Of a stretch of 64,000 nucleotides of DNA, positions 1 to 64,000 are shown one piece after another (position 1 is the first letter of the stretch; the number at the start of each line of letters is the position of its first letter). The translations under genes were made by a program, and so were the position numbers. The DNA is from Verrucomicrobiota bacterium. Its GTDB lineage: Bacteria; Verrucomicrobiota; Verrucomicrobiia; Verrucomicrobiales; Verrucomicrobiaceae. The stretch spans positions 77 through 64,076 of the forward strand of contig JAPLUN010000685.1 of assembly GCA_026397715.1 (NCBI GenBank). Reading direction: 5' to 3'. The notes beneath the pieces were generated by a model. That model saw nothing but the letters and a program-made list of their open reading frames with translations. It made no database searches and was not told the origin of the DNA.

Positions 1-44
1 ATTATTTCTAATTTACAAGAGAACCATCCGTTATACCGACACTC

Positions 45-647
45 ATGCCCCCCAAACCCAAAGCCGCCCCCTCTATTGAATCCAGCCCTGAGGCCATCAA
101 TGAGAATCTGGGGAAACGGGTGAAAAAACTGCGAGGGGACCGCGGCTGGTCGCTCGAAGAACTCGCCACAGCGAGCGGTGTGAGCCGCTCCATGCTCAGC
201 GAAATCGAGCGTGAAAAGGCCAATCCGACGCTGACAGTCACCTTCCGCATCGCCCGGGCCTTTGGACTGACCTTGCAGGAACTGATCGAAAGCGCCGAGG
301 CCAGCGCTTCGAAAATCCTGGTCATCCGGGCCAGCGACCGCGCCCAGGTCTATCGCAGCGACAAACAGTGCGAAATCCGCACGCTTTCACCCATCAATCT
401 CGAAAAGGACGTGGAGTTTTACGAGATGACGCTGCGCCCCGGCGGCACGCTGCGCAGCCAGGCTCACTTTGAAGGCACCCGCGAGTTCCTGACCGTGGAG
501 GATGGAAGCGTGCGCATCGAATCTGACCAAAACAGCGAAGAACTCGGCAAAGGTGACTCTGGCACCTACCGCGCCGACGTGCCGCACGCCATCGTCAACA
601 CCGGCAAAGGGGACGCGCTGGTGTTCCTCGTCGTGATCTACCGCTAA
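45..647 (+). CDS. XRE-family HTH transcriptional regulator with C-terminal cupin domain
   Basis: 200-aa ORF. HTH_3-like segment LRGDRGWSLEELATASGVSRSMLSEIEREKANPTL, followed by a cupin-like half (GTREFLTVEDGSVRI...GDSGTYRADVPHAIVNTG). Confidence 0.85.
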   Translation: MPPKPKAAPSIESSPEAINENLGKRVKKLRGDRGWSLEELATASGVSRSMLSEIEREKANPTLTVTFRIARAFGLTLQELIESAEASASKILVIRASDRAQVYRSDKQCEIRTLSPINLEKDVEFYEMTLRPGGTLRSQAHFEGTREFLTVEDGSVRIESDQNSEELGKGDSGTYRADVPHAIVNTGKGDALVFLVVIYR

Positions 648-654
648 TCCAGCC

Positions 655-1201
655 ATGAACCATTCATTGCTCGCTGTCATTCTCGTCTCGCTGATTCCGA
701 GTTGCGTGATCTTTCCACACTCTGACCGTCTTGCTGGTAAGGTTTCAGGAAGTGTGGTAGATATTCATGGCCGACCGGTTTCAGGAGCAAAGGTAGAGTT
801 TCTTTTTCGCAGCAGGCGAGTGCTTGGATCAACTGAAACCAGTCGCCTTGGACTCTTCGAGTTGGGACCATTCAGGCAGTGGTTTTATGTCATCTATATC
901 GGCTCTCCTGGCGTCTTGTCCTTTTCCCTACATGCTGGAGAACTATGGATTGCCCAACGTCCTTCGTGTTCGCCACGGTTCGAGTACAGCCATCTATATG
1001 CTAGGAAACGAGTCTGATTTTCGAAAGCGGCAATCCGCAGATTATCCTGGAATTCGAATCGAGCTGCCCAATGGCGGACGATGGGCAGGCAGCACGAGAC
1101 CGGTCAAATTAATTATCTCCCCTGAGATGCAGGATAGTGTCCTGCCAATGCATTCGCATCGCGATCCTCCCAAACCGTTCATTTTCCCAACCCAACCATG
1201 A
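655..1201 (+). pseudogene. Putative lipoprotein with carboxypeptidase-regulatory-like beta-sandwich, apparently split by a 1-nt frameshift
   Basis: Two overlapping ORFs in different frames (655-1017 and 824-1201). The first starts 8 nt after the regulator stop, has a hydrophobic leader ending in Cys (LIPSC) and the motif GKVSGSVVDIHGRPVSGAKVEF. The second ends in an ATGA stop/start overlap with the M60 gene at 1198. Joining them needs a shift near the T/C runs at about 915-925. GC is visibly lower (high 40s to about 50%) than in the neighbours. Confidence 0.4.
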
Positions 1202-3402
1202 AATCAGCCACCACACTCGTCCTCCTCGCTTTTGTCGGGGTCTTGCATGCCCAGATGCCGCCTGCGCTCGTGAATGCCGAACGCGGCAAAATCCTCAGCG
1301 GCGTCAAATCGGTGCCGAAGGCAGGGGCGCCGGGCCCCATCGGTATCTGGGGAAACATGGCGTTTCCCATTCTCTCCGCGCCTGACAAGGATGGGGTCGA
1401 GATCGCCGTCGCAGCGGCGGCAGGTTATGCCAAGGGGCGCGTCATTCTCTTTGGTCACAACAGCTACCTCGCCGGGGGGGAAGGCGGAGATCACGCGAAG
1501 CTCATGGAGAACTGCGTGAATTGGGCGGCTAACAAAGAAAAGCCTCGTTTGGGCCTCAAAGGCGTGAATGCGGTCAATTTGTACAAGCAGCACGAATTCA
1601 AAGTGGAGACCTTTGACAAGATCGACAAGAGAAGTCTGAGCGACTTCGATGTCGTCATCGTGAACATGCAGGGCATCATCAGCGCCGAGGAAGGCGCGGT
1701 GGTGGCGGAGTATGTCAAAGGCGGCGGTGGCTTCATCGGCGGCATGACGGGCTGGGCTTTCGGCCAGACAAGCGGCGGCAAAGACTTGGCGGTGTCACAC
1801 GGCCTCAACCAGGCGCTGATGCCCGCAGGCATCGCGATCACGGACATGAGCGCGTTTGACCAGCTGCGCAGCTTTGAAGCACGTGTGGAACTGCCCCAAA
1901 TGATGAACGCCTCAGAGGCCATCAGTGCGATCAAAAAGCAGCGCGATGGCGGCCCCGCGCTAACGGCGGAGCAAATGAAGCAGGGCACGAATGCTATTCA
2001 AATCGCCATGGCGGCCCAGCCACCCGACCGCAGCAATCTGAAGACCGCCGTACTAGCCGCACTGGGCACTGCCGGCGCTGATGCCGTGGTGCCGACGGCC
2101 CAAGCACCACTCACCGCCGACAAGCATGCAGCGCAACGCCTGCGCCTCGGCATGGAAACACGCGTGCTGCGTCTTGCCGCAGGTGAGGGAGTGGCCGCAC
2201 ATCCCGCGCATGAATCCTTCCCCGGCAAAGTGCCTGAGGGAGCACCACGCGTCACGGGTGAGGTCAAAGTGACACCCAGCATCCCCGGCTGGACCAGCAC
2301 CGGCCTCTACGCAGCCGCAGGCGACACCATCAGCGTCACATTGCCGGAAAAACTCGCCGACAAAGGCTACGCCGTGCGCATCGGCTGCCATAGCGACACG
2401 CTGTACCATCTGGACAAATGGGAACGTGCGCCGGACATCACCCGCAGCGTTGGATTGGCCACCGCCACCACGAAAACCGCCAGCGCCTTTGGCGGGCTCA
2501 TCTACATCGAAGTTCCTGGCCGCGCCAAAGACGACGAACCCTTCACTGCCACGATTCAAAATGCCGTGCCCGCACCGCTGTTCGTTCTCGGCCAGGATGA
2601 CGATGCCAAATGGAGCGAGATCAAAAAGCGCCCAGCACCCTGGGCCGAACTCGCCTGCGACAAGATGATCGTGAGCTGCCCCACCGAGGTCGCGCGCGCC
2701 ATTAACAATCCCACCCAGCTCATGGAGTTCTGGAAGAAGGTGGTCGAAGCGCAGGACGACATCACCAATCAAACCGCTGAACGCAAACGCCCCGAACGCA
2801 TCGTGGCGGATGTACAGATCAGCGCCGGCTACATGCACAGCGGTTATCCCATCATGATTCCGACGAGCGCCGCGCCGGAGATGACGACCTTTGGCAAACT
2901 GAAGTTCCCCGGCTGGGGGTTCTACCACGAAATCGGCCACAACCATCAGCGTGGCGATTTCACCTTCGATGGCACCGGCGAGGTCACCAACAACGTCATC
3001 GGCATGTATTGCTATGACGCCGTCTTGAAGAAAGACTGGCTCATCGGCCACACCGCCATCACTGAAGAGGCACGCAAGGAGAACATCCAAAAGATCAAGA
3101 AGGCGTCCAACAAGTGGCAGGTCTGGAAAAGCGAGCCCTTCACCGCGCTGACGACTTACATTCAGCTCATGCAGGAGTTCGGCTGGGAGAGCTGGCGCAA
3201 ATATCTCTACAGCTTCGACGACTCTTCATTCGGCCCCGCCCCGAAGGGCGATGACGAGCGCCGTGACCAGTTCCTCGTGCGCTACTCCAAGATCACGAAC
3301 AAGAACCTTGGCCCCTTCTTCGATGCCTGGGGCATCCCTGTCAGCTCAGCCGCGAAGGCGGAAGTGAGCAAGCTGGATCCTTGGATGCCGAAGGGGATGT
3401 GA
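1198..3402 (+). CDS. Secreted M60-like (enhancin/TCAF-like) zinc metallopeptidase
   Basis: 734-aa ORF with an N-terminal signal-like leader (MKSATTLVLLAFVGVLHA). Zinc motif in GWGFYHEIGHNHQRGDFTF, typical of peptidase M60. The N-terminal half resembles the amidotransferase-like domain seen in TCAF-type proteins. Confidence 0.8.
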   Translation: MKSATTLVLLAFVGVLHAQMPPALVNAERGKILSGVKSVPKAGAPGPIGIWGNMAFPILSAPDKDGVEIAVAAAAGYAKGRVILFGHNSYLAGGEGGDHAKLMENCVNWAANKEKPRLGLKGVNAVNLYKQHEFKVETFDKIDKRSLSDFDVVIVNMQGIISAEEGAVVAEYVKGGGGFIGGMTGWAFGQTSGGKDLAVSHGLNQALMPAGIAITDMSAFDQLRSFEARVELPQMMNASEAISAIKKQRDGGPALTAEQMKQGTNAIQIAMAAQPPDRSNLKTAVLAALGTAGADAVVPTAQAPLTADKHAAQRLRLGMETRVLRLAAGEGVAAHPAHESFPGKVPEGAPRVTGEVKVTPSIPGWTSTGLYAAAGDTISVTLPEKLADKGYAVRIGCHSDTLYHLDKWERAPDITRSVGLATATTKTASAFGGLIYIEVPGRAKDDEPFTATIQNAVPAPLFVLGQDDDAKWSEIKKRPAPWAELACDKMIVSCPTEVARAINNPTQLMEFWKKVVEAQDDITNQTAERKRPERIVADVQISAGYMHSGYPIMIPTSAAPEMTTFGKLKFPGWGFYHEIGHNHQRGDFTFDGTGEVTNNVIGMYCYDAVLKKDWLIGHTAITEEARKENIQKIKKASNKWQVWKSEPFTALTTYIQLMQEFGWESWRKYLYSFDDSSFGPAPKGDDERRDQFLVRYSKITNKNLGPFFDAWGIPVSSAAKAEVSKLDPWMPKGM

Positions 3403-3418
3403 GGCTCTTTACCACCCA

Positions 3419-3913
3419 TCATTCGGCATCGGCTTCCCTCAACTTCCGGCTCTTGATCTGCCCCCTCCGGCAATAGGGGCAGCCGCAAGGCTTCCTCCCA
3501 TCTGAATGGGATTCAGGATAGTACCGCCAACCGGTCACCTGGTCGGGAGTGTAGATCCGGGTGATGTTTTTGGCGGGAATTGAACAGGAGAAAATGACTT
3601 CCAGACCGAGACCGGTGGTGTGATCCATGAAGATTTTCACCGCCTCTGCCGCCGTGGTTGCAATGTGCTCTTCATTGTAGCGCCCCACCGAAACTGGCAT
3701 GTCATCGTCCACGCGAAATTGAACGGCAGAGATGGTTCGAATACCCTGCCGCTTCAGTTCGCGCAGCCACTGATGGGACTGATAATAATTTTGCAGCACC
3801 GGCGTGGCAAAGACGACTTTTTCGGGTCTGCCAAAGAGTGCAACAGCCTTCATTCCGCCCTTCCGGATCATGCTGATGTCACGGTCATCGGCGAGGTGTA
3901 TGAATTGTGGCAT
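3419..3913 (-). CDS. Hypothetical protein (no family recognised)
   Basis: ATG at 3913 (MPQFIHLADDRD...). The ORF-track start at 3955 lies inside the repeat relic and is unlikely to be real. C-terminal CGCPYCRRG plus a basic tail. GC is lower than the surroundings. Confidence 0.55.
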   Translation of the reverse strand: MPQFIHLADDRDISMIRKGGMKAVALFGRPEKVVFATPVLQNYYQSHQWLRELKRQGIRTISAVQFRVDDDMPVSVGRYNEEHIATTAAEAVKIFMDHTTGLGLEVIFSCSIPAKNITRIYTPDQVTGWRYYPESHSDGRKPCGCPYCRRGQIKSRKLREADAE

Positions 3914-3926
3914 GCGTTTGAATGAA

Positions 3927-3999
3927 TCATCGCTTCGCCGGCGACGCACACACAATTTTCCTCGTCATTCCGCATGAAGACACACTGGTGGGCAGACGG
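3927..3999 (-). repeat. Direct-repeat copy B: degenerate, frameshifted duplicate of the 3' end of the PQQ-propeller gene
   Basis: The minus-strand reading ...HQCVFMRNDEE(+1 nt)IVCASPAKR* compares with ...NQCVFMRNDEEIVCASLAK* at 5503-5570. The nucleotide match is roughly 85% by eye over about 65 nt, including the stop codon. Confidence 0.7.
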
Positions 4000-4043
4000 G
4001 ATATGAGGATCACATGCTGCGCCCCCACCCTGCATCCTCACAC

Positions 4044-5463
4044 CTACACTCGAATCAATTCCCGGATAGGTGTCCCGTTTGGCACAATGGGGGTGGGACG
4101 GCCGCTGAAGTCATTGATCGTTTCTTTGGCGGAGTCGATCCCCAGATGGTGGTAAATCGTGCGGCGAGCAGGCGTGCTCGACCACGTCTTCACCGCGTTT
4201 GTCGCTAGCACCAATGATGCCGCCGGTTTGCAGACCGCCACCAGCCCAGAGGTTGGTAAAGGCACGCGGCCAGTGGTCGCGACCCGGCTGCACGACACCC
4301 GCCGCTGCACTGGCCTCGCCGGCGCCGGAACTGGCGACGTGGCTGATTTTGGGTGTTCGCCCAAACTCACCACTGACCACGACAAGCACGCGTTTGTCGA
4401 GGCCGCGCGCATACACATCCTCAATCAACGCTGAAACGGCCTGATCGAAGGCTCCGGCGCGGAAGCGCAGCGCATCAAAGACATGGTGGTTGACGGCGTG
4501 ATCGTCCCAGTTGCCCACACGACCGCATTGCGGGCCATCGAGGCAGCTCGTGATGATTTCCACACCCGATTCAACAAGACGGCGCGCCAGCAGCAGTTGC
4601 TGCCCCCAGCGATGCATGCCGTAGCGTTCGCGGGTGCGCTTGTCTTCTTTGGAGAGATCAAATGCATGGCGCGTCTGCGGATTGGTGAGCAGCGTCATCG
4701 CCTGCGCTTCGAACTGATCCATCGCGCCCATTTCACCTGCGGCATCGACGTTGCGTTCCAGATTGTCGAGACTGTGCAGCAAGGCCATGCGGTCATTCAG
4801 ACGGGCCAGCTTGGATGGGTCGGACAGGCCAACGTTTGGCACGGCGAAATCCGGACGGCTGGGATCATTCAGCACCGCCAGCGGCGAATAGGCGGCATTC
4901 ACAAACCCCGGTCCGGCGATGGTGAAGCTGTCGTAATTGATGATCGGGTTCACGCCGATGTAGTTCGGCAACGGACTGCCGCGCTTGTTTTTCGAGCGCA
5001 TGAAATTCGCCACGGTCATCCAGTCCGGCAGCAAGGGCTTGGGTTTGTCACGCGCATCCGTATCGCCACTCAGCATTTGCAGTGATCCAGCCGGATGTCC
5101 GCCGCCGGTGTGCGTCATCGAGCGCAGCAGGGTGAATTTGTCGGCGATCTTTGCCTGCAATGGAATCAACTCGGTGAGCTGCATTCCGGGCACCTTGGTT
5201 TTGATGGTCTTAAATGGGCCACGATACTCGCTGCCGATGTCCGGTTTGGGGTCATAGGTGTCGAGATGTGAGCACCCGCCGCGCAACCACACCAAAATGA
5301 CAGCGGTGCGTTCACGCACAGGCTTTGCGGCATTCTCAGCGCGAAGCTTGAGCAATCCCGGCCAGCCCAGGCTCGCAAATCCCGTGAGACCTAAGCGCAT
5401 GAAGCCACGTCGGTCCAAGGGACCGGAACAAACAGGCTGGGGCGAGGCAGAAGGCATGTGCAA
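4044..5463 (-). pseudogene. DUF1501 family protein (Tat signal), C-terminus displaced by a frameshift near 4155-4165
   Basis: The 450-aa ORF 4111-5463 has a RRGFMRLGL Tat motif and a DUF1501-like body, but ends in an unrelated 16-aa tail. The conserved family C-terminus (TIYHHLGIDSAKETINDFSGRPTPIV...IRELI) is encoded in another frame, in ORF 4044-4424, ending at TAG 4044-4046. Confidence 0.6.
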
Positions 5464-5502
5464 GCATACGGCTGCCAGCCGGGAATTCTTCGGGGCAGAG
5501 GA

Positions 5503-5570
5503 TCACTTCGCCAGCGACGCGCACACAATCTCTTCATCATTCCGCATGAAGACGCACTGATTGGCGAAGG
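5503..5570 (-). repeat. Direct-repeat copy A (in-frame 3' end of the propeller gene)
   Basis: Matches 3927-3999 (see that feature). Encodes ...NQCVFMRNDEEIVCASLAK*. Confidence 0.7.
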
Positions 5571-6822
5571 CTGGGTGTGACCACACCACAGCCCGGCGAG
5601 GATCGGTGGTGGTGGGTTTCAGGAGCTTGGCGCGACTGATCTCCTCGTAGCCTTTCGGCGTGAGATTGGCGATGATGAGATCCCCCTGCTCGTTGGCGAG
5701 GAAGAATCGGTTTTCGTGTTTGATGATGAAGGCGTTCGCCCAGCGCACGGGTGGCCCGCCGGTGGTCGCAGCAAAAGTTTCCCAGAGACGCTCGCCGGTA
5801 TCGAACTTCAGGCAGCGGAGCTGACCGTAGCTGCACACGCCGTAGATGTGGCCGTTCTCGATGAACGGAGTGCTGATGAGGCTGTGCAGTGTGTCAGTGT
5901 TCTTTTCGCTGAAGCTTTTGCCCTCCCACTGCAACGATGCTGCTGGCTTGGCGGCGTCCAGCTTGAAGCATTTCGAACTGGTGTAGAACGAGCTGAAGAG
6001 GAGCAGATCTCCCGCAAGCCTTGGAGTGGCTACGGTGAGGCCAAAACGCACATCCCATGGATAAGACCAGAGCACTTTGCCCGTGGCGGGATCGAGCGAA
6101 TTCACCGCCTGCGGATGCCAGAGGATGAGTTGCTTCGAGCCTCCAGCCTCAATCATTGTGGGCGGGCAGTAGCCGGGCTCGCGCGCATCCAGCGCACGCC
6201 AGATTTCTTTACCACTGTCCTTTTCAAAAGCGATCGCCACGCTGCCCGGACCACCGCAGAGGCAGATCAGGCGCTGACCATCGAGCAACGGATGTCCGGC
6301 AAAGCCCCACATCGGTGTCTTCGCTCCATATTCGACTTTGAAGTCGTGCGACCAGAGCACCTTGCCGTTTGCGGCATCAAGGCACAGGATGTTTCCCTCC
6401 GCGCCGAGAGTCCATACTTTGCCACCGCTCACCACCGGAGTGCAACGCGGGCCGGTGGAATAGCTTATGGTGTAGGTGCATTCGTAGCGATGCTCCCAAA
6501 CGAGCGCACCCGACTTTGCATCCAGACAAAACACGCGCTCAGTGCCGGGAACGATGCCCCGCGCGAAGGCGTTGCCAGGCACGCTGCTCTTTTCGGCCAC
6601 TTGGCGGTCCATGAGATAAACCCGGCCTTCTGCGACGGCCGGACCGGTGTACCCGCCGCCGATCTTTACCCGCCAAAGAACTTTGGGACCACCTGCTGGA
6701 AAGGTGTCGATGATGCCGGACTCGCGCCAGACGCTGTCGCTTTGAGGACCAAGCCACTGCGGCCAGTAGTCTGCACGGAGCATGGCGGACAGCAGCAGAA
6801 ATATGAAAAAGGCGGAGTGCAT
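5503..6822 (-). CDS. PQQ-like beta-propeller repeat protein (BamB-like fold), secreted
   Basis: Signal-like leader MHSAFFIFLLLSAML, then repeated W/G-rich propeller blades (VYLMD..., GALVWEH, GKVLWSH, GKVLWSY...). The ATG at 6822 is preferred over the TTG at 6828. Confidence 0.8.
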   Translation of the reverse strand: MHSAFFIFLLLSAMLRADYWPQWLGPQSDSVWRESGIIDTFPAGGPKVLWRVKIGGGYTGPAVAEGRVYLMDRQVAEKSSVPGNAFARGIVPGTERVFCLDAKSGALVWEHRYECTYTISYSTGPRCTPVVSGGKVWTLGAEGNILCLDAANGKVLWSHDFKVEYGAKTPMWGFAGHPLLDGQRLICLCGGPGSVAIAFEKDSGKEIWRALDAREPGYCPPTMIEAGGSKQLILWHPQAVNSLDPATGKVLWSYPWDVRFGLTVATPRLAGDLLLFSSFYTSSKCFKLDAAKPAASLQWEGKSFSEKNTDTLHSLISTPFIENGHIYGVCSYGQLRCLKFDTGERLWETFAATTGGPPVRWANAFIIKHENRFFLANEQGDLIIANLTPKGYEEISRAKLLKPTTTDPRRAVVWSHPAFANQCVFMRNDEEIVCASLAK

Positions 6823-6889
6823 GGACAAACAAACTCACCACCATGAATCATGTTGCAGAGGATTTCGTGTATCGCAGGTTTGGAGCATT

Positions 6890-7816
6890 ATGCTGAACCT
6901 GCCCGACTCCCAACGCCTGCACAGCCTGGTCACGGCCACCCACACGCCATTTCATGCGGATGGCTCGCTCAATCTCAACGTGGTGGAAAAACAAACGGAG
7001 TTCCTGCTCTCAAAAGGAGTAAACACCGTTTTCATCGGTGGCAGCACCGGCGAAAGCCACTCGCTCACCTATGAAGAGCGCCATCTCCTGGCCAAATTCT
7101 GGATGGCGGTTACGAAGGGCACCGCCATGCGTGTTGTGGTGCATGTGGGGGCAAACTGCGTTGCCGATGCGAAAGCGCTGGCGGAGCAGGCCGAGGACTT
7201 GGGCGCAGCAGCCATCGCGGCTTTGGCGCCGATGTACTTCAAACCAAAGAACGTCGAGGTGCTGGTGGAGACGATGGCCCAGATCGCCGCAGCAGCGCCG
7301 GACACCCCCTTCTACTACTATGACATTCCTTCAATGACCGGCGTGAATCTCTCGGTGCCTGATTTCTTGCAGCAGGCAGGCAAGCGCATCCCGAATCTGG
7401 CCGGCGTCAAATTCACCAATCCCGACCTCATGGCCTACCAGTACTGCCTGCGTGCCGACAATGGCTCCTGGGATGTGCCTTTTGGCTGTGATGAGCACAT
7501 GCTCGGCGCTTTGGCGATGGGTGCGAAAGGAGCAGCCGGCAGCGGATTCAATTTCGCCGCTCCCATTTACCTGCGCCTGCTGGCCGCGTTTGCCCAGAAC
7601 GATTTTGCCGCTGCACAGCGGGAGCAGTTTCGCGGGGTGCAGATCATCAGCACCCTCGTCAGCTACGGTTATATGGGTGCGGCAAAAGCTGTGATGGCGA
7701 TGCTGGGTGTCGATGTCGGCCCGGCCCGTCTTCCCAACACCACGCTCACCCCTGCACAAAAGGACAGGCTGCACGGTGAACTCGAAGCCATGGGCTTCTT
7801 CGAGTGGGTCAAATAA
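6890..7816 (+). CDS. N-acetylneuraminate lyase-like enzyme (DapA/NanA class I aldolase family)
   Basis: GGSTGES motif, FYYYDIPSMTGV, and a Schiff-base lysine context AGVKFTNPD resembling NanA/NPL more than DapA. The ATG at 6890 is preferred over the ORF-track start at 6782, which overlaps the propeller gene. Confidence 0.75.
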   Translation: MLNLPDSQRLHSLVTATHTPFHADGSLNLNVVEKQTEFLLSKGVNTVFIGGSTGESHSLTYEERHLLAKFWMAVTKGTAMRVVVHVGANCVADAKALAEQAEDLGAAAIAALAPMYFKPKNVEVLVETMAQIAAAAPDTPFYYYDIPSMTGVNLSVPDFLQQAGKRIPNLAGVKFTNPDLMAYQYCLRADNGSWDVPFGCDEHMLGALAMGAKGAAGSGFNFAAPIYLRLLAAFAQNDFAAAQREQFRGVQIISTLVSYGYMGAAKAVMAMLGVDVGPARLPNTTLTPAQKDRLHGELEAMGFFEWVK

Positions 7817-7821
7817 GTGGA

Positions 7822-8748
7822 TCAGCGTTTGATCCGAATCAGAGGCGTTGGCAGGTGTTCGCTGGTAATCCACAGCGTGCGGCTGTCGCTGTCATAGCAG
7901 ACACCTTCAAGTTGCCGCAGGAGTTCGGGCTCGATGCGCACCGGCACTTCTTTCAGGGCTTCGGCGAGTGATTTTTCCTTGGGCAGCAGCCATTCATACA
8001 GGCTGCTGTAGGTGGAGACGACCATCCGAGATCCATCCGGTGCAAAGCATGCCGCCGTGGTCATGCAGTTGTCATGCGGGCGCTTGCCGGCACGAATTAA
8101 CTTCGGGAAAGTCAGATCGGCCACTTTTTCGAGCACCATGCTCACCTTCGGCTGCAACGTCTGTGGAAAAGCATAGAGCGCGCACCTGCCGTCATCACTC
8201 TTGGTCAGGATGTAAAGGCGACGGGTCTGGGGATGCACGAGCAGGCTTTCGGCGTTGTATTTCCCATCCGGGTAGTTCGCACGCCAGATCTGCGGCGCGG
8301 TGGTTTCAGTTTCCGCAACAGGCTGGCCTGCGGCACTGATTTCAGGCTCGGAGATTTGATAGACCTGAATCGACGCGCGGATGAAAAGATTGTCGCCGAT
8401 GTCCCCAATGAAGAGCGTCGGAGTTCCTTGCTCATCTTTGCCAGAGGCGATGTCCTCCCAGTCAAAGTTCGCCGCATCTCGCACACGCACCTTGGCGCGC
8501 GTTTTACCACTGCGGTCGATGGCAAAGACACAAGGCTCCCCGCCGGAATCGTTCGAGGTCCAGAAAATCGAGGGATCACGGACACCCAGTGCCAGACCGG
8601 AGCTTTCATTGAGGCGCTTGTCTTCCAGGATGGCGACCTGCTTGCTCGTGCTGGGCACCGGCTTTTCCGGCCAAGCGTCCGTGCTCTGCCCGCAGCAGAC
8701 ATAAACTGCCGTGAGAGCGAACACAAACTGGAGCAGAAACGCCTTCAT
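7822..8748 (-). CDS. Secreted beta-propeller-like hypothetical protein
   Basis: Leader MKAFLLQFVFALTAVYV. Motifs ESSGLA, WTSNDSGG, DWEDIA and FIGDIGDN. Its start at 8748 lies 6 nt downstream of the amidase stop, so it is probably co-transcribed. Confidence 0.6.
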   Translation of the reverse strand: MKAFLLQFVFALTAVYVCCGQSTDAWPEKPVPSTSKQVAILEDKRLNESSGLALGVRDPSIFWTSNDSGGEPCVFAIDRSGKTRAKVRVRDAANFDWEDIASGKDEQGTPTLFIGDIGDNLFIRASIQVYQISEPEISAAGQPVAETETTAPQIWRANYPDGKYNAESLLVHPQTRRLYILTKSDDGRCALYAFPQTLQPKVSMVLEKVADLTFPKLIRAGKRPHDNCMTTAACFAPDGSRMVVSTYSSLYEWLLPKEKSLAEALKEVPVRIEPELLRQLEGVCYDSDSRTLWITSEHLPTPLIRIKR

Positions 8749-8753
8749 TTTTT

Positions 8754-9482
8754 TCAACCCAGCGGCGTTGCCGGACCTTGCAGCATGCGGTTGTAGTGAA
8801 ACTGCACACGCCCCTGAAACCACCGCCAGGTCTGGCCCGGGCGGCCATGTTCCAGCAGGAAATGCGGGCAGTCTTTGTGCAGCGGACTGACACCGACACG
8901 CGGCCAGTGATAGTGCGGCACCACGTGATCCAGTGGAATGTTATAAGCACGCATCAGATACGCGGCCAGCCGGGCTGTACGGTCAATGGTTTGGCCAAGG
9001 TCATTGCCATGGTGCTCACACATTTCGATGCCGATGCTGTAATTATTGCCGACGCCGTCGAAATCAGCGTGCTCGCCCTGCTCACGGCAGGGCAGGTGCT
9101 GGATCGCGATGTCATCCTGCACGGTGAAGTGCCAGGTGAGAAAGCCGATGCGGTTGCCCCCCTTGCGTTTCGTCGCGCGCAGGGCGCCACGCTTCAGCGC
9201 CAGCGCGTGCTGGTAGGCATTGCCGGTGTAGTTCTGCGTGCTGTGAATGGTGATGTAGCGCGGCTGCATCGGCCGATAGTAGCGGCGGCCCACCGTGCCA
9301 GAGGGGATGATGTCGAGTTTGATGTGCGCCTCGGCGAGCAACTGGTCAGGTGTCATCGCCCCGGCAGGCACCGGCGCAAAGCGCGACTCCCAGCGTGCAA
9401 TGCGGGAGCCGTCATAGGTGGCGCAGGCCGCGACGATGAAGGCAAGCGTCAGTGGTAGGAGGATTGCGACGTTTTTGCGCAT
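8754..9482 (-). CDS. N-acetylmuramoyl-L-alanine amidase (amidase_2 / PGRP-like)
   Basis: ITIHST...WHFTV..., NNYSIGIEMCEH and HYHW...KDCPHFL match amidase_2 zinc-amidase motifs. Leader MRKNVAILLPLTLAFIVAAC looks like a lipoprotein signal. Confidence 0.8.
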   Translation of the reverse strand: MRKNVAILLPLTLAFIVAACATYDGSRIARWESRFAPVPAGAMTPDQLLAEAHIKLDIIPSGTVGRRYYRPMQPRYITIHSTQNYTGNAYQHALALKRGALRATKRKGGNRIGFLTWHFTVQDDIAIQHLPCREQGEHADFDGVGNNYSIGIEMCEHHGNDLGQTIDRTARLAAYLMRAYNIPLDHVVPHYHWPRVGVSPLHKDCPHFLLEHGRPGQTWRWFQGRVQFHYNRMLQGPATPLG

Positions 9483-9686
9483 GAGAGTGTTTAAAGGCCA
9501 ATGGTCAAAATTCAATGCGCTTGTTCAAGCAAGTTCATGCAGAACGTACCTGCCGCGCTTTCCGGTCTCATAAACTTCTCCGGCCGATCACGAATAGGTG
9601 AAAGAAACGGCACCCTTGCTGCGGCATGATTCCTTTGATTTCGGGATTGTCATCCTCCTCCACGTCATTCAACATCCGCGCTTCTC

Positions 9687-11072
9687 ATGAGCACCCCGTC
9701 CTTTCCCGATTCCAATGCACCTTGGTACAAACAGCTGACTGGCTACCACTGGTTTGTGCTGATCGTCGCGTCTGCCGCATGGTTCTTTGACTGCCTGGAC
9801 CAGCGCCTGTTTTCACTCGCCCGTGTGCCAGCCTTGGTGGAACTGATGAAGCTGCCGCCGACGAATCCTGATTTGCAGGCCTTCGGCAAGGTCGTCACCG
9901 CCTGTTTCCTCATCGGCTGGGGGGTCGGCGGACTGACCTTCGGCGCCTTGGGAGATAAATTTGGTCGCGCCAAAATGCTGACGCTGACAATCCTGATCTA
10001 CTCCGCCTTTACCGGCCTGAGCTATTTCAGCCGCACCCAGCTCGACTTCACCATCTTCCGCTTCCTCACCGGCGTGGGTGTTGGCGGTGTGTTTGGCCTT
10101 GCCGTGGCATTGATCGCTGAAACCGTTCCCAATGGAGCACGCACCCAGTGCCTTGGACTGCTGCAGATTCTCTCCACCATCGGGAATATCACCGCAGGCT
10201 TTGCTAAGATCGGCATTGATGCCTTGGAGGCGAACCACACCATCACGGCCGGATCGGGCTGGCGCTGGATGTTCCTCATCGGCGCGGCCCCTGCGCTAAT
10301 GATCATTTTCACCCGCGGTTACCTCAAGGAGCCCGCCTCATGGCAGCACCTCAAGGATACCAACCAGCTGCCGAAAGGCAGCATCTTCGCACCATATGCC
10401 AGCCTGCTGGCCAGCGCCCGTTGGCGCAAAAACTTGTTCGTGGGCGCTGTCATCGCCAGCACGGGCGTGATCGGCCTTTGGGCCATCGGCGAGTATGCCG
10501 TCGATTTGCAGAAGGTGGTGTTCAAACAGTACTTTGAAAAGGCGGGCGTCGCCCCTGACAAGGTGGCCGCCGAAGTGAACAATGCCATCTCCGTGGCCTA
10601 TCTCTGGAACATGATGGGAGCCGCCGTGGGCATGACCTTGTTCACCAACGTGGCCAAGCTGGGCCGTCGCCTGGCCTTCTTCCTGGGCTTCAGCGCCGCA
10701 CTCGTTGCCACATTCCTCGTTTACTGGAAAATGAGCGACCCGATCTCCGCGCGCTGGATGATGTTCCTCATGGGCACCGCACAGCTGAGTGTCTTCGCCG
10801 GCTTCGCCATTTATCTGCCTGAGCTGTTCCCGAACAAGCTGCGCAGCACAGGCACCAGCTTTTGCTACAACTTGGGCCGTTTCGCCGCCGCCGGTGGCAG
10901 CTTCTTCTCCGCCACGCTCACTTCCGGCATCTATGGCAAGTTCGCAGCTCAGGATCCGGCTCTGCCGCTGCGCTACGCGGCGATGACCATGTGCGCCATC
11001 TTCCTCATGGGTATCATCATTCTGCCGTTCGCCCCTGAAACCAAAGGTAAGCCGCTGCCAGAAGACGATTGA
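9687..11072 (+). CDS. MFS transporter
   Basis: 461-aa polytopic ORF with about 12 hydrophobic segments and an MFS-type GALGDKFGRAKM loop between TM2 and TM3. Confidence 0.85.
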   Translation: MSTPSFPDSNAPWYKQLTGYHWFVLIVASAAWFFDCLDQRLFSLARVPALVELMKLPPTNPDLQAFGKVVTACFLIGWGVGGLTFGALGDKFGRAKMLTLTILIYSAFTGLSYFSRTQLDFTIFRFLTGVGVGGVFGLAVALIAETVPNGARTQCLGLLQILSTIGNITAGFAKIGIDALEANHTITAGSGWRWMFLIGAAPALMIIFTRGYLKEPASWQHLKDTNQLPKGSIFAPYASLLASARWRKNLFVGAVIASTGVIGLWAIGEYAVDLQKVVFKQYFEKAGVAPDKVAAEVNNAISVAYLWNMMGAAVGMTLFTNVAKLGRRLAFFLGFSAALVATFLVYWKMSDPISARWMMFLMGTAQLSVFAGFAIYLPELFPNKLRSTGTSFCYNLGRFAAAGGSFFSATLTSGIYGKFAAQDPALPLRYAAMTMCAIFLMGIIILPFAPETKGKPLPEDD

Positions 11073-11073
11073 A

Positions 11074-11358
11074 ATGACCGCCGCTGAACTCAAGACCACC
11101 ACGCAGGCTCAGGCTGAGGCTGTTTCCCCTGAAGCGCTCGCCCTCTGGCATGCAAAGCAGGGAAACTGGGACGCCGCACACAACATCGCTCAGGACATCC
11201 ACACGAAGATGGGTTCCTGGATTCATGCGCTGCTCCATGTGATCGAAGGCGACCAGTGGAACGCGGACTACTGGTTCTCGAAAGCCGGCAGGCCTTCGCA
11301 CAGCCCCAAGGAGATCGACAAACTTTGGGACGAAATTGCTGCGGTTGTGCTATCTTGA
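11074..11358 (+). CDS. Small hypothetical protein (94 aa)
   Basis: Starts 2 nt after the MFS stop, and its stop overlaps the probable argA start. Codon usage resembles the neighbours. No family recognised. Confidence 0.55.
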   Translation: MTAAELKTTTQAQAEAVSPEALALWHAKQGNWDAAHNIAQDIHTKMGSWIHALLHVIEGDQWNADYWFSKAGRPSHSPKEIDKLWDEIAAVVLS

Positions 11359-12626
11359 TCACTCCAACAGTGAACAACGACCCCGCCAAACCCCAGCAGC
11401 GCTTCGAAGACTTGCGCGGCATCCTGCGCTACGTGCCGCAATTCCGGCAGCGCGTTTTTGTGATTGCCTTTGATGGCGCGCTGATGATGCAGCCGGGCTT
11501 TGCCAGCCTGCTCCAGGACGTGGCGGTGCTGCAATCTCTGAACATCGAGGTCGTGCTCGTCTTTGGCGCACGTGCGCAGGTGCGCATGCTGGCCGAGAAG
11601 CGTGGCATCTCTCTCTACAATGACGACGGCATGGGCCGGACCGACGCCGCAGGCATCGCGCTGGAGATGCCGGTGGCTGTTTCCAATGCGCTCGCAGTTC
11701 ATCCGGCAGGGGTGATCGACGGTATTGATCTCGAATTCACCGGCCGCATCGAGCGCGTCGATGAAGAATCACTTCGGGCACTGCTGAAGGCTGACATCAT
11801 CCCCATTCTGCCACCGCTTGGTTATGACGGCAAAGGCGCCACGCTGAGGTTGAACTCGGATGCGGTGGCCGTGGAGGTCGCCATCGCCCTGCAGGCGGCG
11901 AAAGTCATCTTCGTGGCCGAATCCGGCATCACCGCCGCCGATGGCACACGTCTGGAGCAGCTTTCCGTCGCGGAAGCGAAGGAGATGCACAAGCGCAAGG
12001 ATTCCAAGCATGACGTGAGCATGCTCTCGAAGCTGCGCTATGCAGCACTGGCCTGCCAGGAAGGTGTTCCGCGGGTTCATATCGTGGATGGCACGCAGGA
12101 TGAAGCGCTGCTGGCCGAACTCTTCTCCAACGAAGGCGTCGGCACGATGATCCATGCCGATGACTACCAGCAGATCCGCAAGGCCCGCGCCTCCGACGTC
12201 CCTGCCCTGCTCTCCATGATGCAGCAAAGCGTGGACGATGCCGCGCTGGTGCCCCGCACACGCGACCAGATTCAATCCAAGATCAAAGACTTCTTCGTGC
12301 TCGAACTCGATGGCAACCCCATTGGCTCTGTGGCCGTGCATGCCTATGAGGAGGACGGCAGAAAAATCGCCGAACTGGCCTGTCTCTTTGTGCGTCGCTC
12401 GCACAAAAACAAGAACCATGGACGCAAGCTCGTGGCTTTTGCCGAAGAGCAGGCACGGCAGCGGAACTGCGAGATCATCGTGGCGCTCAGCACGCAGGCA
12501 TTCCGCTTCTTCGAGGAGAAAATGGGCTACACCGTCACGGACCCTGATGCCCTGCCGCTCAGCCGTCGCGAAAAGTACGACAAGAGCGGACGAAACTCAA
12601 AGGTGCTGGTCAAGGCGCTGAAATAG
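11355..12626 (+). CDS. argA: Amino-acid N-acetyltransferase (ArgA-type N-acetylglutamate synthase: amino-acid-kinase domain + GNAT)
   Basis: Layout collinear with ArgA: FRQRVFVIAFDG...VVLVFGARAQV (kinase-like), ...GVPRVHIVDGTQDEALLAELFSNEGVGTMI, then a GNAT half (IAELACLFVRRSHKNKNHGRKL) and a C-terminal ...RNSKVLVKAL. The start is uncertain: TTG at 11355 or GTG at 11370. Confidence 0.75.
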   Translation: MITPTVNNDPAKPQQRFEDLRGILRYVPQFRQRVFVIAFDGALMMQPGFASLLQDVAVLQSLNIEVVLVFGARAQVRMLAEKRGISLYNDDGMGRTDAAGIALEMPVAVSNALAVHPAGVIDGIDLEFTGRIERVDEESLRALLKADIIPILPPLGYDGKGATLRLNSDAVAVEVAIALQAAKVIFVAESGITAADGTRLEQLSVAEAKEMHKRKDSKHDVSMLSKLRYAALACQEGVPRVHIVDGTQDEALLAELFSNEGVGTMIHADDYQQIRKARASDVPALLSMMQQSVDDAALVPRTRDQIQSKIKDFFVLELDGNPIGSVAVHAYEEDGRKIAELACLFVRRSHKNKNHGRKLVAFAEEQARQRNCEIIVALSTQAFRFFEEKMGYTVTDPDALPLSRREKYDKSGRNSKVLVKALK

Positions 12627-13215
12627 AACTGCCGTCCGGCTTGAGACGTGGCACCTTGGAATAAGCCAGCGCCTGCTCGACAATCGCGATAGCCTTGTCT
12701 TGGAGTTTTTCGCCGATGTAGCGCTGCTGAAAAGCCACGCGGCACTTGCGACCATCCTTGGCGAAGGCCACCCAGAAATCCGTCGATTTGATGCGCTCGG
12801 CAGCGCTCGTCGCATCGGACCATTCATATCGAATGGACTGGCTGCGCGTCACCTCATGCAGCCCTTGGGCGCTGAGAGTCACGGAATAGCCCATGCTCTG
12901 CCATCCCAGCCAAGTCGCCCCCCCACCGAGTAAAAACAGCGCCACGCCCAAGACGATGGACGGCCCGATGATCTTGAGGCGGCCAAAAAAACCGCCGTTG
13001 CCGTATTCCAGCGCAAAGAATTTCACCCGCCCATACATGACCTTCACCAGCACTAAAGCGGCGATGACCAGCAGAGGCCCGCTGCCGAGCAGGAGGTAGG
13101 TGTACGCGTCCCCAATCATGAGCGTCAAACCATTGCCCGCATCCGTCCCCTTGGTCAGGTAGGGGGAAAAGTCCGTTGATTTGATCAAGTCGAAGGAAAG
13201 GGACGGTAGTTTCAT
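12610..13215 (-). CDS. Hypothetical membrane protein
   Basis: 201-aa ORF with two clear hydrophobic helices. Converges on and overlaps the argA 3' end by 17 nt. Confidence 0.55.
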   Translation of the reverse strand: MKLPSLSFDLIKSTDFSPYLTKGTDAGNGLTLMIGDAYTYLLLGSGPLLVIAALVLVKVMYGRVKFFALEYGNGGFFGRLKIIGPSIVLGVALFLLGGGATWLGWQSMGYSVTLSAQGLHEVTRSQSIRYEWSDATSAAERIKSTDFWVAFAKDGRKCRVAFQQRYIGEKLQDKAIAIVEQALAYSKVPRLKPDGSSISAP

Positions 13216-13231
13216 GAGGGACCTTTTGGGT

Positions 13232-13261
13232 ATTAAACCAAGCAGCCGCCTCGCACGTCAA
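13232..13261 (-). promoter_or_regulatory. Candidate sigma70-like promoter for the 12610-13215 gene
   Basis: On the minus strand: TTGACG, an 18-nt spacer, then TTTAAT, ending about 16 nt upstream of the ATG at 13215. Confidence 0.25.
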
Positions 13262-13263
13262 GC

Positions 13264-14628
13264 CTAGCTTCCGTAACTTGTTCGTTGCCGGATGAAGTCC
13301 TGCACCGTCGCCACATCCGCCGCCATCGGCCAGGTTTGCAGCGGTTTCGACTTCAGTGCTTCGAGAGTCGGATGCGTGGGCTCGTTGCCAGTGGCCTGCT
13401 GCACGACCTCGGGAAACTTCGCCGGACTCGCGGTGGCCAGGACTACACTGACGCGGTCCTGCGCCATGTCGGTAAAGGCGCAGGCGGTGTGTGGATCCAG
13501 GACATACTGCCAGTCCTTCCACATCTGCGCGATGACGCGGACGATCTGATCGTCGTCCATGCGTGTGGAGCGCAAGGAGGTCTTGGGCAGTTCGATCTTG
13601 AATGGAGCGCCCGACTTGATCTGCGCCATCACCTCACGCACGCGCTCGGAGCTTTGACCCAGGATGTAATAGAGGAAGCGCTCAAAGTTGGACGCGGCCT
13701 GGATGTCCATGCTCGGCGCATGGCTGGGGTGCACGTCGCTCTGGCTGTACTCACCACTGGTGAAAAAACGGTGGAGGATGTCGTTTTGATTCGTCGCCAC
13801 GCGGAAGCCGCCTGCAGGCATGCCCATTTGCTGCGCCATCCATCCGGCCATCACGTTGCCAAAATTTCCGGTGGGCACAACGTACTCTGCAGAGGCACGA
13901 GCACTCTCCGGCAGCTTCAAAGAAGCCCAGATGTAATAAACACACTGCGCCAGCACACGGGCAATGTTGATCGAGTTCACAGCAGAGAGGTTCACCGAGT
14001 TCGCGAAAGCGGTGTCGCCAAACGTCTCCTTCACCACGCGCTGCGCGTCGTCAAACGTGCCGGGCACGGGAATGGCGAAGACGTTGTCCGCCCCAGTGCA
14101 GGCCATCTGACGCTCTTGCAATGGCGCGACGCGGCCATTTGGATAGAGAATAAAAATCGTGATGCCATCGCGCCCCAGGCAGCCGTGGATTGCCGCCGAG
14201 CCTGTGTCCCCCGAAGTCGCTCCGAGCACGGACAGACGTTTACCCGTTTTTTCGACCTGGCGTTTGTAGAGCAGTCCCAGGAGTTGCAGAGCGAAGTCCT
14301 TGAAGGCCAGTGTCGGACCGTGAAACAGCTCCAGCACGTAAGTCTTGTCCGTGATCTTCTTCAGCGGAGCCACGTCCGGTGAATCAAAGCGCCGATACGC
14401 CTCCGCCGTGAGCTGATGCCACTCGGCATTGCTGATCTCCGGCGCGAACAACGTGAAAAACTCCGCCGCAAGCTGAGGATAGGTCAGCTTCGACCACGCC
14501 GGCAGCTTGTCAGCGATGTTCGGCAGCTTCTCTGGCAGAAACAGTCCGCCATCCGGTGCCAGCCCGGCTTCAACGGCTTCAGAAAAAGTATGCGGCTTCG
14601 TCTGGCCGCGTGTGGAAAGGTAATGCAT
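13264..14628 (-). CDS. thrC: Threonine synthase
   Basis: MHYLSTRG... N-terminus, a PLP-lysine context (PTLAFKDFALQ) and the overall long-form ThrC layout. Confidence 0.9.
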   Translation of the reverse strand: MHYLSTRGQTKPHTFSEAVEAGLAPDGGLFLPEKLPNIADKLPAWSKLTYPQLAAEFFTLFAPEISNAEWHQLTAEAYRRFDSPDVAPLKKITDKTYVLELFHGPTLAFKDFALQLLGLLYKRQVEKTGKRLSVLGATSGDTGSAAIHGCLGRDGITIFILYPNGRVAPLQERQMACTGADNVFAIPVPGTFDDAQRVVKETFGDTAFANSVNLSAVNSINIARVLAQCVYYIWASLKLPESARASAEYVVPTGNFGNVMAGWMAQQMGMPAGGFRVATNQNDILHRFFTSGEYSQSDVHPSHAPSMDIQAASNFERFLYYILGQSSERVREVMAQIKSGAPFKIELPKTSLRSTRMDDDQIVRVIAQMWKDWQYVLDPHTACAFTDMAQDRVSVVLATASPAKFPEVVQQATGNEPTHPTLEALKSKPLQTWPMAADVATVQDFIRQRTSYGS

Positions 14629-14736
14629 GCGAATGATTGAGGGGAGTATTCATGCGTGGAAATCGGGGAGACTCAACGAGTCTCTGCGGACATCATGCGA
14701 GGTCTCCCCCCCTTAGGCTCGTCTCAGGGCAAGGAC

Positions 14737-15687
14737 TCACTTCTTCCGTGCAATGAACACATCCACCTGCTGCCCCACGTAGAGGGGCTGGTCCTTGGGT
14801 TTGTCGAGTTTGTAGATGACCTGCAGGACACGGGTGTCCACGCGTTCAGTGCTGGCGCCGGTGAGGGAGACCTTGGGGATGACGTAGGGCTCGATGCGGA
14901 CGAACTGTACTTTGAACTTTTTCGAAGAGTCGCTCTTCAGCGAGAAGATAGCGTCGAGGTCAGAAGCCACTTCCATGGCGTTTTGTTCATCCACATCCGC
15001 ACGCACATGCAGCGTGGAGATGTCTCCCAGCACAAGCGCTGGCTCCTTGTTCGCCGGGGAGGCGTATTCGCCGGCACGAATATTGACCTGGAGGATGGTG
15101 CCGGCCTTCGGTGCTTTGACGGTGAGTCGGTCGATGAGCAGTTCGGTCTGCTGCACGTCGGCCTTGGCGGAGGAGAGCTGCGCTTCAGCGGCCTGCATCT
15201 GCGCCTTGGCCACGAGTACGTCGTTGGTGCGATTGCGCAGGTCGTCCTGGCTGATGGCACGCTGATCAGTGATGGACGTCATGCGGTCGAGCATGTCCTG
15301 CACTTTCGCCAACTGGGCGCGGTTGATGGCAATGTTCGCCTGCGCGATGGAGATGGCAGCCTGCTGCTTGAGCAGCGAGGCGCGCAGTTCGCGATCATCC
15401 AGGATGAGCAGGGCATCGCCCTCCTTCACGACTTGATTGACCGTGACTTTGACCGCCTCAACCAGACCCGGCGCCGGCACGCCGATGTCGACGTTTTCGT
15501 CCTTGGCTTCGAGGATGCCGGTGGCCGCGATGTCATCGGGCGCGTTCTTCTGGGGCGGCAGGACAGGCGGTGGCGGTATCTTGGTCTCCTGGCTGCGGAT
15601 GGTCTGAAGCACAAACCCCATGCCGATCACGCCCGCAACGGCAAGCAAGTAGGTGGAGTAGCGGATGGTGGTGGAGACGAGATTCAT
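14737..15687 (-). CDS. HlyD-family periplasmic adaptor (membrane fusion protein)
   Basis: N-terminal TM anchor, a lipoyl/hairpin coiled-coil region (AQANIAINRAQLAKVQ..., AKAQMQAAEAQLSSAKADVQ) and a beta-barrel C-terminus. Confidence 0.85.
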   Translation of the reverse strand: MNLVSTTIRYSTYLLAVAGVIGMGFVLQTIRSQETKIPPPPVLPPQKNAPDDIAATGILEAKDENVDIGVPAPGLVEAVKVTVNQVVKEGDALLILDDRELRASLLKQQAAISIAQANIAINRAQLAKVQDMLDRMTSITDQRAISQDDLRNRTNDVLVAKAQMQAAEAQLSSAKADVQQTELLIDRLTVKAPKAGTILQVNIRAGEYASPANKEPALVLGDISTLHVRADVDEQNAMEVASDLDAIFSLKSDSSKKFKVQFVRIEPYVIPKVSLTGASTERVDTRVLQVIYKLDKPKDQPLYVGQQVDVFIARKK

Positions 15688-15782
15688 GGGCGGAAGTTAA
15701 ATGAGGAATCGGAAAGGCGAATGACGAATGCCAGACGAAATTACGCTCGACGAGGGGGGCAAGAAAGTCTCAAATCCGTGCA

Positions 15783-16331
15783 ATGAAAAATGAACCGGGC
15801 ATTGCAAGGCAGGTCATCCGCCAGGGCGGTGAGGTCGTGGTCATTGTTCTGGTGGCCGCGGGGTTGCAGGCACTGTGGGGGGCGCACTGGTTGAGTGCTC
15901 GCACGTTCTGCCTGGTGGTGCTGGCGGCTGCATTCGCCAAGACGGTCTTCTTTTTCGTGGAGAACCTCCACCACATCCTGATTGCCACCCGGGACAACAT
16001 GCCCTACCACCGCGTTCTCGGCCTCATGGGAGTGAACATGGCGCAAATCACGCTGGCCTTTGCGCTCGACTACTGGTGCTTGGAAACGGCGGAACCGGCG
16101 AGTTTCAGCTCGATCGACGCCGCGTGGAACCAGAGTGAGCAGCTCTTTGAGTTCTTCTTTTTCAGCGTGTTGAATTTCTCCTTCTTCGGCTTTGGCGATG
16201 TCACGCCACTGACCGTTCCGGCCAAGCTGGTCACGATGATGGAGGTGCTGCTGGCCTTTTTCACTGTGATCTTCCTGCTTTCGGACTTTGTCAGCCTCAA
16301 GGACTCGCTTCGGAAGCCACGCGAAGACTGA
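15783..16331 (+). CDS. Small ion-channel family protein (K+-channel-like pore, non-canonical filter)
   Basis: 182 aa with four hydrophobic segments. Pore-helix/filter-like FFFSVLNFSFFGFGDVTP compares with the canonical TVGYGD. No cytoplasmic gating domain. Confidence 0.65.
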   Translation: MKNEPGIARQVIRQGGEVVVIVLVAAGLQALWGAHWLSARTFCLVVLAAAFAKTVFFFVENLHHILIATRDNMPYHRVLGLMGVNMAQITLAFALDYWCLETAEPASFSSIDAAWNQSEQLFEFFFFSVLNFSFFGFGDVTPLTVPAKLVTMMEVLLAFFTVIFLLSDFVSLKDSLRKPRED

Positions 16332-16373
16332 TCCGCATCTTGCACGGGCGGGCGGGCGCTCTACGCTGACGGC

Positions 16374-16586
16374 ATGGACAGACCCGCCGCCATCGCTCAA
16401 ATCCGCGAAGCCTGCAAAAACATCGCGCTGCAATTCATGAAGATTCACCCCGCCGTGCCCGGGCTGGCGGATGAGGAGACGCAGAAAGAGTGCTTCCGCA
16501 GCGTACATGAAATGACCGTGCTGCTGGAGACCATCAAAAAGAAGATCGGCCGCCTGGAGCGCTCCGATGACAGCACCCTTCTCTGA
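16374..16586 (+). CDS. Small hypothetical protein (70 aa)
   Basis: Native-like GC3-rich codon usage and a helical-looking sequence. No family recognised. Confidence 0.45.
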   Translation: MDRPAAIAQIREACKNIALQFMKIHPAVPGLADEETQKECFRSVHEMTVLLETIKKKIGRLERSDDSTLL

Positions 16587-16632
16587 CATTTGGCTTACTT
16601 GCCCCGACCCGCCTCTCATACGATAATTCACC

Positions 16633-18261
16633 ATGAAATTCGCCATTCTCAGTCTCCTCCTGCTGGCAACCAGCCTGCAGGCCGAGGTCAAACTGCCAGC
16701 CATTTTCTCCGACGGCATGGTTCTGCAGCAGTCACAGCTCGTTCGCATCTGGGGCACAGCTGAAGTCGGCGAAGACGTGAAGGTCACCTTTGGTGATCAG
16801 TCGCACAGTTCGCTCACGGATCAGACCGGCAAATGGTCGCTCACGCTGAACCCCATGAACGCCAATGCCCAGCCCGCCGATCTTGTCGTGGCAGGGAAAA
16901 ACACGATCACGCTGAAAAACGTCCTCGTTGGCGAAGTGTGGGTCTGCTCAGGCCAGTCGAACATGCAGTGGACCGTTCAGCAGGCCGGCAAGGCCCAGGA
17001 GGAAATCGCCGCCGCCAATCATCCACAGATTCGCATGTTCAATGTCGAACGCAGCCCGAGCATGACGCCACAGTCCGACTGCAAAGGCGCGTGGAAAGAG
17101 GCCACCAGCACCAATGTGGGTAATTTCTCCGCCGTGGGTTATTTCTTTGGCAGACACCTGCATCAGGTGCTGAAAGTGCCGGTCGGCTTGATCAACACCT
17201 CCTGGGGCGGCACACGCGTCGAAGCCTGGACAAGCCGCGAGGCGCTCGAAGAACGCCCCTGCGCCGCCGAAATGCTCACCGACTGGAAAGATGCCGTCGC
17301 CAAATGGGATGGCCCCAAGGAACTGGCCGCTTTTGACAAAGTTAAAGCCGACTGGCAGGCGCAGGTGCAGAAGATCGACACCGAAAACGCCAAGCTGCTC
17401 GCCAATCAAAAGAAGCCCAAGCCCCAGGCACCGCGCCCGCCGGAAGATCCCACCAAGACACCGCACCACCCTGCTGTACTCTTCAACGGCATGGTGGCCC
17501 CGTTGATTCCCTACGCCATCAAAGGCGTCATCTGGTATCAGGGCGAGTCGAACCAGCGCCGCGCCTTCCAGTATCAGGAACTCCTGCCCACCATGATCAA
17601 TGACTGGCGCAAGCAGTGGGTGGACGCGTTCTCATTTTACATCGTTCAGCTGGCAAACTTCGGCAACGGCAAGCCAGTGACCACGGAACCTGGCGTCCCC
17701 GACACCTGGGCCGAACTGCAGGAAGCACAAACGCTCACAGCGCAGACTCTCGACAAATGCGGCATCGCCATCATCAACGACATCGGCGAGCAAAACGACA
17801 TTCATCCCAAGAACAAACAGGAGGTCGGCCGCCGTCTCGCACTCTGGGCCCTGGCTCAGGACTACGGCAAGTCCGGTGCCGAATACTGCGGCCCGCTTTA
17901 CCTTTCCTCCGTCGTTCAGGCAGACAAGATTCGCATTCAGTTCACCCACACCGGCTCGGGTCTGAAAACCCGTGATGGCGGTGAACCGAAAAGTTTCCAG
18001 ATCGCCGGAGCTGATCAGAAGTGGGTATGGGCCAAAGCCAAGATCGAAGGCAGCGAAGTCGTTGTCTGGAGCGAAGCCGTGCCGCAGCCGATCGGTGTGC
18101 GCTATGCCTGGGCCAGCTGGCCGGAAGGTGCCAATCTCATGAATGCCGAGGGCCTGCCTGCCTCCTGCTTCCGCACCGATGACTTCCTGCCGTCCACACT
18201 CGGTGTCGTGTCTCCCTTCAAAGAGGCGGCACCGGCAAAGCCAGCGCCAGCCAAACCATGA
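16633..18261 (+). CDS. Sialate O-acetylesterase (SASA/DUF303 family), secreted
   Basis: Signal peptide MKFAILSLLLLATSLQA. GEVWVCSGQSNM catalytic-serine motif. Ala/Pro/Lys tail AAPAKPAPAKP. Confidence 0.85.
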   Translation: MKFAILSLLLLATSLQAEVKLPAIFSDGMVLQQSQLVRIWGTAEVGEDVKVTFGDQSHSSLTDQTGKWSLTLNPMNANAQPADLVVAGKNTITLKNVLVGEVWVCSGQSNMQWTVQQAGKAQEEIAAANHPQIRMFNVERSPSMTPQSDCKGAWKEATSTNVGNFSAVGYFFGRHLHQVLKVPVGLINTSWGGTRVEAWTSREALEERPCAAEMLTDWKDAVAKWDGPKELAAFDKVKADWQAQVQKIDTENAKLLANQKKPKPQAPRPPEDPTKTPHHPAVLFNGMVAPLIPYAIKGVIWYQGESNQRRAFQYQELLPTMINDWRKQWVDAFSFYIVQLANFGNGKPVTTEPGVPDTWAELQEAQTLTAQTLDKCGIAIINDIGEQNDIHPKNKQEVGRRLALWALAQDYGKSGAEYCGPLYLSSVVQADKIRIQFTHTGSGLKTRDGGEPKSFQIAGADQKWVWAKAKIEGSEVVVWSEAVPQPIGVRYAWASWPEGANLMNAEGLPASCFRTDDFLPSTLGVVSPFKEAAPAKPAPAKP

Positions 18262-18276
18262 TCGTTCGAGCCTAGC

Positions 18277-19296
18277 GTGCATCTTTTCCTCGCTGAACCT
18301 GATACATCGCCGTTCCTCGCCGATGAACTGCGCCGCGCCGTACCGGATGCTGCACAACGTGAAATCGAAGGCCTCGGCATCGCTGCGGATCTGAAGCTGG
18401 AAGGACTGCTGCTCGCCTTCGCGCGCCAGACACTGCCTGACGCCGTTGAAGTCCATGCCGCTTCCATCAATGCGTGGGCTGACCGCATCATCGAAGCCAC
18501 CGCCGGCGTGTTTCCCGATGACCAGCCGTGGCGATTACATCTCTGGCCGCAGTATGGCGAAGGCAAAGCCGGGCAGCATCGCTGTGAATTGATCCATGCC
18601 AGCCTGGTGGAGCGCCTGAAAAAGCGGCGCAGAAAGCTGCTGCGTTCACTGCTCGATTCGGATGCTGTCTTTGATGCGCAAACCTCCTTGGCGCAGTGCA
18701 TTCTCACCTCCCCCGAAACCGGCTGGCTTTCCACCTCGCTCGCACCGCAGCCTTATGCTCTGCGCAGTTTGATTTCGAGCTTCCCACGCGGTGAAGTGCC
18801 ACTGGCCGATGACAAAAGCGCGCCCTCGCGCGCCTTCACGAAACTGGTGGAGTCCGAGCAGCGTCTGGGTCGCCAGATTGAGAGCGGGCAGACCTGCGTT
18901 GACTTGGGTGCTTCACCGGGCAGCTGGAGCTATGTGCCCATCCAGCGCGGAGCGAACGTCATTGCCATCGACCGCTCAGAACTGCGCGAGGATTTGATGC
19001 GCAATCCGCGCCTGCATTTTCAAGTTGCCGACGCCTTCAAATACAAGCCACCGCAAACCGTGGACTGGCTCGTCTGCGATGTCATCGCGGCACCGCAACG
19101 CAGCATCGATCTGCTGCTCGAATGGCTGCGCGAGAAGCGCATGCGCAACTTCATCGTCACGATCAAATTCAAAGGCCACGATGAGTATCCGCTGCTCGAC
19201 ATCCTCAAACGCGAAGCTCCGCCACTCTGCGCCGAGTTTCACCTCACACGACTCTGCGCTAACAAGAATGAGGTGTGCGCGTTTGGTGTGGTTTGA
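18277..19296 (+). CDS. rlmM: RlmM-like 23S rRNA 2'-O-ribose methyltransferase (FtsJ fold)
   Basis: SRAFTKL..., VDLGASPGSWSY (SAM-binding loop) and DWLVCDV...IVTIKFKG are collinear with RlmM. GTG start. Confidence 0.7.
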   Translation: MHLFLAEPDTSPFLADELRRAVPDAAQREIEGLGIAADLKLEGLLLAFARQTLPDAVEVHAASINAWADRIIEATAGVFPDDQPWRLHLWPQYGEGKAGQHRCELIHASLVERLKKRRRKLLRSLLDSDAVFDAQTSLAQCILTSPETGWLSTSLAPQPYALRSLISSFPRGEVPLADDKSAPSRAFTKLVESEQRLGRQIESGQTCVDLGASPGSWSYVPIQRGANVIAIDRSELREDLMRNPRLHFQVADAFKYKPPQTVDWLVCDVIAAPQRSIDLLLEWLREKRMRNFIVTIKFKGHDEYPLLDILKREAPPLCAEFHLTRLCANKNEVCAFGVV

Positions 19297-19397
19297 AAAA
19301 CGAGCGAATGGCCCGACATAAGATTCCGTCTGATCCCCGCATGGTGATTTAGTCTTGCGACGAAATCTCCGTCCATGCTATCCAGCCTCCCACAACC

Positions 19398-19913
19398 ATG
19401 AAGCTTTTCATTACTTTCATCCTTGGTGCCATCGCCGGTGCATCTCTGTTGTGGTTTGGATTCAGCAAAACAATCGTGCCCATCGACAGACGTCTCGTTG
19501 CGGTAAATCGCTTCAACGGCTCGGCCAAAGAAGTCTTCATCTCCTCCACGGAAGCCGAAAGACTCCGCCAGGACGAAGTCAAAAGAACCGCAGCACCAAA
19601 ACCGCTGCAGGTGCCAAAACGCAGAGATATGACCGAAGCTGAGATCACAAAACTTGGATTCAAATGGGATGCGACGCACAACTCCATCCGTCTCTGCTTC
19701 CATAACCCATTCAATTCAGAAGTCACTCTTGATCGCGTACGCGTGAGGATTCCTCAGCGCGGCGACCGTGCGGCGCTTGATCGTGAATACAACACGCAGG
19801 TACATTGCTGGCCTCTGGCAGACAGCGAGACACACCTTGATATGAAAGACGTACCGGCCAGCGACCTCCTAGAGGCGCAAATCACCCCCATCCGAGTGTC
19901 CATTTACGATTAA
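19398..19913 (+). CDS. Hypothetical membrane-anchored protein
   Basis: 171 aa with an N-terminal TM helix (LFITFILGAIAGASLLWFGF). GC is lower than the neighbours. No family recognised. Confidence 0.5.
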   Translation: MKLFITFILGAIAGASLLWFGFSKTIVPIDRRLVAVNRFNGSAKEVFISSTEAERLRQDEVKRTAAPKPLQVPKRRDMTEAEITKLGFKWDATHNSIRLCFHNPFNSEVTLDRVRVRIPQRGDRAALDREYNTQVHCWPLADSETHLDMKDVPASDLLEAQITPIRVSIYD

Positions 19914-19937
19914 CCACCGCCTTAGTGCCCCAAAGAC

Positions 19938-21911
19938 TTACAGCAGCGCCTCATGCGCACGGCCATCCTTGGCTTCGCAGTAAAGGATGAAGGACTGGTT
20001 CACCACTGAATAGCCCCCGGGAGTCGGATAGTCACCGCTGAAGTACCAGTCGCCGTACTCGGCACCGAGAGCGGTGTGGAGGTCGGGAATGGTCTGGTAG
20101 ATGACTTCGACGGTGCCATGCCACGGCGTGTCCTCAGGACTGATCATCTGGGCGATGCGTGCGGAGATTTCCTCGTCGGTGAATGGCGCGTAGATGGCCT
20201 TCACGGCATTGCGCATCTCTTCCTTTGGCTTCTTCATCTCGGCTTTGCAGGCCAGATAAGTCTCATGCACGATGTGCGACATCCCACGCGTACGCAGGAG
20301 TGAAATGGCAGCCTGGAAGGCGATGAACTTGCCGAGTTCGGCCATGTCGATGCCGTAGCAGTCAGGGTAGCGAATCTGCGGCGCAGTGGAGCACACGATG
20401 ATACGCTTCGGATTGGTGCGGGCCAGAATGCGCAGCAGGCTTTTCTTCAGCGTGGTACCACGGACGATGGAGTCGTCGATGACCACCAGATTGTCCTTGG
20501 AGGTCACAACTCCATAGGTGATGTCGTAGCTGCCGGACACGAGGGCATCACGCCCCGTCTCCTGGGCGATGAAGGTGCGCATCTTGATGTCCTTGAGGGC
20601 GATTTTTTCGGCTCGCGGCCAGTTGCGCAGCACCAGATCATCGAGCTTGGCCTCGTCAAATTCACCGCTCTTGAGCATGTCCACAAGCGCCTCTTTGACA
20701 ACGACACGGCGGCTTTTACGCAAGCCGTCGAGGAAGCCGAAGTAGGCCGTCTCAGCGGTGTTCGGGATGAAGCTGAGCACGGTGTGCTCGAAGTCGTTGT
20801 CGATGGCTTTGACCACCTGAGGCACCAGCTGCTCACCTAGCGCTTTGCGCTGATGGTAGATGGCGGAGTCGTTGCCGCGTGAGAAATAAATGCACTCGAA
20901 CGAGCAGGGCTTGAATTCACGCGGCTCAGTGAACTTCTGGATGGTCATGCCACCATCCGCCTTGATCACGGCCACATGCGCCGGGGGAATCTCATGCGTA
21001 TCCTCTTCGTTGACACCGAAGACGGACATCAAGGCTACTCGTTCGGAAGCCATGGCAAAGATCTCGTCGTTCTCGTAATAGTGGCAGGGGCGGATGCCGC
21101 TGGGGTCGCGCATGGCGAAGAGATCGCCATTGCCAATGACGCCGACGATGCTGTAGCCACCATCCCAGCGTTTGGCGGACTCTTTGATCACGGCTGTCAC
21201 ATCCAGTTTTTCACTGATGTGCTGCGGGATGTCTTCTCCGGGCATGCCCGAGTCACGCAGTACGTGGTACAGCTTGGTGTGCGCCTCATCGAGCTGGAAG
21301 CCGATTTCTTCGAGCACACTCTGTGTGTCCGTGCCGAAGACGGGGTGCTGCCCGCGCTTCATCATCACCTCGTTGAGTTCGCGGGTGTTGGTGAGGTTGA
21401 AGTTTCCCATCACCATCAGCGTGCGCGTCGGCCAGGTGGTGCGGCGCATGTAGGGATGCAGCGCGCCTTTGCCGAAGTCACCGCTGGTGCCGTAGCGCAG
21501 GTGGCCGATGTAAATCTCCCCGGCCATCTCAAACTCGCGCTTGATGGCGTCCGGATCGTCCTCAAAAGACACGAATTCCTTGCCTTCCTGGTCGCGCTCA
21601 TCCTTGCGCTGCTTGTCGATGCGGCGGGCGATGCGTTTGAACTCTTTGCGTTCATCCTCAAAGACTTGACCGATGCGTTCCACGCTCTCGGTGCTCCGCA
21701 TGCGAAACATGTAGGGGAGACCGGGTGGCATGCCGAGCTTGCTGCAACCGATGCCCATGCCGTCCTGGCCACGGTTTCGCTGCTTGGTCATGATGGCCTG
21801 CAGGGCGTCAAAGCCATAGAGGGCGTTGCCGTATTTTTGATAGAAGTATCCTAGCGGCTTTTTCAGCCGCACCACTGCTATGCCGCACTCGTGACTGATT
21901 GGGTCGCTCAT
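19938..21911 (-). CDS. purF: Amidophosphoribosyltransferase (long form)
   Basis: Short propeptide, then the nucleophile Cys (MSDPISHECGIAVV). Ntn-amidotransferase half plus a PRTase motif (LVVIDDSIVRGTT). Confidence 0.9.
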   Translation of the reverse strand: MSDPISHECGIAVVRLKKPLGYFYQKYGNALYGFDALQAIMTKQRNRGQDGMGIGCSKLGMPPGLPYMFRMRSTESVERIGQVFEDERKEFKRIARRIDKQRKDERDQEGKEFVSFEDDPDAIKREFEMAGEIYIGHLRYGTSGDFGKGALHPYMRRTTWPTRTLMVMGNFNLTNTRELNEVMMKRGQHPVFGTDTQSVLEEIGFQLDEAHTKLYHVLRDSGMPGEDIPQHISEKLDVTAVIKESAKRWDGGYSIVGVIGNGDLFAMRDPSGIRPCHYYENDEIFAMASERVALMSVFGVNEEDTHEIPPAHVAVIKADGGMTIQKFTEPREFKPCSFECIYFSRGNDSAIYHQRKALGEQLVPQVVKAIDNDFEHTVLSFIPNTAETAYFGFLDGLRKSRRVVVKEALVDMLKSGEFDEAKLDDLVLRNWPRAEKIALKDIKMRTFIAQETGRDALVSGSYDITYGVVTSKDNLVVIDDSIVRGTTLKKSLLRILARTNPKRIIVCSTAPQIRYPDCYGIDMAELGKFIAFQAAISLLRTRGMSHIVHETYLACKAEMKKPKEEMRNAVKAIYAPFTDEEISARIAQMISPEDTPWHGTVEVIYQTIPDLHTALGAEYGDWYFSGDYPTPGGYSVVNQSFILYCEAKDGRAHEALL

Positions 21912-22206
21912 CGTAAAGGAGCACCCATCTTTGGCATGCCATGGGAGGAGTGCAAGACGTGGAAAAAGTTTCTCGCGGGTGTCTACCGCTGCCTGTCGCG
22001 CGTATGTCCGCTAGAATCAGGCTTGCAAACCCAGCCAGCACGGCCGGACACGGGTCAATCCACGAATCAAAGGACGCAGGGACACCGGACGATCATGTTG
22101 CAGAAAATCTCATGCCGCCTGCATTCTTCCCATGTAATTCGAGCAAAACAAGATCCATGGCTGTCAGGATGGCATGGTCCATGCAGTCAGAATTCCCAAC
22201 CTCCCG

Positions 22207-23481
22207 ATGAAAAATTTCTTATCCTACCGCCTCTGGCTGCCCGCCTTGACGCTGGCGGCCTTTTTCACGCCAGCTTCCAGCTACCCGGCCATTCCAGAAA
22301 TCGGCTCTCCCCTGCCCGTCCCTGCAGCGCCGGAAATCCCGCCGCTGGAGATTCCCGAAGAGCCGATGCAAGGGATCATGCTGCGCAAACTCGCCTTTGA
22401 CCGTGAGTTCGACTCCCCCGTCATGCTGGCCTCCATGCCGGATGCTGGCGGAGAGCAGGTCATCGCCATGCAGCGGGGTGAATTCTGTGCGGTGCGGCTG
22501 GACGGCAGCGGCCAGTGGCGGCCCTTTCTCGATTTCCGTGAAAAAATGAAGGGCATTGTGCTCTTCGAGGAGGGCGTGCACGGCATCGCCTTTCATCCCC
22601 GCTTTTCTGAGAACCGGCTGTTTTACCTCAGCTACTCGCAAAACGAACCCCGCCGCACCGTGATCAGCGAAATGCGCGCCTCCAAGGACTCCACCCCTGA
22701 CGCACTGCCAGAGACGGAACGCGTGCTCATGGAGATTCTCCAGCCGCTGGCAGATCACTGGGGCGGTCACATCGCCTTCGGGCCGGATGGCTGTCTCTAC
22801 ATCGCGCTTGGTGACGGTGGCCTGCGTGATGACCCCTATCGGCTGGCACAAAACCCCTGGGTTCTGCATGGCAAAATCCTGCGCATCGATGTGAACGGCC
22901 GCAGCGGCAAACTGCCCTACGCGATTCCCGAGGACAACCCTTTCACCAAAGTGCAGACCGTGCTCCCTGAAATTTTCGCCCTCGGTTTTCGCAATCCTTG
23001 GGGCCTCTCCTTTGACGCACGCTCCGGTCAGCTCTGGTGCGCAGATGTCGGCCAGGACCTCTGGGAAGAAATCAACCGTGTGGAAAACGGTGCCAATTAC
23101 GGCTGGAGTGATCGAGACGGCCCCGCAAAGAGTGCCTTTCACGCGCACAGCTATCTCCCGAACACGACCACCACCGACCCCGTGCATGCCTACACCCGCA
23201 TGCGTGGCGAAGGCATCTGCATTGTCGGCGGTCTGCTCTACCGCGGCCAAAAACTACCACAGCTCGACGGCGCGTTTGTCTTCGCGGATTGGGGCTACGG
23301 TAGCGTGTGGGCGCTAGGGATCGACCCCGCCAGCGGCCTGCCCATCCGCCGCAGCGTTCTGCACCGCAAGGACCCGGAGCACAAGTTCAACCCCACCCTC
23401 GTCACGGCAGATCTCGATGGAGAACCCGTGCTGCTCTCTCAAGATGGGGCCCTGTATCGTCTGGAAAAGGACGACGATTGA
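22207..23481 (+). CDS. PQQ-dependent sugar dehydrogenase (soluble glucose/sorbosone dehydrogenase family)
   Basis: HGIAFHP..., RLFYLSYS, GGHIAFGPDGCLYIALGDGG and FRNPWGLSFD. Signal-like leader from the ATG at 22207. Confidence 0.85.
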   Translation: MKNFLSYRLWLPALTLAAFFTPASSYPAIPEIGSPLPVPAAPEIPPLEIPEEPMQGIMLRKLAFDREFDSPVMLASMPDAGGEQVIAMQRGEFCAVRLDGSGQWRPFLDFREKMKGIVLFEEGVHGIAFHPRFSENRLFYLSYSQNEPRRTVISEMRASKDSTPDALPETERVLMEILQPLADHWGGHIAFGPDGCLYIALGDGGLRDDPYRLAQNPWVLHGKILRIDVNGRSGKLPYAIPEDNPFTKVQTVLPEIFALGFRNPWGLSFDARSGQLWCADVGQDLWEEINRVENGANYGWSDRDGPAKSAFHAHSYLPNTTTTDPVHAYTRMRGEGICIVGGLLYRGQKLPQLDGAFVFADWGYGSVWALGIDPASGLPIRRSVLHRKDPEHKFNPTLVTADLDGEPVLLSQDGALYRLEKDDD

Positions 23482-23530
23482 GCAAAGCTTCACTGCAAGA
23501 CCCTGACCATGGCCGCGTTCAAGGCGGGCC

Positions 23531-24943
23531 ATGAATCGTTTCTTCGCCCTGTTCCTGCTGCTCAGCTCTGTTGCGGTCGCTCAATCGAAACCCGATGTCC
23601 TCTTCATCGCCGTCGATGACTTGAACGACTGGGTCACCTATCTCGGTGGCCATCCGCAGACAAAAACACCGAACATCGACCGCCTTGTGGCCCGAGGCAC
23701 GGCCTTTACCAATTCGCATTGCGCCGCGCCAGCCTGCAATCCCTCGCGCGCGGCACTGATGAGCGGTTTGCGCCCATGGCAGACGGGTATCTACACCAAC
23801 GGTGATCCGGCTCAGGGCGTGATGAAGGACGTGCTCACAATCAACCGCCACTTTCTCGCCAGCGGTTACAACACACTCGGCGGCGGCAAAATCTACCACG
23901 GTTATGGGAGCGAAGGACGCACCGATTCATGGACGAAATGGGAGGGCCTGTTTCCCTCCATTCAGGAACACGAGGAAAACATGAACGGCCTCAATCGCGG
24001 CCACTTTGACTGGGGTCCGGTGGATGCCAAGCCTTCTGACATGGGCGACTACAAAGCCACCGACTGGGCCGTCAACCAGCTCAAAACCGCGCCGCAGGAC
24101 AAGCCGCTCTTCCTCGCCCTCGGCTACATCAAGCCCCACCTGCCGTGGTATGTGCCCAAGGAGTACTATGACCGCTTTCCTCTCGCCGACATCAAGCTGC
24201 CTGTGACCAAAGAGCATGACCTTGATGACATCCCCAAAGCGGGTGTGCGCATGGCCGGCCCCGAAGGCGATCACGCCGCCGTGATCAAAGGCAACCAATG
24301 GAAGAAGGCCGTTCAAGCCTATCTCGCCACCATTTCATTCCTCGATGATCAGGTCGGACGCTTGCTCGACGGACTCGATCAAAGCCCCCGCAAAGACAAG
24401 ACCATCATCGTGTGGTGGACTGATCACGGCTGGAATCTGGGAGAAAAGGAGCACTGGCGGAAGTTCGCCCTGTGGGAGGAAACCACTCGCACCTCCATGG
24501 CCATTGTCGCCCCCGGCGTCACCAAGCCGGGCACCACCTGCACCGCACCGGTCGATTACTTGAACATGTATCCCACCATCTGCGAGCTCGCCGGCCTGCC
24601 CGTGCCGGAGCATGTGAAAGGCGCAAGCCTCATGCCGCTGCTCAAAGACCCCACCGCCAAATGGGACGGCGTGGCCGTCTGCACCCACGGCAAAGGCAAT
24701 CACGCCGTGCGCGACGCCAACTGGCGCTACATCCGCTATGCCGACGGCACCGAAGAACTCTATGATCACACCAAAGATCCGTATGAATGGACCAACCTCG
24801 CCAAGGAAGTCGGCATGAGCGAGATCAAGGCCAAACTCGGTGCTGCCATCCCCGCCGCCGATGCCGAAGTCAAAGCCACGTCTGGCGGAGAGAAGAAAAA
24901 AGGTGAGGGCAAAGGCAAGAAGAAGAAAAAAGCCGAAGAGTAG
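23531..24943 (+). CDS. Sulfatase (formylglycine-dependent)
   Basis: PDVLFIAVDDLNDW and the CxPxR motif in HCAAPACNPSRAALMSG. Signal peptide present. Lys-rich tail GGEKKKGEGKGKKKKKAEE. Confidence 0.9.
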   Translation: MNRFFALFLLLSSVAVAQSKPDVLFIAVDDLNDWVTYLGGHPQTKTPNIDRLVARGTAFTNSHCAAPACNPSRAALMSGLRPWQTGIYTNGDPAQGVMKDVLTINRHFLASGYNTLGGGKIYHGYGSEGRTDSWTKWEGLFPSIQEHEENMNGLNRGHFDWGPVDAKPSDMGDYKATDWAVNQLKTAPQDKPLFLALGYIKPHLPWYVPKEYYDRFPLADIKLPVTKEHDLDDIPKAGVRMAGPEGDHAAVIKGNQWKKAVQAYLATISFLDDQVGRLLDGLDQSPRKDKTIIVWWTDHGWNLGEKEHWRKFALWEETTRTSMAIVAPGVTKPGTTCTAPVDYLNMYPTICELAGLPVPEHVKGASLMPLLKDPTAKWDGVAVCTHGKGNHAVRDANWRYIRYADGTEELYDHTKDPYEWTNLAKEVGMSEIKAKLGAAIPAADAEVKATSGGEKKKGEGKGKKKKKAEE

Positions 24944-24946
24944 CCC

Positions 24947-26237
24947 TCACACCAGTCCCCGAATCGGTTCGCCACGGGTTAGAACGCTGAGCAGGCTCGG
25001 CGGCAGACCGTCGGTGATTCGTGCTTCCCCCACATCCACCAGCGTATGCATGATGGTGGCGATCAAATCGGGAATTGTGATCGGCTCTGAAGCGGGCTCT
25101 CCGCCATTGCGTGCCGACTGCCCGATGACCTGGCCCATTTTCAAGCCGCCGCCATAGATCATGAGCGGCGCCAGGCCGCCCCAGTGATCGCGCCCACCTT
25201 TGACATTGATCTTGGGCGAGCGCCCCATCTCACCGCAGCAGACCAACATGATTTTTTCACTCAGACCGCGTGATTCAATGTCCTCGATCAAGGCGGAAAC
25301 CGCGTGGTCAAAAGGACGTCCCACGTAGTCCATGCCCGTGCGACACGGGGCGTTGTTGTTGTCGGCATGCATGTCCCACACAAAGCTCGTCGTGACGGTG
25401 ACAAAGCCGCAGCCGCGCTCGCACAACCGCCGCGCCATGACGGGTCCTCTTTGGAGAGATCAAACGCATCTGACACACCGCGCCGCAGCACATCGAAGGC
25501 AAGCGTTTGAAATTCCGCCATGCCGGCGACGGACTGGCTGCCATCCATGGTTCGCTTCCATTGATCCAGTGAAGCAAGCAAAGTGCGACGATCATCCAGC
25601 CGGTTCTGCGGCATGCTCAAGGTCATGTCCGCCTGCGCCCCACTGCCAGCGCCGGGCACAAAGGGCTGGTAAGTCGCCCCCAATTCACCGCTGGAGGTGA
25701 AGTCGCCAAATTGCTTGATCACAGGCCCTGCAGTAGCCGAAACCGCCTGCGGAAACAGCGCCACATTCGTCGGCATCGCGCTGCTTTTCCGCAGCGGTCC
25801 CGCCATGCGTGAGTACAACGAGCCCAGATTCGCCTTCATCGTGTCTTTGCCAACAATGGTCTTGATGTCGTGGACCGCATCTCCGGTGACGAAGGAACGT
25901 ACGATGCTGAACTTGTCCGCCAGCTTTGCCAGCCTCTCAAACGTGCTGCCAAACGTCACCCCCGGCAGCTTGGTTTTGATCTCGCCCGTGACGCTGCGGA
26001 TCTCCGACGGCGCATCCATCTTCGGATCAAAAGTTTCGAACTGCGACGGCCCGCCGTGCATGAACAGGAAGATGACCGACTTGTCCTTGAGCAGCGATTT
26101 TTTGGAAGCCGCCAGCGACTTGAGCGCCATCAGATCACTCAGCCCGAGCGCCCGCCCAGCCCTAGGCCACCAATGCGCATGAAATCACGCCGCTGAAGGC
26201 GCGAAGAACCCTGGCTGTGGTCGGAAAAGGTCAGCAT
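24947..26237 (-). pseudogene. DUF1501 family gene inactivated by at least two lesions
   Basis: Three pieces in three frames. (1) A Tat-leader stub MLTFSDHSQGSSRLQRRDFMRIGGLGLGG (26237 to about 26151), broken in a G-run. (2) The body (ORF 25288-26130). (3) The C-terminal part MARRLCERGCGFVTV... (ORF 24947-25438). About 16 codons conserved in both paralogues in this window are missing at about 25440. Confidence 0.8.
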
Positions 26238-26323
26238 GTCCCTGCCAAATACGCCACCAAGGAGGCACTCCTTCCTGATTGTGCTTGCCACCCTGCATCG
26301 AGTTCGGGATGCTCGCCGCCATC

Positions 26324-28942
26324 ATGCGCATCCATCCTTTCATTCTTGCTGTCGGATTGCTGACCCTGGAGGCCGCCGCCGACTCCACCGAATGCCTGCA
26401 CTGCAACAAGCATCTGCTGCCGCAGCCGCTGAAGCTGATTCCGGGCCGCAAATATGCACGAGATCGCCGGGCGGACATTCTGCATGTGAAGCTCGATGTG
26501 ACACCGGATTTTGCCAAACGCACGATCTCAGGCACGGCGACCCTGCGTTTCAAACCGATCGCTCTTCCTTTGGAGAAACTGGAACTGGATGCCGTGGACT
26601 TGAAGATCGCCTCCATCACGGCCGCCGGTGCGCAGGTCGCGGAGCATCAGGTCACGGAAGACAAACTCATCATCACCTTCACCAAGGCGATTGCACCAGA
26701 CGCTGAAGCGACGGTCACCGTCACCTATTCTGCGGTCCAGCCAGATCACGGCCTGTATTTCCGTACGCCGGAGATGGGCTACAAAGCAGGAGACACGCAG
26801 GTTTGGAGCCAGGGCGAGGCGGAGGAGCATCGCTTCTGGTTCCCCAGCTACGATTACCCCAATGAGCGCTTCACCAGCGAAGTCATCTGTCACGTGCCCA
26901 AGGGCATGCAGGTCATCTCCAATGGCATACTGCAAAGTGAAAAGCCCGGCAATGATGGCCTCACGGCCTTTCACTGGCTGCAGGACAAGCCGCATGTGAA
27001 CTACCTCATCGCAATGACTGCGGGCTACTTCCACAAGCTGGAGGACAAGGCGGGAAATCTGCCGCTCGCCATGCTGGTCCCTCCTTCGCACGCCGCACAG
27101 GCGGCAAACGCTTTTACCGACACCCGCAAGATAATCGAATTCTACCAGAAGGAAATCGGCGTGCCCTTTGCCTGGGATAAGTACTATCAGGTCTACTGCC
27201 TCGATTTCATCGCCGGCGGCATGGAAAACACCAGCTGCACCTTTGAAGCTGCCGACATGCTGTTCAACTCCGACACGGAACAGTTGCGTTCCCTGCACGA
27301 ACTCGATGCTCACGAAACGGCCCACCAGTGGTTCGGTGACCTCGTCACCTGCCGTGACTGGTCGCACCTCTGGCTCAACGAAGGCTTCGCCAGCTACTAC
27401 ACCATCCTCTACGAAGAGCAAAAACTCGGTGCGGATGCGATGAAGTACGCACTCTGGAAGGAAGCCCAGCAGGTGTTTCAGGCGAACGATACCCGCCCCA
27501 TCGTCTGGCGCGATTACGGCGACCCAATGCAGCAGTTCGATTCCCGCGCCTACCCAAAAGGTGCCTGGGTGCTGCACATGCTGCGCAGCCAGCTCGGCCC
27601 GAATTTGTATCGCAAATGCATCCGGACGTATCTTGAGCGCCATCGCAACAGCATCGTCCGCACCGAAGATCTGCAGGACGTCATTGAAGAAGTCAGCGGG
27701 CTGTCGTTTGACCAGTTTTTCGACCAGTGGCTCTTCCATGGCGGTGTGCCGGAATTGAAGATCGACTATGCATGGGACGCCGCTTCCAAGCAGGCCCGGA
27801 TCACCGTTCGGCAGACTCAAAAGCTCAGCGAACAAGTGCGCCTCTTCCGCGTGCCGCTGCCCGTTGGCTTTGCCATCCCCGGGCAAAAGGAGCTGCTGCG
27901 TGTCAAAGCAGACGTCAGCAAAGAGGTCGAAGACTTTTATTTCCCCCTGCCCGCCCAACCGGAACTGGTGCGCATCGATCCCGATTACACCGTGCTGGCC
28001 AAGGTCGCTTTCACACCAGCGGGCCCCATGCTCGACAAGCAGCTGCAATCTGATGTCCTCGGCCGCCTGCTCGCCATCAGCACGCTCGACGACAAACACA
28101 TCGACAAGCTTGGCAAAGCCCTGCGTGAAGATGCCTTCTACGCCATCCGTGCCGAGGCAGCGAAAGCTCTCGCGAAAATCGCCGAGCCCGAAGCCCGTGC
28201 GGCATTGATCGCAGGCAGTAGCAACCAGCCCGATGCACGCGTACGCAGGACCGTGGTGCAGTCTCTTGCTGCAATGAACACACCCGAATCGCAGGAAACC
28301 CTGTGGAAGATGGCCCAGAGCGAAAAGAACCCCGACATTCTCGCCAGCATCATCGAAACCTGGGGCGCACGCCCCGGAGATGCCGCAGTCGCCGCTGAAC
28401 TTCGCAAGCAACTGAAAGCAACCAGCTACAATAGCGCACTTCAGCTCGCCGCCATCAAAGCACTGCGCGCTCAGGACGACGAATCCGCGGTCCCAGACCT
28501 GCTGGCCCGGCTGCAGTCCCTCAATGACCTCCGTGGTCGTGATGCCGGCATCGCATTCGATGCAGTCGCCTTCCTCGCACGCCGCCCCACGAACACGCAG
28601 CGCGACTCCGTGCGTGAATTCCTCTCTGCCAAGCTTGCAGATCCTCGGCCCAGCTGGCGTCTCGCCAGTACCAAGGCACTCGGCACGCTGCGCGATCCCA
28701 AGGCACTCGCCGTGCTGGAACCACTGCTAGCCGGCGGCAATGCTCGCATCGATCCCGTGCGCGAGGCTGCAGCCAAATCGGTGCAGGACATCCGTGCGGG
28801 CTTGGAGAGCCCCGCCGATTTGAAAAAACTCTGGGACCGCGTGCAGCAGTTGCAAAAGCAGGCCGAGGAACAGCAGAAAGAGCTCGAAACCCTGAAGAAA
28901 AAATCACAGCCAGCCGCCGCCGAAAAGAAAGCGGGCAAGTAA
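26324..28942 (+). CDS. M1-family aminopeptidase (aminopeptidase N-like) with C-terminal HEAT-like repeats
   Basis: GAMEN-like GGMENTS and HETAHQWFGDLV...WLNEGFASY (HExxH-x18-E). Signal peptide from the ATG at 26324. Coiled-coil/Lys-rich tail. Confidence 0.9.
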   Translation: MRIHPFILAVGLLTLEAAADSTECLHCNKHLLPQPLKLIPGRKYARDRRADILHVKLDVTPDFAKRTISGTATLRFKPIALPLEKLELDAVDLKIASITAAGAQVAEHQVTEDKLIITFTKAIAPDAEATVTVTYSAVQPDHGLYFRTPEMGYKAGDTQVWSQGEAEEHRFWFPSYDYPNERFTSEVICHVPKGMQVISNGILQSEKPGNDGLTAFHWLQDKPHVNYLIAMTAGYFHKLEDKAGNLPLAMLVPPSHAAQAANAFTDTRKIIEFYQKEIGVPFAWDKYYQVYCLDFIAGGMENTSCTFEAADMLFNSDTEQLRSLHELDAHETAHQWFGDLVTCRDWSHLWLNEGFASYYTILYEEQKLGADAMKYALWKEAQQVFQANDTRPIVWRDYGDPMQQFDSRAYPKGAWVLHMLRSQLGPNLYRKCIRTYLERHRNSIVRTEDLQDVIEEVSGLSFDQFFDQWLFHGGVPELKIDYAWDAASKQARITVRQTQKLSEQVRLFRVPLPVGFAIPGQKELLRVKADVSKEVEDFYFPLPAQPELVRIDPDYTVLAKVAFTPAGPMLDKQLQSDVLGRLLAISTLDDKHIDKLGKALREDAFYAIRAEAAKALAKIAEPEARAALIAGSSNQPDARVRRTVVQSLAAMNTPESQETLWKMAQSEKNPDILASIIETWGARPGDAAVAAELRKQLKATSYNSALQLAAIKALRAQDDESAVPDLLARLQSLNDLRGRDAGIAFDAVAFLARRPTNTQRDSVREFLSAKLADPRPSWRLASTKALGTLRDPKALAVLEPLLAGGNARIDPVREAAAKSVQDIRAGLESPADLKKLWDRVQQLQKQAEEQQKELETLKKKSQPAAAEKKAGK

Positions 28943-28948
28943 ATCACC

Positions 28949-29320
28949 ATGCGATTCCCACGCCTACTCACCATCGCCACCAAAGTCGTCAAAGACACGC
29001 TTCTCTCACTGCCGACGGAGATTCGCAATGAAGCAGGAGACTGCCGCATTGAGTTAACCGAGATGGACGCGCTGATCGATATTGATGAGGATCTCGATCC
29101 CGATCTGCTGGGCCTGTTTGAAGGTCTCTCCCGCAGTGACGGGCTGCCGGAAACTCCGGACGAGATGCCGCGCATCCGCCTGTTTCTGGACAACCTGTGG
29201 GACGAGTGCGCCGGCGATCTGGCGACGTACCGTCATGAGGTTCGGATCACGTTTCTCCACGAGCTGGGCCATTATCTCGGACTGGATGAAGACGAAGTGG
29301 CGGCTCTGGGTCTGGAGTGA
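28949..29320 (+). CDS. Small metallopeptidase-family protein (DUF1025-like, HExxH)
   Basis: 123 aa ending ...ITFLHELGHYLGLDEDEVAALGLE. Starts 6 nt after the M1 peptidase stop. Confidence 0.7.
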   Translation: MRFPRLLTIATKVVKDTLLSLPTEIRNEAGDCRIELTEMDALIDIDEDLDPDLLGLFEGLSRSDGLPETPDEMPRIRLFLDNLWDECAGDLATYRHEVRITFLHELGHYLGLDEDEVAALGLE

Positions 29321-29321
29321 T

Positions 29322-29930
29322 TCATCCCATCTTCCGCCGCCCGTGCAGGGCTTGATACAGCGTGAGTTCATCCACGTGGTCGAGTCCGCCTCCGGCAGGC
29401 ATGCCCTGGGCCAGACGGGTGACTGCAATGCCAGCCGGACGCAGCAGATCTGCAATGTAGCTGGCGGTGGCTTCGCCTTCGACATCGGAGCCGAGGGCGA
29501 TGATGACTTCTTCCGTGTGAAGATCCCGCACACGATTGACCAGCGACTCCATGCGCAGGTCTTCCGGGGTCACGTTATCGAGCGGTGAAAGCCTACCACC
29601 GAGTACGTGGTACAATCCTTGAAATGCGCCTGACCGCTCCATGCGCAGCACATCTGCGGCCTGTTCGACCACGCAAAGCTGCCGCTGCTGTCGGCGCGGA
29701 TCGTGGCAGAGCAAACACTCGCTGTCGCTTTCAATGAAGAACCCGCAATCATCACAGGGAATGATGCGCTCCCTGGCCTCCAGCAGCGTGTTGGAAAGCA
29801 GGGGGATGCGCTCATCACTCCTTTGCAGCAGCCAGATCATGAGACGCTCCGCGCTGCGCGGTCCCAGGCCCGGCAACGATTTGAGCTGGGCGACAAGACG
29901 CTGGATCGCAGGTGGATAGTCGATACGCAC
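29322..29930 (-). CDS. recR: Recombination protein RecR
   Basis: LKSLPGLGPRSAERL helix-hairpin-helix, a C4 zinc finger (CDDCGFF...CLLC) and a Toprim region (VIIALGSDVEGEATA). Confidence 0.9.
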   Translation of the reverse strand: MRIDYPPAIQRLVAQLKSLPGLGPRSAERLMIWLLQRSDERIPLLSNTLLEARERIIPCDDCGFFIESDSECLLCHDPRRQQRQLCVVEQAADVLRMERSGAFQGLYHVLGGRLSPLDNVTPEDLRMESLVNRVRDLHTEEVIIALGSDVEGEATASYIADLLRPAGIAVTRLAQGMPAGGGLDHVDELTLYQALHGRRKMG

Positions 29931-29941
29931 GGCAAAAAAAC

Positions 29942-31228
29942 TCAGGTCACCGCGAGCTTGCGCGAATGTTTGGGGGTCTCTTTGCCCGGCGAAGATTTTT
30001 CCTTCAGAGCCAGATCAACGCGGTCCATAAAGTACTTGAGAGGCGCATCCTCACGGCCCTCGATGACGGCACTGTTGAAGCTTTCCTGCGCCTGCTTCAG
30101 ATCACCTTTGCGATACTGCACCACACCCTGCCAGAAGGAATCACGAGCGCGGATGTCCGGCTCAGGCAGCGTTCCTTTTTCGGCAAGCAGTTCATACACC
30201 TCGCTCATCTGGCTGGAACCCACGGTGCTGACCATTTCCATCGGGCGCACCTCAGCATTGTCTTTCACCAGTGCATACGTCCTCGCGCTTAGAAGCACCT
30301 TGCTGCCGTACTCGGCATTCAAGACGCAGAGCTGCGAGGCAAAATCGATCACATCACCCACGGCGCTGAAGCTTTCAAAGTGACTCACCCCAAACAGACC
30401 GCAGACCGCCGGCCCGGTGCTGAACGCCACACCAATCTGCGCCTTCTTGCCGAAGCGCTGCTCGATCTCTCGCGTCAGCGTGGCCACGTGGTTGCGCAGC
30501 ACCGCGGCCACCTGGACGGCATGCAGAGCATGATGCTCGTCTGTGAGCGGAAATCCAAAGAAGACGCGCACCTGCCGCGCATTGCAGTCATCCAGATAGG
30601 CACCGCGCTCGATGAGAAACCCTGAAATGCTGCGCTGAAAATGCGTGGCCAGTTCCTCGAACTGCGATGCCTCAATGCCCGTGGAAAGCTCCCCATGATT
30701 CAGCAGGCGGCAGGTCAGCACGGTGATTTCACGGCGCTCCGTCATTTTCGCCGGATTGTTTTGATCCGCGAGCTCCTCAAACAGACGCGTGGAAAGCCGG
30801 CCGACGAAGTAGTCGCGCATCACGTGGCAGCGGTAAGCATTGACCGAACCGCCCACGGCAATACCCGCAATGCCGGCGAACCACAGCGCCAGCGATCCCG
30901 ATATGGGCTCAAACAAAACCCCGCTCATGGCCATGATGCAGGCAAAAGTGATCGTGAGGAAGGTGCCGCCAAGGAGGAAAGCAAAACGCCGCCATTGTGA
31001 GGGCATCTCAATGCACACCCAGGCGCTGATGAAGGCCATGCATGTGTAGTATCCGTATTGCAGCAAAACGACGCGCTTCAATCCGCCGGCCGGCAAAATA
31101 AAACCGCGCGCATACAGTACTGCAAACCAGTCGGCCGTGGATTTGAAATAACCAAAGTGATACAAGGCCAGCAAGGGGATGCAGACCAGCACGCCAATGA
31201 ACATGGCGGCGACATGATTACGATTCAT
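29942..31228 (-). CDS. Membrane protein with degenerate class III cyclase-homology domain and TPR-like C-terminus
   Basis: About 5-6 N-terminal TM helices. The CHD-like core is collinear with class III cyclases but has substitutions at all catalytic positions (see finding). C-terminal FWQGVVQYRKGDLKQAQESF is TPR-like. Its start overlaps the ClpX-like stop by 11 nt. Confidence 0.8.
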   Translation of the reverse strand: MNRNHVAAMFIGVLVCIPLLALYHFGYFKSTADWFAVLYARGFILPAGGLKRVVLLQYGYYTCMAFISAWVCIEMPSQWRRFAFLLGGTFLTITFACIMAMSGVLFEPISGSLALWFAGIAGIAVGGSVNAYRCHVMRDYFVGRLSTRLFEELADQNNPAKMTERREITVLTCRLLNHGELSTGIEASQFEELATHFQRSISGFLIERGAYLDDCNARQVRVFFGFPLTDEHHALHAVQVAAVLRNHVATLTREIEQRFGKKAQIGVAFSTGPAVCGLFGVSHFESFSAVGDVIDFASQLCVLNAEYGSKVLLSARTYALVKDNAEVRPMEMVSTVGSSQMSEVYELLAEKGTLPEPDIRARDSFWQGVVQYRKGDLKQAQESFNSAVIEGREDAPLKYFMDRVDLALKEKSSPGKETPKHSRKLAVT

Positions 31229-32900
31229 GGGCAGGAGTGTCAGGGGTGATGTCGATGATGTTGTTGGAAACCGGCTCCGGCTGGCTGCGGCAGGCGTTTA
31301 CGACGAGCTCGCTGACATACTTGTCAGGATTCGCGATCGCGTCCGGAGTGATGACAAAGCTCGTCGCGCCTGTGCTGCGAGTGACGAGTTTGAGGCCAAA
31401 GGGATAATCTTTGAAGAGCTTCGCGCACATGGCCTCCACATGCAGACCTTCGCGCTGAGCGCGAGCGGCGATGGCTGCGATGGCTTCGCTGTCAAAGTCG
31501 AGCAGGAAGCCGTGCTCACGCTGAAAGCGCTCTGCAAAGGCCCTGACTTCACCGGCATGGGCGGCACCAAGTTCTCTGAACTGGCTGACGGCTTCGGCTC
31601 TATATTTGGCAAGTACTTGCTCCGGCTCTTTGACGAGCGAGCCGTCGACTTGGAGTTCTGGCAGCCCCAGGCTGGGCATTTCAAATTTGAAGTCACGCAG
31701 CACGCGCTCCCAGGCGGTGACAAGACCACGTGCTCCAGTCTTTTCATCCTCTGCGCGGCTGGCAATTTCGCGCAAGGCATCGTCCTTGAAAACTGCCTTG
31801 ACCCCGTAGGCGGCAAACTCGCGCTCATACTGACGGATGAGGCTGCCTTCGGAGTTTTTCATGATCTGGAACATGTCGTCCGCGCTCAGCGGATCACACA
31901 CCACACGCACGGGAAGGCGGCCGATGAATTCCGCCTCAAAGCCGTAGTCGATGAAGTCCTTCGTGCGCGCCTCACGGAACAAATACTCTGCGGAGGTGTC
32001 TTTCGTGTCTGCGGAAACGAAGCCGATGGATTTCCGATTCGTGCGCTTCTCGATGATCTTTTCCAGACCGCCGAAGGCACCACTGACAATGAAAAGGATG
32101 TTGCGCGTGTTCACCACCTCGCGGCCGGTGCGGCCTTTGCGGGTGTCGAACATCATCTGCATCTGGCTGCGGATGTCGTTCGGCGCATAAAGGGCCACCT
32201 CGGTTTCCTCCATCAGTTTCAGCAGGGTGGTCTGCACGCCGCGCCCGCTCACATCTCGCCCGAGTCTTTCGGGGCCGCTGCTGAGCTTGTCGATTTCATC
32301 CAGATAGATAATGCCATGCTCCGCGAGCTCGATGTCGCCATTGGCCTTGGCCACGAGATCGCGCACCAGATCATCCACATCTGCACCGACGTAGCCGGTT
32401 TCGCTGAACTTGGTCGCATCCGCCTTCACAAAGGGAACACCGATGAGATCGGCGATGTGTTTGACGAGGTAGGTCTTCCCGACGCCGGTGGGGCCGATGA
32501 TGATGACGTTCTGCTTGGAGAATTCCAGCCTGGCACCGCCAGACTCAGATGCGCGATCATCCCGCAGCATTTGCGCGTGGTGGTAGTGATCACACACCGC
32601 CGTGGCGAGCACTTTTTTGGCCTCGTCCTGGCGGATCACAAAACGGTCAAGGTGCGCCTTGATGTCGGCAGGGCGGTAGTTGAACTCGAAGACCCGGCCA
32701 TGGTCGGGCTTGGCCTCCTCGACGGGCTTCTCCTCGGCTTCGGGCATGGGGCGTCCTCCGGGGCCTTCCACGCGGGTGAAAAGCACCTGGCCGCCCAGGG
32801 TGTTTTTGATGAAATCCTCCAACTTGCGCGTGATCTCCTCCGGACTGCCGGGGGCTTTGGGTTTTTCGGTCTCTGGGGGTTCAGGCGTGGGATCGCTCAT
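31218..32900 (-). CDS. ClpX-like AAA+ unfoldase paralogue (no zinc-binding domain, extra C-terminal domain)
   Basis: IKAHLDRFVIRQDEAKKVL, Walker A GPTGVGKT, pore loop GYVG, Walker B IIYLDEIDKL and an IGF-type loop RKSIGFVS. The acidic, Pro-rich N-terminus has no Cys cluster. About 125 extra C-terminal residues. Confidence 0.85.
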   Translation of the reverse strand: MSDPTPEPPETEKPKAPGSPEEITRKLEDFIKNTLGGQVLFTRVEGPGGRPMPEAEEKPVEEAKPDHGRVFEFNYRPADIKAHLDRFVIRQDEAKKVLATAVCDHYHHAQMLRDDRASESGGARLEFSKQNVIIIGPTGVGKTYLVKHIADLIGVPFVKADATKFSETGYVGADVDDLVRDLVAKANGDIELAEHGIIYLDEIDKLSSGPERLGRDVSGRGVQTTLLKLMEETEVALYAPNDIRSQMQMMFDTRKGRTGREVVNTRNILFIVSGAFGGLEKIIEKRTNRKSIGFVSADTKDTSAEYLFREARTKDFIDYGFEAEFIGRLPVRVVCDPLSADDMFQIMKNSEGSLIRQYEREFAAYGVKAVFKDDALREIASRAEDEKTGARGLVTAWERVLRDFKFEMPSLGLPELQVDGSLVKEPEQVLAKYRAEAVSQFRELGAAHAGEVRAFAERFQREHGFLLDFDSEAIAAIAARAQREGLHVEAMCAKLFKDYPFGLKLVTRSTGATSFVITPDAIANPDKYVSELVVNACRSQPEPVSNNIIDITPDTPAHES

Positions 32901-33029
32901 GGGGGTGCTGACAGTGCGCGAGGCGAAGCCCGCTGACAAGCGGCACGATGCGTGCTCTGGACCGGCAAGAAATGCTCTTTTTCAGGGTTGCATGGCCCCC
33001 ATGACATCCCATACTCCGCCCCCCGCGCT

Positions 33030-34079
33030 ATGTCCGCCCCCGTCAAAGTCGCCGTCGTAGGAGCCAGTGGTTACTCTGGAGCAGAATTGCTGCGCCTGCT
33101 GCTGCGGCACCCCAACGTAGAACTGGTGGCTGTGACCTCGCGTTCTCTGGCTGGAAAAGCCCTCTCCAAGGAGTTTCCACGCTTCCGCAGTGTTGGCGTG
33201 GCTGATTCGCTGACCTTTACTGTGCCTGACGCCGCCGCCTTGAAAGCCGCCGGTGCAGAGATCGCCTTTCTGGCCGTGCCGCACGGGGTGGCCGCCGAAT
33301 ACGCGAAGCCGCTGCTGGAGCTGGGACTCAAGGTGATCGACCTCAGCGCGGACTTCCGTCTGAGGAGTCCGGCACTGTATGAGGAATTCTACGGCCACGC
33401 CCATCCTGCGCCTGAACTGCTGGATGAAGCCGTGTACGCCCTGCCGGAAATACGCGCGGAGCAGATCAAGACCGCAAGGCTCATCGCCTGCCCCGGCTGC
33501 TACCCCACCAGCATTCTGCTGCCTCTTCTTCCACTGCTGAAGGCTGGCCTGCTGGCCGAGTCTCCCCTGGCCGTGGCCAGCATGAGCGGAGCCAGTGGTG
33601 CCGGACGCAAAGAAAGCATCCCCCTCCTCTTCTGCGAAGTACAAAACAGCGTGCGCAGCTACAGCGTACCGCTGCACCGGCACCTGAGCGAGATCGGGCA
33701 GGAGCTTGCCATCGCCGCCGGTCGTGAGGTGAAGCTCTCCTTTGTGCCGCACCTCATGCCCACGCATTCGGGCATCTGCACCACGACCTTTGCACAGCTG
33801 CAGCCGGGAGTCACGATTGATCAAATCAGCGCCGCGCTGCATTCGGCCTACGATTCAGCACCCTTCGTGCGTTTGCTGGGGGTGAATCAGTCTCCAGACA
33901 CCAAAAACGTCACCGGCACCAACTTCGTGGACATCGGCTGGTCCTATGACGCCCGCGCAGGGCAGCTCATTTTGATGAGCACCGAAGATAACATCGGCAA
34001 AGGCGCCTCTGGCCAGGCTGTACAAAACATGAACCTCATCTGCGGCTTTGAGGCCACCGCAGGCCTGCTGTACGTCTAA
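33030..34079 (+). CDS. argC: N-acetyl-gamma-glutamyl-phosphate reductase
   Basis: VKVAVVGASGYSGAELLRLL Rossmann start and the catalytic-Cys context ARLIACPGCYPTS. Confidence 0.9.
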   Translation: MSAPVKVAVVGASGYSGAELLRLLLRHPNVELVAVTSRSLAGKALSKEFPRFRSVGVADSLTFTVPDAAALKAAGAEIAFLAVPHGVAAEYAKPLLELGLKVIDLSADFRLRSPALYEEFYGHAHPAPELLDEAVYALPEIRAEQIKTARLIACPGCYPTSILLPLLPLLKAGLLAESPLAVASMSGASGAGRKESIPLLFCEVQNSVRSYSVPLHRHLSEIGQELAIAAGREVKLSFVPHLMPTHSGICTTTFAQLQPGVTIDQISAALHSAYDSAPFVRLLGVNQSPDTKNVTGTNFVDIGWSYDARAGQLILMSTEDNIGKGASGQAVQNMNLICGFEATAGLLYV

Positions 34080-34083
34080 TTTT

Positions 34084-35370
34084 ATGGCGACCAAAGCACA
34101 CGACGAACGCGAATGCCGCGTCTCTTTCAAAGTCATCGACGGCGGCGTGACCGCCGCAAAGGGGTTCCGCGCCAGCGCCGTGACCTGCGGGATCAAGAAT
34201 CCTGAAGCCACCCGCCTGGATCTCGCGCTCATCGTTTCCGACGGCCCGACGACGACGGACGCGGTCTTCACGACTAACAAAGTACGCGCCGCCTGTGTGC
34301 GCGTCTGCCAGCAGCACATCAAGGAAAGCGATACCCGCGCCATCATCGCCAACAGCGGCAATGCCAACGCCTGCACCGGCGTGCAGGGCATCCAGGATGC
34401 GAAGGCGATGACCAAGGCTGTGGCCGAACAGCTCGGCGTGAAAATGCGTCAGGTGCTCGTCTGCTCCACCGGCATCATCGGCATGCCGATGCCCATTGAG
34501 CGTGTCATTGTCAAAGTGCCCGACGCGGTGGCCAAGCTGAAGTCCGATGGTTCCGATGACGCCATGCGCGCGATCATGACGAGCGACACGCAGCCCAAGT
34601 CCTTCGCAGTCGATGTGCCCTGCGGCAAAGGCAGCTTCCGTATTGGCGGCATCGCCAAAGGCGCGGGGATGATCTGCCCGAACATGGCCACCATGCTCTG
34701 CTTCATCACCACCGACGTTAAGATCGGCAAGGATGAGCTGCACCGCTCCATGCGCTACGCCGTGGAGAAGAGCTTCAACTGCATCACCATCGACGGTGAC
34801 ACCAGCACGAACGACACCGTCATCGTGATGAGCAACGGCCAGTCCGATGTCCCTACGATCAAAAAGGGTTCCCCCGAGGCGGAGCTCTTCCGCTGCGCGC
34901 TCCACAAGGTGATGCTGGAGCTCGCCAAGATGATCGTCTGTGATGGCGAGCGCGTGACCAAGTTCGTCGAGATCCGCGTCCGCAATGCCCGCACGCTGGC
35001 CGATGCCCGCAAGGTGGCCGAGACGGTGGCCAAATCACTCCTCGTGAAGTGCTCCTTCCATGGCTGCGATCCGAACTGGGGCCGCATCATCCACGCCGTC
35101 GGCTATTCCGGCGCGCGCATTCGTGAAGAACTCATCGACATCTATTTCGGCGGTCTGCAGGCTTGCAAAGGCGGTCTGGCCACGAAGACACCTGTGGGCG
35201 AGATGGAGAAGGTCGTGAAAGAACCCAAGTTCACCGTGACCATTGATCTCAATCTCGGCACCAGCGGCTACACCGTTTATACCAGCGACCTGTCCGAAGA
35301 ATACGTGGATTTCAACAGCTCGGAATACTCCGCCGCCATTCATGCGAAACGCCAGAAAGGCTTCGCTTGA
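34084..35370 (+). CDS. argJ: Bifunctional glutamate N-acetyltransferase / amino-acid acetyltransferase
   Basis: GFRASAVTCGIK and the autoprocessing-site context ATMLCFITTDV. OAT-family layout. Confidence 0.9.
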   Translation: MATKAHDERECRVSFKVIDGGVTAAKGFRASAVTCGIKNPEATRLDLALIVSDGPTTTDAVFTTNKVRAACVRVCQQHIKESDTRAIIANSGNANACTGVQGIQDAKAMTKAVAEQLGVKMRQVLVCSTGIIGMPMPIERVIVKVPDAVAKLKSDGSDDAMRAIMTSDTQPKSFAVDVPCGKGSFRIGGIAKGAGMICPNMATMLCFITTDVKIGKDELHRSMRYAVEKSFNCITIDGDTSTNDTVIVMSNGQSDVPTIKKGSPEAELFRCALHKVMLELAKMIVCDGERVTKFVEIRVRNARTLADARKVAETVAKSLLVKCSFHGCDPNWGRIIHAVGYSGARIREELIDIYFGGLQACKGGLATKTPVGEMEKVVKEPKFTVTIDLNLGTSGYTVYTSDLSEEYVDFNSSEYSAAIHAKRQKGFA

Positions 35371-35397
35371 TCGGTTCACGCAGTCACCTTCATCGCG

Positions 35398-36255
35398 ATG
35401 AATCCACTCGACGCTCAAATCACCAAATCCGCCGTACTTCTTGAAGCCCTGCCTTACATGCAGAGCTTCCGTGGCAGCACGTTTTTGATCAAGGTCGGCG
35501 GCAGTGCCATGGAAGACCCCGTGCAGGTGGATTCCTTCCTTCGCGACGTCGTCTTCCTCGAAGCCGTGGGCATCAATCCCGTCATCGTGCACGGTGGCGG
35601 CAAGGCGATCTCGAAAGCCATGACCGAGTCCGGACTGCAGGCCAAGTTCATCAACGGCATGCGTGTCACCGACGACGAAACGATCAAGATCGTTGAGGAA
35701 ACACTCGCCCGAGTGATCAACCCGGAGATCGTGACCAAGATCAATGCTTTTGGCGGCAAGGCCGTCGGCATTCCCGGCACGGAAGTCTTTCTGGGCGAAA
35801 AGATGAAAGGCGATCTCGGCTGGGTCGGCGAAGTCAACGACTGCAAGCTCGGGCTGATCCAAGCCGCTGTGGCCGGTGAATTCGTGCCCGTGGTTTCCCC
35901 CGTTGCCCGTGAGCTTGCCTCTGGCAAAACGCTCAATGTAAACGCCGATCTCGCGGCCTGCGGCTTGGCCAAGCGCCTCAAAGCAACAAAGCTCATCTTC
36001 CTCAGTGACGTACGTGGTGTGATGCGTGATCCAAAAGACGACACCACGCTGATCCCAAGTCTCGACGAGGCCTCCATCGCGAAGCTGAAAGCAGACGGCA
36101 TCATCAGCGGCGGCATGATTCCCAAGGTGGACTCTTCGCTCGATTCGCTGCGTGGCGGCGTGGGCAAGGTGCATCTCATCGACGGCCGTCTGCCGCATGC
36201 GCTGATTCTCGAAATCTTCACCGACGGCGGGATCGGCACCGAAATCCATTTGTAA
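35398..36255 (+). CDS. argB: Acetylglutamate kinase
   Basis: FRGSTFLIKVGGSAM, PVIVHGGG and NVNADLAA motifs. Confidence 0.9.
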   Translation: MNPLDAQITKSAVLLEALPYMQSFRGSTFLIKVGGSAMEDPVQVDSFLRDVVFLEAVGINPVIVHGGGKAISKAMTESGLQAKFINGMRVTDDETIKIVEETLARVINPEIVTKINAFGGKAVGIPGTEVFLGEKMKGDLGWVGEVNDCKLGLIQAAVAGEFVPVVSPVARELASGKTLNVNADLAACGLAKRLKATKLIFLSDVRGVMRDPKDDTTLIPSLDEASIAKLKADGIISGGMIPKVDSSLDSLRGGVGKVHLIDGRLPHALILEIFTDGGIGTEIHL

Positions 36256-36262
36256 TCCTGAG

Positions 36263-37495
36263 ATGAGAACGAGTGATCAACTGATGCAGGAGTTTGTCCT
36301 GCCGAACTACGGTCGTTACAACGTTTGGCCGGTGCGTGGCGAAGGCCCGTACGTCTGGGATCGTGACGGGAAAAAGTATCTCGACTTCGCCGGCGGAGTG
36401 GCCGTGTGCCCGCTTGGTCACTGCCCACCCACCGTGGTGAAGGCGCTCACGGAGCAGGCAAACACGCTCATCCACGTTTCAAACTGGTACTGCATCGACA
36501 AGCAGGCCGAACTGGCGCGCATCCTCGTCGAAGAATGCGTCGGCATTGCCGGCAAGTGCTTCTTCTGCAACAGCGGCGCGGAGGCCAATGAAGGCCTGCT
36601 TAAGCTGGCGCGCAAATACGGGCAGCAGACCGGCGGTCGCTACGAGATCATCACCTTCACCGGTTCCTTTCATGGCCGCACTTTCGGTGCCATGACCGCC
36701 ACGGCGCAGGAGAAAATCCATGGAGGATTTGGTCCGCTGCCGCCTGGATTCGTCTATTCACCATTCAATGACATCGCGGCACTCGAAGCTGCGATCACCG
36801 ACAAGACGGTCGCCATTCTAGTGGAACCCATTCAGGGAGAGAGCGGCGTGAACGCCGTCAGTCCCGAGTTTCTGCGCGCCGCCCAGCGCTTATGCCGGGA
36901 GAAAGATCTACTCCTGCTGCTTGATGAAGTGCAGTGCGGCTTTGGCCGTGCAGGTGAGATGGCCGGCTGGCGCAGCATCATTCCAGGAGATGAAATTCAG
37001 CCCGATGGCATCAGCTGGGCCAAGGCCATTGGCAGCGGCTTCCCGCTGGGCTCGTTCTGGGTCAATGACCGCCGCGATCTGAGCAAGACACTCGGCCCAG
37101 GCACGCACGGCACCACCTATGGCGGCTCCCCCCTCGCCTGCGCCGTGGGCATCGCCACACTGCGCACGATTTTGGACGAGCATCTCTGCGACAATGCCAA
37201 AGCTCGCGGAGCCGCCATCGCAGCCGCGGCGTGCACTTGGAATCACGTGCTGATCAAAGAAGTGCGCCAGCTCGGCCTGTTCATCGGCTTTGAACTCAAT
37301 GCCGAAGCCATCGCCACGAAATCCGGCGGCAAGCTGCCCTCCATCTTCCTTGCTCAGCAATTGCTCGATGCCGGCATGATGGTCACCCCCGCCGGCCCCA
37401 ATGTCGTGCGCTGGCTCTCACCGCTGAACATCACCGCAGCCCATGCCGACGAAGGGCTCGCCATCTTCAAGAGCGTGCTCGATCAGCTCGCGTAA
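36263..37495 (+). CDS. argD: Acetylornithine aminotransferase (class III PLP aminotransferase)
   Basis: FCNSGAEANE, LLLDEVQCGFGRAG and PLP-lysine region. Positioned inside the arg operon. Confidence 0.85.
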   Translation: MRTSDQLMQEFVLPNYGRYNVWPVRGEGPYVWDRDGKKYLDFAGGVAVCPLGHCPPTVVKALTEQANTLIHVSNWYCIDKQAELARILVEECVGIAGKCFFCNSGAEANEGLLKLARKYGQQTGGRYEIITFTGSFHGRTFGAMTATAQEKIHGGFGPLPPGFVYSPFNDIAALEAAITDKTVAILVEPIQGESGVNAVSPEFLRAAQRLCREKDLLLLLDEVQCGFGRAGEMAGWRSIIPGDEIQPDGISWAKAIGSGFPLGSFWVNDRRDLSKTLGPGTHGTTYGGSPLACAVGIATLRTILDEHLCDNAKARGAAIAAAACTWNHVLIKEVRQLGLFIGFELNAEAIATKSGGKLPSIFLAQQLLDAGMMVTPAGPNVVRWLSPLNITAAHADEGLAIFKSVLDQLA

Positions 37496-37508
37496 AACCC
37501 GCCATGAT

Positions 37509-38411
37509 ATGAAACACCTCCTTTCCATCGAAGAACTGACCCGGGAACAAATCGAGAGAATCGTCGATCTGGGCTGCGTGCTGAAAAAGGACCGCAAGGC
37601 ATCACCCCAGGTGCTCACCGGCCAGCAGTGGGCGCTCATTTTTAGCAAGTCTTCGACACGCACGCGGGTCAGCTTCGAAGTAGGCATTCGCGAACTGGGC
37701 GGCGCAGTGATGTTCCTTTCCAGCGCCGACATTCAGCTTGGCCGCGGCGAACCGATCAAGGACACCGCACGGGTGATGGGCCGCATGATTCATGGCGCGG
37801 TCATCCGCACCTTCGCCCAGCAGGATGTGGTGGATTTCGCCAAATACAGCGGCATCCCCACGATCAACGCCCTGACCGATGACGAGCACCCCTGCCAGGT
37901 GCTCGCGGATTTGCAGACGATTCAGGAACGCCTCGGCGGCTGGAAGGGCAAACGCATCTGCTTCTTGGGCGATGGCGACTGCAACATGGCCCGCTCCTGG
38001 ATCTGGGCCTCCGTGCATCTCGGCTTTGAACTCGTCATCGGAGCCCCCAAGGCGTTTCAACCGCAGGAAAGCTTCATGCATCGTGTGCCCGGCAACACCG
38101 TGAGCATTGTCGATGATCCTGCCGAAGCCGTGGGTGCCTGCGATGTCGTTTACACCGACGTCTGGGTCAGCATGGGCAAGGAAGCCGAAAGCGCCGACCG
38201 CATCGAGACTCTCAAGCCCTGGCAGATCAACTCCGCCCTCATGAAGCACGCCAACCCTGGCGCACTCGTCATGCACTGCCTGCCCGCCTACCGCGGCAAG
38301 GAAATCACCGAGGAAGTCATGGAAGCCCACGCCGATTTGATCTTCGATCAGGCTGAAAACCGTCTGCATGCGCAGAAGGCCATCATTGTGGAGCTCACGC
38401 GGAAAAGTTGA
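37509..38411 (+). CDS. argF: Ornithine carbamoyltransferase
   Basis: SKSSTRTRVSFE carbamoyl-phosphate motif and HCLPAYRG. ATG at 37509. Confidence 0.9.
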   Translation: MKHLLSIEELTREQIERIVDLGCVLKKDRKASPQVLTGQQWALIFSKSSTRTRVSFEVGIRELGGAVMFLSSADIQLGRGEPIKDTARVMGRMIHGAVIRTFAQQDVVDFAKYSGIPTINALTDDEHPCQVLADLQTIQERLGGWKGKRICFLGDGDCNMARSWIWASVHLGFELVIGAPKAFQPQESFMHRVPGNTVSIVDDPAEAVGACDVVYTDVWVSMGKEAESADRIETLKPWQINSALMKHANPGALVMHCLPAYRGKEITEEVMEAHADLIFDQAENRLHAQKAIIVELTRKS

Positions 38412-38419
38412 ATCCAGCC

Positions 38420-39232
38420 ATGAGCCCACCCGTCACCGCCAGCAGCCCTCTAGGCGTTTTTGACTCCGGCGTTGGCGGACTGACCGTCGTGCGGGCGCTG
38501 CGGGATCTGCTGCCTAATGAGTCGATCGTTTATCTCGGCGACACGGCGCGTGTACCGTATGGCTCCAAATCTCCGGATACAATCCGGCGCTTCTCGATGG
38601 AGGACACCCAGTTCCTCGTCTCCCATGGAGTGAAGGCCGTGGTAGTGGCGTGCAACACAGCCACCGCGCATGCCCTGCCGCTGCTCCAGGCCACATTTCG
38701 TGTTCCAGTGATCGGTGTGCTCGGACCCGGGGTGGAGGCAACTCTCGCCGACGCCACTTGCGAACGCGTGGGCATCATCGGCACGGCGGGCACGATCCGC
38801 AGTCATGCCTATCAGCATGAGATCGCCATGCGGCGGCCAGACATCATGATCGAGGCGCGTGCCACCCCTCTCTTGGTGCCGTTCGTGGAGGAAGGCTGGA
38901 CCGATCATCCGGCGCTCAAGTCAGTGCTGCGTGAGTATTTGAAGCCGATGCTCGACAAGGGCATCGACACCCTGGTGCTGGGCTGCACCCACTATCCGCT
39001 GCTGATTCCAGTGCTGAAGCGCATGCTGGGGCAGAAAGTGCGCCTCGTGGACTCCGCCAGCACCTGCGCGGCGCATGTGAAAGCCAGCCTTGAACAGGGC
39101 GGCCTGCTGCGGACGACCAAATCGAAACCCACGCTCGACATCTACCTCACCGATCATTCCGAACAGGCGGAAAACCTCGCCAAGCGCTTCCTGGGCACGG
39201 ATTTCGGCAAGGTGAAGAAGGCCGTCGTTTGA
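38420..39232 (+). CDS. murI: Glutamate racemase
   Basis: GVFDSGVGGLTV, VVACNTA and LGCTHYPLL motifs. A TTG at 38408 is an alternative start overlapping the argF stop. Confidence 0.9.
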   Translation: MSPPVTASSPLGVFDSGVGGLTVVRALRDLLPNESIVYLGDTARVPYGSKSPDTIRRFSMEDTQFLVSHGVKAVVVACNTATAHALPLLQATFRVPVIGVLGPGVEATLADATCERVGIIGTAGTIRSHAYQHEIAMRRPDIMIEARATPLLVPFVEEGWTDHPALKSVLREYLKPMLDKGIDTLVLGCTHYPLLIPVLKRMLGQKVRLVDSASTCAAHVKASLEQGGLLRTTKSKPTLDIYLTDHSEQAENLAKRFLGTDFGKVKKAVV

Positions 39233-39292
39233 AGCAGCCTATGGCAATCTCAAATTGCCCGGCGGTGAAGACTCGCTAGCCTGACCCACCTC

Positions 39293-40414
39293 ATGTTCCC
39301 GCGCATTTTTGACCGCTATCTTGGCCGCCAGGTCGCATCAGCCACGCTGATCGGCGTGGCGCTGCTCAGTGGCGTGATGGTTTTGGGCAATGTGTACAAA
39401 AAGCTGGACCAGCTCCTGGGCAACACAGAGCTGCCGACTTCAGTGATCGCGGAGTTCGTGATGCTGGTCATTCCATTCTCGCTCATTTTCACCATTCCCT
39501 GGGCGTTCCTGACCGGGATCCTGCTCGTGTTTGGCCGTCTGTCTGCCGACAACGAACTGGTCTCCTTACGCATGACCGGCATGTCCATGCCGCGCATCTG
39601 CGCCCCTGTCTTTGTCCTGGCCATCGCGCTGAGCGGCATTTGCCTGTGGGTGAATGTGAGCCTCGCACCGGCGGCGAAGGATCGCATGAAGCGGCTGTTT
39701 TATCAGGTGGCTGTGAAGAATCCTGAAACCCTGTTCCAGGAGGGCCAGGTGCTGGAGCGCGTGCCCGGCTACCGCATTTACACCAGCAAGCGTCATGACA
39801 AGACCCTCACAGACATGCACATCGTCATGCTTAAGGGCGCCGAGGCCAGCACCTACATCCACGCCAACAAAGCGACCCTTCACACTACTCCCGGATCGAT
39901 CGATCTGCAGATGGAACTCGAAGGCATGACGGAAGAGACCGTGCCTGTCGATGGGCAGGGCCAGCTCGGCGGACTGGCCATGAACAAGCAGTGGTTGAAA
40001 CTGCCGCTCTCAGAAATGCAGAAGGACACCGTGCGGGTGAATGCCAGCATGAAGACCACCAGCGCACTGGCCGAGGAAGTGCGCACCTGGAAGGATACGG
40101 TCACCGGCGAAGCACTGACACCTGTGTCGCGCTCCCTCTCGCTCACTGAACTGAGCAAACGCTACAGCTTCTCGATGGCCTGCTTCACTTTCGCACTGGT
40201 GGGCATTCCGCTGGGGGTGACCGCGCAACGCCGTGAGACCTCTTCGGGCTTCGCCCTCAGCTTGATCACCGCCACGGTTTACATCGTCTTCATCATTCTG
40301 GCAGACACGCTCAATGACAAACCGGCGGCGATGCCGCACCTCATCATGTGGCTGCCCAATGTGATCTTCCTTGGCATGGGCGGCTGGTTGTTCTACAAGC
40401 TCAGCCGCAAGTAA
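39293..40414 (+). CDS. LptF/LptG-family LPS export permease
   Basis: IFDRYLGRQ N-terminus, three TM helices, a large periplasmic beta-jellyroll region, then three more TM helices. Confidence 0.8.
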   Translation: MFPRIFDRYLGRQVASATLIGVALLSGVMVLGNVYKKLDQLLGNTELPTSVIAEFVMLVIPFSLIFTIPWAFLTGILLVFGRLSADNELVSLRMTGMSMPRICAPVFVLAIALSGICLWVNVSLAPAAKDRMKRLFYQVAVKNPETLFQEGQVLERVPGYRIYTSKRHDKTLTDMHIVMLKGAEASTYIHANKATLHTTPGSIDLQMELEGMTEETVPVDGQGQLGGLAMNKQWLKLPLSEMQKDTVRVNASMKTTSALAEEVRTWKDTVTGEALTPVSRSLSLTELSKRYSFSMACFTFALVGIPLGVTAQRRETSSGFALSLITATVYIVFIILADTLNDKPAAMPHLIMWLPNVIFLGMGGWLFYKLSRK

Positions 40415-40426
40415 AAGCGGCCCGTC

Positions 40427-41725
40427 TTATTTCTTCATCAAGCCCATGACCGCCGAGGTCATCGCTGTCACGCCAGTCTCGATGCTTGGCTCAGGAACAG
40501 GTTTGAAATACGGCGAATGCAGCGATGGTAGCGAGGTGCCCTTGGCTTTGGCTGCGGCCACCATTGCAGGCGGCTGCGTGCCGAGCCAGAACATGCACAG
40601 CGGCACCTTGTCCTTCGTCATGCCGTATTCGGAGAAATCTTCCGCTCCCATGACAGGCTCGCGCGTGAGGACATTGTCTGCACCGATGGCCGCCCCGATG
40701 AACCCGCGCACCTCCTGACACAGCTCCGGCTGGTTGTAGAGCGCCGTGGCGCTGTCATCTGACACGAGCACCTCCGGCATCTTGTCCGCGGGCATGCTGG
40801 CGGACTCGGCCTGGGCTTTGACGATGCGCTTGATGGAGTCAATCAGGTGCTGCCGCGTTTCCTTTTTGTAGCTGCGCAACGTAAGTTGCAGGCGCACTTC
40901 GTCGGAGATGATGTTGCTCTTCGTGCCCCCATGAATGCTGCCCACCGTGATCACCGCCGGATCTCCAGGTCTCACCTCACGGCTGACGATGGTCTGCAAG
41001 GCCAGCACGATCTGTGACGAGAGCACGATGGGGTCTTTGCAGAGGTGCGGCATCGAGCCATGCCCGCCCACGCCCTTCACCACGATTTCCACGGAGTCCA
41101 CATTCGCCAACGCAAAACCTTCCACAATACCAACCGTGCCATGCGCCATGTCAGAGGAGCAATGCAGTGCGATGGCTTTGTCAGGCTTGGGAAATTTCGA
41201 GAAGAGTCCCGCGCGCAGCATGAACCGTGCACCCAACACCCGCTCCTCTGCCGGCTGACCGATCATGACAATCGTTCCATTCCACTGATCCCGCAGTTGC
41301 ACCAAGGCCCGCGCCGTTCCCACAAAGCTGGCCATGTGCACATCATGGCCGCAGGCATGCATCACATTGACCTCACGCCCGAGATCGTCCTTCACCACCT
41401 TCGTGCTCGCATAGGGAGCCTCCGTCTGCTCCTTCACCGGCAGCGCATCGAGATCCGTGCGCACCAGAATCACTGGACCTTCCCCGTTCTTTAAAACTCC
41501 CACAACACCATGACCGCCGACGTTCTCGGTGACTTCGAGTCCAGCCTCACGCAGTTCTTTGGCGATGCGCGCAGCCGTTTCGGTCTCATGCAGCGACAGC
41601 TCTGGATTCGTGTGCAGCTCTTTGTAGAGCGTCACGAGTGATGGCAGTTCCTTTTTCACCACCGAAGAGACATCGGCAGCAGCAAGAGATGACCCGACCA
41701 GCAAAGAGAGCAAAAGCGGTTTCAT
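40427..41725 (-). CDS. M20D-family amidohydrolase (aminoacylase/hippurate hydrolase-like), secreted
   Basis: LHTNPELSLHE, MHACGHD and GQPAEE motifs. Signal peptide from the ATG at 41725. Confidence 0.85.
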   Translation of the reverse strand: MKPLLLSLLVGSSLAAADVSSVVKKELPSLVTLYKELHTNPELSLHETETAARIAKELREAGLEVTENVGGHGVVGVLKNGEGPVILVRTDLDALPVKEQTEAPYASTKVVKDDLGREVNVMHACGHDVHMASFVGTARALVQLRDQWNGTIVMIGQPAEERVLGARFMLRAGLFSKFPKPDKAIALHCSSDMAHGTVGIVEGFALANVDSVEIVVKGVGGHGSMPHLCKDPIVLSSQIVLALQTIVSREVRPGDPAVITVGSIHGGTKSNIISDEVRLQLTLRSYKKETRQHLIDSIKRIVKAQAESASMPADKMPEVLVSDDSATALYNQPELCQEVRGFIGAAIGADNVLTREPVMGAEDFSEYGMTKDKVPLCMFWLGTQPPAMVAAAKAKGTSLPSLHSPYFKPVPEPSIETGVTAMTSAVMGLMKK

Positions 41726-41770
41726 GGGATGCATTAAGCCGATGATCCCGGCGTCTTGCAAGGATCAAGG

Positions 41771-42919
41771 TTATTTGCGAGCGGCCTCTTCCCTGCGCTG
41801 CAGTTCGCGCTGGGCCTCGCGTTCGAGCTCCTCTCTTTTCAGCCTGGTGATTTCTTCGGTCACGTCTGCCTGTGCCATCGAATGATCGCCACTCTCGATC
41901 ATTTTGACGAGTTCATCATGCTTCTTTTGAATCCGGGCGACGTCAGCCATGTAACCTAAACGTCTCGCTTCGTTGAGCTGCTTTTCCAGCTGCGCCAGCT
42001 GCTTTTCCTCCATGCTGTTCGCCCGACCGGCCAGCAACAATTGTATTTCTTGGTCAGCCTGTGAGACTTTTTTGTCAGGCTTGCTCACGCTCGGAGAGAA
42101 ACCCATGGACCCCATCCACTCCGCACACCTCTCCGGCCAGGCATTGATGGGCTGCTTGTTGTCGCGCATGCCGAAGCCATGACCGCCTTTGGTGAAGAGA
42201 TGAACTTCGCACGGGATGCCGAGTTTTTTATGCTCGAGGTATAGCACGGTGGCGGCAGTGGGGTTATGGCCATCATCATGAGCACAGGCGAGGAACATGG
42301 GCGGAGCGTCCTTTGGTACGGTAAAGCCTTCCTTGAGTTTGGTGGGATCTTTAAAATCCACGAAACCACCGCCGTAGATCATGATGCCAAAATCCGGCAG
42401 CTCGGTCTTCGTGGCGCGGTCACAGGCGATGTGGGCGAGCAAGTTTCCTCCCGCACTGAAACCCAGCAGACCAACACGCTTCGGATCGAGATTCCATTCC
42501 TTGGCATGTTCGCGAACAATCGTGATCGCCCGGGCAGCATCGGCCACCGGCTTTTCATGCGGCGCGGTTTCATCGCGCGTCGGCGTGCGGTATTTGAGCA
42601 GGACGCCGGTGACACCGAGGGTGTTGAGCCATTCGCAAACCTGGCTGCCTTCGTGAATGGCGGAGAGGAAGACAAAGCCGCCGCCGGGAGCGACAATGAC
42701 GCTGGTGCCATTGGGTTTCTCCGGACGATACACGGTGATCGTGGGATCGTGAATGTCGGTGATGGTGCTTTTGCCGGCCTTGGTGCGGATAAAGTCCTCC
42801 GTGCCCTTGGAGTGCGGCAGCATCTGGCCGGGTGCGCCGTCGGGCCAGAGCTTGAGTTCAAGGGGATCGGCTGCGCACAAGCAAGCGGGAGCAATGAGCA
42901 GGAGGAGAAGATGTTTCAT
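41771..42919 (-). CDS. Alpha/beta-hydrolase esterase with about 110-aa C-terminal coiled-coil extension
   Basis: APGGGF oxyanion region, GFSAGG nucleophile elbow and GGHGF. Signal peptide present. The tail is rich in E/K/R/Q heptads and ends ...QRREEAARK. Confidence 0.8.
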   Translation of the reverse strand: MKHLLLLLIAPACLCAADPLELKLWPDGAPGQMLPHSKGTEDFIRTKAGKSTITDIHDPTITVYRPEKPNGTSVIVAPGGGFVFLSAIHEGSQVCEWLNTLGVTGVLLKYRTPTRDETAPHEKPVADAARAITIVREHAKEWNLDPKRVGLLGFSAGGNLLAHIACDRATKTELPDFGIMIYGGGFVDFKDPTKLKEGFTVPKDAPPMFLACAHDDGHNPTAATVLYLEHKKLGIPCEVHLFTKGGHGFGMRDNKQPINAWPERCAEWMGSMGFSPSVSKPDKKVSQADQEIQLLLAGRANSMEEKQLAQLEKQLNEARRLGYMADVARIQKKHDELVKMIESGDHSMAQADVTEEITRLKREELEREAQRELQRREEAARK

Positions 42920-43056
42920 TAAGTCATTTAAGCCGAGGCCAGCCCTCCCTGACAAGTCTCAAAGCAATTGGCTGGCGACCTCTTTGAGGTGTGAAGAATA
43001 AACGTCTCCAAAAGTTTGATGCGCAGGTCGAGCCACTGGCACCGTTGTTTGCCTAC

Positions 43057-44268
43057 ATGATTAAATCTCTTTCACTCCTGATCCTCGGCACTGCCATCGC
43101 CAATGCAGAGCTGCGGGTGGTCACAGACTTTGAAGGCGGCAATGCGGAGGTGCTGACGCTTGATCAGGCGGCGGCAAAGCTGCGCATCATGCCCGCGCTT
43201 CATGAAGGGCGTGGCTGGCCCTGCTGGTGGTTCCTGCGGCTGGACGGCACTACTCCAGGACAGAAGATCACGCTGGAAGTGCAGGGGCAGACGCGGCCTT
43301 TTCGTGCTGACACCGTGCTGGCCTCTTCCTGGTGCCAGCCGGACCAGGCGGTGCTGAGTCATGATGGCAAAACCTGGCAGCAGACCATCAAAGCGGAGCG
43401 CACCGCAGACAAGGTGACGGTGTACCAAATGCAGGCGGGAGGTCCCAGCCTCTGGCTGGCCTGGGGCCCGCCGTTTACGCCAGCAACGGCAGAGAGTGTG
43501 CTGGCCGGGGTGAAAGCGAAGCTGGGAGAGGAAGCGGAGCGCTTTGAACTCGCCAAAACGCGCGATGGCCGGGCGGTGAACGGCATTCGCATCGGCAAGC
43601 CCAACGCGCCACGTCAGGTATGGGTGAATGCGCGCCAGCACGCCTGGGAGGCAGGCGGCGCGTGGGTGGGGCGCGGCTTCGTGGAATGGCTCGCGAGCGC
43701 GGAGGCTCAAGATTTTCGCAAGCGCTGCTGCGTGCATTTCATTCCCATCATGGACGTGGACAATGTGACCCTCGGCGCAGGCGGCAAGGAGTCGCTGCCG
43801 CAGGATCACAACCGCGACTGGTCGGACGCACCGTATCACCCCGAAGTGACCGCAGCACAAAAGCGCATCTCCGAGATCCAGGCCACTCACGGGCTGAATG
43901 TGTTTCTGGACCTGCACAATCCCGGCCCCACGGATCGTGCGCCGTATTTCTTCGGCCCGTTCGGCTTTGAGCGCATGACCGGGGTCCAACGTGAAAACTA
44001 CCAGCGCTGGATGGATCTGGCAGCAGCGCACCTCACTGGACCGTTGAAGGTGGAGCCAAAGTACCGCTATGCCACGTATGTGAAGACGGAGGAGGAACGC
44101 GGCCGCATGAGCAGTGGCTGGGCCCGCGCGCATGGCGGTGAAGGCACGATTTCCATCACGCTGGAAACAGCTTGGAACACACCCAACAGTACAGCGGAGA
44201 ACTACATGACTGTGGGCGGTCAACTGGCCCGCGTGTTGGACGCCTACCTGAAAGAGCCGCAGCATTGA
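43057..44268 (+). CDS. M14-like zinc carboxypeptidase-family protein (CCP-like), secreted
   Basis: ARQHAWE (HxxE), NRDW, FLDLHNP (third His ligand) and ITLETAW (catalytic Glu context). Signal peptide from the ATG at 43057. Confidence 0.65.
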   Translation: MIKSLSLLILGTAIANAELRVVTDFEGGNAEVLTLDQAAAKLRIMPALHEGRGWPCWWFLRLDGTTPGQKITLEVQGQTRPFRADTVLASSWCQPDQAVLSHDGKTWQQTIKAERTADKVTVYQMQAGGPSLWLAWGPPFTPATAESVLAGVKAKLGEEAERFELAKTRDGRAVNGIRIGKPNAPRQVWVNARQHAWEAGGAWVGRGFVEWLASAEAQDFRKRCCVHFIPIMDVDNVTLGAGGKESLPQDHNRDWSDAPYHPEVTAAQKRISEIQATHGLNVFLDLHNPGPTDRAPYFFGPFGFERMTGVQRENYQRWMDLAAAHLTGPLKVEPKYRYATYVKTEEERGRMSSGWARAHGGEGTISITLETAWNTPNSTAENYMTVGGQLARVLDAYLKEPQH

Positions 44269-44292
44269 GGCCGATACCTCCCCTGCCCAGCC

Positions 44293-45747
44293 ATGCATCC
44301 TCTCGACGCCAATCGCCTCCACCTGACCCGCCGTTCCCTCTTTGGGAAAACGGCCATGGGAATTGGTGGTGCGGCGCTGGGCGGACTGCTGACACGAGAA
44401 GGTTTTGCAGCGCAGCAGCCGGATGCCTTGGCACCGGCGCTGCCGCATTTCGCGCCGAAGGCAAAACGGGTGATCTATCTGCTGCAAAACGGCGCGCCCT
44501 CGCATGTGGACCTGTTTGATTACAAACCGATGCTCAAGAAGATGCACGGCACTCAAATTCCGGACAGCATCGCAGCAGGCAAACGCTTCAGCACCATGAC
44601 GGGCGGCCAGACGGCGAGGCCGGTGCTTGGTGAGATCTCGAACTTTTCACGCCATGGCCGCAGCGGCGCAACGGTGAGCGACTTCCTGCCGCACACGGCG
44701 GCGATGGCGGACGAGCTTTGCTTCATCAAATCCCTGCACACCACGCAGGTGAATCATGCGCCGGCCATCACGTTTTTCATGACCGGCAGCGAACAGGCTG
44801 GCCGACCGGCGATTGGCTCATGGCTGAGCTACGGCCTCGGCAGTGATGCGGAGGACATGCCTGCCTTTGTGGTGATGACCTCGCGCGACAAGGAGGCGAG
44901 CTGCGGCCAGATCTTCTATGACTTCTACTGGGGCAGCGGCTTCCTCCCATCGAAGTATCAGGGTGTGAAATTTCGCGGCAGTGGCGATCCCGTTTTGTAT
45001 CTGAGCAATGCAGACGGCATGAGCCGTGAGGTGAAGCGCACCATTCTGGATGGCATTGCTGGATTCAACGAGATGAAGCTTCGTGAGTTTGGCGATCCTG
45101 AGATCGCCACGCGCATCGCGCAGTACGAGATGGCCTGCAAGATGCAGACGAGCGTGCCGGAGCTGACGGACTTCTCCGACGAGCCCAAGCACATCCTCGA
45201 CATGTACGGCCCGGACGTGATGCGGCAGGGCAGCTACGCCTACAACTGCCTCATGGCGCGTCGTCTCGCCGAGCGCGGCGTGCGCTTTGTTCAGCTGATG
45301 CACGCAGGCTGGGACCAGCACCGGAATCTGAACACGCAGCTCAAGATTCAATGCACCGACACCGATGCACCGAGTGCCGCACTGGTGAAGGACCTCAAGC
45401 AACGCGGCCTGCTGGAAGACACCCTGGTCATCTGGGGTGGCGAATTTGGCCGCACGCCCTTCCTCCAGGGTAAGATCGAGGACACCAAGCAGTGGGGCCG
45501 CGACCACCACCCCTACGTGTTCACCGTCTGGATGGCCGGTGGCGGCGTGAAGCCCGGCATGACCTACGGCGAGAGCGATGAATTCGGCTTCAACGTCGCG
45601 AAAGACGGTGTCCATGTGCACGATTTCCAGGCCACCCTGATGCACCTTCTCGGCATCGACCACGAACGCTTCACCTTCCGCTTCCAGGGCCGCCAGTTCC
45701 GCCTGACGGATGTGCATGGCAGCGTGGTCAAGCCGGTGCTGGCTTGA
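44293..45747 (+). CDS. DUF1501 domain protein (intact paralogue, Tat signal)
   Basis: LTRRSLFGK Tat motif and a full-length body, including the conserved C-terminus HDFQATLMHLLGIDHERF. Confidence 0.9.
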   Translation: MHPLDANRLHLTRRSLFGKTAMGIGGAALGGLLTREGFAAQQPDALAPALPHFAPKAKRVIYLLQNGAPSHVDLFDYKPMLKKMHGTQIPDSIAAGKRFSTMTGGQTARPVLGEISNFSRHGRSGATVSDFLPHTAAMADELCFIKSLHTTQVNHAPAITFFMTGSEQAGRPAIGSWLSYGLGSDAEDMPAFVVMTSRDKEASCGQIFYDFYWGSGFLPSKYQGVKFRGSGDPVLYLSNADGMSREVKRTILDGIAGFNEMKLREFGDPEIATRIAQYEMACKMQTSVPELTDFSDEPKHILDMYGPDVMRQGSYAYNCLMARRLAERGVRFVQLMHAGWDQHRNLNTQLKIQCTDTDAPSAALVKDLKQRGLLEDTLVIWGGEFGRTPFLQGKIEDTKQWGRDHHPYVFTVWMAGGGVKPGMTYGESDEFGFNVAKDGVHVHDFQATLMHLLGIDHERFTFRFQGRQFRLTDVHGSVVKPVLA

Positions 45748-45803
45748 GCGATGTCTCACATCCCGGTTGCATCCCGCTCCCGCCGAGTGTTTGAGTCGTT
45801 TCA

Positions 45804-46748
45804 ATGCCGATCCCCCGCTTCCTCCTTGCCCTCGCACTCTGCGTCTGCGTCGTGGCATGCAAACGTGAAGATGCGAAGCCTGCCGCGAAGCCGGATGCTG
45901 CGGCGTTTGTCGCCGACGGCGGTGGTGATGGCAGCGTGTGGGTGGTGGACGGGCCAAACGGAGGCCGCCTGTTCCTGTGCGGCACCATTCACATTTTACG
46001 CGAGAAAGACTACCCCTTGGCCCCGGCCTATGAGGCAGCGTACATGTATTCAAATAAGCTCGTCCTGGAACTGCCTCCGGGAGCGGCTTCAGGATCAGAA
46101 CTGACGAGCCGGATGTCGCAGCTCGGCCAGTATCCAGCAGACAAGTCGCTCGAGGCGAATGTGAACAAGGAAACTTGGGAGGCCGTGAAAACATGGGCCT
46201 CCAAACACGGCTTGAAGGATTCCTCATTGAACCGCTTCCGTCCGTGGTTCGTGGCCCTCATGATCACCTCCACTGAATATGCGGCTCTGGGCGCCAAGTC
46301 GGACCAGGGTGTAGACTCTTTCTTTGAGGAGCGGGCGAAGAAGGACGGCAAGCCTGCCGAAGGACTGGAGACGGTGGAGTTTCAACTCCAGCTCTTTGCC
46401 GCCCTCAGTGAAAAGCAGCAGCGTGAGCTCCTGGAGCAGACGCTGGGAGAGATCAGCTCCGTGAAAGAGGAGTTCGAAAAAATGATCAAGGCCTGGAAAT
46501 ACGGCCAGCTGGATGATCTGAAAGAGATGCTCTTTCGCGAGGCGGAGAAGTACCCCGACCTCATGAATCTTTTCCTCACCGCCCGCAATCTCTCCTGGAT
46601 GGACCGGCTGGAGCAGATGCTCAAACGTGGTGAGAAGGTGATGGTACTGGTGGGCACTGGGCATTTCACCTCAGACACCGGCCTGATCGAGCTCTTTCGA
46701 AAGCGTGGCTACCGCGTGCGGCATTACCGTGAAGTGACGGACTTCTGA
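45804..46748 (+). CDS. TraB/GumN-family protein, lipoprotein-like
   Basis: Leader ...LALALCVCVVAC. GTIHILREKDYPL motif and a C-terminal VLVGTGHF. Confidence 0.8.
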   Translation: MPIPRFLLALALCVCVVACKREDAKPAAKPDAAAFVADGGGDGSVWVVDGPNGGRLFLCGTIHILREKDYPLAPAYEAAYMYSNKLVLELPPGAASGSELTSRMSQLGQYPADKSLEANVNKETWEAVKTWASKHGLKDSSLNRFRPWFVALMITSTEYAALGAKSDQGVDSFFEERAKKDGKPAEGLETVEFQLQLFAALSEKQQRELLEQTLGEISSVKEEFEKMIKAWKYGQLDDLKEMLFREAEKYPDLMNLFLTARNLSWMDRLEQMLKRGEKVMVLVGTGHFTSDTGLIELFRKRGYRVRHYREVTDF

Positions 46749-46755
46749 GCAAGCC

Positions 46756-47727
46756 TCACAAAAGCCGCAGCCGGGTCAGATCCTGCGTATCGACCATGCC
46801 CACGGGTTTGCCCGATTCATCGACCACCACGATGTCGTCGATGCGGTTTTTCTCGAGCGTAGCGAGAACCTCGGCAGCGAGTTTGATGGCCTGAATGCTC
46901 ACCGGGCGCGGCGTCATGTACTCATTCACCGGCTTGTCCGCGATGGCGTTGTTCTTCTGAAAAGCACGGACAAAGTCCCCATGCGTGAAGACGCCGGCGA
47001 GAGTGCCGTCCGGATGCGTCACAATGGCGGCACCGCTGCGCGCGCGGGTCATCGCCTGGAGGGCCTCGCGCACGGTCGTTTCCGGCTGGATGACCGCGAG
47101 TTGCTCTCCGCTGCGCATGACATCGCTCACGCGCGTGAGCAGGGCGCGGCCCAGCGAGCCGCCGGGGTGCAGTTTCGCGAAGTCCTCGGATTGAAAGCCC
47201 CGCGCTTCCAGCAAAGCCATGGCCAGCGCATCACACAAGACCAGCATCGTCGTGGTGCTGGAGGTCGGGGCCAGATTCAGCGGGCAGGCTTCCTGCGTGA
47301 CGTGCACATCGAGCACCACGTCCGCATTCCTGGCCAGCGTGGACTGCATGCCGCCGGTGATGGCGATGATCGGGATGTCAAAGCGCTTCAAATGCGGCAG
47401 CAGGTCCAGCAGTTCGGTCGTTTCACCGCTGTAGCTGAGCATGATCGCCAGATCACCCGGATCGATCACCCCGAGATCGCCATGCAGCGCATCCCCGACA
47501 TTGAGCAGCACGGTGGTGGCCCCGGTGCTGTTGAGCGTGGCTGCAAGCTTGCGGCCGATGTTGCCGCTTTTTCCCACGCCACAGACGATCAGTTTGCCCC
47601 GCTGGCGGACCCCCGAGAGCAGAAGTTCGATGGCCCGGGCGAACGATTCGTCAATGCGCGCATGCAACCGCTGCAGCTCGTCGATTTCGAGCTGGATCAC
47701 GCGGCGGGCTTTTTCGGGGTAATTCAT
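46756..47727 (-). CDS. KpsF/GutQ-family arabinose-5-phosphate isomerase (SIS + tandem CBS)
   Basis: GKLIVCGVGKSG SIS motif and two CBS-like repeats at the C-terminus. Confidence 0.9.
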   Translation of the reverse strand: MNYPEKARRVIQLEIDELQRLHARIDESFARAIELLLSGVRQRGKLIVCGVGKSGNIGRKLAATLNSTGATTVLLNVGDALHGDLGVIDPGDLAIMLSYSGETTELLDLLPHLKRFDIPIIAITGGMQSTLARNADVVLDVHVTQEACPLNLAPTSSTTTMLVLCDALAMALLEARGFQSEDFAKLHPGGSLGRALLTRVSDVMRSGEQLAVIQPETTVREALQAMTRARSGAAIVTHPDGTLAGVFTHGDFVRAFQKNNAIADKPVNEYMTPRPVSIQAIKLAAEVLATLEKNRIDDIVVVDESGKPVGMVDTQDLTRLRLL

Positions 47728-47834
47728 GGGCCGGAACTGTTAGGCGGGGACTGAGATGCATCAACCAAGTGCTTGAGCCCGTGACACTTCCCCGCCATGA
47801 TTGCCCAAGCTCCTTCTGAATTGTTATTTAATCA

Positions 47835-48863
47835 ATGACCTCTGGCTCCACCGGTTCTCACCGCGCCTTCATGGGTGTTTGCATCACCCTGTGCGTCATC
47901 CTGTCGCTGACACTTTACGTAGGATGGAAATTCTATTTCTTCAATGTCGCCAATCGCAACAGCCTGATCGAAAAGGCCCAAAGCGCCGAGAAGAAAGCCC
48001 AGGATCTGGAAAAGCTGGGGATCTCCTTTGAGCCGGCCCATACCGCCCCCCCCACTACTTCGGTGCTGCCCAAACTCACGACCAGCAGTGAGACCGCCCC
48101 CCCAATCAAACCCACAGTTCCTTCAGCCACCTCCACTCTGGCATACTCCCCCAGTCAGAATGCTTCACTGCATCCTGCGGAATCCAGCATCAAGGAGCTG
48201 CCTCTGCTGGAGTCCAGTGATGAAGTGGTTCAGGCATTGCAGTTGCTGGACCAGTATTGGAAAACGGAGTCTTGGAAGGATCGCGTTCCGCTGGTGGCCC
48301 ATTCTGAGCGGGTCGCCACTTTGATGAAGGATTACTATGAAGTGCAGGGCGCCTCAGATCCCTCGCCAGGCGCGTTGGTCAGCAAGGCGCGTTATCAGAT
48401 CAATGGCACTGAAATTCTTTACCTGAGCTATGCCAGCAACCGGCCCACGGGCTCGTTGGAAATCGCCATGCTGCGGGGTCCGCAGGGGAAATTCCTGGTC
48501 GACTGGGAAAGCCTCACCGGATATGGCGAGATGTCTTTCCAGGAGTTGCGCACCAAACGCCCCACCAAGCCAGTGCTGATGCGGTCATATGTGCGCTTGT
48601 TTGAGTACTACAATTACGAGTTCTCCGACTCTAAAAAATACCTGTGCATCAAGCTGCTGTCAGAGAGCGGCGACAATTCGGTGTACGCTTATTGTGAACG
48701 TGGCACCCCGCTGGCGCAGTGGATGGAGAGAGACCTCGCCAGCACCGGGCCTACAGGCTTCAAAGGTTACACCATGCTGATATCCTTTCCTCCAGACGCC
48801 CAGTCAAACCAGTGCGTGATTCTGGACAAAGTCGTGACACAGCGCTGGCTCAGCCTGCCCTAA
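47835..48863 (+). CDS. Hypothetical single-pass membrane protein with Ser/Thr/Pro-rich linker
   Basis: 342-aa ORF: TM helix (GVCITLCVILSLTLYVGW), an STP-rich stretch, then a globular C-terminal domain. No family recognised. Confidence 0.55.
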   Translation: MTSGSTGSHRAFMGVCITLCVILSLTLYVGWKFYFFNVANRNSLIEKAQSAEKKAQDLEKLGISFEPAHTAPPTTSVLPKLTTSSETAPPIKPTVPSATSTLAYSPSQNASLHPAESSIKELPLLESSDEVVQALQLLDQYWKTESWKDRVPLVAHSERVATLMKDYYEVQGASDPSPGALVSKARYQINGTEILYLSYASNRPTGSLEIAMLRGPQGKFLVDWESLTGYGEMSFQELRTKRPTKPVLMRSYVRLFEYYNYEFSDSKKYLCIKLLSESGDNSVYAYCERGTPLAQWMERDLASTGPTGFKGYTMLISFPPDAQSNQCVILDKVVTQRWLSLP

Positions 48864-48870
48864 AACGCCA

Positions 48871-48898
48871 ACACCGTCAGGCATGGCGGTGTGCTTTT
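48871..48898. terminator. Possible bidirectional stem-loop terminator between convergent genes
   Basis: ACACCG (48871-76) pairs with CGGTGT (48887-92) around a 10-nt loop, followed by GCTTTT on the plus strand and GTTTT on the minus strand. Weak stem. Confidence 0.3.
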
Positions 48899-48917
48899 AA
48901 ACGAACGCCCCAAAGGC

Positions 48918-49151
48918 TTATTCGCCGTCGCGACCGATCGCTTCCACCGGGCAGCCGGTAAGAGCTTCTTCACAAAGTGCGCGCTCCTCATCCGATTCAG
49001 GCTGCTTGTAGAGGAACGAATGACCGCCATCGTCGTCACGCTTGAAGTTTGCAGGAGCCGTTTCGCGGCAGAGGTCGCAGTCAATGCACTGGTCATCAAC
49101 GTAGTAAGCTCCGGAAGCGTTTTGGGCGTATTTGTTTGCAGCGTCAGCCAT
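48918..49151 (-). CDS. Small ferredoxin (single [4Fe-4S]/[3Fe-4S]-type)
   Basis: 77 aa. YYVDDQCIDCDLCRETAP ... CPVEAI cluster-binding pattern. Confidence 0.8.
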   Translation of the reverse strand: MADAANKYAQNASGAYYVDDQCIDCDLCRETAPANFKRDDDGGHSFLYKQPESDEERALCEEALTGCPVEAIGRDGE

Positions 49152-49322
49152 GGGGGTCAGGGAAAGTAAGGGGCATTGATAGTAGTTCCCACCCCCGGGG
49201 TTTCAAACGGTTTTTTGCCTGCCCGCCCCCTCCCCGCTCCCCCTTTGACAGAGTCTTTACAATAAAAGCTCGCTTCAGCCGTGATGCTCGCCGCATCATT
49301 CACCCCAATCCGCTTTCCAGCC

Positions 49323-52300
49323 ATGAAATCGCTCGTCCTCGCCCTCTTGCTGCCTCTCACGGCCCTTGCCGAAAATGAAATCGGCTTCATCGAGCGCTTC
49401 GCCCTCGCTGCCGACCGCGAAAAAGCCCTCGGCGAGCTCGTTCCCGGCTCGGAGGAATACTATTTCTTCCACGCTCTCCATTACCAAAACGTCCGCGACA
49501 GCGCCAGACTCAATCAAATCCTCAATCAGTGGCGTGAACGCGTCCCTGACGAAAACGAAGCACGCCGCATCATCCTCAATCGAGAGGCCATCCTGGATTA
49601 TGAACGCGATCCCCAGGCCACGCTGAAATATCTCATCGAGCGCCTGGGCATTCGTCACGACCACCAGCAGGAGGTTCGTGATCAAAAGCCAAACCTCCCC
49701 ACGCAGCTTGATCCCACCAAAATCAGCCGTGAAATCTTCCTCCTCGATACACTGAAACATGATGGCGGATTTGAAACACTCTCTCAGGACGCTCTCGCCT
49801 CCCTCATTCGTGATCAGGTACAGCTCTCGGCTTTTCAACGCCGCAGCGTGCTCAGCAAGCTCGAACGCCCCGATGTGCCCAATCTCGTGCAGGCCATCAT
49901 TGCCGACCTTCAGGCGGACAAATCACGCACCTTCGGCTCTTTGCCCATTCATCGCGCCCTGCTGCCGGAGCAGCTGGATTCACTGCTGCAAACCTTCCCT
50001 CAGTGGCTCAGCCAGCAGGCTTTTGTTTACGCCCGCCTGCGCAAGCTGGCCCCCAGTGCGGATGTGAACCTGGAATACGACGACGCTGAGCGCGCCGCCT
50101 GGCTCGACCGCGTGTGGGCCTTCGCACAAAACCTGCCGCCCTCCCAAAACACCCTCAAGGCCCGCATCCTCTACCTCCGCCTGGACCATGACCGCAAGCA
50201 CGGCGTGTATGACCGCGCCCGCTTCATTGAATACCTCAAGCTCCCGCGCCAGCAGGACTACATCAACTACACCTACATCAAAGACGTCATCCCCGGCGAA
50301 CTCTCAGACCTCAACGCCGACCTCAGCGAGCCATTGCTGCTTTCCCTGCCCCTCAGCACGGACGAGCCGCTCGTCCGCGAGTACTTCCTCCACCTCTTTG
50401 CTGCCGAGGTGAAGCCCGATTCCGATCCCAACGACGTCCTCGCGCAATGGACCACGTACATAGCCGAAGAATGGCTCACCCCTGTCCTGGCAGAGGCGCT
50501 TATCACCCACCGCATCGGCTCCCCGGAGCATTGGGCCTCGCTGATCACACCCACCCAATTCCAGCAGCTCAAGGACCGTGTCGACATCGAGTTTCCCGCC
50601 ACGAATACACCCCAGTTCTCACCCGGCGATGACATCCAGTTCGACGTCACCGTCAAAAACACACCAAAGCTCATCGTGAAGATCTTTGAGCTGAACACGC
50701 TCAATTTCTTTCAGACCCAGCAGCGCCAGCTCAATACCGATCTCAATCTCGACGGCCTCGTGGCCAACAGCGAGCAGACCCACGCTTTCGAGGGCGGCCC
50801 GTTCGCACGCACGCGGCAGACTTTCAAATTCCCCGAGCTCAAAGGCAAACGCGGCGCATGGATCATCGAGTTCATCGGCGGCGGCCGCAGCAGCCGCGCC
50901 CTCATTCGCACCGGTCAGTTCCACGTTCTGCAGCAAACCGGCCCCAGCGGCGATCTCATCCTCGTCCTCGATGAAAAGCACCAGCCCGTGAACGATGCCG
51001 TGGCGTGGTTTGAAGGCCGCAAACTGACGCGCGATGAAAAAATCGGACGCATCGTCATTCCGTTCACGAATCAACCCGGCACGAAGAATCTTGTCATTGG
51101 GGATGCCGGGGGCAGCTTCGCCACCCTCACATCCTTCACCCATCATGCTGAGGACTACCGCCTCGATGCCCAGTTCCACATCGAACGCGAGCAGCTTCTA
51201 GCCCGCCGCGAAGCCACCCTGGCAGTGCGCACTGCATTGATGATTGGAGAGGTGCACCTCGCCCCGGAATTCCTCACCGAACCGAAGCTCACCATCACCA
51301 GCACCACGCTGGATGGCATCTCCACCACTCGCGAAGTCAAAGACCTCAAGCTCAGCGCCGGCAGCGACCTCACGCACACGCTCACCGTCCCCGAACGCCT
51401 CGCCTCACTCACCGTGGCCTTCACTGCCAAGGTGGATGTTGTCAGCGCCGGAGGGACGAAAAAAGACCTCACCGCCAGCCACACCTGGACGCTCAACGGC
51501 ATCGATAAAACGGAAGCCGTCAACGACGGCCACCTCAGCACCTTTGATGGCCAGCGTGTCTTCGAACTCCTCGGCAAAAACGGCGAACCCATCGCCGATC
51601 AACAGGTCATTTTCACGTTCAAGCACCAAGACTTCAATCGTCCCCAGGTCATCCCGATGCGCACCGATGCCCGAGGCCGCGTGAACCTCGGCAAACTCAC
51701 CAGCATCGAATCCGTCGCCGCCAAAATCCCCAATGGCCGTCAGACACTCTGGCCGCAGCTCGATGCTGAGGACACGCTCTCCACCACCATTCACGCCAAG
51801 GAAGGCGAAACCATTCGCGTCCCCATTCATGATACCGGCAGTCTTCCGGCCTCACTCCTTGCTCAGACATCCGGCACCTTCACCGCAGACCTTGCAGCAC
51901 TCCTCAAAACGGAAAACGGTTTCCTCACCATCAGCGGTCTCACACCAGGCGATTACTCACTGAAAATCCCCGACCAGCCGCTGATCACACTCAAGGTCAC
52001 TCAAGGCGAAACCCTCGGCGGCTGGGTGCTTGGCAAGCACCGCCAGCTTGAACTCAAAGGCAACACACCGCTGCACATCCTCAGCATCGAAAACGGCCAG
52101 GAATTCATCACCGTCAAACTCTCCAACAGCAGTCCCTTCGCACGCGTTCATTTTGCTGCATCGCGCTTCGATCCCGGCAGCGGCATCTTCGGCGGCCTCG
52201 CTGGTTTCACTCGATTCGGCGCCGCCTCTGGCACTCCCGCTAGAAACCCAAATCTCTACTCCGCTGGCCGTGAGATCGGCGATGAGTACCGCTACATCCT

Positions 52301-55300
52301 CGAACGCCGCTACGCCAAGCTCTTCCCTGGCAACATGCTCACCCGCCCCGGCCTGCTGCTGAATCCTTGGGAGATCCGCAGCACCGACCTCGACGAACTC
52401 GCTCAGCTCGGAGGCCAGTCCGCTGCCATGACTCGCGGAGGTGCCGCTGGCGTTGCCAACGATGCCGATAAAATGGCAGCGAAGAAAATGAAAGCCCAAA
52501 GCGGGCCGCAAGGCGGCACCAATCTCGACTTCCTCGATTCATCCTCACCGGTCATCTATAATCTTGTGCCCGACAAAGACGGCGTCGTCCGCATCGAACG
52601 CAAAGCCCTCGGCGACCGCCAGCACGTCCAGATTTACGCCGAAGACCTGCAAAACGCCTCCTGGCGCACGCTCACGCTGCCAGAGGCTCCCACCAAGTTC
52701 GCCGATCAACGCCTCGCACGAAATCTTGATCCCAAGACACCCTTCACGCAGAAAAAAGAAATCACTGTGCTCGAAACCGGCAAGGCCCTCACCCTCGCCG
52801 ACATCCTCACCAGCGAACTCGAAACCTACGACACAATCGGTGGCATCCACTCGCTGTTCACCACGCTCAGCCATGACGGCCATCTGGCCGAATTCGCTTG
52901 GCTGCTGAACTGGCCCAAGCTCAATGAAGATGAGAAGCGCGCCAAATACGGTGAGTTCGCCTGCCATGAACTGAACTTCTTCCTCTTCCGCAAAGACAAG
53001 CCTTTCTTCGATGCCGTGGCGAAACCCTATCTCGCCAACAAGAAGGACAAGACCTTCATGGATGAGTACCTCCTCGACCTCGATCTCGCCCCATATCTGG
53101 AACCCTGGGCCTACGCCCGCCTCAACATCGTCGAGCGCATCCTGCTCGCTCAGCGCATTAAAAACGAAGCTCCGAATGCCGCACGTCATGTCCGCGAGCT
53201 ATGGGAGATGATTCCACCGAATCCTGAACAGCAAGATTACCTCTTTGAAACGTCACTGCGCGGTCGGGCGATGGAATTTTCAGACGCGGCGGCCAGCGGG
53301 GACCTGGAAAAAGCAAAAACACAAGCTGCACTTGCAGCTCCACCCCCACCACCGATGTCGCCGATGCCAGCAGCGGCGGCAGCTCCTGCAGATGCTTTTG
53401 CCGCGCCGTCACCAGCAATGGGATCTGGAAATCTCGGCAATAGCAGCGAAGCCAAGCCTGGAAACCGCAGAAACGACCGCTCCCTGACCGCCGTCGAACT
53501 CCAACGGCTACCTGCGATGAAAAACGCCGCTCTCGACATGCCCAAGGAAATGGCTGCCCTCGGCCAAGAACGACAAGAAGCGCTGCGTAAATCAGGAGCA
53601 GGTGGCTGGGCATTGAGCGGTGCCAACACCTACACAGGCGCAACCACCATCAATGCGGGAACACTCCTCTATTTCGACGCTGGATCTGTCAAAGATTCGC
53701 AGCAGCAGGTTCGCATCTTCTTCCGCGCCCTAGGTCCCACCAAAGAATGGGCGGAGAACAACTACTACAAGCTGCACATCACAGACCAGACCGCCGACCT
53801 CGTCACCGTGAACGCCTTCTGGCGCGATTATGCTGCCTGGGTGGCCGCTGGGTCCAAGGGCGGCTTTGTCTCTTCCAACGTCGCCGAGGCCAGCCGCAAT
53901 TTCACCGAGATGATGCTCGCGCTCGCCGTGCTTGACCTTCCCTTTGAGGCTCCCAAGCACAGCACTAAGGCTGACAATGGAAAGTTCACTTTCACCGCAG
54001 GCGGCCCCTGCATCGTGTATCACAAAGAGATCAAGCCCGCCGTTGTCGAAAACAACGCACAAGGCCAGCTCCTCGTCTCCCAAAGCTTCTTCCGCCAGAG
54101 CGACCGCTACCGCATGGAGGGGAATGAGAAGTTCGAAAAATACGTCACCACCGAATTCCTCGCCGGTGCGACGTATGGCGCAAACATCGTCGTCACCAAT
54201 CCCACCAGCAGCCCGGTGAAGGCCGTGGTTCTGCTGCAGATCCCGCAGGGCGCATTGCCTGTGCTCGGCAGCAAGGCCACCGACTCTCGCCAGATTCGGC
54301 TGGAGCCTTACACCACGCAGACGTTCGAGTATCACTTCTACTTCCCTCTCGTGCCCGCCAAGGCAGGCCTCAAGTTCGCGCACTTCCCTGTCAACGTCGC
54401 CACCAGCACCAGCACGGCAGGCGCAAAACCGTTTGAGTTCAATGTCGTGCCGAAACTCACCGAGGTAGACAAAGCTTCGTGGGACTATGTCTCGCAATAC
54501 GGCAGTGATGCGGAAGTCTTCACCTTCCTTGAGCAAAACAATCTCGAAAGCCTCGACATGGAGCGCATCGCCTGGCGTTGCCGTCAGAGTGGAGACTTCT
54601 ACAAGAAGCTCATCGATTTTATGCGCCAGCATCACTTCTATGATGCCGACATCTACAGCTATGCTTTTCTCCACAATGATCCCATCGCTTTGCGGGAATG
54701 GCTGAAGCTTTATGGCTTCGCAGATCAATGCGGTCCGTATTTCATCAGCAAGCTCCTTACCCTCGACCCCATCGAACGCCGCAGCTACGAGCAGCTCGAA
54801 TACTCCCCGCTCGTCAATCAGCGCGCCCACCGCGTCGGCAACGAGTGGCGCATCGCCAATCCAGCAGTGCTGGAGCAGTACACCAAGTTCCTCGACATCC
54901 TCGCTCACAAGCCGCAGCTCGATGCCATGGACAACCTGAGTGTAGCCTACTTCCTCTTCCTGCAAGACCGCGTGGAAGAGGCTCTGGCACGCTTCAAGTC
55001 CATCGACGCCGCCAAGCTTCCCACCAAGATCCAGCACGACTACTTCCAGTGCTACGCCGCCTTCTATGAAGGCGATCTCGCCGCCGCACGCGGCCTCGCC
55101 GCAAAGTATGCCGATCATCCCGTGCCACGCTGGAAGCTGCTCTTTGCAGATGTGGCCACTCAGCTTGAAGAAATCGAAGGCAAGACCGCAAAGACCGAAA
55201 AAGGCGACAAGCCCGATCGCGAAAAACAGCAGGCCGAACTCGCCGCCACCGAGCCCGGCTTTGACTTCAAAGTCGAAAACAAGACCATCGCCCTCACCTG

Positions 55301-55904
55301 GAAAAACCTCGGAGAAGTCACGCTGAACTACTACCTCATGGACCCCGAGTTCAGCTTCAGCAGCAATCCCTTTGTAAGTCAGGATGCCGGACGCTTCAGC
55401 ATCATCAAGCCGAACAAAACATCCACACAAGCGTTGCCGAAGGATCAAACCACGCTCGATCTGGCGCTGCCCGCCGAATTCGCCAAGGCGAACGTGCTCG
55501 TCGAAGTCCTCGGAGCAGGACTGCGCAAGACCCAGGCCTACCATGCCAACACCTTGAAGCTCACACTCTCCGAAAACTACGGCCGCCTCGAAACTCGCGA
55601 CTCCACCACCGACAAACCGCTGCCCAAGGCCTACGTCAAAGTGTACGCACGCCTGAACAACGGCACCGTGCGCTTCTTCAAGGACGGCTACACTGACCTG
55701 CGCGGCCGCTTTGACTACGCCAGCCTCAACGGCCCCGAAAATGCATCACCACAACCGACGCCCTATGAAGCCCCACCCGCCAACGGCCTCGACTACCAGA
55801 TGCTCAAGCCTGCCGAGCTGAGCAATGTCGAAAAAATCGCCATCCTGATCCTCAGCGACACCCACGGCGCAACGGTGAAGGAAGTGAACCCACCCGGGAG
55901 GTAG
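49323..55904 (+). CDS. Giant secreted protein of unknown function (2,193 aa)
   Basis: Uninterrupted ORF with native codon usage. Signal peptide [16 protein letters not shown] from the ATG at 49323. Repeated beta-sandwich-like modules, a P/A-rich linker with one PATR-like repeat (53595-53672), and a carboxypeptidase-regulatory-like C-terminal module. Confidence 0.85.
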
Positions 55905-55924
55905 ATTCATCTGCGATGAGAGAA

Positions 55925-55952
55925 TGCGCCTTTTTCGAGCGTGAAGAAGGCG
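55925..55952 (+). promoter_or_regulatory. Intercistronic stem-loop between the giant gene and the MBL hydrolase gene
   Basis: GCGCCTTTTTC (55925-35) pairs with GAAGAAGGCGC (55942-52): 11 bp with one G-U and a 6-nt loop. No U-tract follows. Confidence 0.4.
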
Positions 55953-55963
55953 CTTCACCCATC

Positions 55964-57013
55964 ATGAAATCCATCCTCGCCGCCCTGCTTGCCTGTACCC
56001 TCACTCTTTCCGCGCGTGACAAAACGCTCGACATCTACTGGATCGACTCCGAAGGCGGCGGCTCGACCCTGCTCGTGACGCCAGCGGGTGAGTCGGTGCT
56101 CATCGACACCGGCAATCCCGGTGGACGCGATCCGCAGCGCATCAAGAAAGTCGCAACGGAACAGGCGAAGCTCACGCGCATTGATCACGTCATCATCACG
56201 CACTTTCATGCCGATCACTTCGGCGGTCTGGCTGAACTGGCGGAACTGATGCCGGTCGGCACACTCTACGACAAAGGCATCCCCGATGGCAGTCCAGACG
56301 GCAAGGCCCAGGACATGCGCTGGACGCTGACAAGCCGCCCGTATCGCGATGCCAAGGTGGAAAAGCGCGTCACACTGTCGGCAGGTGCCGTCGTGCCACT
56401 CAAGCAAGCGGAAGGCAGCCCAAAGCTCACGCTCCGCTGCCTGGGCGCAAATCAGCAGTTCATCCCGCCCTATCCCGACCAGCCCGAAAACCCGCTCAAG
56501 GGTTCAGTTCCACCCAAAGCAGCCGACCCAACTGACAACGCCAACAGCGTGGTGATGCTGCTGCAATTCGGCAACTTCCGCTTCTTTGATGGCGGCGATC
56601 TGTCATGGAATGTCGAAGAAAAACTCGTCTCTCCATTCAATCTCGTCGGCACCGTCGATCTATATCAAGTAAACCATCACGGCCTGGATGTGAGCAACAA
56701 CCCCATGCTCATTCACAGCCTCCAGCCCACAGTTTCGGTCATGAACAACGGCCCCCGCAAGGGCACCAGCAAGTCCGCCATGGACGCCCTCAAATCGACC
56801 CCGACGATCCAGGCCATGTATCAGGTGCATGAGAACGTCCGCGACGATCATGAGAACACAGCGGACAAGACCATGATCGCCAACCATGGAGATCTGGCCG
56901 AAGGCTGCGCCGCAGAGCACATTCACTGCACCGTCAGTGCCGATGGGAAAAGCTACAGCGTTGAGGTGCCTTCACAGAAACACAGCCGCACTTTCCAAAC
57001 GCGCGAAAAATAG
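55964..57013 (+). CDS. MBL-fold metallo-hydrolase, secreted
   Basis: Signal peptide [31 protein letters not shown] (HxHxDH) and a later VNHHG. Confidence 0.85.
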
Positions 57014-57027
57014 CGGCTGCACACACC

Positions 57028-58656
57028 TCACTTCTTCCCGGACTGCCTGGCCCGAATCACCGGTGCCAGCCACTTGGCCGTCTCATCGGCAATCACGTTG
57101 TAACCCGCGAGGTTCGGATGACGATCACCCGCCCAACCGGGCAGGTGGCCAAAGATGCCGTCGAGGTGGTTGTCGAGTACGACCACGGTCGGATCCGCGC
57201 CAGGCTGAATATAAGGCGTAGCGAAGCCTCGCAGGTTCTCCGGGATCTTCGCCAGTGGATAGCGGCGGTAGTTCAGCATGTCGGGACCCTTCTTCAATTC
57301 CGCAAGGTACCGTGGAGCGATGTCAAAGAGCGTAAGCTTTTCTTCAGCAGCGATCTTCGTGACGACGTCATTGATGTCCGCATGCAAACTCTCAAGCGTG
57401 TAAGGAATGACCGTCATGGGAATGAGCATGGCGTTTGGGTGGTCCTTATGCAGACGAGCGAGCAGCTCACGGAAGTCCTTGGGGAAGTTCTCTTTGAAAT
57501 TCTCGCGTCGGGCAACGTCGTTGATGCCGTAGCGAATGAAGATGTAATCGGCCTGCGGTTTGGTTTTCACCGCCTTTTCGTAGCGGGTGTCGAGCAGCCG
57601 GCGGATGAATTCACCACTCACACCTTCGTTGTAGACATCGCACGGAGGAAGATCAGCCTCGGCAGCCAGTTTGATGCGCAGCGTATCCTCAATCTGCGGC
57701 TCGTCAGGAGCGAGTTTCTTCGGGATGCTGGCCTCGGTAGTGCTGTCGCCAAGCAGAATGATCTGCAGGCGTTTCTTGCCCGCCGTGGCATCGCTGAATT
57801 CGAAAGGCTTGCGACCGATGATCTGATCCGATGTGATCGTGGGGCAAATGCGCTTTTCCACATGAGCAACAAACAGCTCCGTGCCACGGCTATGGTTCAC
57901 AAAGGGCCAGCGTGCGGGATTGTACATGGTATCCGTCAGGTCGCGCATGAGGACAACGTGCTTGCCGTTCTTCGCCATCTGGCGCAGGCCAAAGGGGCGG
58001 CCCGAGACGCACATGTTGAGGTGGACGCCCATGAGGATGACGTTGTCGATGTTCCGTGCTTCGAGAAGGTTCCAGATCTCCACACCGCTGTCGCTGATGG
58101 CATCCTTGTCCTGGTCAATGCGCAGCACATCGATCTGTTTCGTCCACGGTGCCTTTGGATTGAGCCCCTTTGCAGCAAGTTCCTTGGCCCAGGCGGCATG
58201 CTCCACAGGATCATCGTCTTCACCTCCATCGGTTTGATCCAGCGGATACACAGCCATCTCCTCGGCCGGGATTTGTTTGCACCACTCGGCGATCTTGTCC
58301 GGCAGGCGCGCAGCGGTTGGCGCGGACTTCGCACGCTCACGTGCAGGCCTGCCTTCGTAGGGCTTCATGCAGCTGCTGGGTGCATGGATGATGAGCACGC
58401 CATCCTTGCGGGCCTTTTCGAGCACTTCATTCATGCGCGGCGCCATCTCGACCTCACGGGTCACGGCGTTTTTGCAGTGGTGCAGGTCCCACATGTCACA
58501 GACGATGATGGCAGTGCGGGAGGGCAGCCAGGACTCCTTAACCTGCGTCGTTTTACCAGCGGAGGCACGAGATTGCAGGGTGAGCGAGAGGGGCGTTTCC
58601 TGGGCCGTGAGAGCTTGGAGCGAGAGTAGCAGTAAGACGGGAATGAGCAGGCGCAT
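57028..58656 (-). CDS. Secreted fusion protein: isochorismatase-like (cysteine hydrolase) domain + SGNH/GDSL hydrolase domain
   Basis: N-terminal half: AIIVCDMWD ... MGVHLNMCV (D/K/C-type triad context). C-terminal half: LLGDSTTE (block I), EGVSGE (II), YGINDV (III) and GDRHPN (V). Signal peptide from the ATG at 58656. Confidence 0.75.
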   Translation of the reverse strand: MRLLIPVLLLLSLQALTAQETPLSLTLQSRASAGKTTQVKESWLPSRTAIIVCDMWDLHHCKNAVTREVEMAPRMNEVLEKARKDGVLIIHAPSSCMKPYEGRPARERAKSAPTAARLPDKIAEWCKQIPAEEMAVYPLDQTDGGEDDDPVEHAAWAKELAAKGLNPKAPWTKQIDVLRIDQDKDAISDSGVEIWNLLEARNIDNVILMGVHLNMCVSGRPFGLRQMAKNGKHVVLMRDLTDTMYNPARWPFVNHSRGTELFVAHVEKRICPTITSDQIIGRKPFEFSDATAGKKRLQIILLGDSTTEASIPKKLAPDEPQIEDTLRIKLAAEADLPPCDVYNEGVSGEFIRRLLDTRYEKAVKTKPQADYIFIRYGINDVARRENFKENFPKDFRELLARLHKDHPNAMLIPMTVIPYTLESLHADINDVVTKIAAEEKLTLFDIAPRYLAELKKGPDMLNYRRYPLAKIPENLRGFATPYIQPGADPTVVVLDNHLDGIFGHLPGWAGDRHPNLAGYNVIADETAKWLAPVIRARQSGKK

Positions 58657-58683
58657 GGAGGCGATACGCTGCTTGGGGACGCA

Positions 58684-58769
58684 TTTGCGCAAAATCCTTG
58701 GCTTTAGGGTGTGGTGGGCGGCACTTCAATTTATCGAAAGTTTACTTGTATATTATTAAACATAATGTT
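58684..58769. promoter_or_regulatory. AT-rich divergent control region with two perfect palindromes
   Basis: TTTGCGCAAA at 58684-58693 and AACATAATGTT at 58759-58769. This is the most AT-rich stretch in the window and lies directly upstream of the DUF2089-like HTH gene. Confidence 0.3.
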
Positions 58770-58786
58770 CATTTCTGTTTAACTAT

Positions 58787-59089
58787 ATGGAAGATTCCTC
58801 GTCCAACCGCCGCTGGCTCGATTCGCTGGAGGAAGAGGATATTAATTTTTTGAAGCGCTTCCTGCTGGCATCCGGCTCCCTCAAGGAACTGGCCGAGGGC
58901 TACAAGGTCAGCTACCCGACGGTGCGCCTGCGACTGGACCGGTTGATCCAGAAAGTACACGTCTATGATGATGCCAATGCCGGAGATGCGCACGAGCGCC
59001 ACATGCGTGCGCTGGCCGCGGACGGGAAGATCGACACCGCGACCCTGAAAACACTGCTGTCCAGCTACCGCAAAACACAGAAATCCTAA
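58787..59089 (+). CDS. DUF2089-like helix-turn-helix protein (short form, no zinc ribbon)
   Basis: INFLKRFLLASGSLKELAEGYKVSYPTVRLRLDRLI matches the HTH half of DUF2089 proteins. Confidence 0.65.
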   Translation: MEDSSSNRRWLDSLEEEDINFLKRFLLASGSLKELAEGYKVSYPTVRLRLDRLIQKVHVYDDANAGDAHERHMRALAADGKIDTATLKTLLSSYRKTQKS

Positions 59090-59103
59090 ACCAACCGAAG
59101 ACT

Positions 59104-59739
59104 ATGAAGCCGTATCTTTTGATCCTCGCTTTGATGACCACGTATTTGAACGCAGCCGCACCGGCCTTTCCGAATCGACCCTGGAAAGCGGACACGCCGG
59201 GGCTGACGGTGTCCAAATATGTAAGCTATGACAATGCAAACGGTGTGATTGAGGTCATGGCCTCCGACAAGGCGGTCATTCCGGTCTTTGTAGACGCACA
59301 GCCGAATGTCGGCACGAACTCGTACACATTGATGGGAGAAGTTAAATATGAAATGGTAGGCGGCACGGGCTTTCTTGAAACGTGGACAAGCATTGGTGCT
59401 GGCAAGGCCTTCTCCCGGTCACTGGCCGACTACGGCCCAATGGGCAAGCTCACGGGGACGAGTGCGTGGCGTGAGTTTATGCTGCCGATGAACATGATGG
59501 GAGCGTCCGAACCGGTGAAGCAGATCGAGATGAATGTGGTGCTGCCCAACGGCGGGAAGGTGTGGCTGCGGAATCTGAGGCTGGAACCGATGGATTTTGG
59601 CCCGCCCGGCTTCACTCCCATGATGGCGACGATTGGCGGCCTGCTGATCGCCATCACGACTGCTTTGTTGATCTGGCGCAGCAGACGCCGGCGCTCGAGC
59701 GAGAATGAGATCAAACGAATGATGGCGGCCGATGCGTGA
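59104..59739 (+). CDS. Hypothetical exported protein with C-terminal TM anchor
   Basis: Signal peptide MKPYLLILALMTTYLNAAA. C-terminal helix IGGLLIAITTALLIW followed by RSRRRRS. Starts 14 nt after the HTH gene. Confidence 0.55.
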   Translation: MKPYLLILALMTTYLNAAAPAFPNRPWKADTPGLTVSKYVSYDNANGVIEVMASDKAVIPVFVDAQPNVGTNSYTLMGEVKYEMVGGTGFLETWTSIGAGKAFSRSLADYGPMGKLTGTSAWREFMLPMNMMGASEPVKQIEMNVVLPNGGKVWLRNLRLEPMDFGPPGFTPMMATIGGLLIAITTALLIWRSRRRRSSENEIKRMMAADA

Positions 59740-59753
59740 GCCAGGGCCCTCGA

Positions 59754-61076
59754 TTATTTGGAGAGTTTTTGATGCAGTTCGTGGACCTTGCTGGCGATGC
59801 GATCTTCCACGCTTTCCGCCCAACCGGCTGCGGCTTCGTAGCCGCCTTCTTTGAGGACGCGGAGACTGGGGACATAGCCGGTATAGTCATTTGAGTAACC
59901 GGCGACCCAGACACCGGCGGCACCGGCAAATTCACGTTTGAAGCGCAGGGAGTAATCCACCACGACTTCGCTGCCGAGGGTGATGAAGGTGATGTCGTTG
60001 CCGATCTTGATGACCTGCACCGGGTAGTCGTGGTCTGCGCGGCCTGGCTTGGCGTAGGTGAGTTTGATCTCTTCATAGGCAGCACGGATGGGACCCTGAA
60101 CAGGACGCGGATTGACGACGAGAGCCATTTCAACGGCGTTCGAAAGCGAACGACCATGCTGCATGGAAAGCTCCAGATCCGTGACGCCGGGAACAACATC
60201 GCTGCGACGAGGGTAGGGATTCTGATCAGCGCCGCAGCCCATTAAGAACAGAGCGGTGAAGCCGGGGCGGTGCTCCTGGAGGTATTCCTGAGCGAAGCCT
60301 GCGTAGTCACCGCACCAGTTGTAGAAGCCGAGGCTGGTGTTGTGGCAGGCGTAGCCGAACATGGTGGCACGCAGCGTGCCATCGGGCGCTTCGATGCGCA
60401 GGGCAGGCACCTCATGATCCACCGGACCGTCCGGATTGGGCGCTTTATTCGCGTTCGGGTGGTCGGGCGGCAGCGTGTAGTCACGACGGCGATTCATGGC
60501 GAAACCGCAGCGCGCCTTGTTCCAGGTCAGACGTGCGGGCTGCATTTCCTTGAGCGCTTTGCCAATCAGGCCGACGAGGTCGTTTTGCAGCTTTTGCGTG
60601 TATTCCCACAAGTCCTTGGCCTTGGGGTTGTCCTTGTCTGCATCGGTCAAGGGAGTCGTGCGAAGTGAAGGACCGCTGTGCGTATGCGAGGCGTTCATCA
60701 CGAGATGGGCAGGCGGCAGCCCAAACTCCTTCTCCGCACGCTGTGCCACGGCTTGACGTAGAAGCTGCGGCACGCCGATGAGATCCAGCGTGACAAACAC
60801 CAGCTTGTTTCCCTGCTCGTCTTCCAGAGCCAGCGCCTTGGCGAACAGATCCTGAACCTTGCCTTCCGCAGGCTTTTTGCGCCCCGCGTATCCCGCCATC
60901 CAGAGCATCTTCTGCGGCGTCACCGCGACAGTAGCCGTTCCAGCTTTCCAATTCGCAGGCACATGAGGAGCCACCGATTTCGGCGGAGCTGGAGGCGACA
61001 GCGGCGTGGCTCCCGGCGGCGCGGCAAGGACGGCACTGGTAAACAGAACGGCGAGGGAAAAAGCGCGGAGCGACAT
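59754..61076 (-). CDS. Neutral/alkaline ceramidase-like N-terminal domain protein, secreted
   Basis: MAGYAGR..., LVFVTLDLIG and NASHTHSGP motifs. Signal peptide from the ATG at 61076. Confidence 0.65.
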   Translation of the reverse strand: MSLRAFSLAVLFTSAVLAAPPGATPLSPPAPPKSVAPHVPANWKAGTATVAVTPQKMLWMAGYAGRKKPAEGKVQDLFAKALALEDEQGNKLVFVTLDLIGVPQLLRQAVAQRAEKEFGLPPAHLVMNASHTHSGPSLRTTPLTDADKDNPKAKDLWEYTQKLQNDLVGLIGKALKEMQPARLTWNKARCGFAMNRRRDYTLPPDHPNANKAPNPDGPVDHEVPALRIEAPDGTLRATMFGYACHNTSLGFYNWCGDYAGFAQEYLQEHRPGFTALFLMGCGADQNPYPRRSDVVPGVTDLELSMQHGRSLSNAVEMALVVNPRPVQGPIRAAYEEIKLTYAKPGRADHDYPVQVIKIGNDITFITLGSEVVVDYSLRFKREFAGAAGVWVAGYSNDYTGYVPSLRVLKEGGYEAAAGWAESVEDRIASKVHELHQKLSK

Positions 61077-61128
61077 GCACAAACTACGGGAGCGCCCACG
61101 TTGTTTGTTCACTCCGCACCCATCTTTC

Positions 61129-62094
61129 ATGCGCCTCGCCTCTGTCCTCACACCGCTCAACGATCACCATTTGGCCCTCGCGGCCCAGTGCGGCGTCGAA
61201 GAGATCACGGTGCGATATCCAGGGCCGGAATTGGAGCCGCTGCTGCAAACCCAAGCGCAAATCGAGCGCCACGGCATGAAGGTGGGCATCATCGAAGGCT
61301 ATCTTCCCATCGAGAAGCTCAAGCTTGGAAAGGACGATGGCAGTGACATGACCGCGATGAAACGGCTGCTTGAACACATGAGCGAGGCGGAAATCCCGCT
61401 GCTCTGCTACAATTTCATGGCTGGCACCGACTGGGTGCGAACCAAGCTGAATGCCACGGAGCGTGGCGGAGCGCTGGTGACGGCCTTTGATCTCAAAGAA
61501 GCACAGCATGCCATGTCTTTGAACTCGGCGGCGATTCAGGCTGGCAGCGAAACCATCACGGCAGAAGCCCTGTGGGAGAACTTGGAGCACATGCTCGCCG
61601 AGTTGCTCCCCGCGGCAGAAAAACACGGCGTGACGATGGTCATGCATCCCGATGACCCGCCACTGGCCGAATTCGCCGGCAAGGCGCGCATCATGAACAG
61701 CGTCGAAAACTTCGAGCGGCTCATGCGCCTCGCACCAAGCCGGCACAATGCGATCTGTTTCTGCCAGGGCACCTTTGCGGAGATGGGTGCCGATATTCCC
61801 GCCGCCATCCGCCGGCTCGGCCCGCACATTCGCTACGTTCATTTTCGCGACGTGCGTGGCAATGCGGAGTGTTTTGCCGAGACGTTTCATGACAACGGCC
61901 CCACCGACATGGTTGCCGCCATGCGCGCCTATCACGACATCGGCTTCACCGGTCCCATGCGTCCAGATCATGTGCCGCAGCTCGACGGCGAAGAAGAGGG
62001 CGAGCCCGGCTACACCATGCTGGGCCGTTTGTTCGCGTACGGCTACATGCGCGGGCTGATTCAAAGCGTTCAAGCCGGCCAGCCCACATCCTGA
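61129..62094 (+). CDS. uxuA: Mannonate dehydratase (short-form UxuA)
   Basis: CYNFMAGTDWVRT, MHPDDPP, GPHIRYVHFRD, MRPDH and PGYTMLGRL are collinear with UxuA. Confidence 0.85.
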   Translation: MRLASVLTPLNDHHLALAAQCGVEEITVRYPGPELEPLLQTQAQIERHGMKVGIIEGYLPIEKLKLGKDDGSDMTAMKRLLEHMSEAEIPLLCYNFMAGTDWVRTKLNATERGGALVTAFDLKEAQHAMSLNSAAIQAGSETITAEALWENLEHMLAELLPAAEKHGVTMVMHPDDPPLAEFAGKARIMNSVENFERLMRLAPSRHNAICFCQGTFAEMGADIPAAIRRLGPHIRYVHFRDVRGNAECFAETFHDNGPTDMVAAMRAYHDIGFTGPMRPDHVPQLDGEEEGEPGYTMLGRLFAYGYMRGLIQSVQAGQPTS

Positions 62095-62095
62095 C

Positions 62096-63389
62096 ATGAA
62101 GCCACCCAACCCGAATCACGGCTGTCTTCCTCCTTGGAAGACCGACGACCTTCCCGCGCCGCTGCCTTTCAGTTGGCGCAATGCTGAATCTCGAAGCGGT
62201 GCGCTACACGCTCTACACGGGCGAGCCGGTGCTCACGGGATTCATGCGGATGCGGCCGGGATCGCGGATATGGGGCGTGTTTTATGCGCTCGCAGGCTTT
62301 GCGCAGCTCGGCATGCCTGCGGCGGCGGCGGGATGCGCGGGCGTGACGTTTGCAATGCTGCAAGGACGTGCGCCGACGAATGGCGATGCGTCGATGGTGA
62401 CGTGGATCACGGTGGCGCTCGTAGTGATCTCGGCCGTGGTGCTCGCATCAGGCAAAAAGGTCGAGCGACTGCTGGAGCGGCTGTCGTGGATGATGATCAT
62501 CTTCATCTTCGGCTTCCTGCTGTGGGTGAACTTCACCTTTGTGCCGCTCAAGGACTGGACTAGCACGCTGACAGGCTTCTTCTCCTTCGGAGTGATTCCT
62601 GAGAAGGTCGATTTCGTCATGCTGGCAGTGTTTGCAGCGCTCGCAGGCAGCGGCGGCATTGGCAATCTTGCCATCGCCAACTGGTTTCGTGACAAGGGCT
62701 TCGGCATGGCTTCCAAGGCGGGCAACATGGGCGGCGTGTGGAGCACGGAGCAGACACTGGCCCCCGTCGGCAGCGTGTTTCCCATCACCGTGGAAAATTT
62801 GAAGCGCTGGCGCGACTGGTGGCGTTACGCGATCATTGATCAATCCGGCCTGTGGATGCTGGGATGCATCGTGGGCATGTTTTTGATGGTGAACCTGGCC
62901 TCGTCACTGTTTCAGCCCGGCATGCAGGTCACCGGCGTTGCGGCGGGCGTGTTTCAAGCGGCGGAAATGCGCAAGCTATGGGAGGGCTTCTGGATTCTCG
63001 GCCTCATGAACGGCTTTTGGATTCTGTTTTCGACGACGCTGACGAATGTGGATGTGCTGGCCCGCGTGGTGGCAGACATGGCATGGGCGGGCGGTGCGGT
63101 GCCGAAGAAGATGCCGGTCGGGCGGCTCTACGGCCTGCTTTTGCTCGGCTTCACGTTGGTCGCGTGCTTCGGCGCATTCCTTGGCGATGCCAAACTGCTT
63201 CTCATGATTCTCGGTGCCACCGCCGCACCCATCACGGCCTTCTCCGCGCTGCAAATCCTGCGCCTCAACACCACGCTGCTGCCCCGTGAACTGCGCCCGC
63301 CCCTGTGGCGCAAGATCGCGCTCGTCTTGTGCGCCTTGTTTTACGGCTTCATTTCATTCGCCATGTTCCGCCAGATTTTCACCCACTGA
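62096..63389 (+). pseudogene. Nramp-like polytopic transporter with an internal deletion/frameshift near its 5' end (family assignment tentative)
   Basis: A 28-codon stub (MKPPNPNHGCLPPWKTDDLPAPLPFSWRN), coupled to the uxuA stop, is in a different frame from the 402-aa body (62181-63389, ...NLEAVRYTLYTGEPVLTGFMR...). The first one or two TM helices expected between them are absent. Confidence 0.5.
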
Positions 63390-63397
63390 TCCACCTC

Positions 63398-64000
63398 ATG
63401 TCACGCATCACCGCCATCGAAACCGCCATTCCGTCCGGCATCATGCCGAATCTGCTGCTGGTCCGCATCCACACGGAGGACGGGTTCATCGGCTGCGGCG
63501 AAACGTATTACACACCGCATGCCATCGCCGCGTTGATTCACGATTGGATGGCGGAGCGCCTGCTCGGAGCCGATGCGCTGGCGATCGAAGCGCACTGGCG
63601 TTTCATCTATGAGCGCTGCACGCCGTTTGGCCATCCGGGCGCGGAAATGCGCGCGCTGTCGGCCATTGATCTCGCGCTGTGGGACATTCTTGGGCAGGCC
63701 TGCAACCAACCGGTGTATCGCCTGCTCGGCGGGCCGGTGCGTGATGCGATTCCCGTTTATAATACGAGCGGCGGCCCGAGTTACGGCGCGGTGGCAGGTG
63801 CCACGGAAGCTCCACGTCATCCGGGCTGGCCGGGCTATGGCGACATCGGCAGCAAAGGTCCGTTGCAAGACAACTGGGCCTCTCATTTTGCCGCCGGTGA
63901 CCTCGCTGAAGAATTGCTCGCCGAAGGCATCACCGCGATGAAGCTGTGGCCCTTTGATCGCGCGGCACATCGCAACGGCGGTCTGCACATCTCTTGGGCC
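63398..64000 (+). CDS. Enolase-superfamily (mandelate racemase/muconate lactonizing enzyme family) protein, 5' partial at window end
   Basis: My own translation from the ATG at 63398: MSRITAIETAIPSGIMPNLLLVRIHTEDGFIGCGETYY...AIDLALWDILGQACNQPVYRLLGGPVRD. This is a typical MR/MLE N-terminal capping domain. The ORF runs off the window. Confidence 0.8.
   Translation, partial: MSRITAIETAIPSGIMPNLLLVRIHTEDGFIGCGETYYTPHAIAALIHDWMAERLLGADALAIEAHWRFIYERCTPFGHPGAEMRALSAIDLALWDILGQACNQPVYRLLGGPVRDAIPVYNTSGGPSYGAVAGATEAPRHPGWPGYGDIGSKGPLQDNWASHFAAGDLAEELLAEGITAMKLWPFDRAAHRNGGLHISWA

Follow-up and report, generated by a model that had tools for sequence, protein, structure and literature searches.

Large exported or cage-forming proteins provide the described systems against which the gene considered here can be compared. 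Foremost are the CAGE proteins, newly recognized megadalton cages of eukaryotic microbes and, mostly, Planctomycetota and Verrucomicrobiota, described in a preprint that awaits peer review (McCafferty et al., bioRxiv 10.1101/2025.09.22.677704). Members include Tetrahymena CAGE1-3 (I7MLD7, I7M9Z0, I7MGF4) and Dictyostelium AbpF, and cryo-EM structures are deposited as PDB 11KS and 11KT. The eukaryotic CAGE is a hollow D2 homotetrameric cage of ~1 MDa, measuring ~22 x 16 x 12 nm and enclosing a cavity of ~600 nm3; cage assembly has been demonstrated for two eukaryotic proteins only. CAGE1 is mapped into 15 domains, in which two helical domains (1-2) precede six beta-sandwiches (3-8), a helical bundle (11), a beta domain (12), two further helical domains (13-14) and a terminal beta domain (15), with domain 8 formed by the non-contiguous residues 963-1021 and 1151-1195. 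No Pfam or SCOP domain is found in CAGE1 by sequence, and Table S1 of that study assigns domains 4-6 to YfaS_2nd, A2M_N_2 and MG4 (bioRxiv 10.1101/2025.09.22.677704).

A second comparison is with the alpha-2-macroglobulin (A2M) proteins of bacteria (YfhM/ECAM, and the thioester-less YfaS/MagD type) and with C3, C5, A2M, CD109 and TEP1. Like the protein described below, these are large, exported and multidomain, with runs of macroglobulin (MG) beta-sandwiches at their core and two halves separated by a segment that is flexible and variable. Human A2M, too, forms a tetrameric cage, and for both A2M and CAGE a role as molecular container is known or proposed. Finally, the PATR-bearing autotransporter passengers (PF12951/TIGR02601) share with it one significant PATR repeat.

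We analysed a window of 64,000 nucleotides, a single stretch of contig from a Verrucomicrobiota bacterium, in which an uninterrupted ORF spans 49281-55904 (+). The true start codon, an ATG at 49323, encodes the Met with which the orthologues also begin, and the product has a mass of 243 kDa (Table 1). The N-terminus comprises an n-region, an h-region and an AxA motif followed directly by a conserved ENEIGF motif, an arrangement seen across the family, in which signal-peptide-like N-termini occur throughout. Past the signal peptide the protein contains no hydrophobic segments, it has just five Cys residues, and a regex scan of its full length revealed no HExxH, GxSxG, P-loop, CxEQ or lipobox motif. 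An earlier sequence-only reading of this DNA had recognized a single giant ORF with an export signal, devoid of these catalytic and thioester signatures and of an autotransporter barrel end; each of these features was confirmed, the last by a Pfam scan that returned no barrel match. The protein is real, exported and strongly constrained. The periplasm is taken as the default location, since the sequence contains neither a lipobox nor a recognizable outer-membrane or surface sorting signal.

The same reading had found no family to which the protein could be assigned, and had proposed it as a candidate for undescribed biology. Scans with Pfam and NCBIfam did agree that no family-level model applies, the only Pfam match being a lineage-specific PATR repeat. 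The protein can nonetheless be placed in a described family, because an exact look-up (100% identity and coverage) identifies it as MCX6853103.1, which matches a Dictyostelium CAGE protein over nearly its full length. The preprint lists that accession, in its Table S2, as a homologue of AbpF (XP_635154.1), with a score of 488/939, 88% cover, an E-value of 2e-135, 27.55% identity and a length of 2193 (bioRxiv 10.1101/2025.09.22.677704); the statistics are those of the preprint's authors, whose criterion for a CAGE homologue was a BLASTP E-value <=1e-5, and were matched here by accession. This is the confident full-length family match that the earlier reading had named as one observation that would overturn it. 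Two further homologues that we retrieved, MBN8418471.1 and WP_165199975.1, appear in the same table (bioRxiv 10.1101/2025.09.22.677704). A literature search on macroglobulin, PVC and crateriform structures yielded nothing. Together, the published match and the predicted architecture place the window protein very probably in the CAGE family, as a cage subunit. The family is already described, and the protein is intriguing but not a new discovery.

Full-length homologues occur in more than 500 species genomes and form 4,160 clusters at 50% identity, in a distribution centred on Planctomycetota and Verrucomicrobiota. Both halves of the protein are always joined in full-length orthologues from two phyla, which rules out the misassembly or fusion of several genes that had been raised as a possible source of so long an ORF. 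Among the carriers are the culturable Prosthecobacter fluviatilis KACC 12649, Chthoniobacter flavus Ellin428 and Roseimicrobium sp. ORNL1; from such strains a bacterial CAGE particle might be isolated together with whatever it contains.

Table 1. Coordinates of the giant gene, the predicted segments of its product and adjacent features (positions in the window; aa, residues of the protein; AF2, AlphaFold2 model)
Feature	Position	Strand	Basis
Predicted CAGE-family protein, complete CDS (2,193 aa + stop)	49323..55904	+	ORF list, translation; identical to NCBI MCX6853103.1
Sec signal peptide, aa 1-16, predicted cleavage before ENE, without lipobox	49323..49370	+	Sequence, regex
All-helical N-terminal region, aa 17-420 (~CAGE1 domains 1-2)	49371..50582	+	AF2
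Run of macroglobulin-like beta-sandwiches (five to six), aa 421-940 (~CAGE1 domains 3-7)	50583..52142	+	AF2 strands, Foldseek
Most conserved part, beta-rich, aa 941-1171 (~CAGE1 domains 8-10)	52143..52835	+	Conservation profile, dN/dS
Low-complexity loop interrupting the aa 941-1171 region, aa 1021-1065	52383..52517	+	
Helical bundle, aa 1172-1320 (~first segment of CAGE1 domain 11)	52836..53282	+	AF2, invariant columns
Hypervariable Pro/Ala-rich linker, mostly disordered, aa 1321-1470	53283..53732	+	pLDDT <50, conservation, dN/dS
Single PATR repeat inside the variable linker, aa 1421-1448	53583..53666	+	Pfam PF12951, TIGR02601
Conserved 10-residue motif, short helices and two beta-sandwich units, aa 1471-1712	53733..54458	+	AF2, invariant columns
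C-terminal helical, TPR-like region, aa 1713-1978 (~CAGE1 domains 13-14)	54459..55256	+	AF2 helices
C-terminal beta-sandwich pair, aa 1979-2193 (~CAGE1 domain 15)	55257..55901	+	AF2 strands
Ferredoxin gene, divergent	48918-49151	-	Fer4_13/15 matches
Hairpin with 11-bp stem, intergenic, after the stop codon	55926..55953	+	RNA fold
MBL-fold gene with signal peptide, following the hairpin	55964-57013		

The predicted structure resembles that of the CAGE proteins in its length of ~2,200 aa (within their range of about 1,900-2,400 aa), in the order of helical and beta-sandwich domains, in its A2M-like central beta folds and in its lack of catalytic motifs. AF2 models comprised helices (aa 17-420), beta-sandwiches (421-934), split beta domains (940-1170), a helical bundle in two segments (1172-1338 and 1498-1536), a beta region (1618-1707), helices (1718-1976) and a terminal beta region (1979-2193), an order that tracks the CAGE1 map with an offset of 20-40 residues. 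These models were made as two halves cut at aa 1065; the cut broke a non-contiguous domain and left aa 945-1135 outside the usable model, and the C-terminal half reached a pTM of only 0.37. Low pLDDT on both sides of the cut fits the published non-contiguous domain 8 of CAGE1, and the aa 941-1171 region, marked by a 13-residue motif and by LLLNPWE, is probably built from non-contiguous segments. At the N-terminus about 24 helices were modelled with pLDDT mostly 80-96, and confidence drops at aa 111-119, close to where the preprint separates CAGE1 domains 1 and 2. The helical bundle contains 11 helices (pLDDT 75-93) and the invariant motifs ACHELNFF and NKKDKTFMD; beyond the linker, the short helices of aa 1471-1712 correspond to the second segment of CAGE1 domain 11 and the beta-sandwich units to domains 10 and 12. 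The C-terminal helical region gave faint TPR_SusR (PF28559) and SusR NCBIfam matches at aa 1864-1917 and, in a profile search, no PDB sequence match. The final beta-sandwich pair includes an 18-residue CarboxypepD_reg-like motif.

A four-part layout proposed earlier from the translation (a helical N-terminus, beta modules, a linker and a C-terminal region) missed a very conserved region of ~380 aa (941-1320) between the run of beta-sandwiches and the linker. The loose pattern that it held to be common to the beta modules, illustrated by four peptides that we located at aa 549, 751, 779 and 2104, gained no support as a sequence repeat, since no pair among 11 beta-rich segments exceeded a probability of 5.6% in all-against-all hhalign comparison, and internal repeats were not detectable.

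Comparison with two orthologues showed that purifying selection acts over the entire length of the protein. In all folded regions dN/dS was 0.03-0.125, with the lowest values (0.034-0.036) at aa 941-1020, so that the entire predicted wall-forming sequence is under strong constraint; the linker gave 0.24-0.34. Conservation followed a similar course, the fraction of sequences sharing the majority residue being 0.21-0.32, with gaps, in the linker versus 0.55-0.85 elsewhere, and the highest block (0.85) coinciding with the C-terminal beta-sandwich pair. A single hypervariable insertion site is thereby pinpointed. At this position orthologues have an STN domain, STN plus a secretin-N-like module, TPR, a coiled-coil, or nothing, and the STN, secretin-N-like and TPR modules come and go even among orthologues that occupy the same syntenic locus. 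The linker is a hot spot at which lineages insert modules of their own, and it evolves under relaxed, not positive, selection. In the window protein it contains the Pro/Ala-rich stretch with one PATR-like repeat that had been noticed in the translation, and the repeat is significant in both databases (PF12951, E 1.3e-9; TIGR02601, E 2e-10). It is present in 2 of 22 diverse family members and in 1 of 120 planctomycete homologues.

Two features set the bacterial protein apart from its eukaryotic counterparts. It has a Sec signal peptide, found in most bacterial CAGE proteins by DeepTMHMM (bioRxiv 10.1101/2025.09.22.677704) and generally absent from the eukaryotic ones, and it has the lineage-variable insert in the helical bundle (PATR in this protein, in orthologues STN, secretin-N-like or TPR). 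In addition, the reported partners of eukaryotic CAGE (actin, Asf1 and IFT proteins) are eukaryotic proteins, not expected in this bacterium. The lineage-specific modules of the linker are candidates for partner binding. We suggest, as a tentative and rather unlikely possibility, that the insertion site, loaded with STN, secretin-N-like, TPR or PATR modules, might recruit cargo into the cage, or might attach the cage to secretins or TonB-dependent transporters of the outer membrane. If true, such a role would provide the first concrete handle on CAGE function and would suggest a periplasmic container tied to envelope transport in PVC bacteria.

By analogy with the eukaryotic cryo-EM structures, the most likely form of the window protein is a hollow homotetrameric cage in the periplasm. 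After export, four copies would assemble in the periplasm into a D2-symmetric shell of ~1 MDa, with a wall made up of the macroglobulin-like beta-sandwiches and the helical domains. The tetramer is extrapolated from eukaryotic CAGE across ~27% identity to a bacterial protein known from its sequence. The particle would be non-catalytic and might serve as a container or holdase for macromolecules, with the hypervariable linker of the helical bundle as a putative lineage-specific element for docking or cargo contact.

Descent from CAGE could instead have led, in bacteria, to a periplasmic scaffold or tether, either monomeric or assembled in some other way, in which no closed tetramer forms, two large lobes are joined by a Pro-rich, TonB-like spacer, and the STN, secretin-N-like and PATR inserts dock on outer-membrane machines. 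The character of the linker (~150 aa, Pro/Ala-rich and disordered), the swapping within it of modules that typify periplasmic protein-protein interactions (STN, secretin-N-like, TPR), and the different cellular context implied by eukaryotic CAGE proteins without signal peptides are all consistent with such an arrangement. We nevertheless consider it improbable: AlphaFold3 models of bacterial representatives retain the same concave fold (bioRxiv 10.1101/2025.09.22.677704), the wall-forming domains are all conserved at dN/dS ~0.1, as expected if packing between subunits is kept, and no conserved partner gene lies nearby.

The beta modules raise a further alternative, in which the protein is a genuine, very divergent member of the A2M/complement family, acting as a thioester-less periplasmic protease trap with the linker as its bait region. 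The macroglobulin-like character of these modules, noted in the sequence-only reading, holds at the level of the fold. Foldseek retrieved 99 PDB hits at E <=1e-3 for the N-terminal half, and the top 50 were all MG arrays of C3, C4, C5, CVF, CD109, A2ML1, A2M or TEP1. These MG1-MG6-type matches reached E-values down to 4.7e-10 over 600-670 aligned columns, with TM-scores of only 0.10-0.16 and an rmsd of ~22 A that indicate a different overall packing. For the C-terminal half the best PDB folds were MG0-NIE-MG1 fragments of E. coli A2M (E 3e-5, TM 0.39-0.49, the part of the model covered being unspecified), and this half was also weakly collinear with the C3b alpha' chain and with a megavirus A2M. 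Between the halves, roughly where a bait region would lie, stands the hypervariable, disordered segment of 150 aa.

At the level of sequence, this resemblance disappears. None of the A2M-family Pfam models, A2M, MG2, BRD, bMG3/5/6/10 and TED among them, matched the window protein, and isolated sub-threshold bMG3 and MG4 matches occurred in 1 of 22 members; these, like a sub-threshold CarboxypepD_reg match, were confined to single members of the family. As a positive control, E. coli YfhM and its relatives carried 11 A2M Pfam domains; a protein search with YfhM returned near-identical sequences from enterobacteria only. The family profile aligned to YfhM by hhalign with a probability of 0.2%, PDB profile searches, at whole length and in three domain-level runs against PDB copies that lack 11KS and 11KT, found no homologue, and a viral fold library returned just generic Ig, Big_1 and FN3 matches. 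The protein further differs from A2M in having neither a thioester motif nor a demonstrated TED (the C-terminal helical domain gives faint TPR-type matches), in its additional helical domains, among them an N-terminus of 400 aa, and in lacking a pbpC partner and a lipid anchor. The candidate bait segment is under relaxed rather than positive selection, with folded modules in orthologues, and in the preprint itself the likeness to A2M is confined to the fold of individual domains (bioRxiv 10.1101/2025.09.22.677704). A true alpha-2-macroglobulin is ruled out by scans with Pfam and NCBIfam, which covered the protein and 22 members, and by the hhalign and PDB profile searches; a very divergent member of that family is most improbable.

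That the protein is an autotransporter-type passenger or surface adhesin, as its NCBI and JGI names, its size, its export signal and its one significant PATR repeat would have it (and as the earlier suggestion of an adhesin implied), is so unlikely as to be negligible, since that 28-aa repeat is the only one, lies in a disordered, hypervariable linker, forms no beta-helix array and is absent from most family members, since no translocator barrel is matched and the C-terminus is a beta-sandwich, and since neither length nor architecture varies between phyla, as happens in repeat-expanding adhesins. A type V autotransporter or PATR passenger is ruled out on these grounds, and the one repeat is the sole source of the "autotransporter-associated beta strand repeat" name, a database annotation that our analysis corrects in favour of a predicted CAGE subunit.

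The genes flanking this predicted CAGE gene were surveyed by tblastn of 10 window neighbours against 79 loci, by all-against-all clustering of 749 flanking ORFs and through three planctomycete contexts with Pfam labels; no family-wide neighbour emerged from these sets, and anti-phage defence models (PADLOC) gave no match. The divergent ferredoxin gene and the secreted MBL-fold gene beyond a strong hairpin, both predicted in the sequence-only reading, are present as described. Their association with the giant gene does not extend past close relatives, the ferredoxin lying beside it in 11 of the 79 loci and the MBL-fold gene in 8, all with a Prosthecobacter-type gene order. These neighbours carry no functional signal, and the gene stands alone, with no conserved partners from which a function could be borrowed. 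The hairpin downstream of the stop codon, which folds with a dG of -28.4 kcal/mol (z -3.1) and lacks a U tract, may serve as either a terminator or a stabilizer.

The product of the ORF at 49323-55904 (+), here the window protein, is shown to be an exported, constrained member of the CAGE family, whose Tetrahymena and Dictyostelium proteins form cages, with the architecture of that family. Decisive evidence of membership came from an exact look-up: the protein is NCBI MCX6853103.1, which Table S2 of a preprint lists as a match to Dictyostelium AbpF (score 488/939, cover 88%, E 2e-135, 27.55% identity, length 2193; bioRxiv 10.1101/2025.09.22.677704), a homology statistic that is the preprint authors' figure and was checked here by accession look-up. 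Two further homologues retrieved here, MBN8418471.1 and WP_165199975.1, also appear in that table. The sequence-only reading had proposed a candidate for undescribed biology; the family is already described. To that description we add an insertion site in a linker, the absence of conserved neighbours, selection figures for each region, and tandem paralogues (locus L039, below).

CAGE proteins are about 2,200 aa long (Tetrahymena CAGE1, 2,216 aa; Dictyostelium AbpF), and cryo-EM of the Tetrahymena and Dictyostelium proteins at 5.6 and 3.3 A revealed D2 homotetrameric hollow shells of about 1 MDa, measuring 22 x 16 x 12 nm and enclosing a cavity of about 600 nm3 (bioRxiv 10.1101/2025.09.22.677704). 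CAGE1 comprises 15 domains, without Pfam or SCOP matches: domains 1-2 are helical (1-443); 3-8 are beta-sandwiches, with alpha-2-macroglobulin the top Foldseek match for 4 and 6 and domain 8 formed by residues 963-1021 plus 1151-1195; 11 is helical (1244-1414 plus 1519-1559), 12 beta, 13-14 helical and 15 beta (bioRxiv 10.1101/2025.09.22.677704). The window protein was modelled with AlphaFold2 as two halves (aa 17-1065 and 1066-2193; 78-sequence alignments), and the resulting domain map corresponds almost one-to-one to that of CAGE1, with an offset of 20-40 residues. The N-terminal half reached pLDDT 79.6 and pTM 0.73, the C-terminal half pLDDT 64; confidence was lost on both sides of the cut at aa 1065 because the published domain 8 is non-contiguous.

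Predicted regions of the window protein (aa) and neighbouring features (window nucleotides)
Feature	Position	Strand	Basis or remark
About 24 helices	aa 17-420		AlphaFold2, N-terminal half
Five to six beta-sandwiches	aa 421-934		AlphaFold2, N-terminal half
Helical bundle, well predicted	aa 1172-1338		AlphaFold2, C-terminal half
Disordered stretch	aa about 1339-1492		AlphaFold2, C-terminal half
Additional helices	aa 1498-1536		AlphaFold2, C-terminal half
Beta units	aa 1547-1707		AlphaFold2, C-terminal half
TPR-like helical region	aa 1718-1976		AlphaFold2, C-terminal half
C-terminal beta-sandwiches	aa 1979-2131, completed by strands 2169-2188		AlphaFold2, C-terminal half
DUF1501 protein	44293-45747	+	gene calls on close relative
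TraB/GumN-family protein	45804-46748	+	gene calls on close relative
Upstream ORF, 342 aa	47835-48863	+	Pfam: no match
Divergent ferredoxin, 77 aa	48918-49151
11-bp hairpin after stop codon			z -3.1, U tail absent
MBL-fold gene, signal-peptide-bearing	55964-57013	+

Pfam and NCBIfam yielded a single PATR repeat (aa 1421-1448); the initial failure to assign a family holds for these databases but not for CAGE. PDB sequence searches gave no match with the single sequence, a whole-length profile or three domain profiles; PADLOC gave none, and no sequence repeats were detectable among the beta-rich segments. The macroglobulin-type modules proposed earlier proved right at the level of fold. Foldseek returned 99 PDB matches to the N-terminal-half model at E<=1e-3, the top 50 consisting solely of C3, C4, C5, cobra venom factor, CD109, A2ML1, A2M or TEP1 over 600-670 aligned columns, with TM-scores of only 0.10-0.16; the domain type is thus common to macroglobulins, the packing different. 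The C-terminal half best matched E. coli A2M MG0-NIE-MG1 fragments (E 3e-5) and aligned collinearly, though weakly, with the C3b alpha' chain and a megavirus A2M. A true alpha-2-macroglobulin was rejected: relatives of E. coli YfhM carry eleven A2M-family Pfam domains whereas the window protein matches none of these models (in a Pfam scan, one of 22 family members reached bMG3, at E 0.002), the thioester motif is absent, pbpC was not found among the gene's neighbours, and comparing the family profile with YfhM in hhalign gave a probability of 0.2%. The name "autotransporter protein" (NCBI and JGI) was likewise rejected, its single PATR repeat lying in the least conserved part of a protein that has no translocator.

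The window protein is far from an orphan. A first homology search gave more than 856 matches, the best 120 all full-length, 62-100% identical and from Verrucomicrobiaceae; when a single genome was scanned for each species, the gene turned up in at least 521 from Verrucomicrobiota and Planctomycetota, both halves together every time. Comparison with two orthologues gave dN/dS of 0.03-0.125 in each folded region. It is one integrated, constrained protein, and misassembly of concatenated genes, raised earlier as a possible refutation, is ruled out by these two results. When a profile of aa 975-2095 was searched exhaustively with HMMER, 4,160 clusters (50% identity) were retrieved at E<=1e-3, of which 1,581 reached E<=1e-30; most of the top 150 matches are 2,050-2,250 aa long, shorter entries resembling fragments. 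With a distant representative as query, proteins of Phycisphaerae, Thermoguttaceae and Pirellulales were retrieved, those named being always "hypothetical protein". The published inventory holds 3,521 homologues, over two-thirds bacterial and chiefly from Planctomycetota and Verrucomicrobiota, most bacterial ones with signal peptides (bioRxiv 10.1101/2025.09.22.677704). Its Table S2 entries MFT5240214.1 (Kiritimatiellia) and MFT7489337.1 (Chloroflexota) agree exactly in score, identity and length (824/1029, 29.42%, 2,109 aa), probably because one protein was binned twice, in different MAGs; binning errors may therefore account for some of the unexpected phyla in the published distribution. A Prosthecobacter-type CAGE gene (72-80% identity) is carried by two MAGs labelled "Akkermansia muciniphila" (loci L004 and L017), in L004 within the full Prosthecobacter-type gene order, and these organism names are probably wrong. 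A Chthoniobacter sp. MAG (L039:130-20481; JAXDQW010000030.1) has three family genes head to tail (2,170, 2,232 and 2,389 aa), and in MAG La5_metabat2.013 two copies lie on different contigs (L024, L047), recalling the three Tetrahymena paralogues.

In the linker at aa 1321-1470 gaps are numerous, the majority-residue fraction is 0.21-0.32 (elsewhere 0.55-0.85) and dN/dS is 0.24-0.34; the linker's content varies among orthologues occupying the same syntenic locus. Among the orthologues compared, PATR occurs only in the window protein; an STN domain is added in proteins P0007 and P0052 and at loci L025, L043 and L052, STN with a secretin-N-like module in P0110-P0114 and P0266, and TPR in P0196, the remaining linkers containing coiled-coil or nothing. 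Against window 53283-53732, L025, L043, L052 and P0007 show a clean indel of roughly 80 aa encoding STN; the orthologues so differing share the ferredoxin-CAGE-MBL locus and are about 95% identical outside the linker. This hypervariable insertion site falls between two segments of the helical bundle equivalent to domain 11 and, because of its lineage-specific interaction modules, is the best candidate for an element that binds partners or cargo.

The single ORF seen initially is real: one uninterrupted frame spans 49281-55904 (+), and the ATG at 49323, the Met also used as start by orthologues, gives the 2,193-aa product. Its signal peptide, likewise borne out, is of the classical Sec type, 16 residues preceding ENEIGF. 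A mature N-terminus (E/G)(N/E)EIG(F/Y) immediately follows the signal peptides of orthologues, Planctomycetota included; the longer motif (E/G)(N/E)EIG(F/Y)(I/V)E.FAL, at 49371-49400 directly past the cleavage site, is kept across Verrucomicrobiota and Planctomycetota, which suggests that the N-terminus created by cleavage itself matters for structure or function. Regex scans found no lipobox in the signal peptide and confirmed the reported absence of HExxH, GxSxG, P-loop and CxEQ; the protein has only five cysteines and no hydrophobic segment past the signal peptide.

By analogy with the eukaryotic structures, four subunits would form a hollow cage, presumably sited in the periplasm; neither a barrel, a lipobox nor a recognisable surface-sorting signal was found. 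Such a cage might, speculatively, as in the preprint (bioRxiv 10.1101/2025.09.22.677704), act as a container, holdase or trap for macromolecules.

The divergent ferredoxin, hairpin and signal-peptide-bearing MBL-fold gene are all present as first described; conservation of the two genes beside the family is limited to 11 of 79 loci for ferredoxin and 8 of 79 for MBL, all of Prosthecobacter-type gene order. Clustering of 749 flanking ORFs revealed no family-wide partner, and three planctomycete contexts, in which the CAGE gene looks monocistronic, have nothing in common. The 342-aa ORF adjoins the ferredoxin and CAGE genes in 14 Verrucomicrobiaceae-type loci, a synteny not kept beyond them. The MBL-fold protein matches Lactamase_B and, weakly, the anti-Pycsar Apyc1 family (PF23023). 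We rejected 44818-46227 (-) and 46224-46664 (-) as shadow ORFs on the strength of genes called in a close relative. Across the giant gene (50001-56000) GC skew is -0.17 to -0.24 and AT skew about +0.145, compared with values of roughly +/-0.1 elsewhere in the window; this coding-strand asymmetry also gives rise to long shadow ORFs on the opposite strand, such as 53730-55544 (-), 604 aa.
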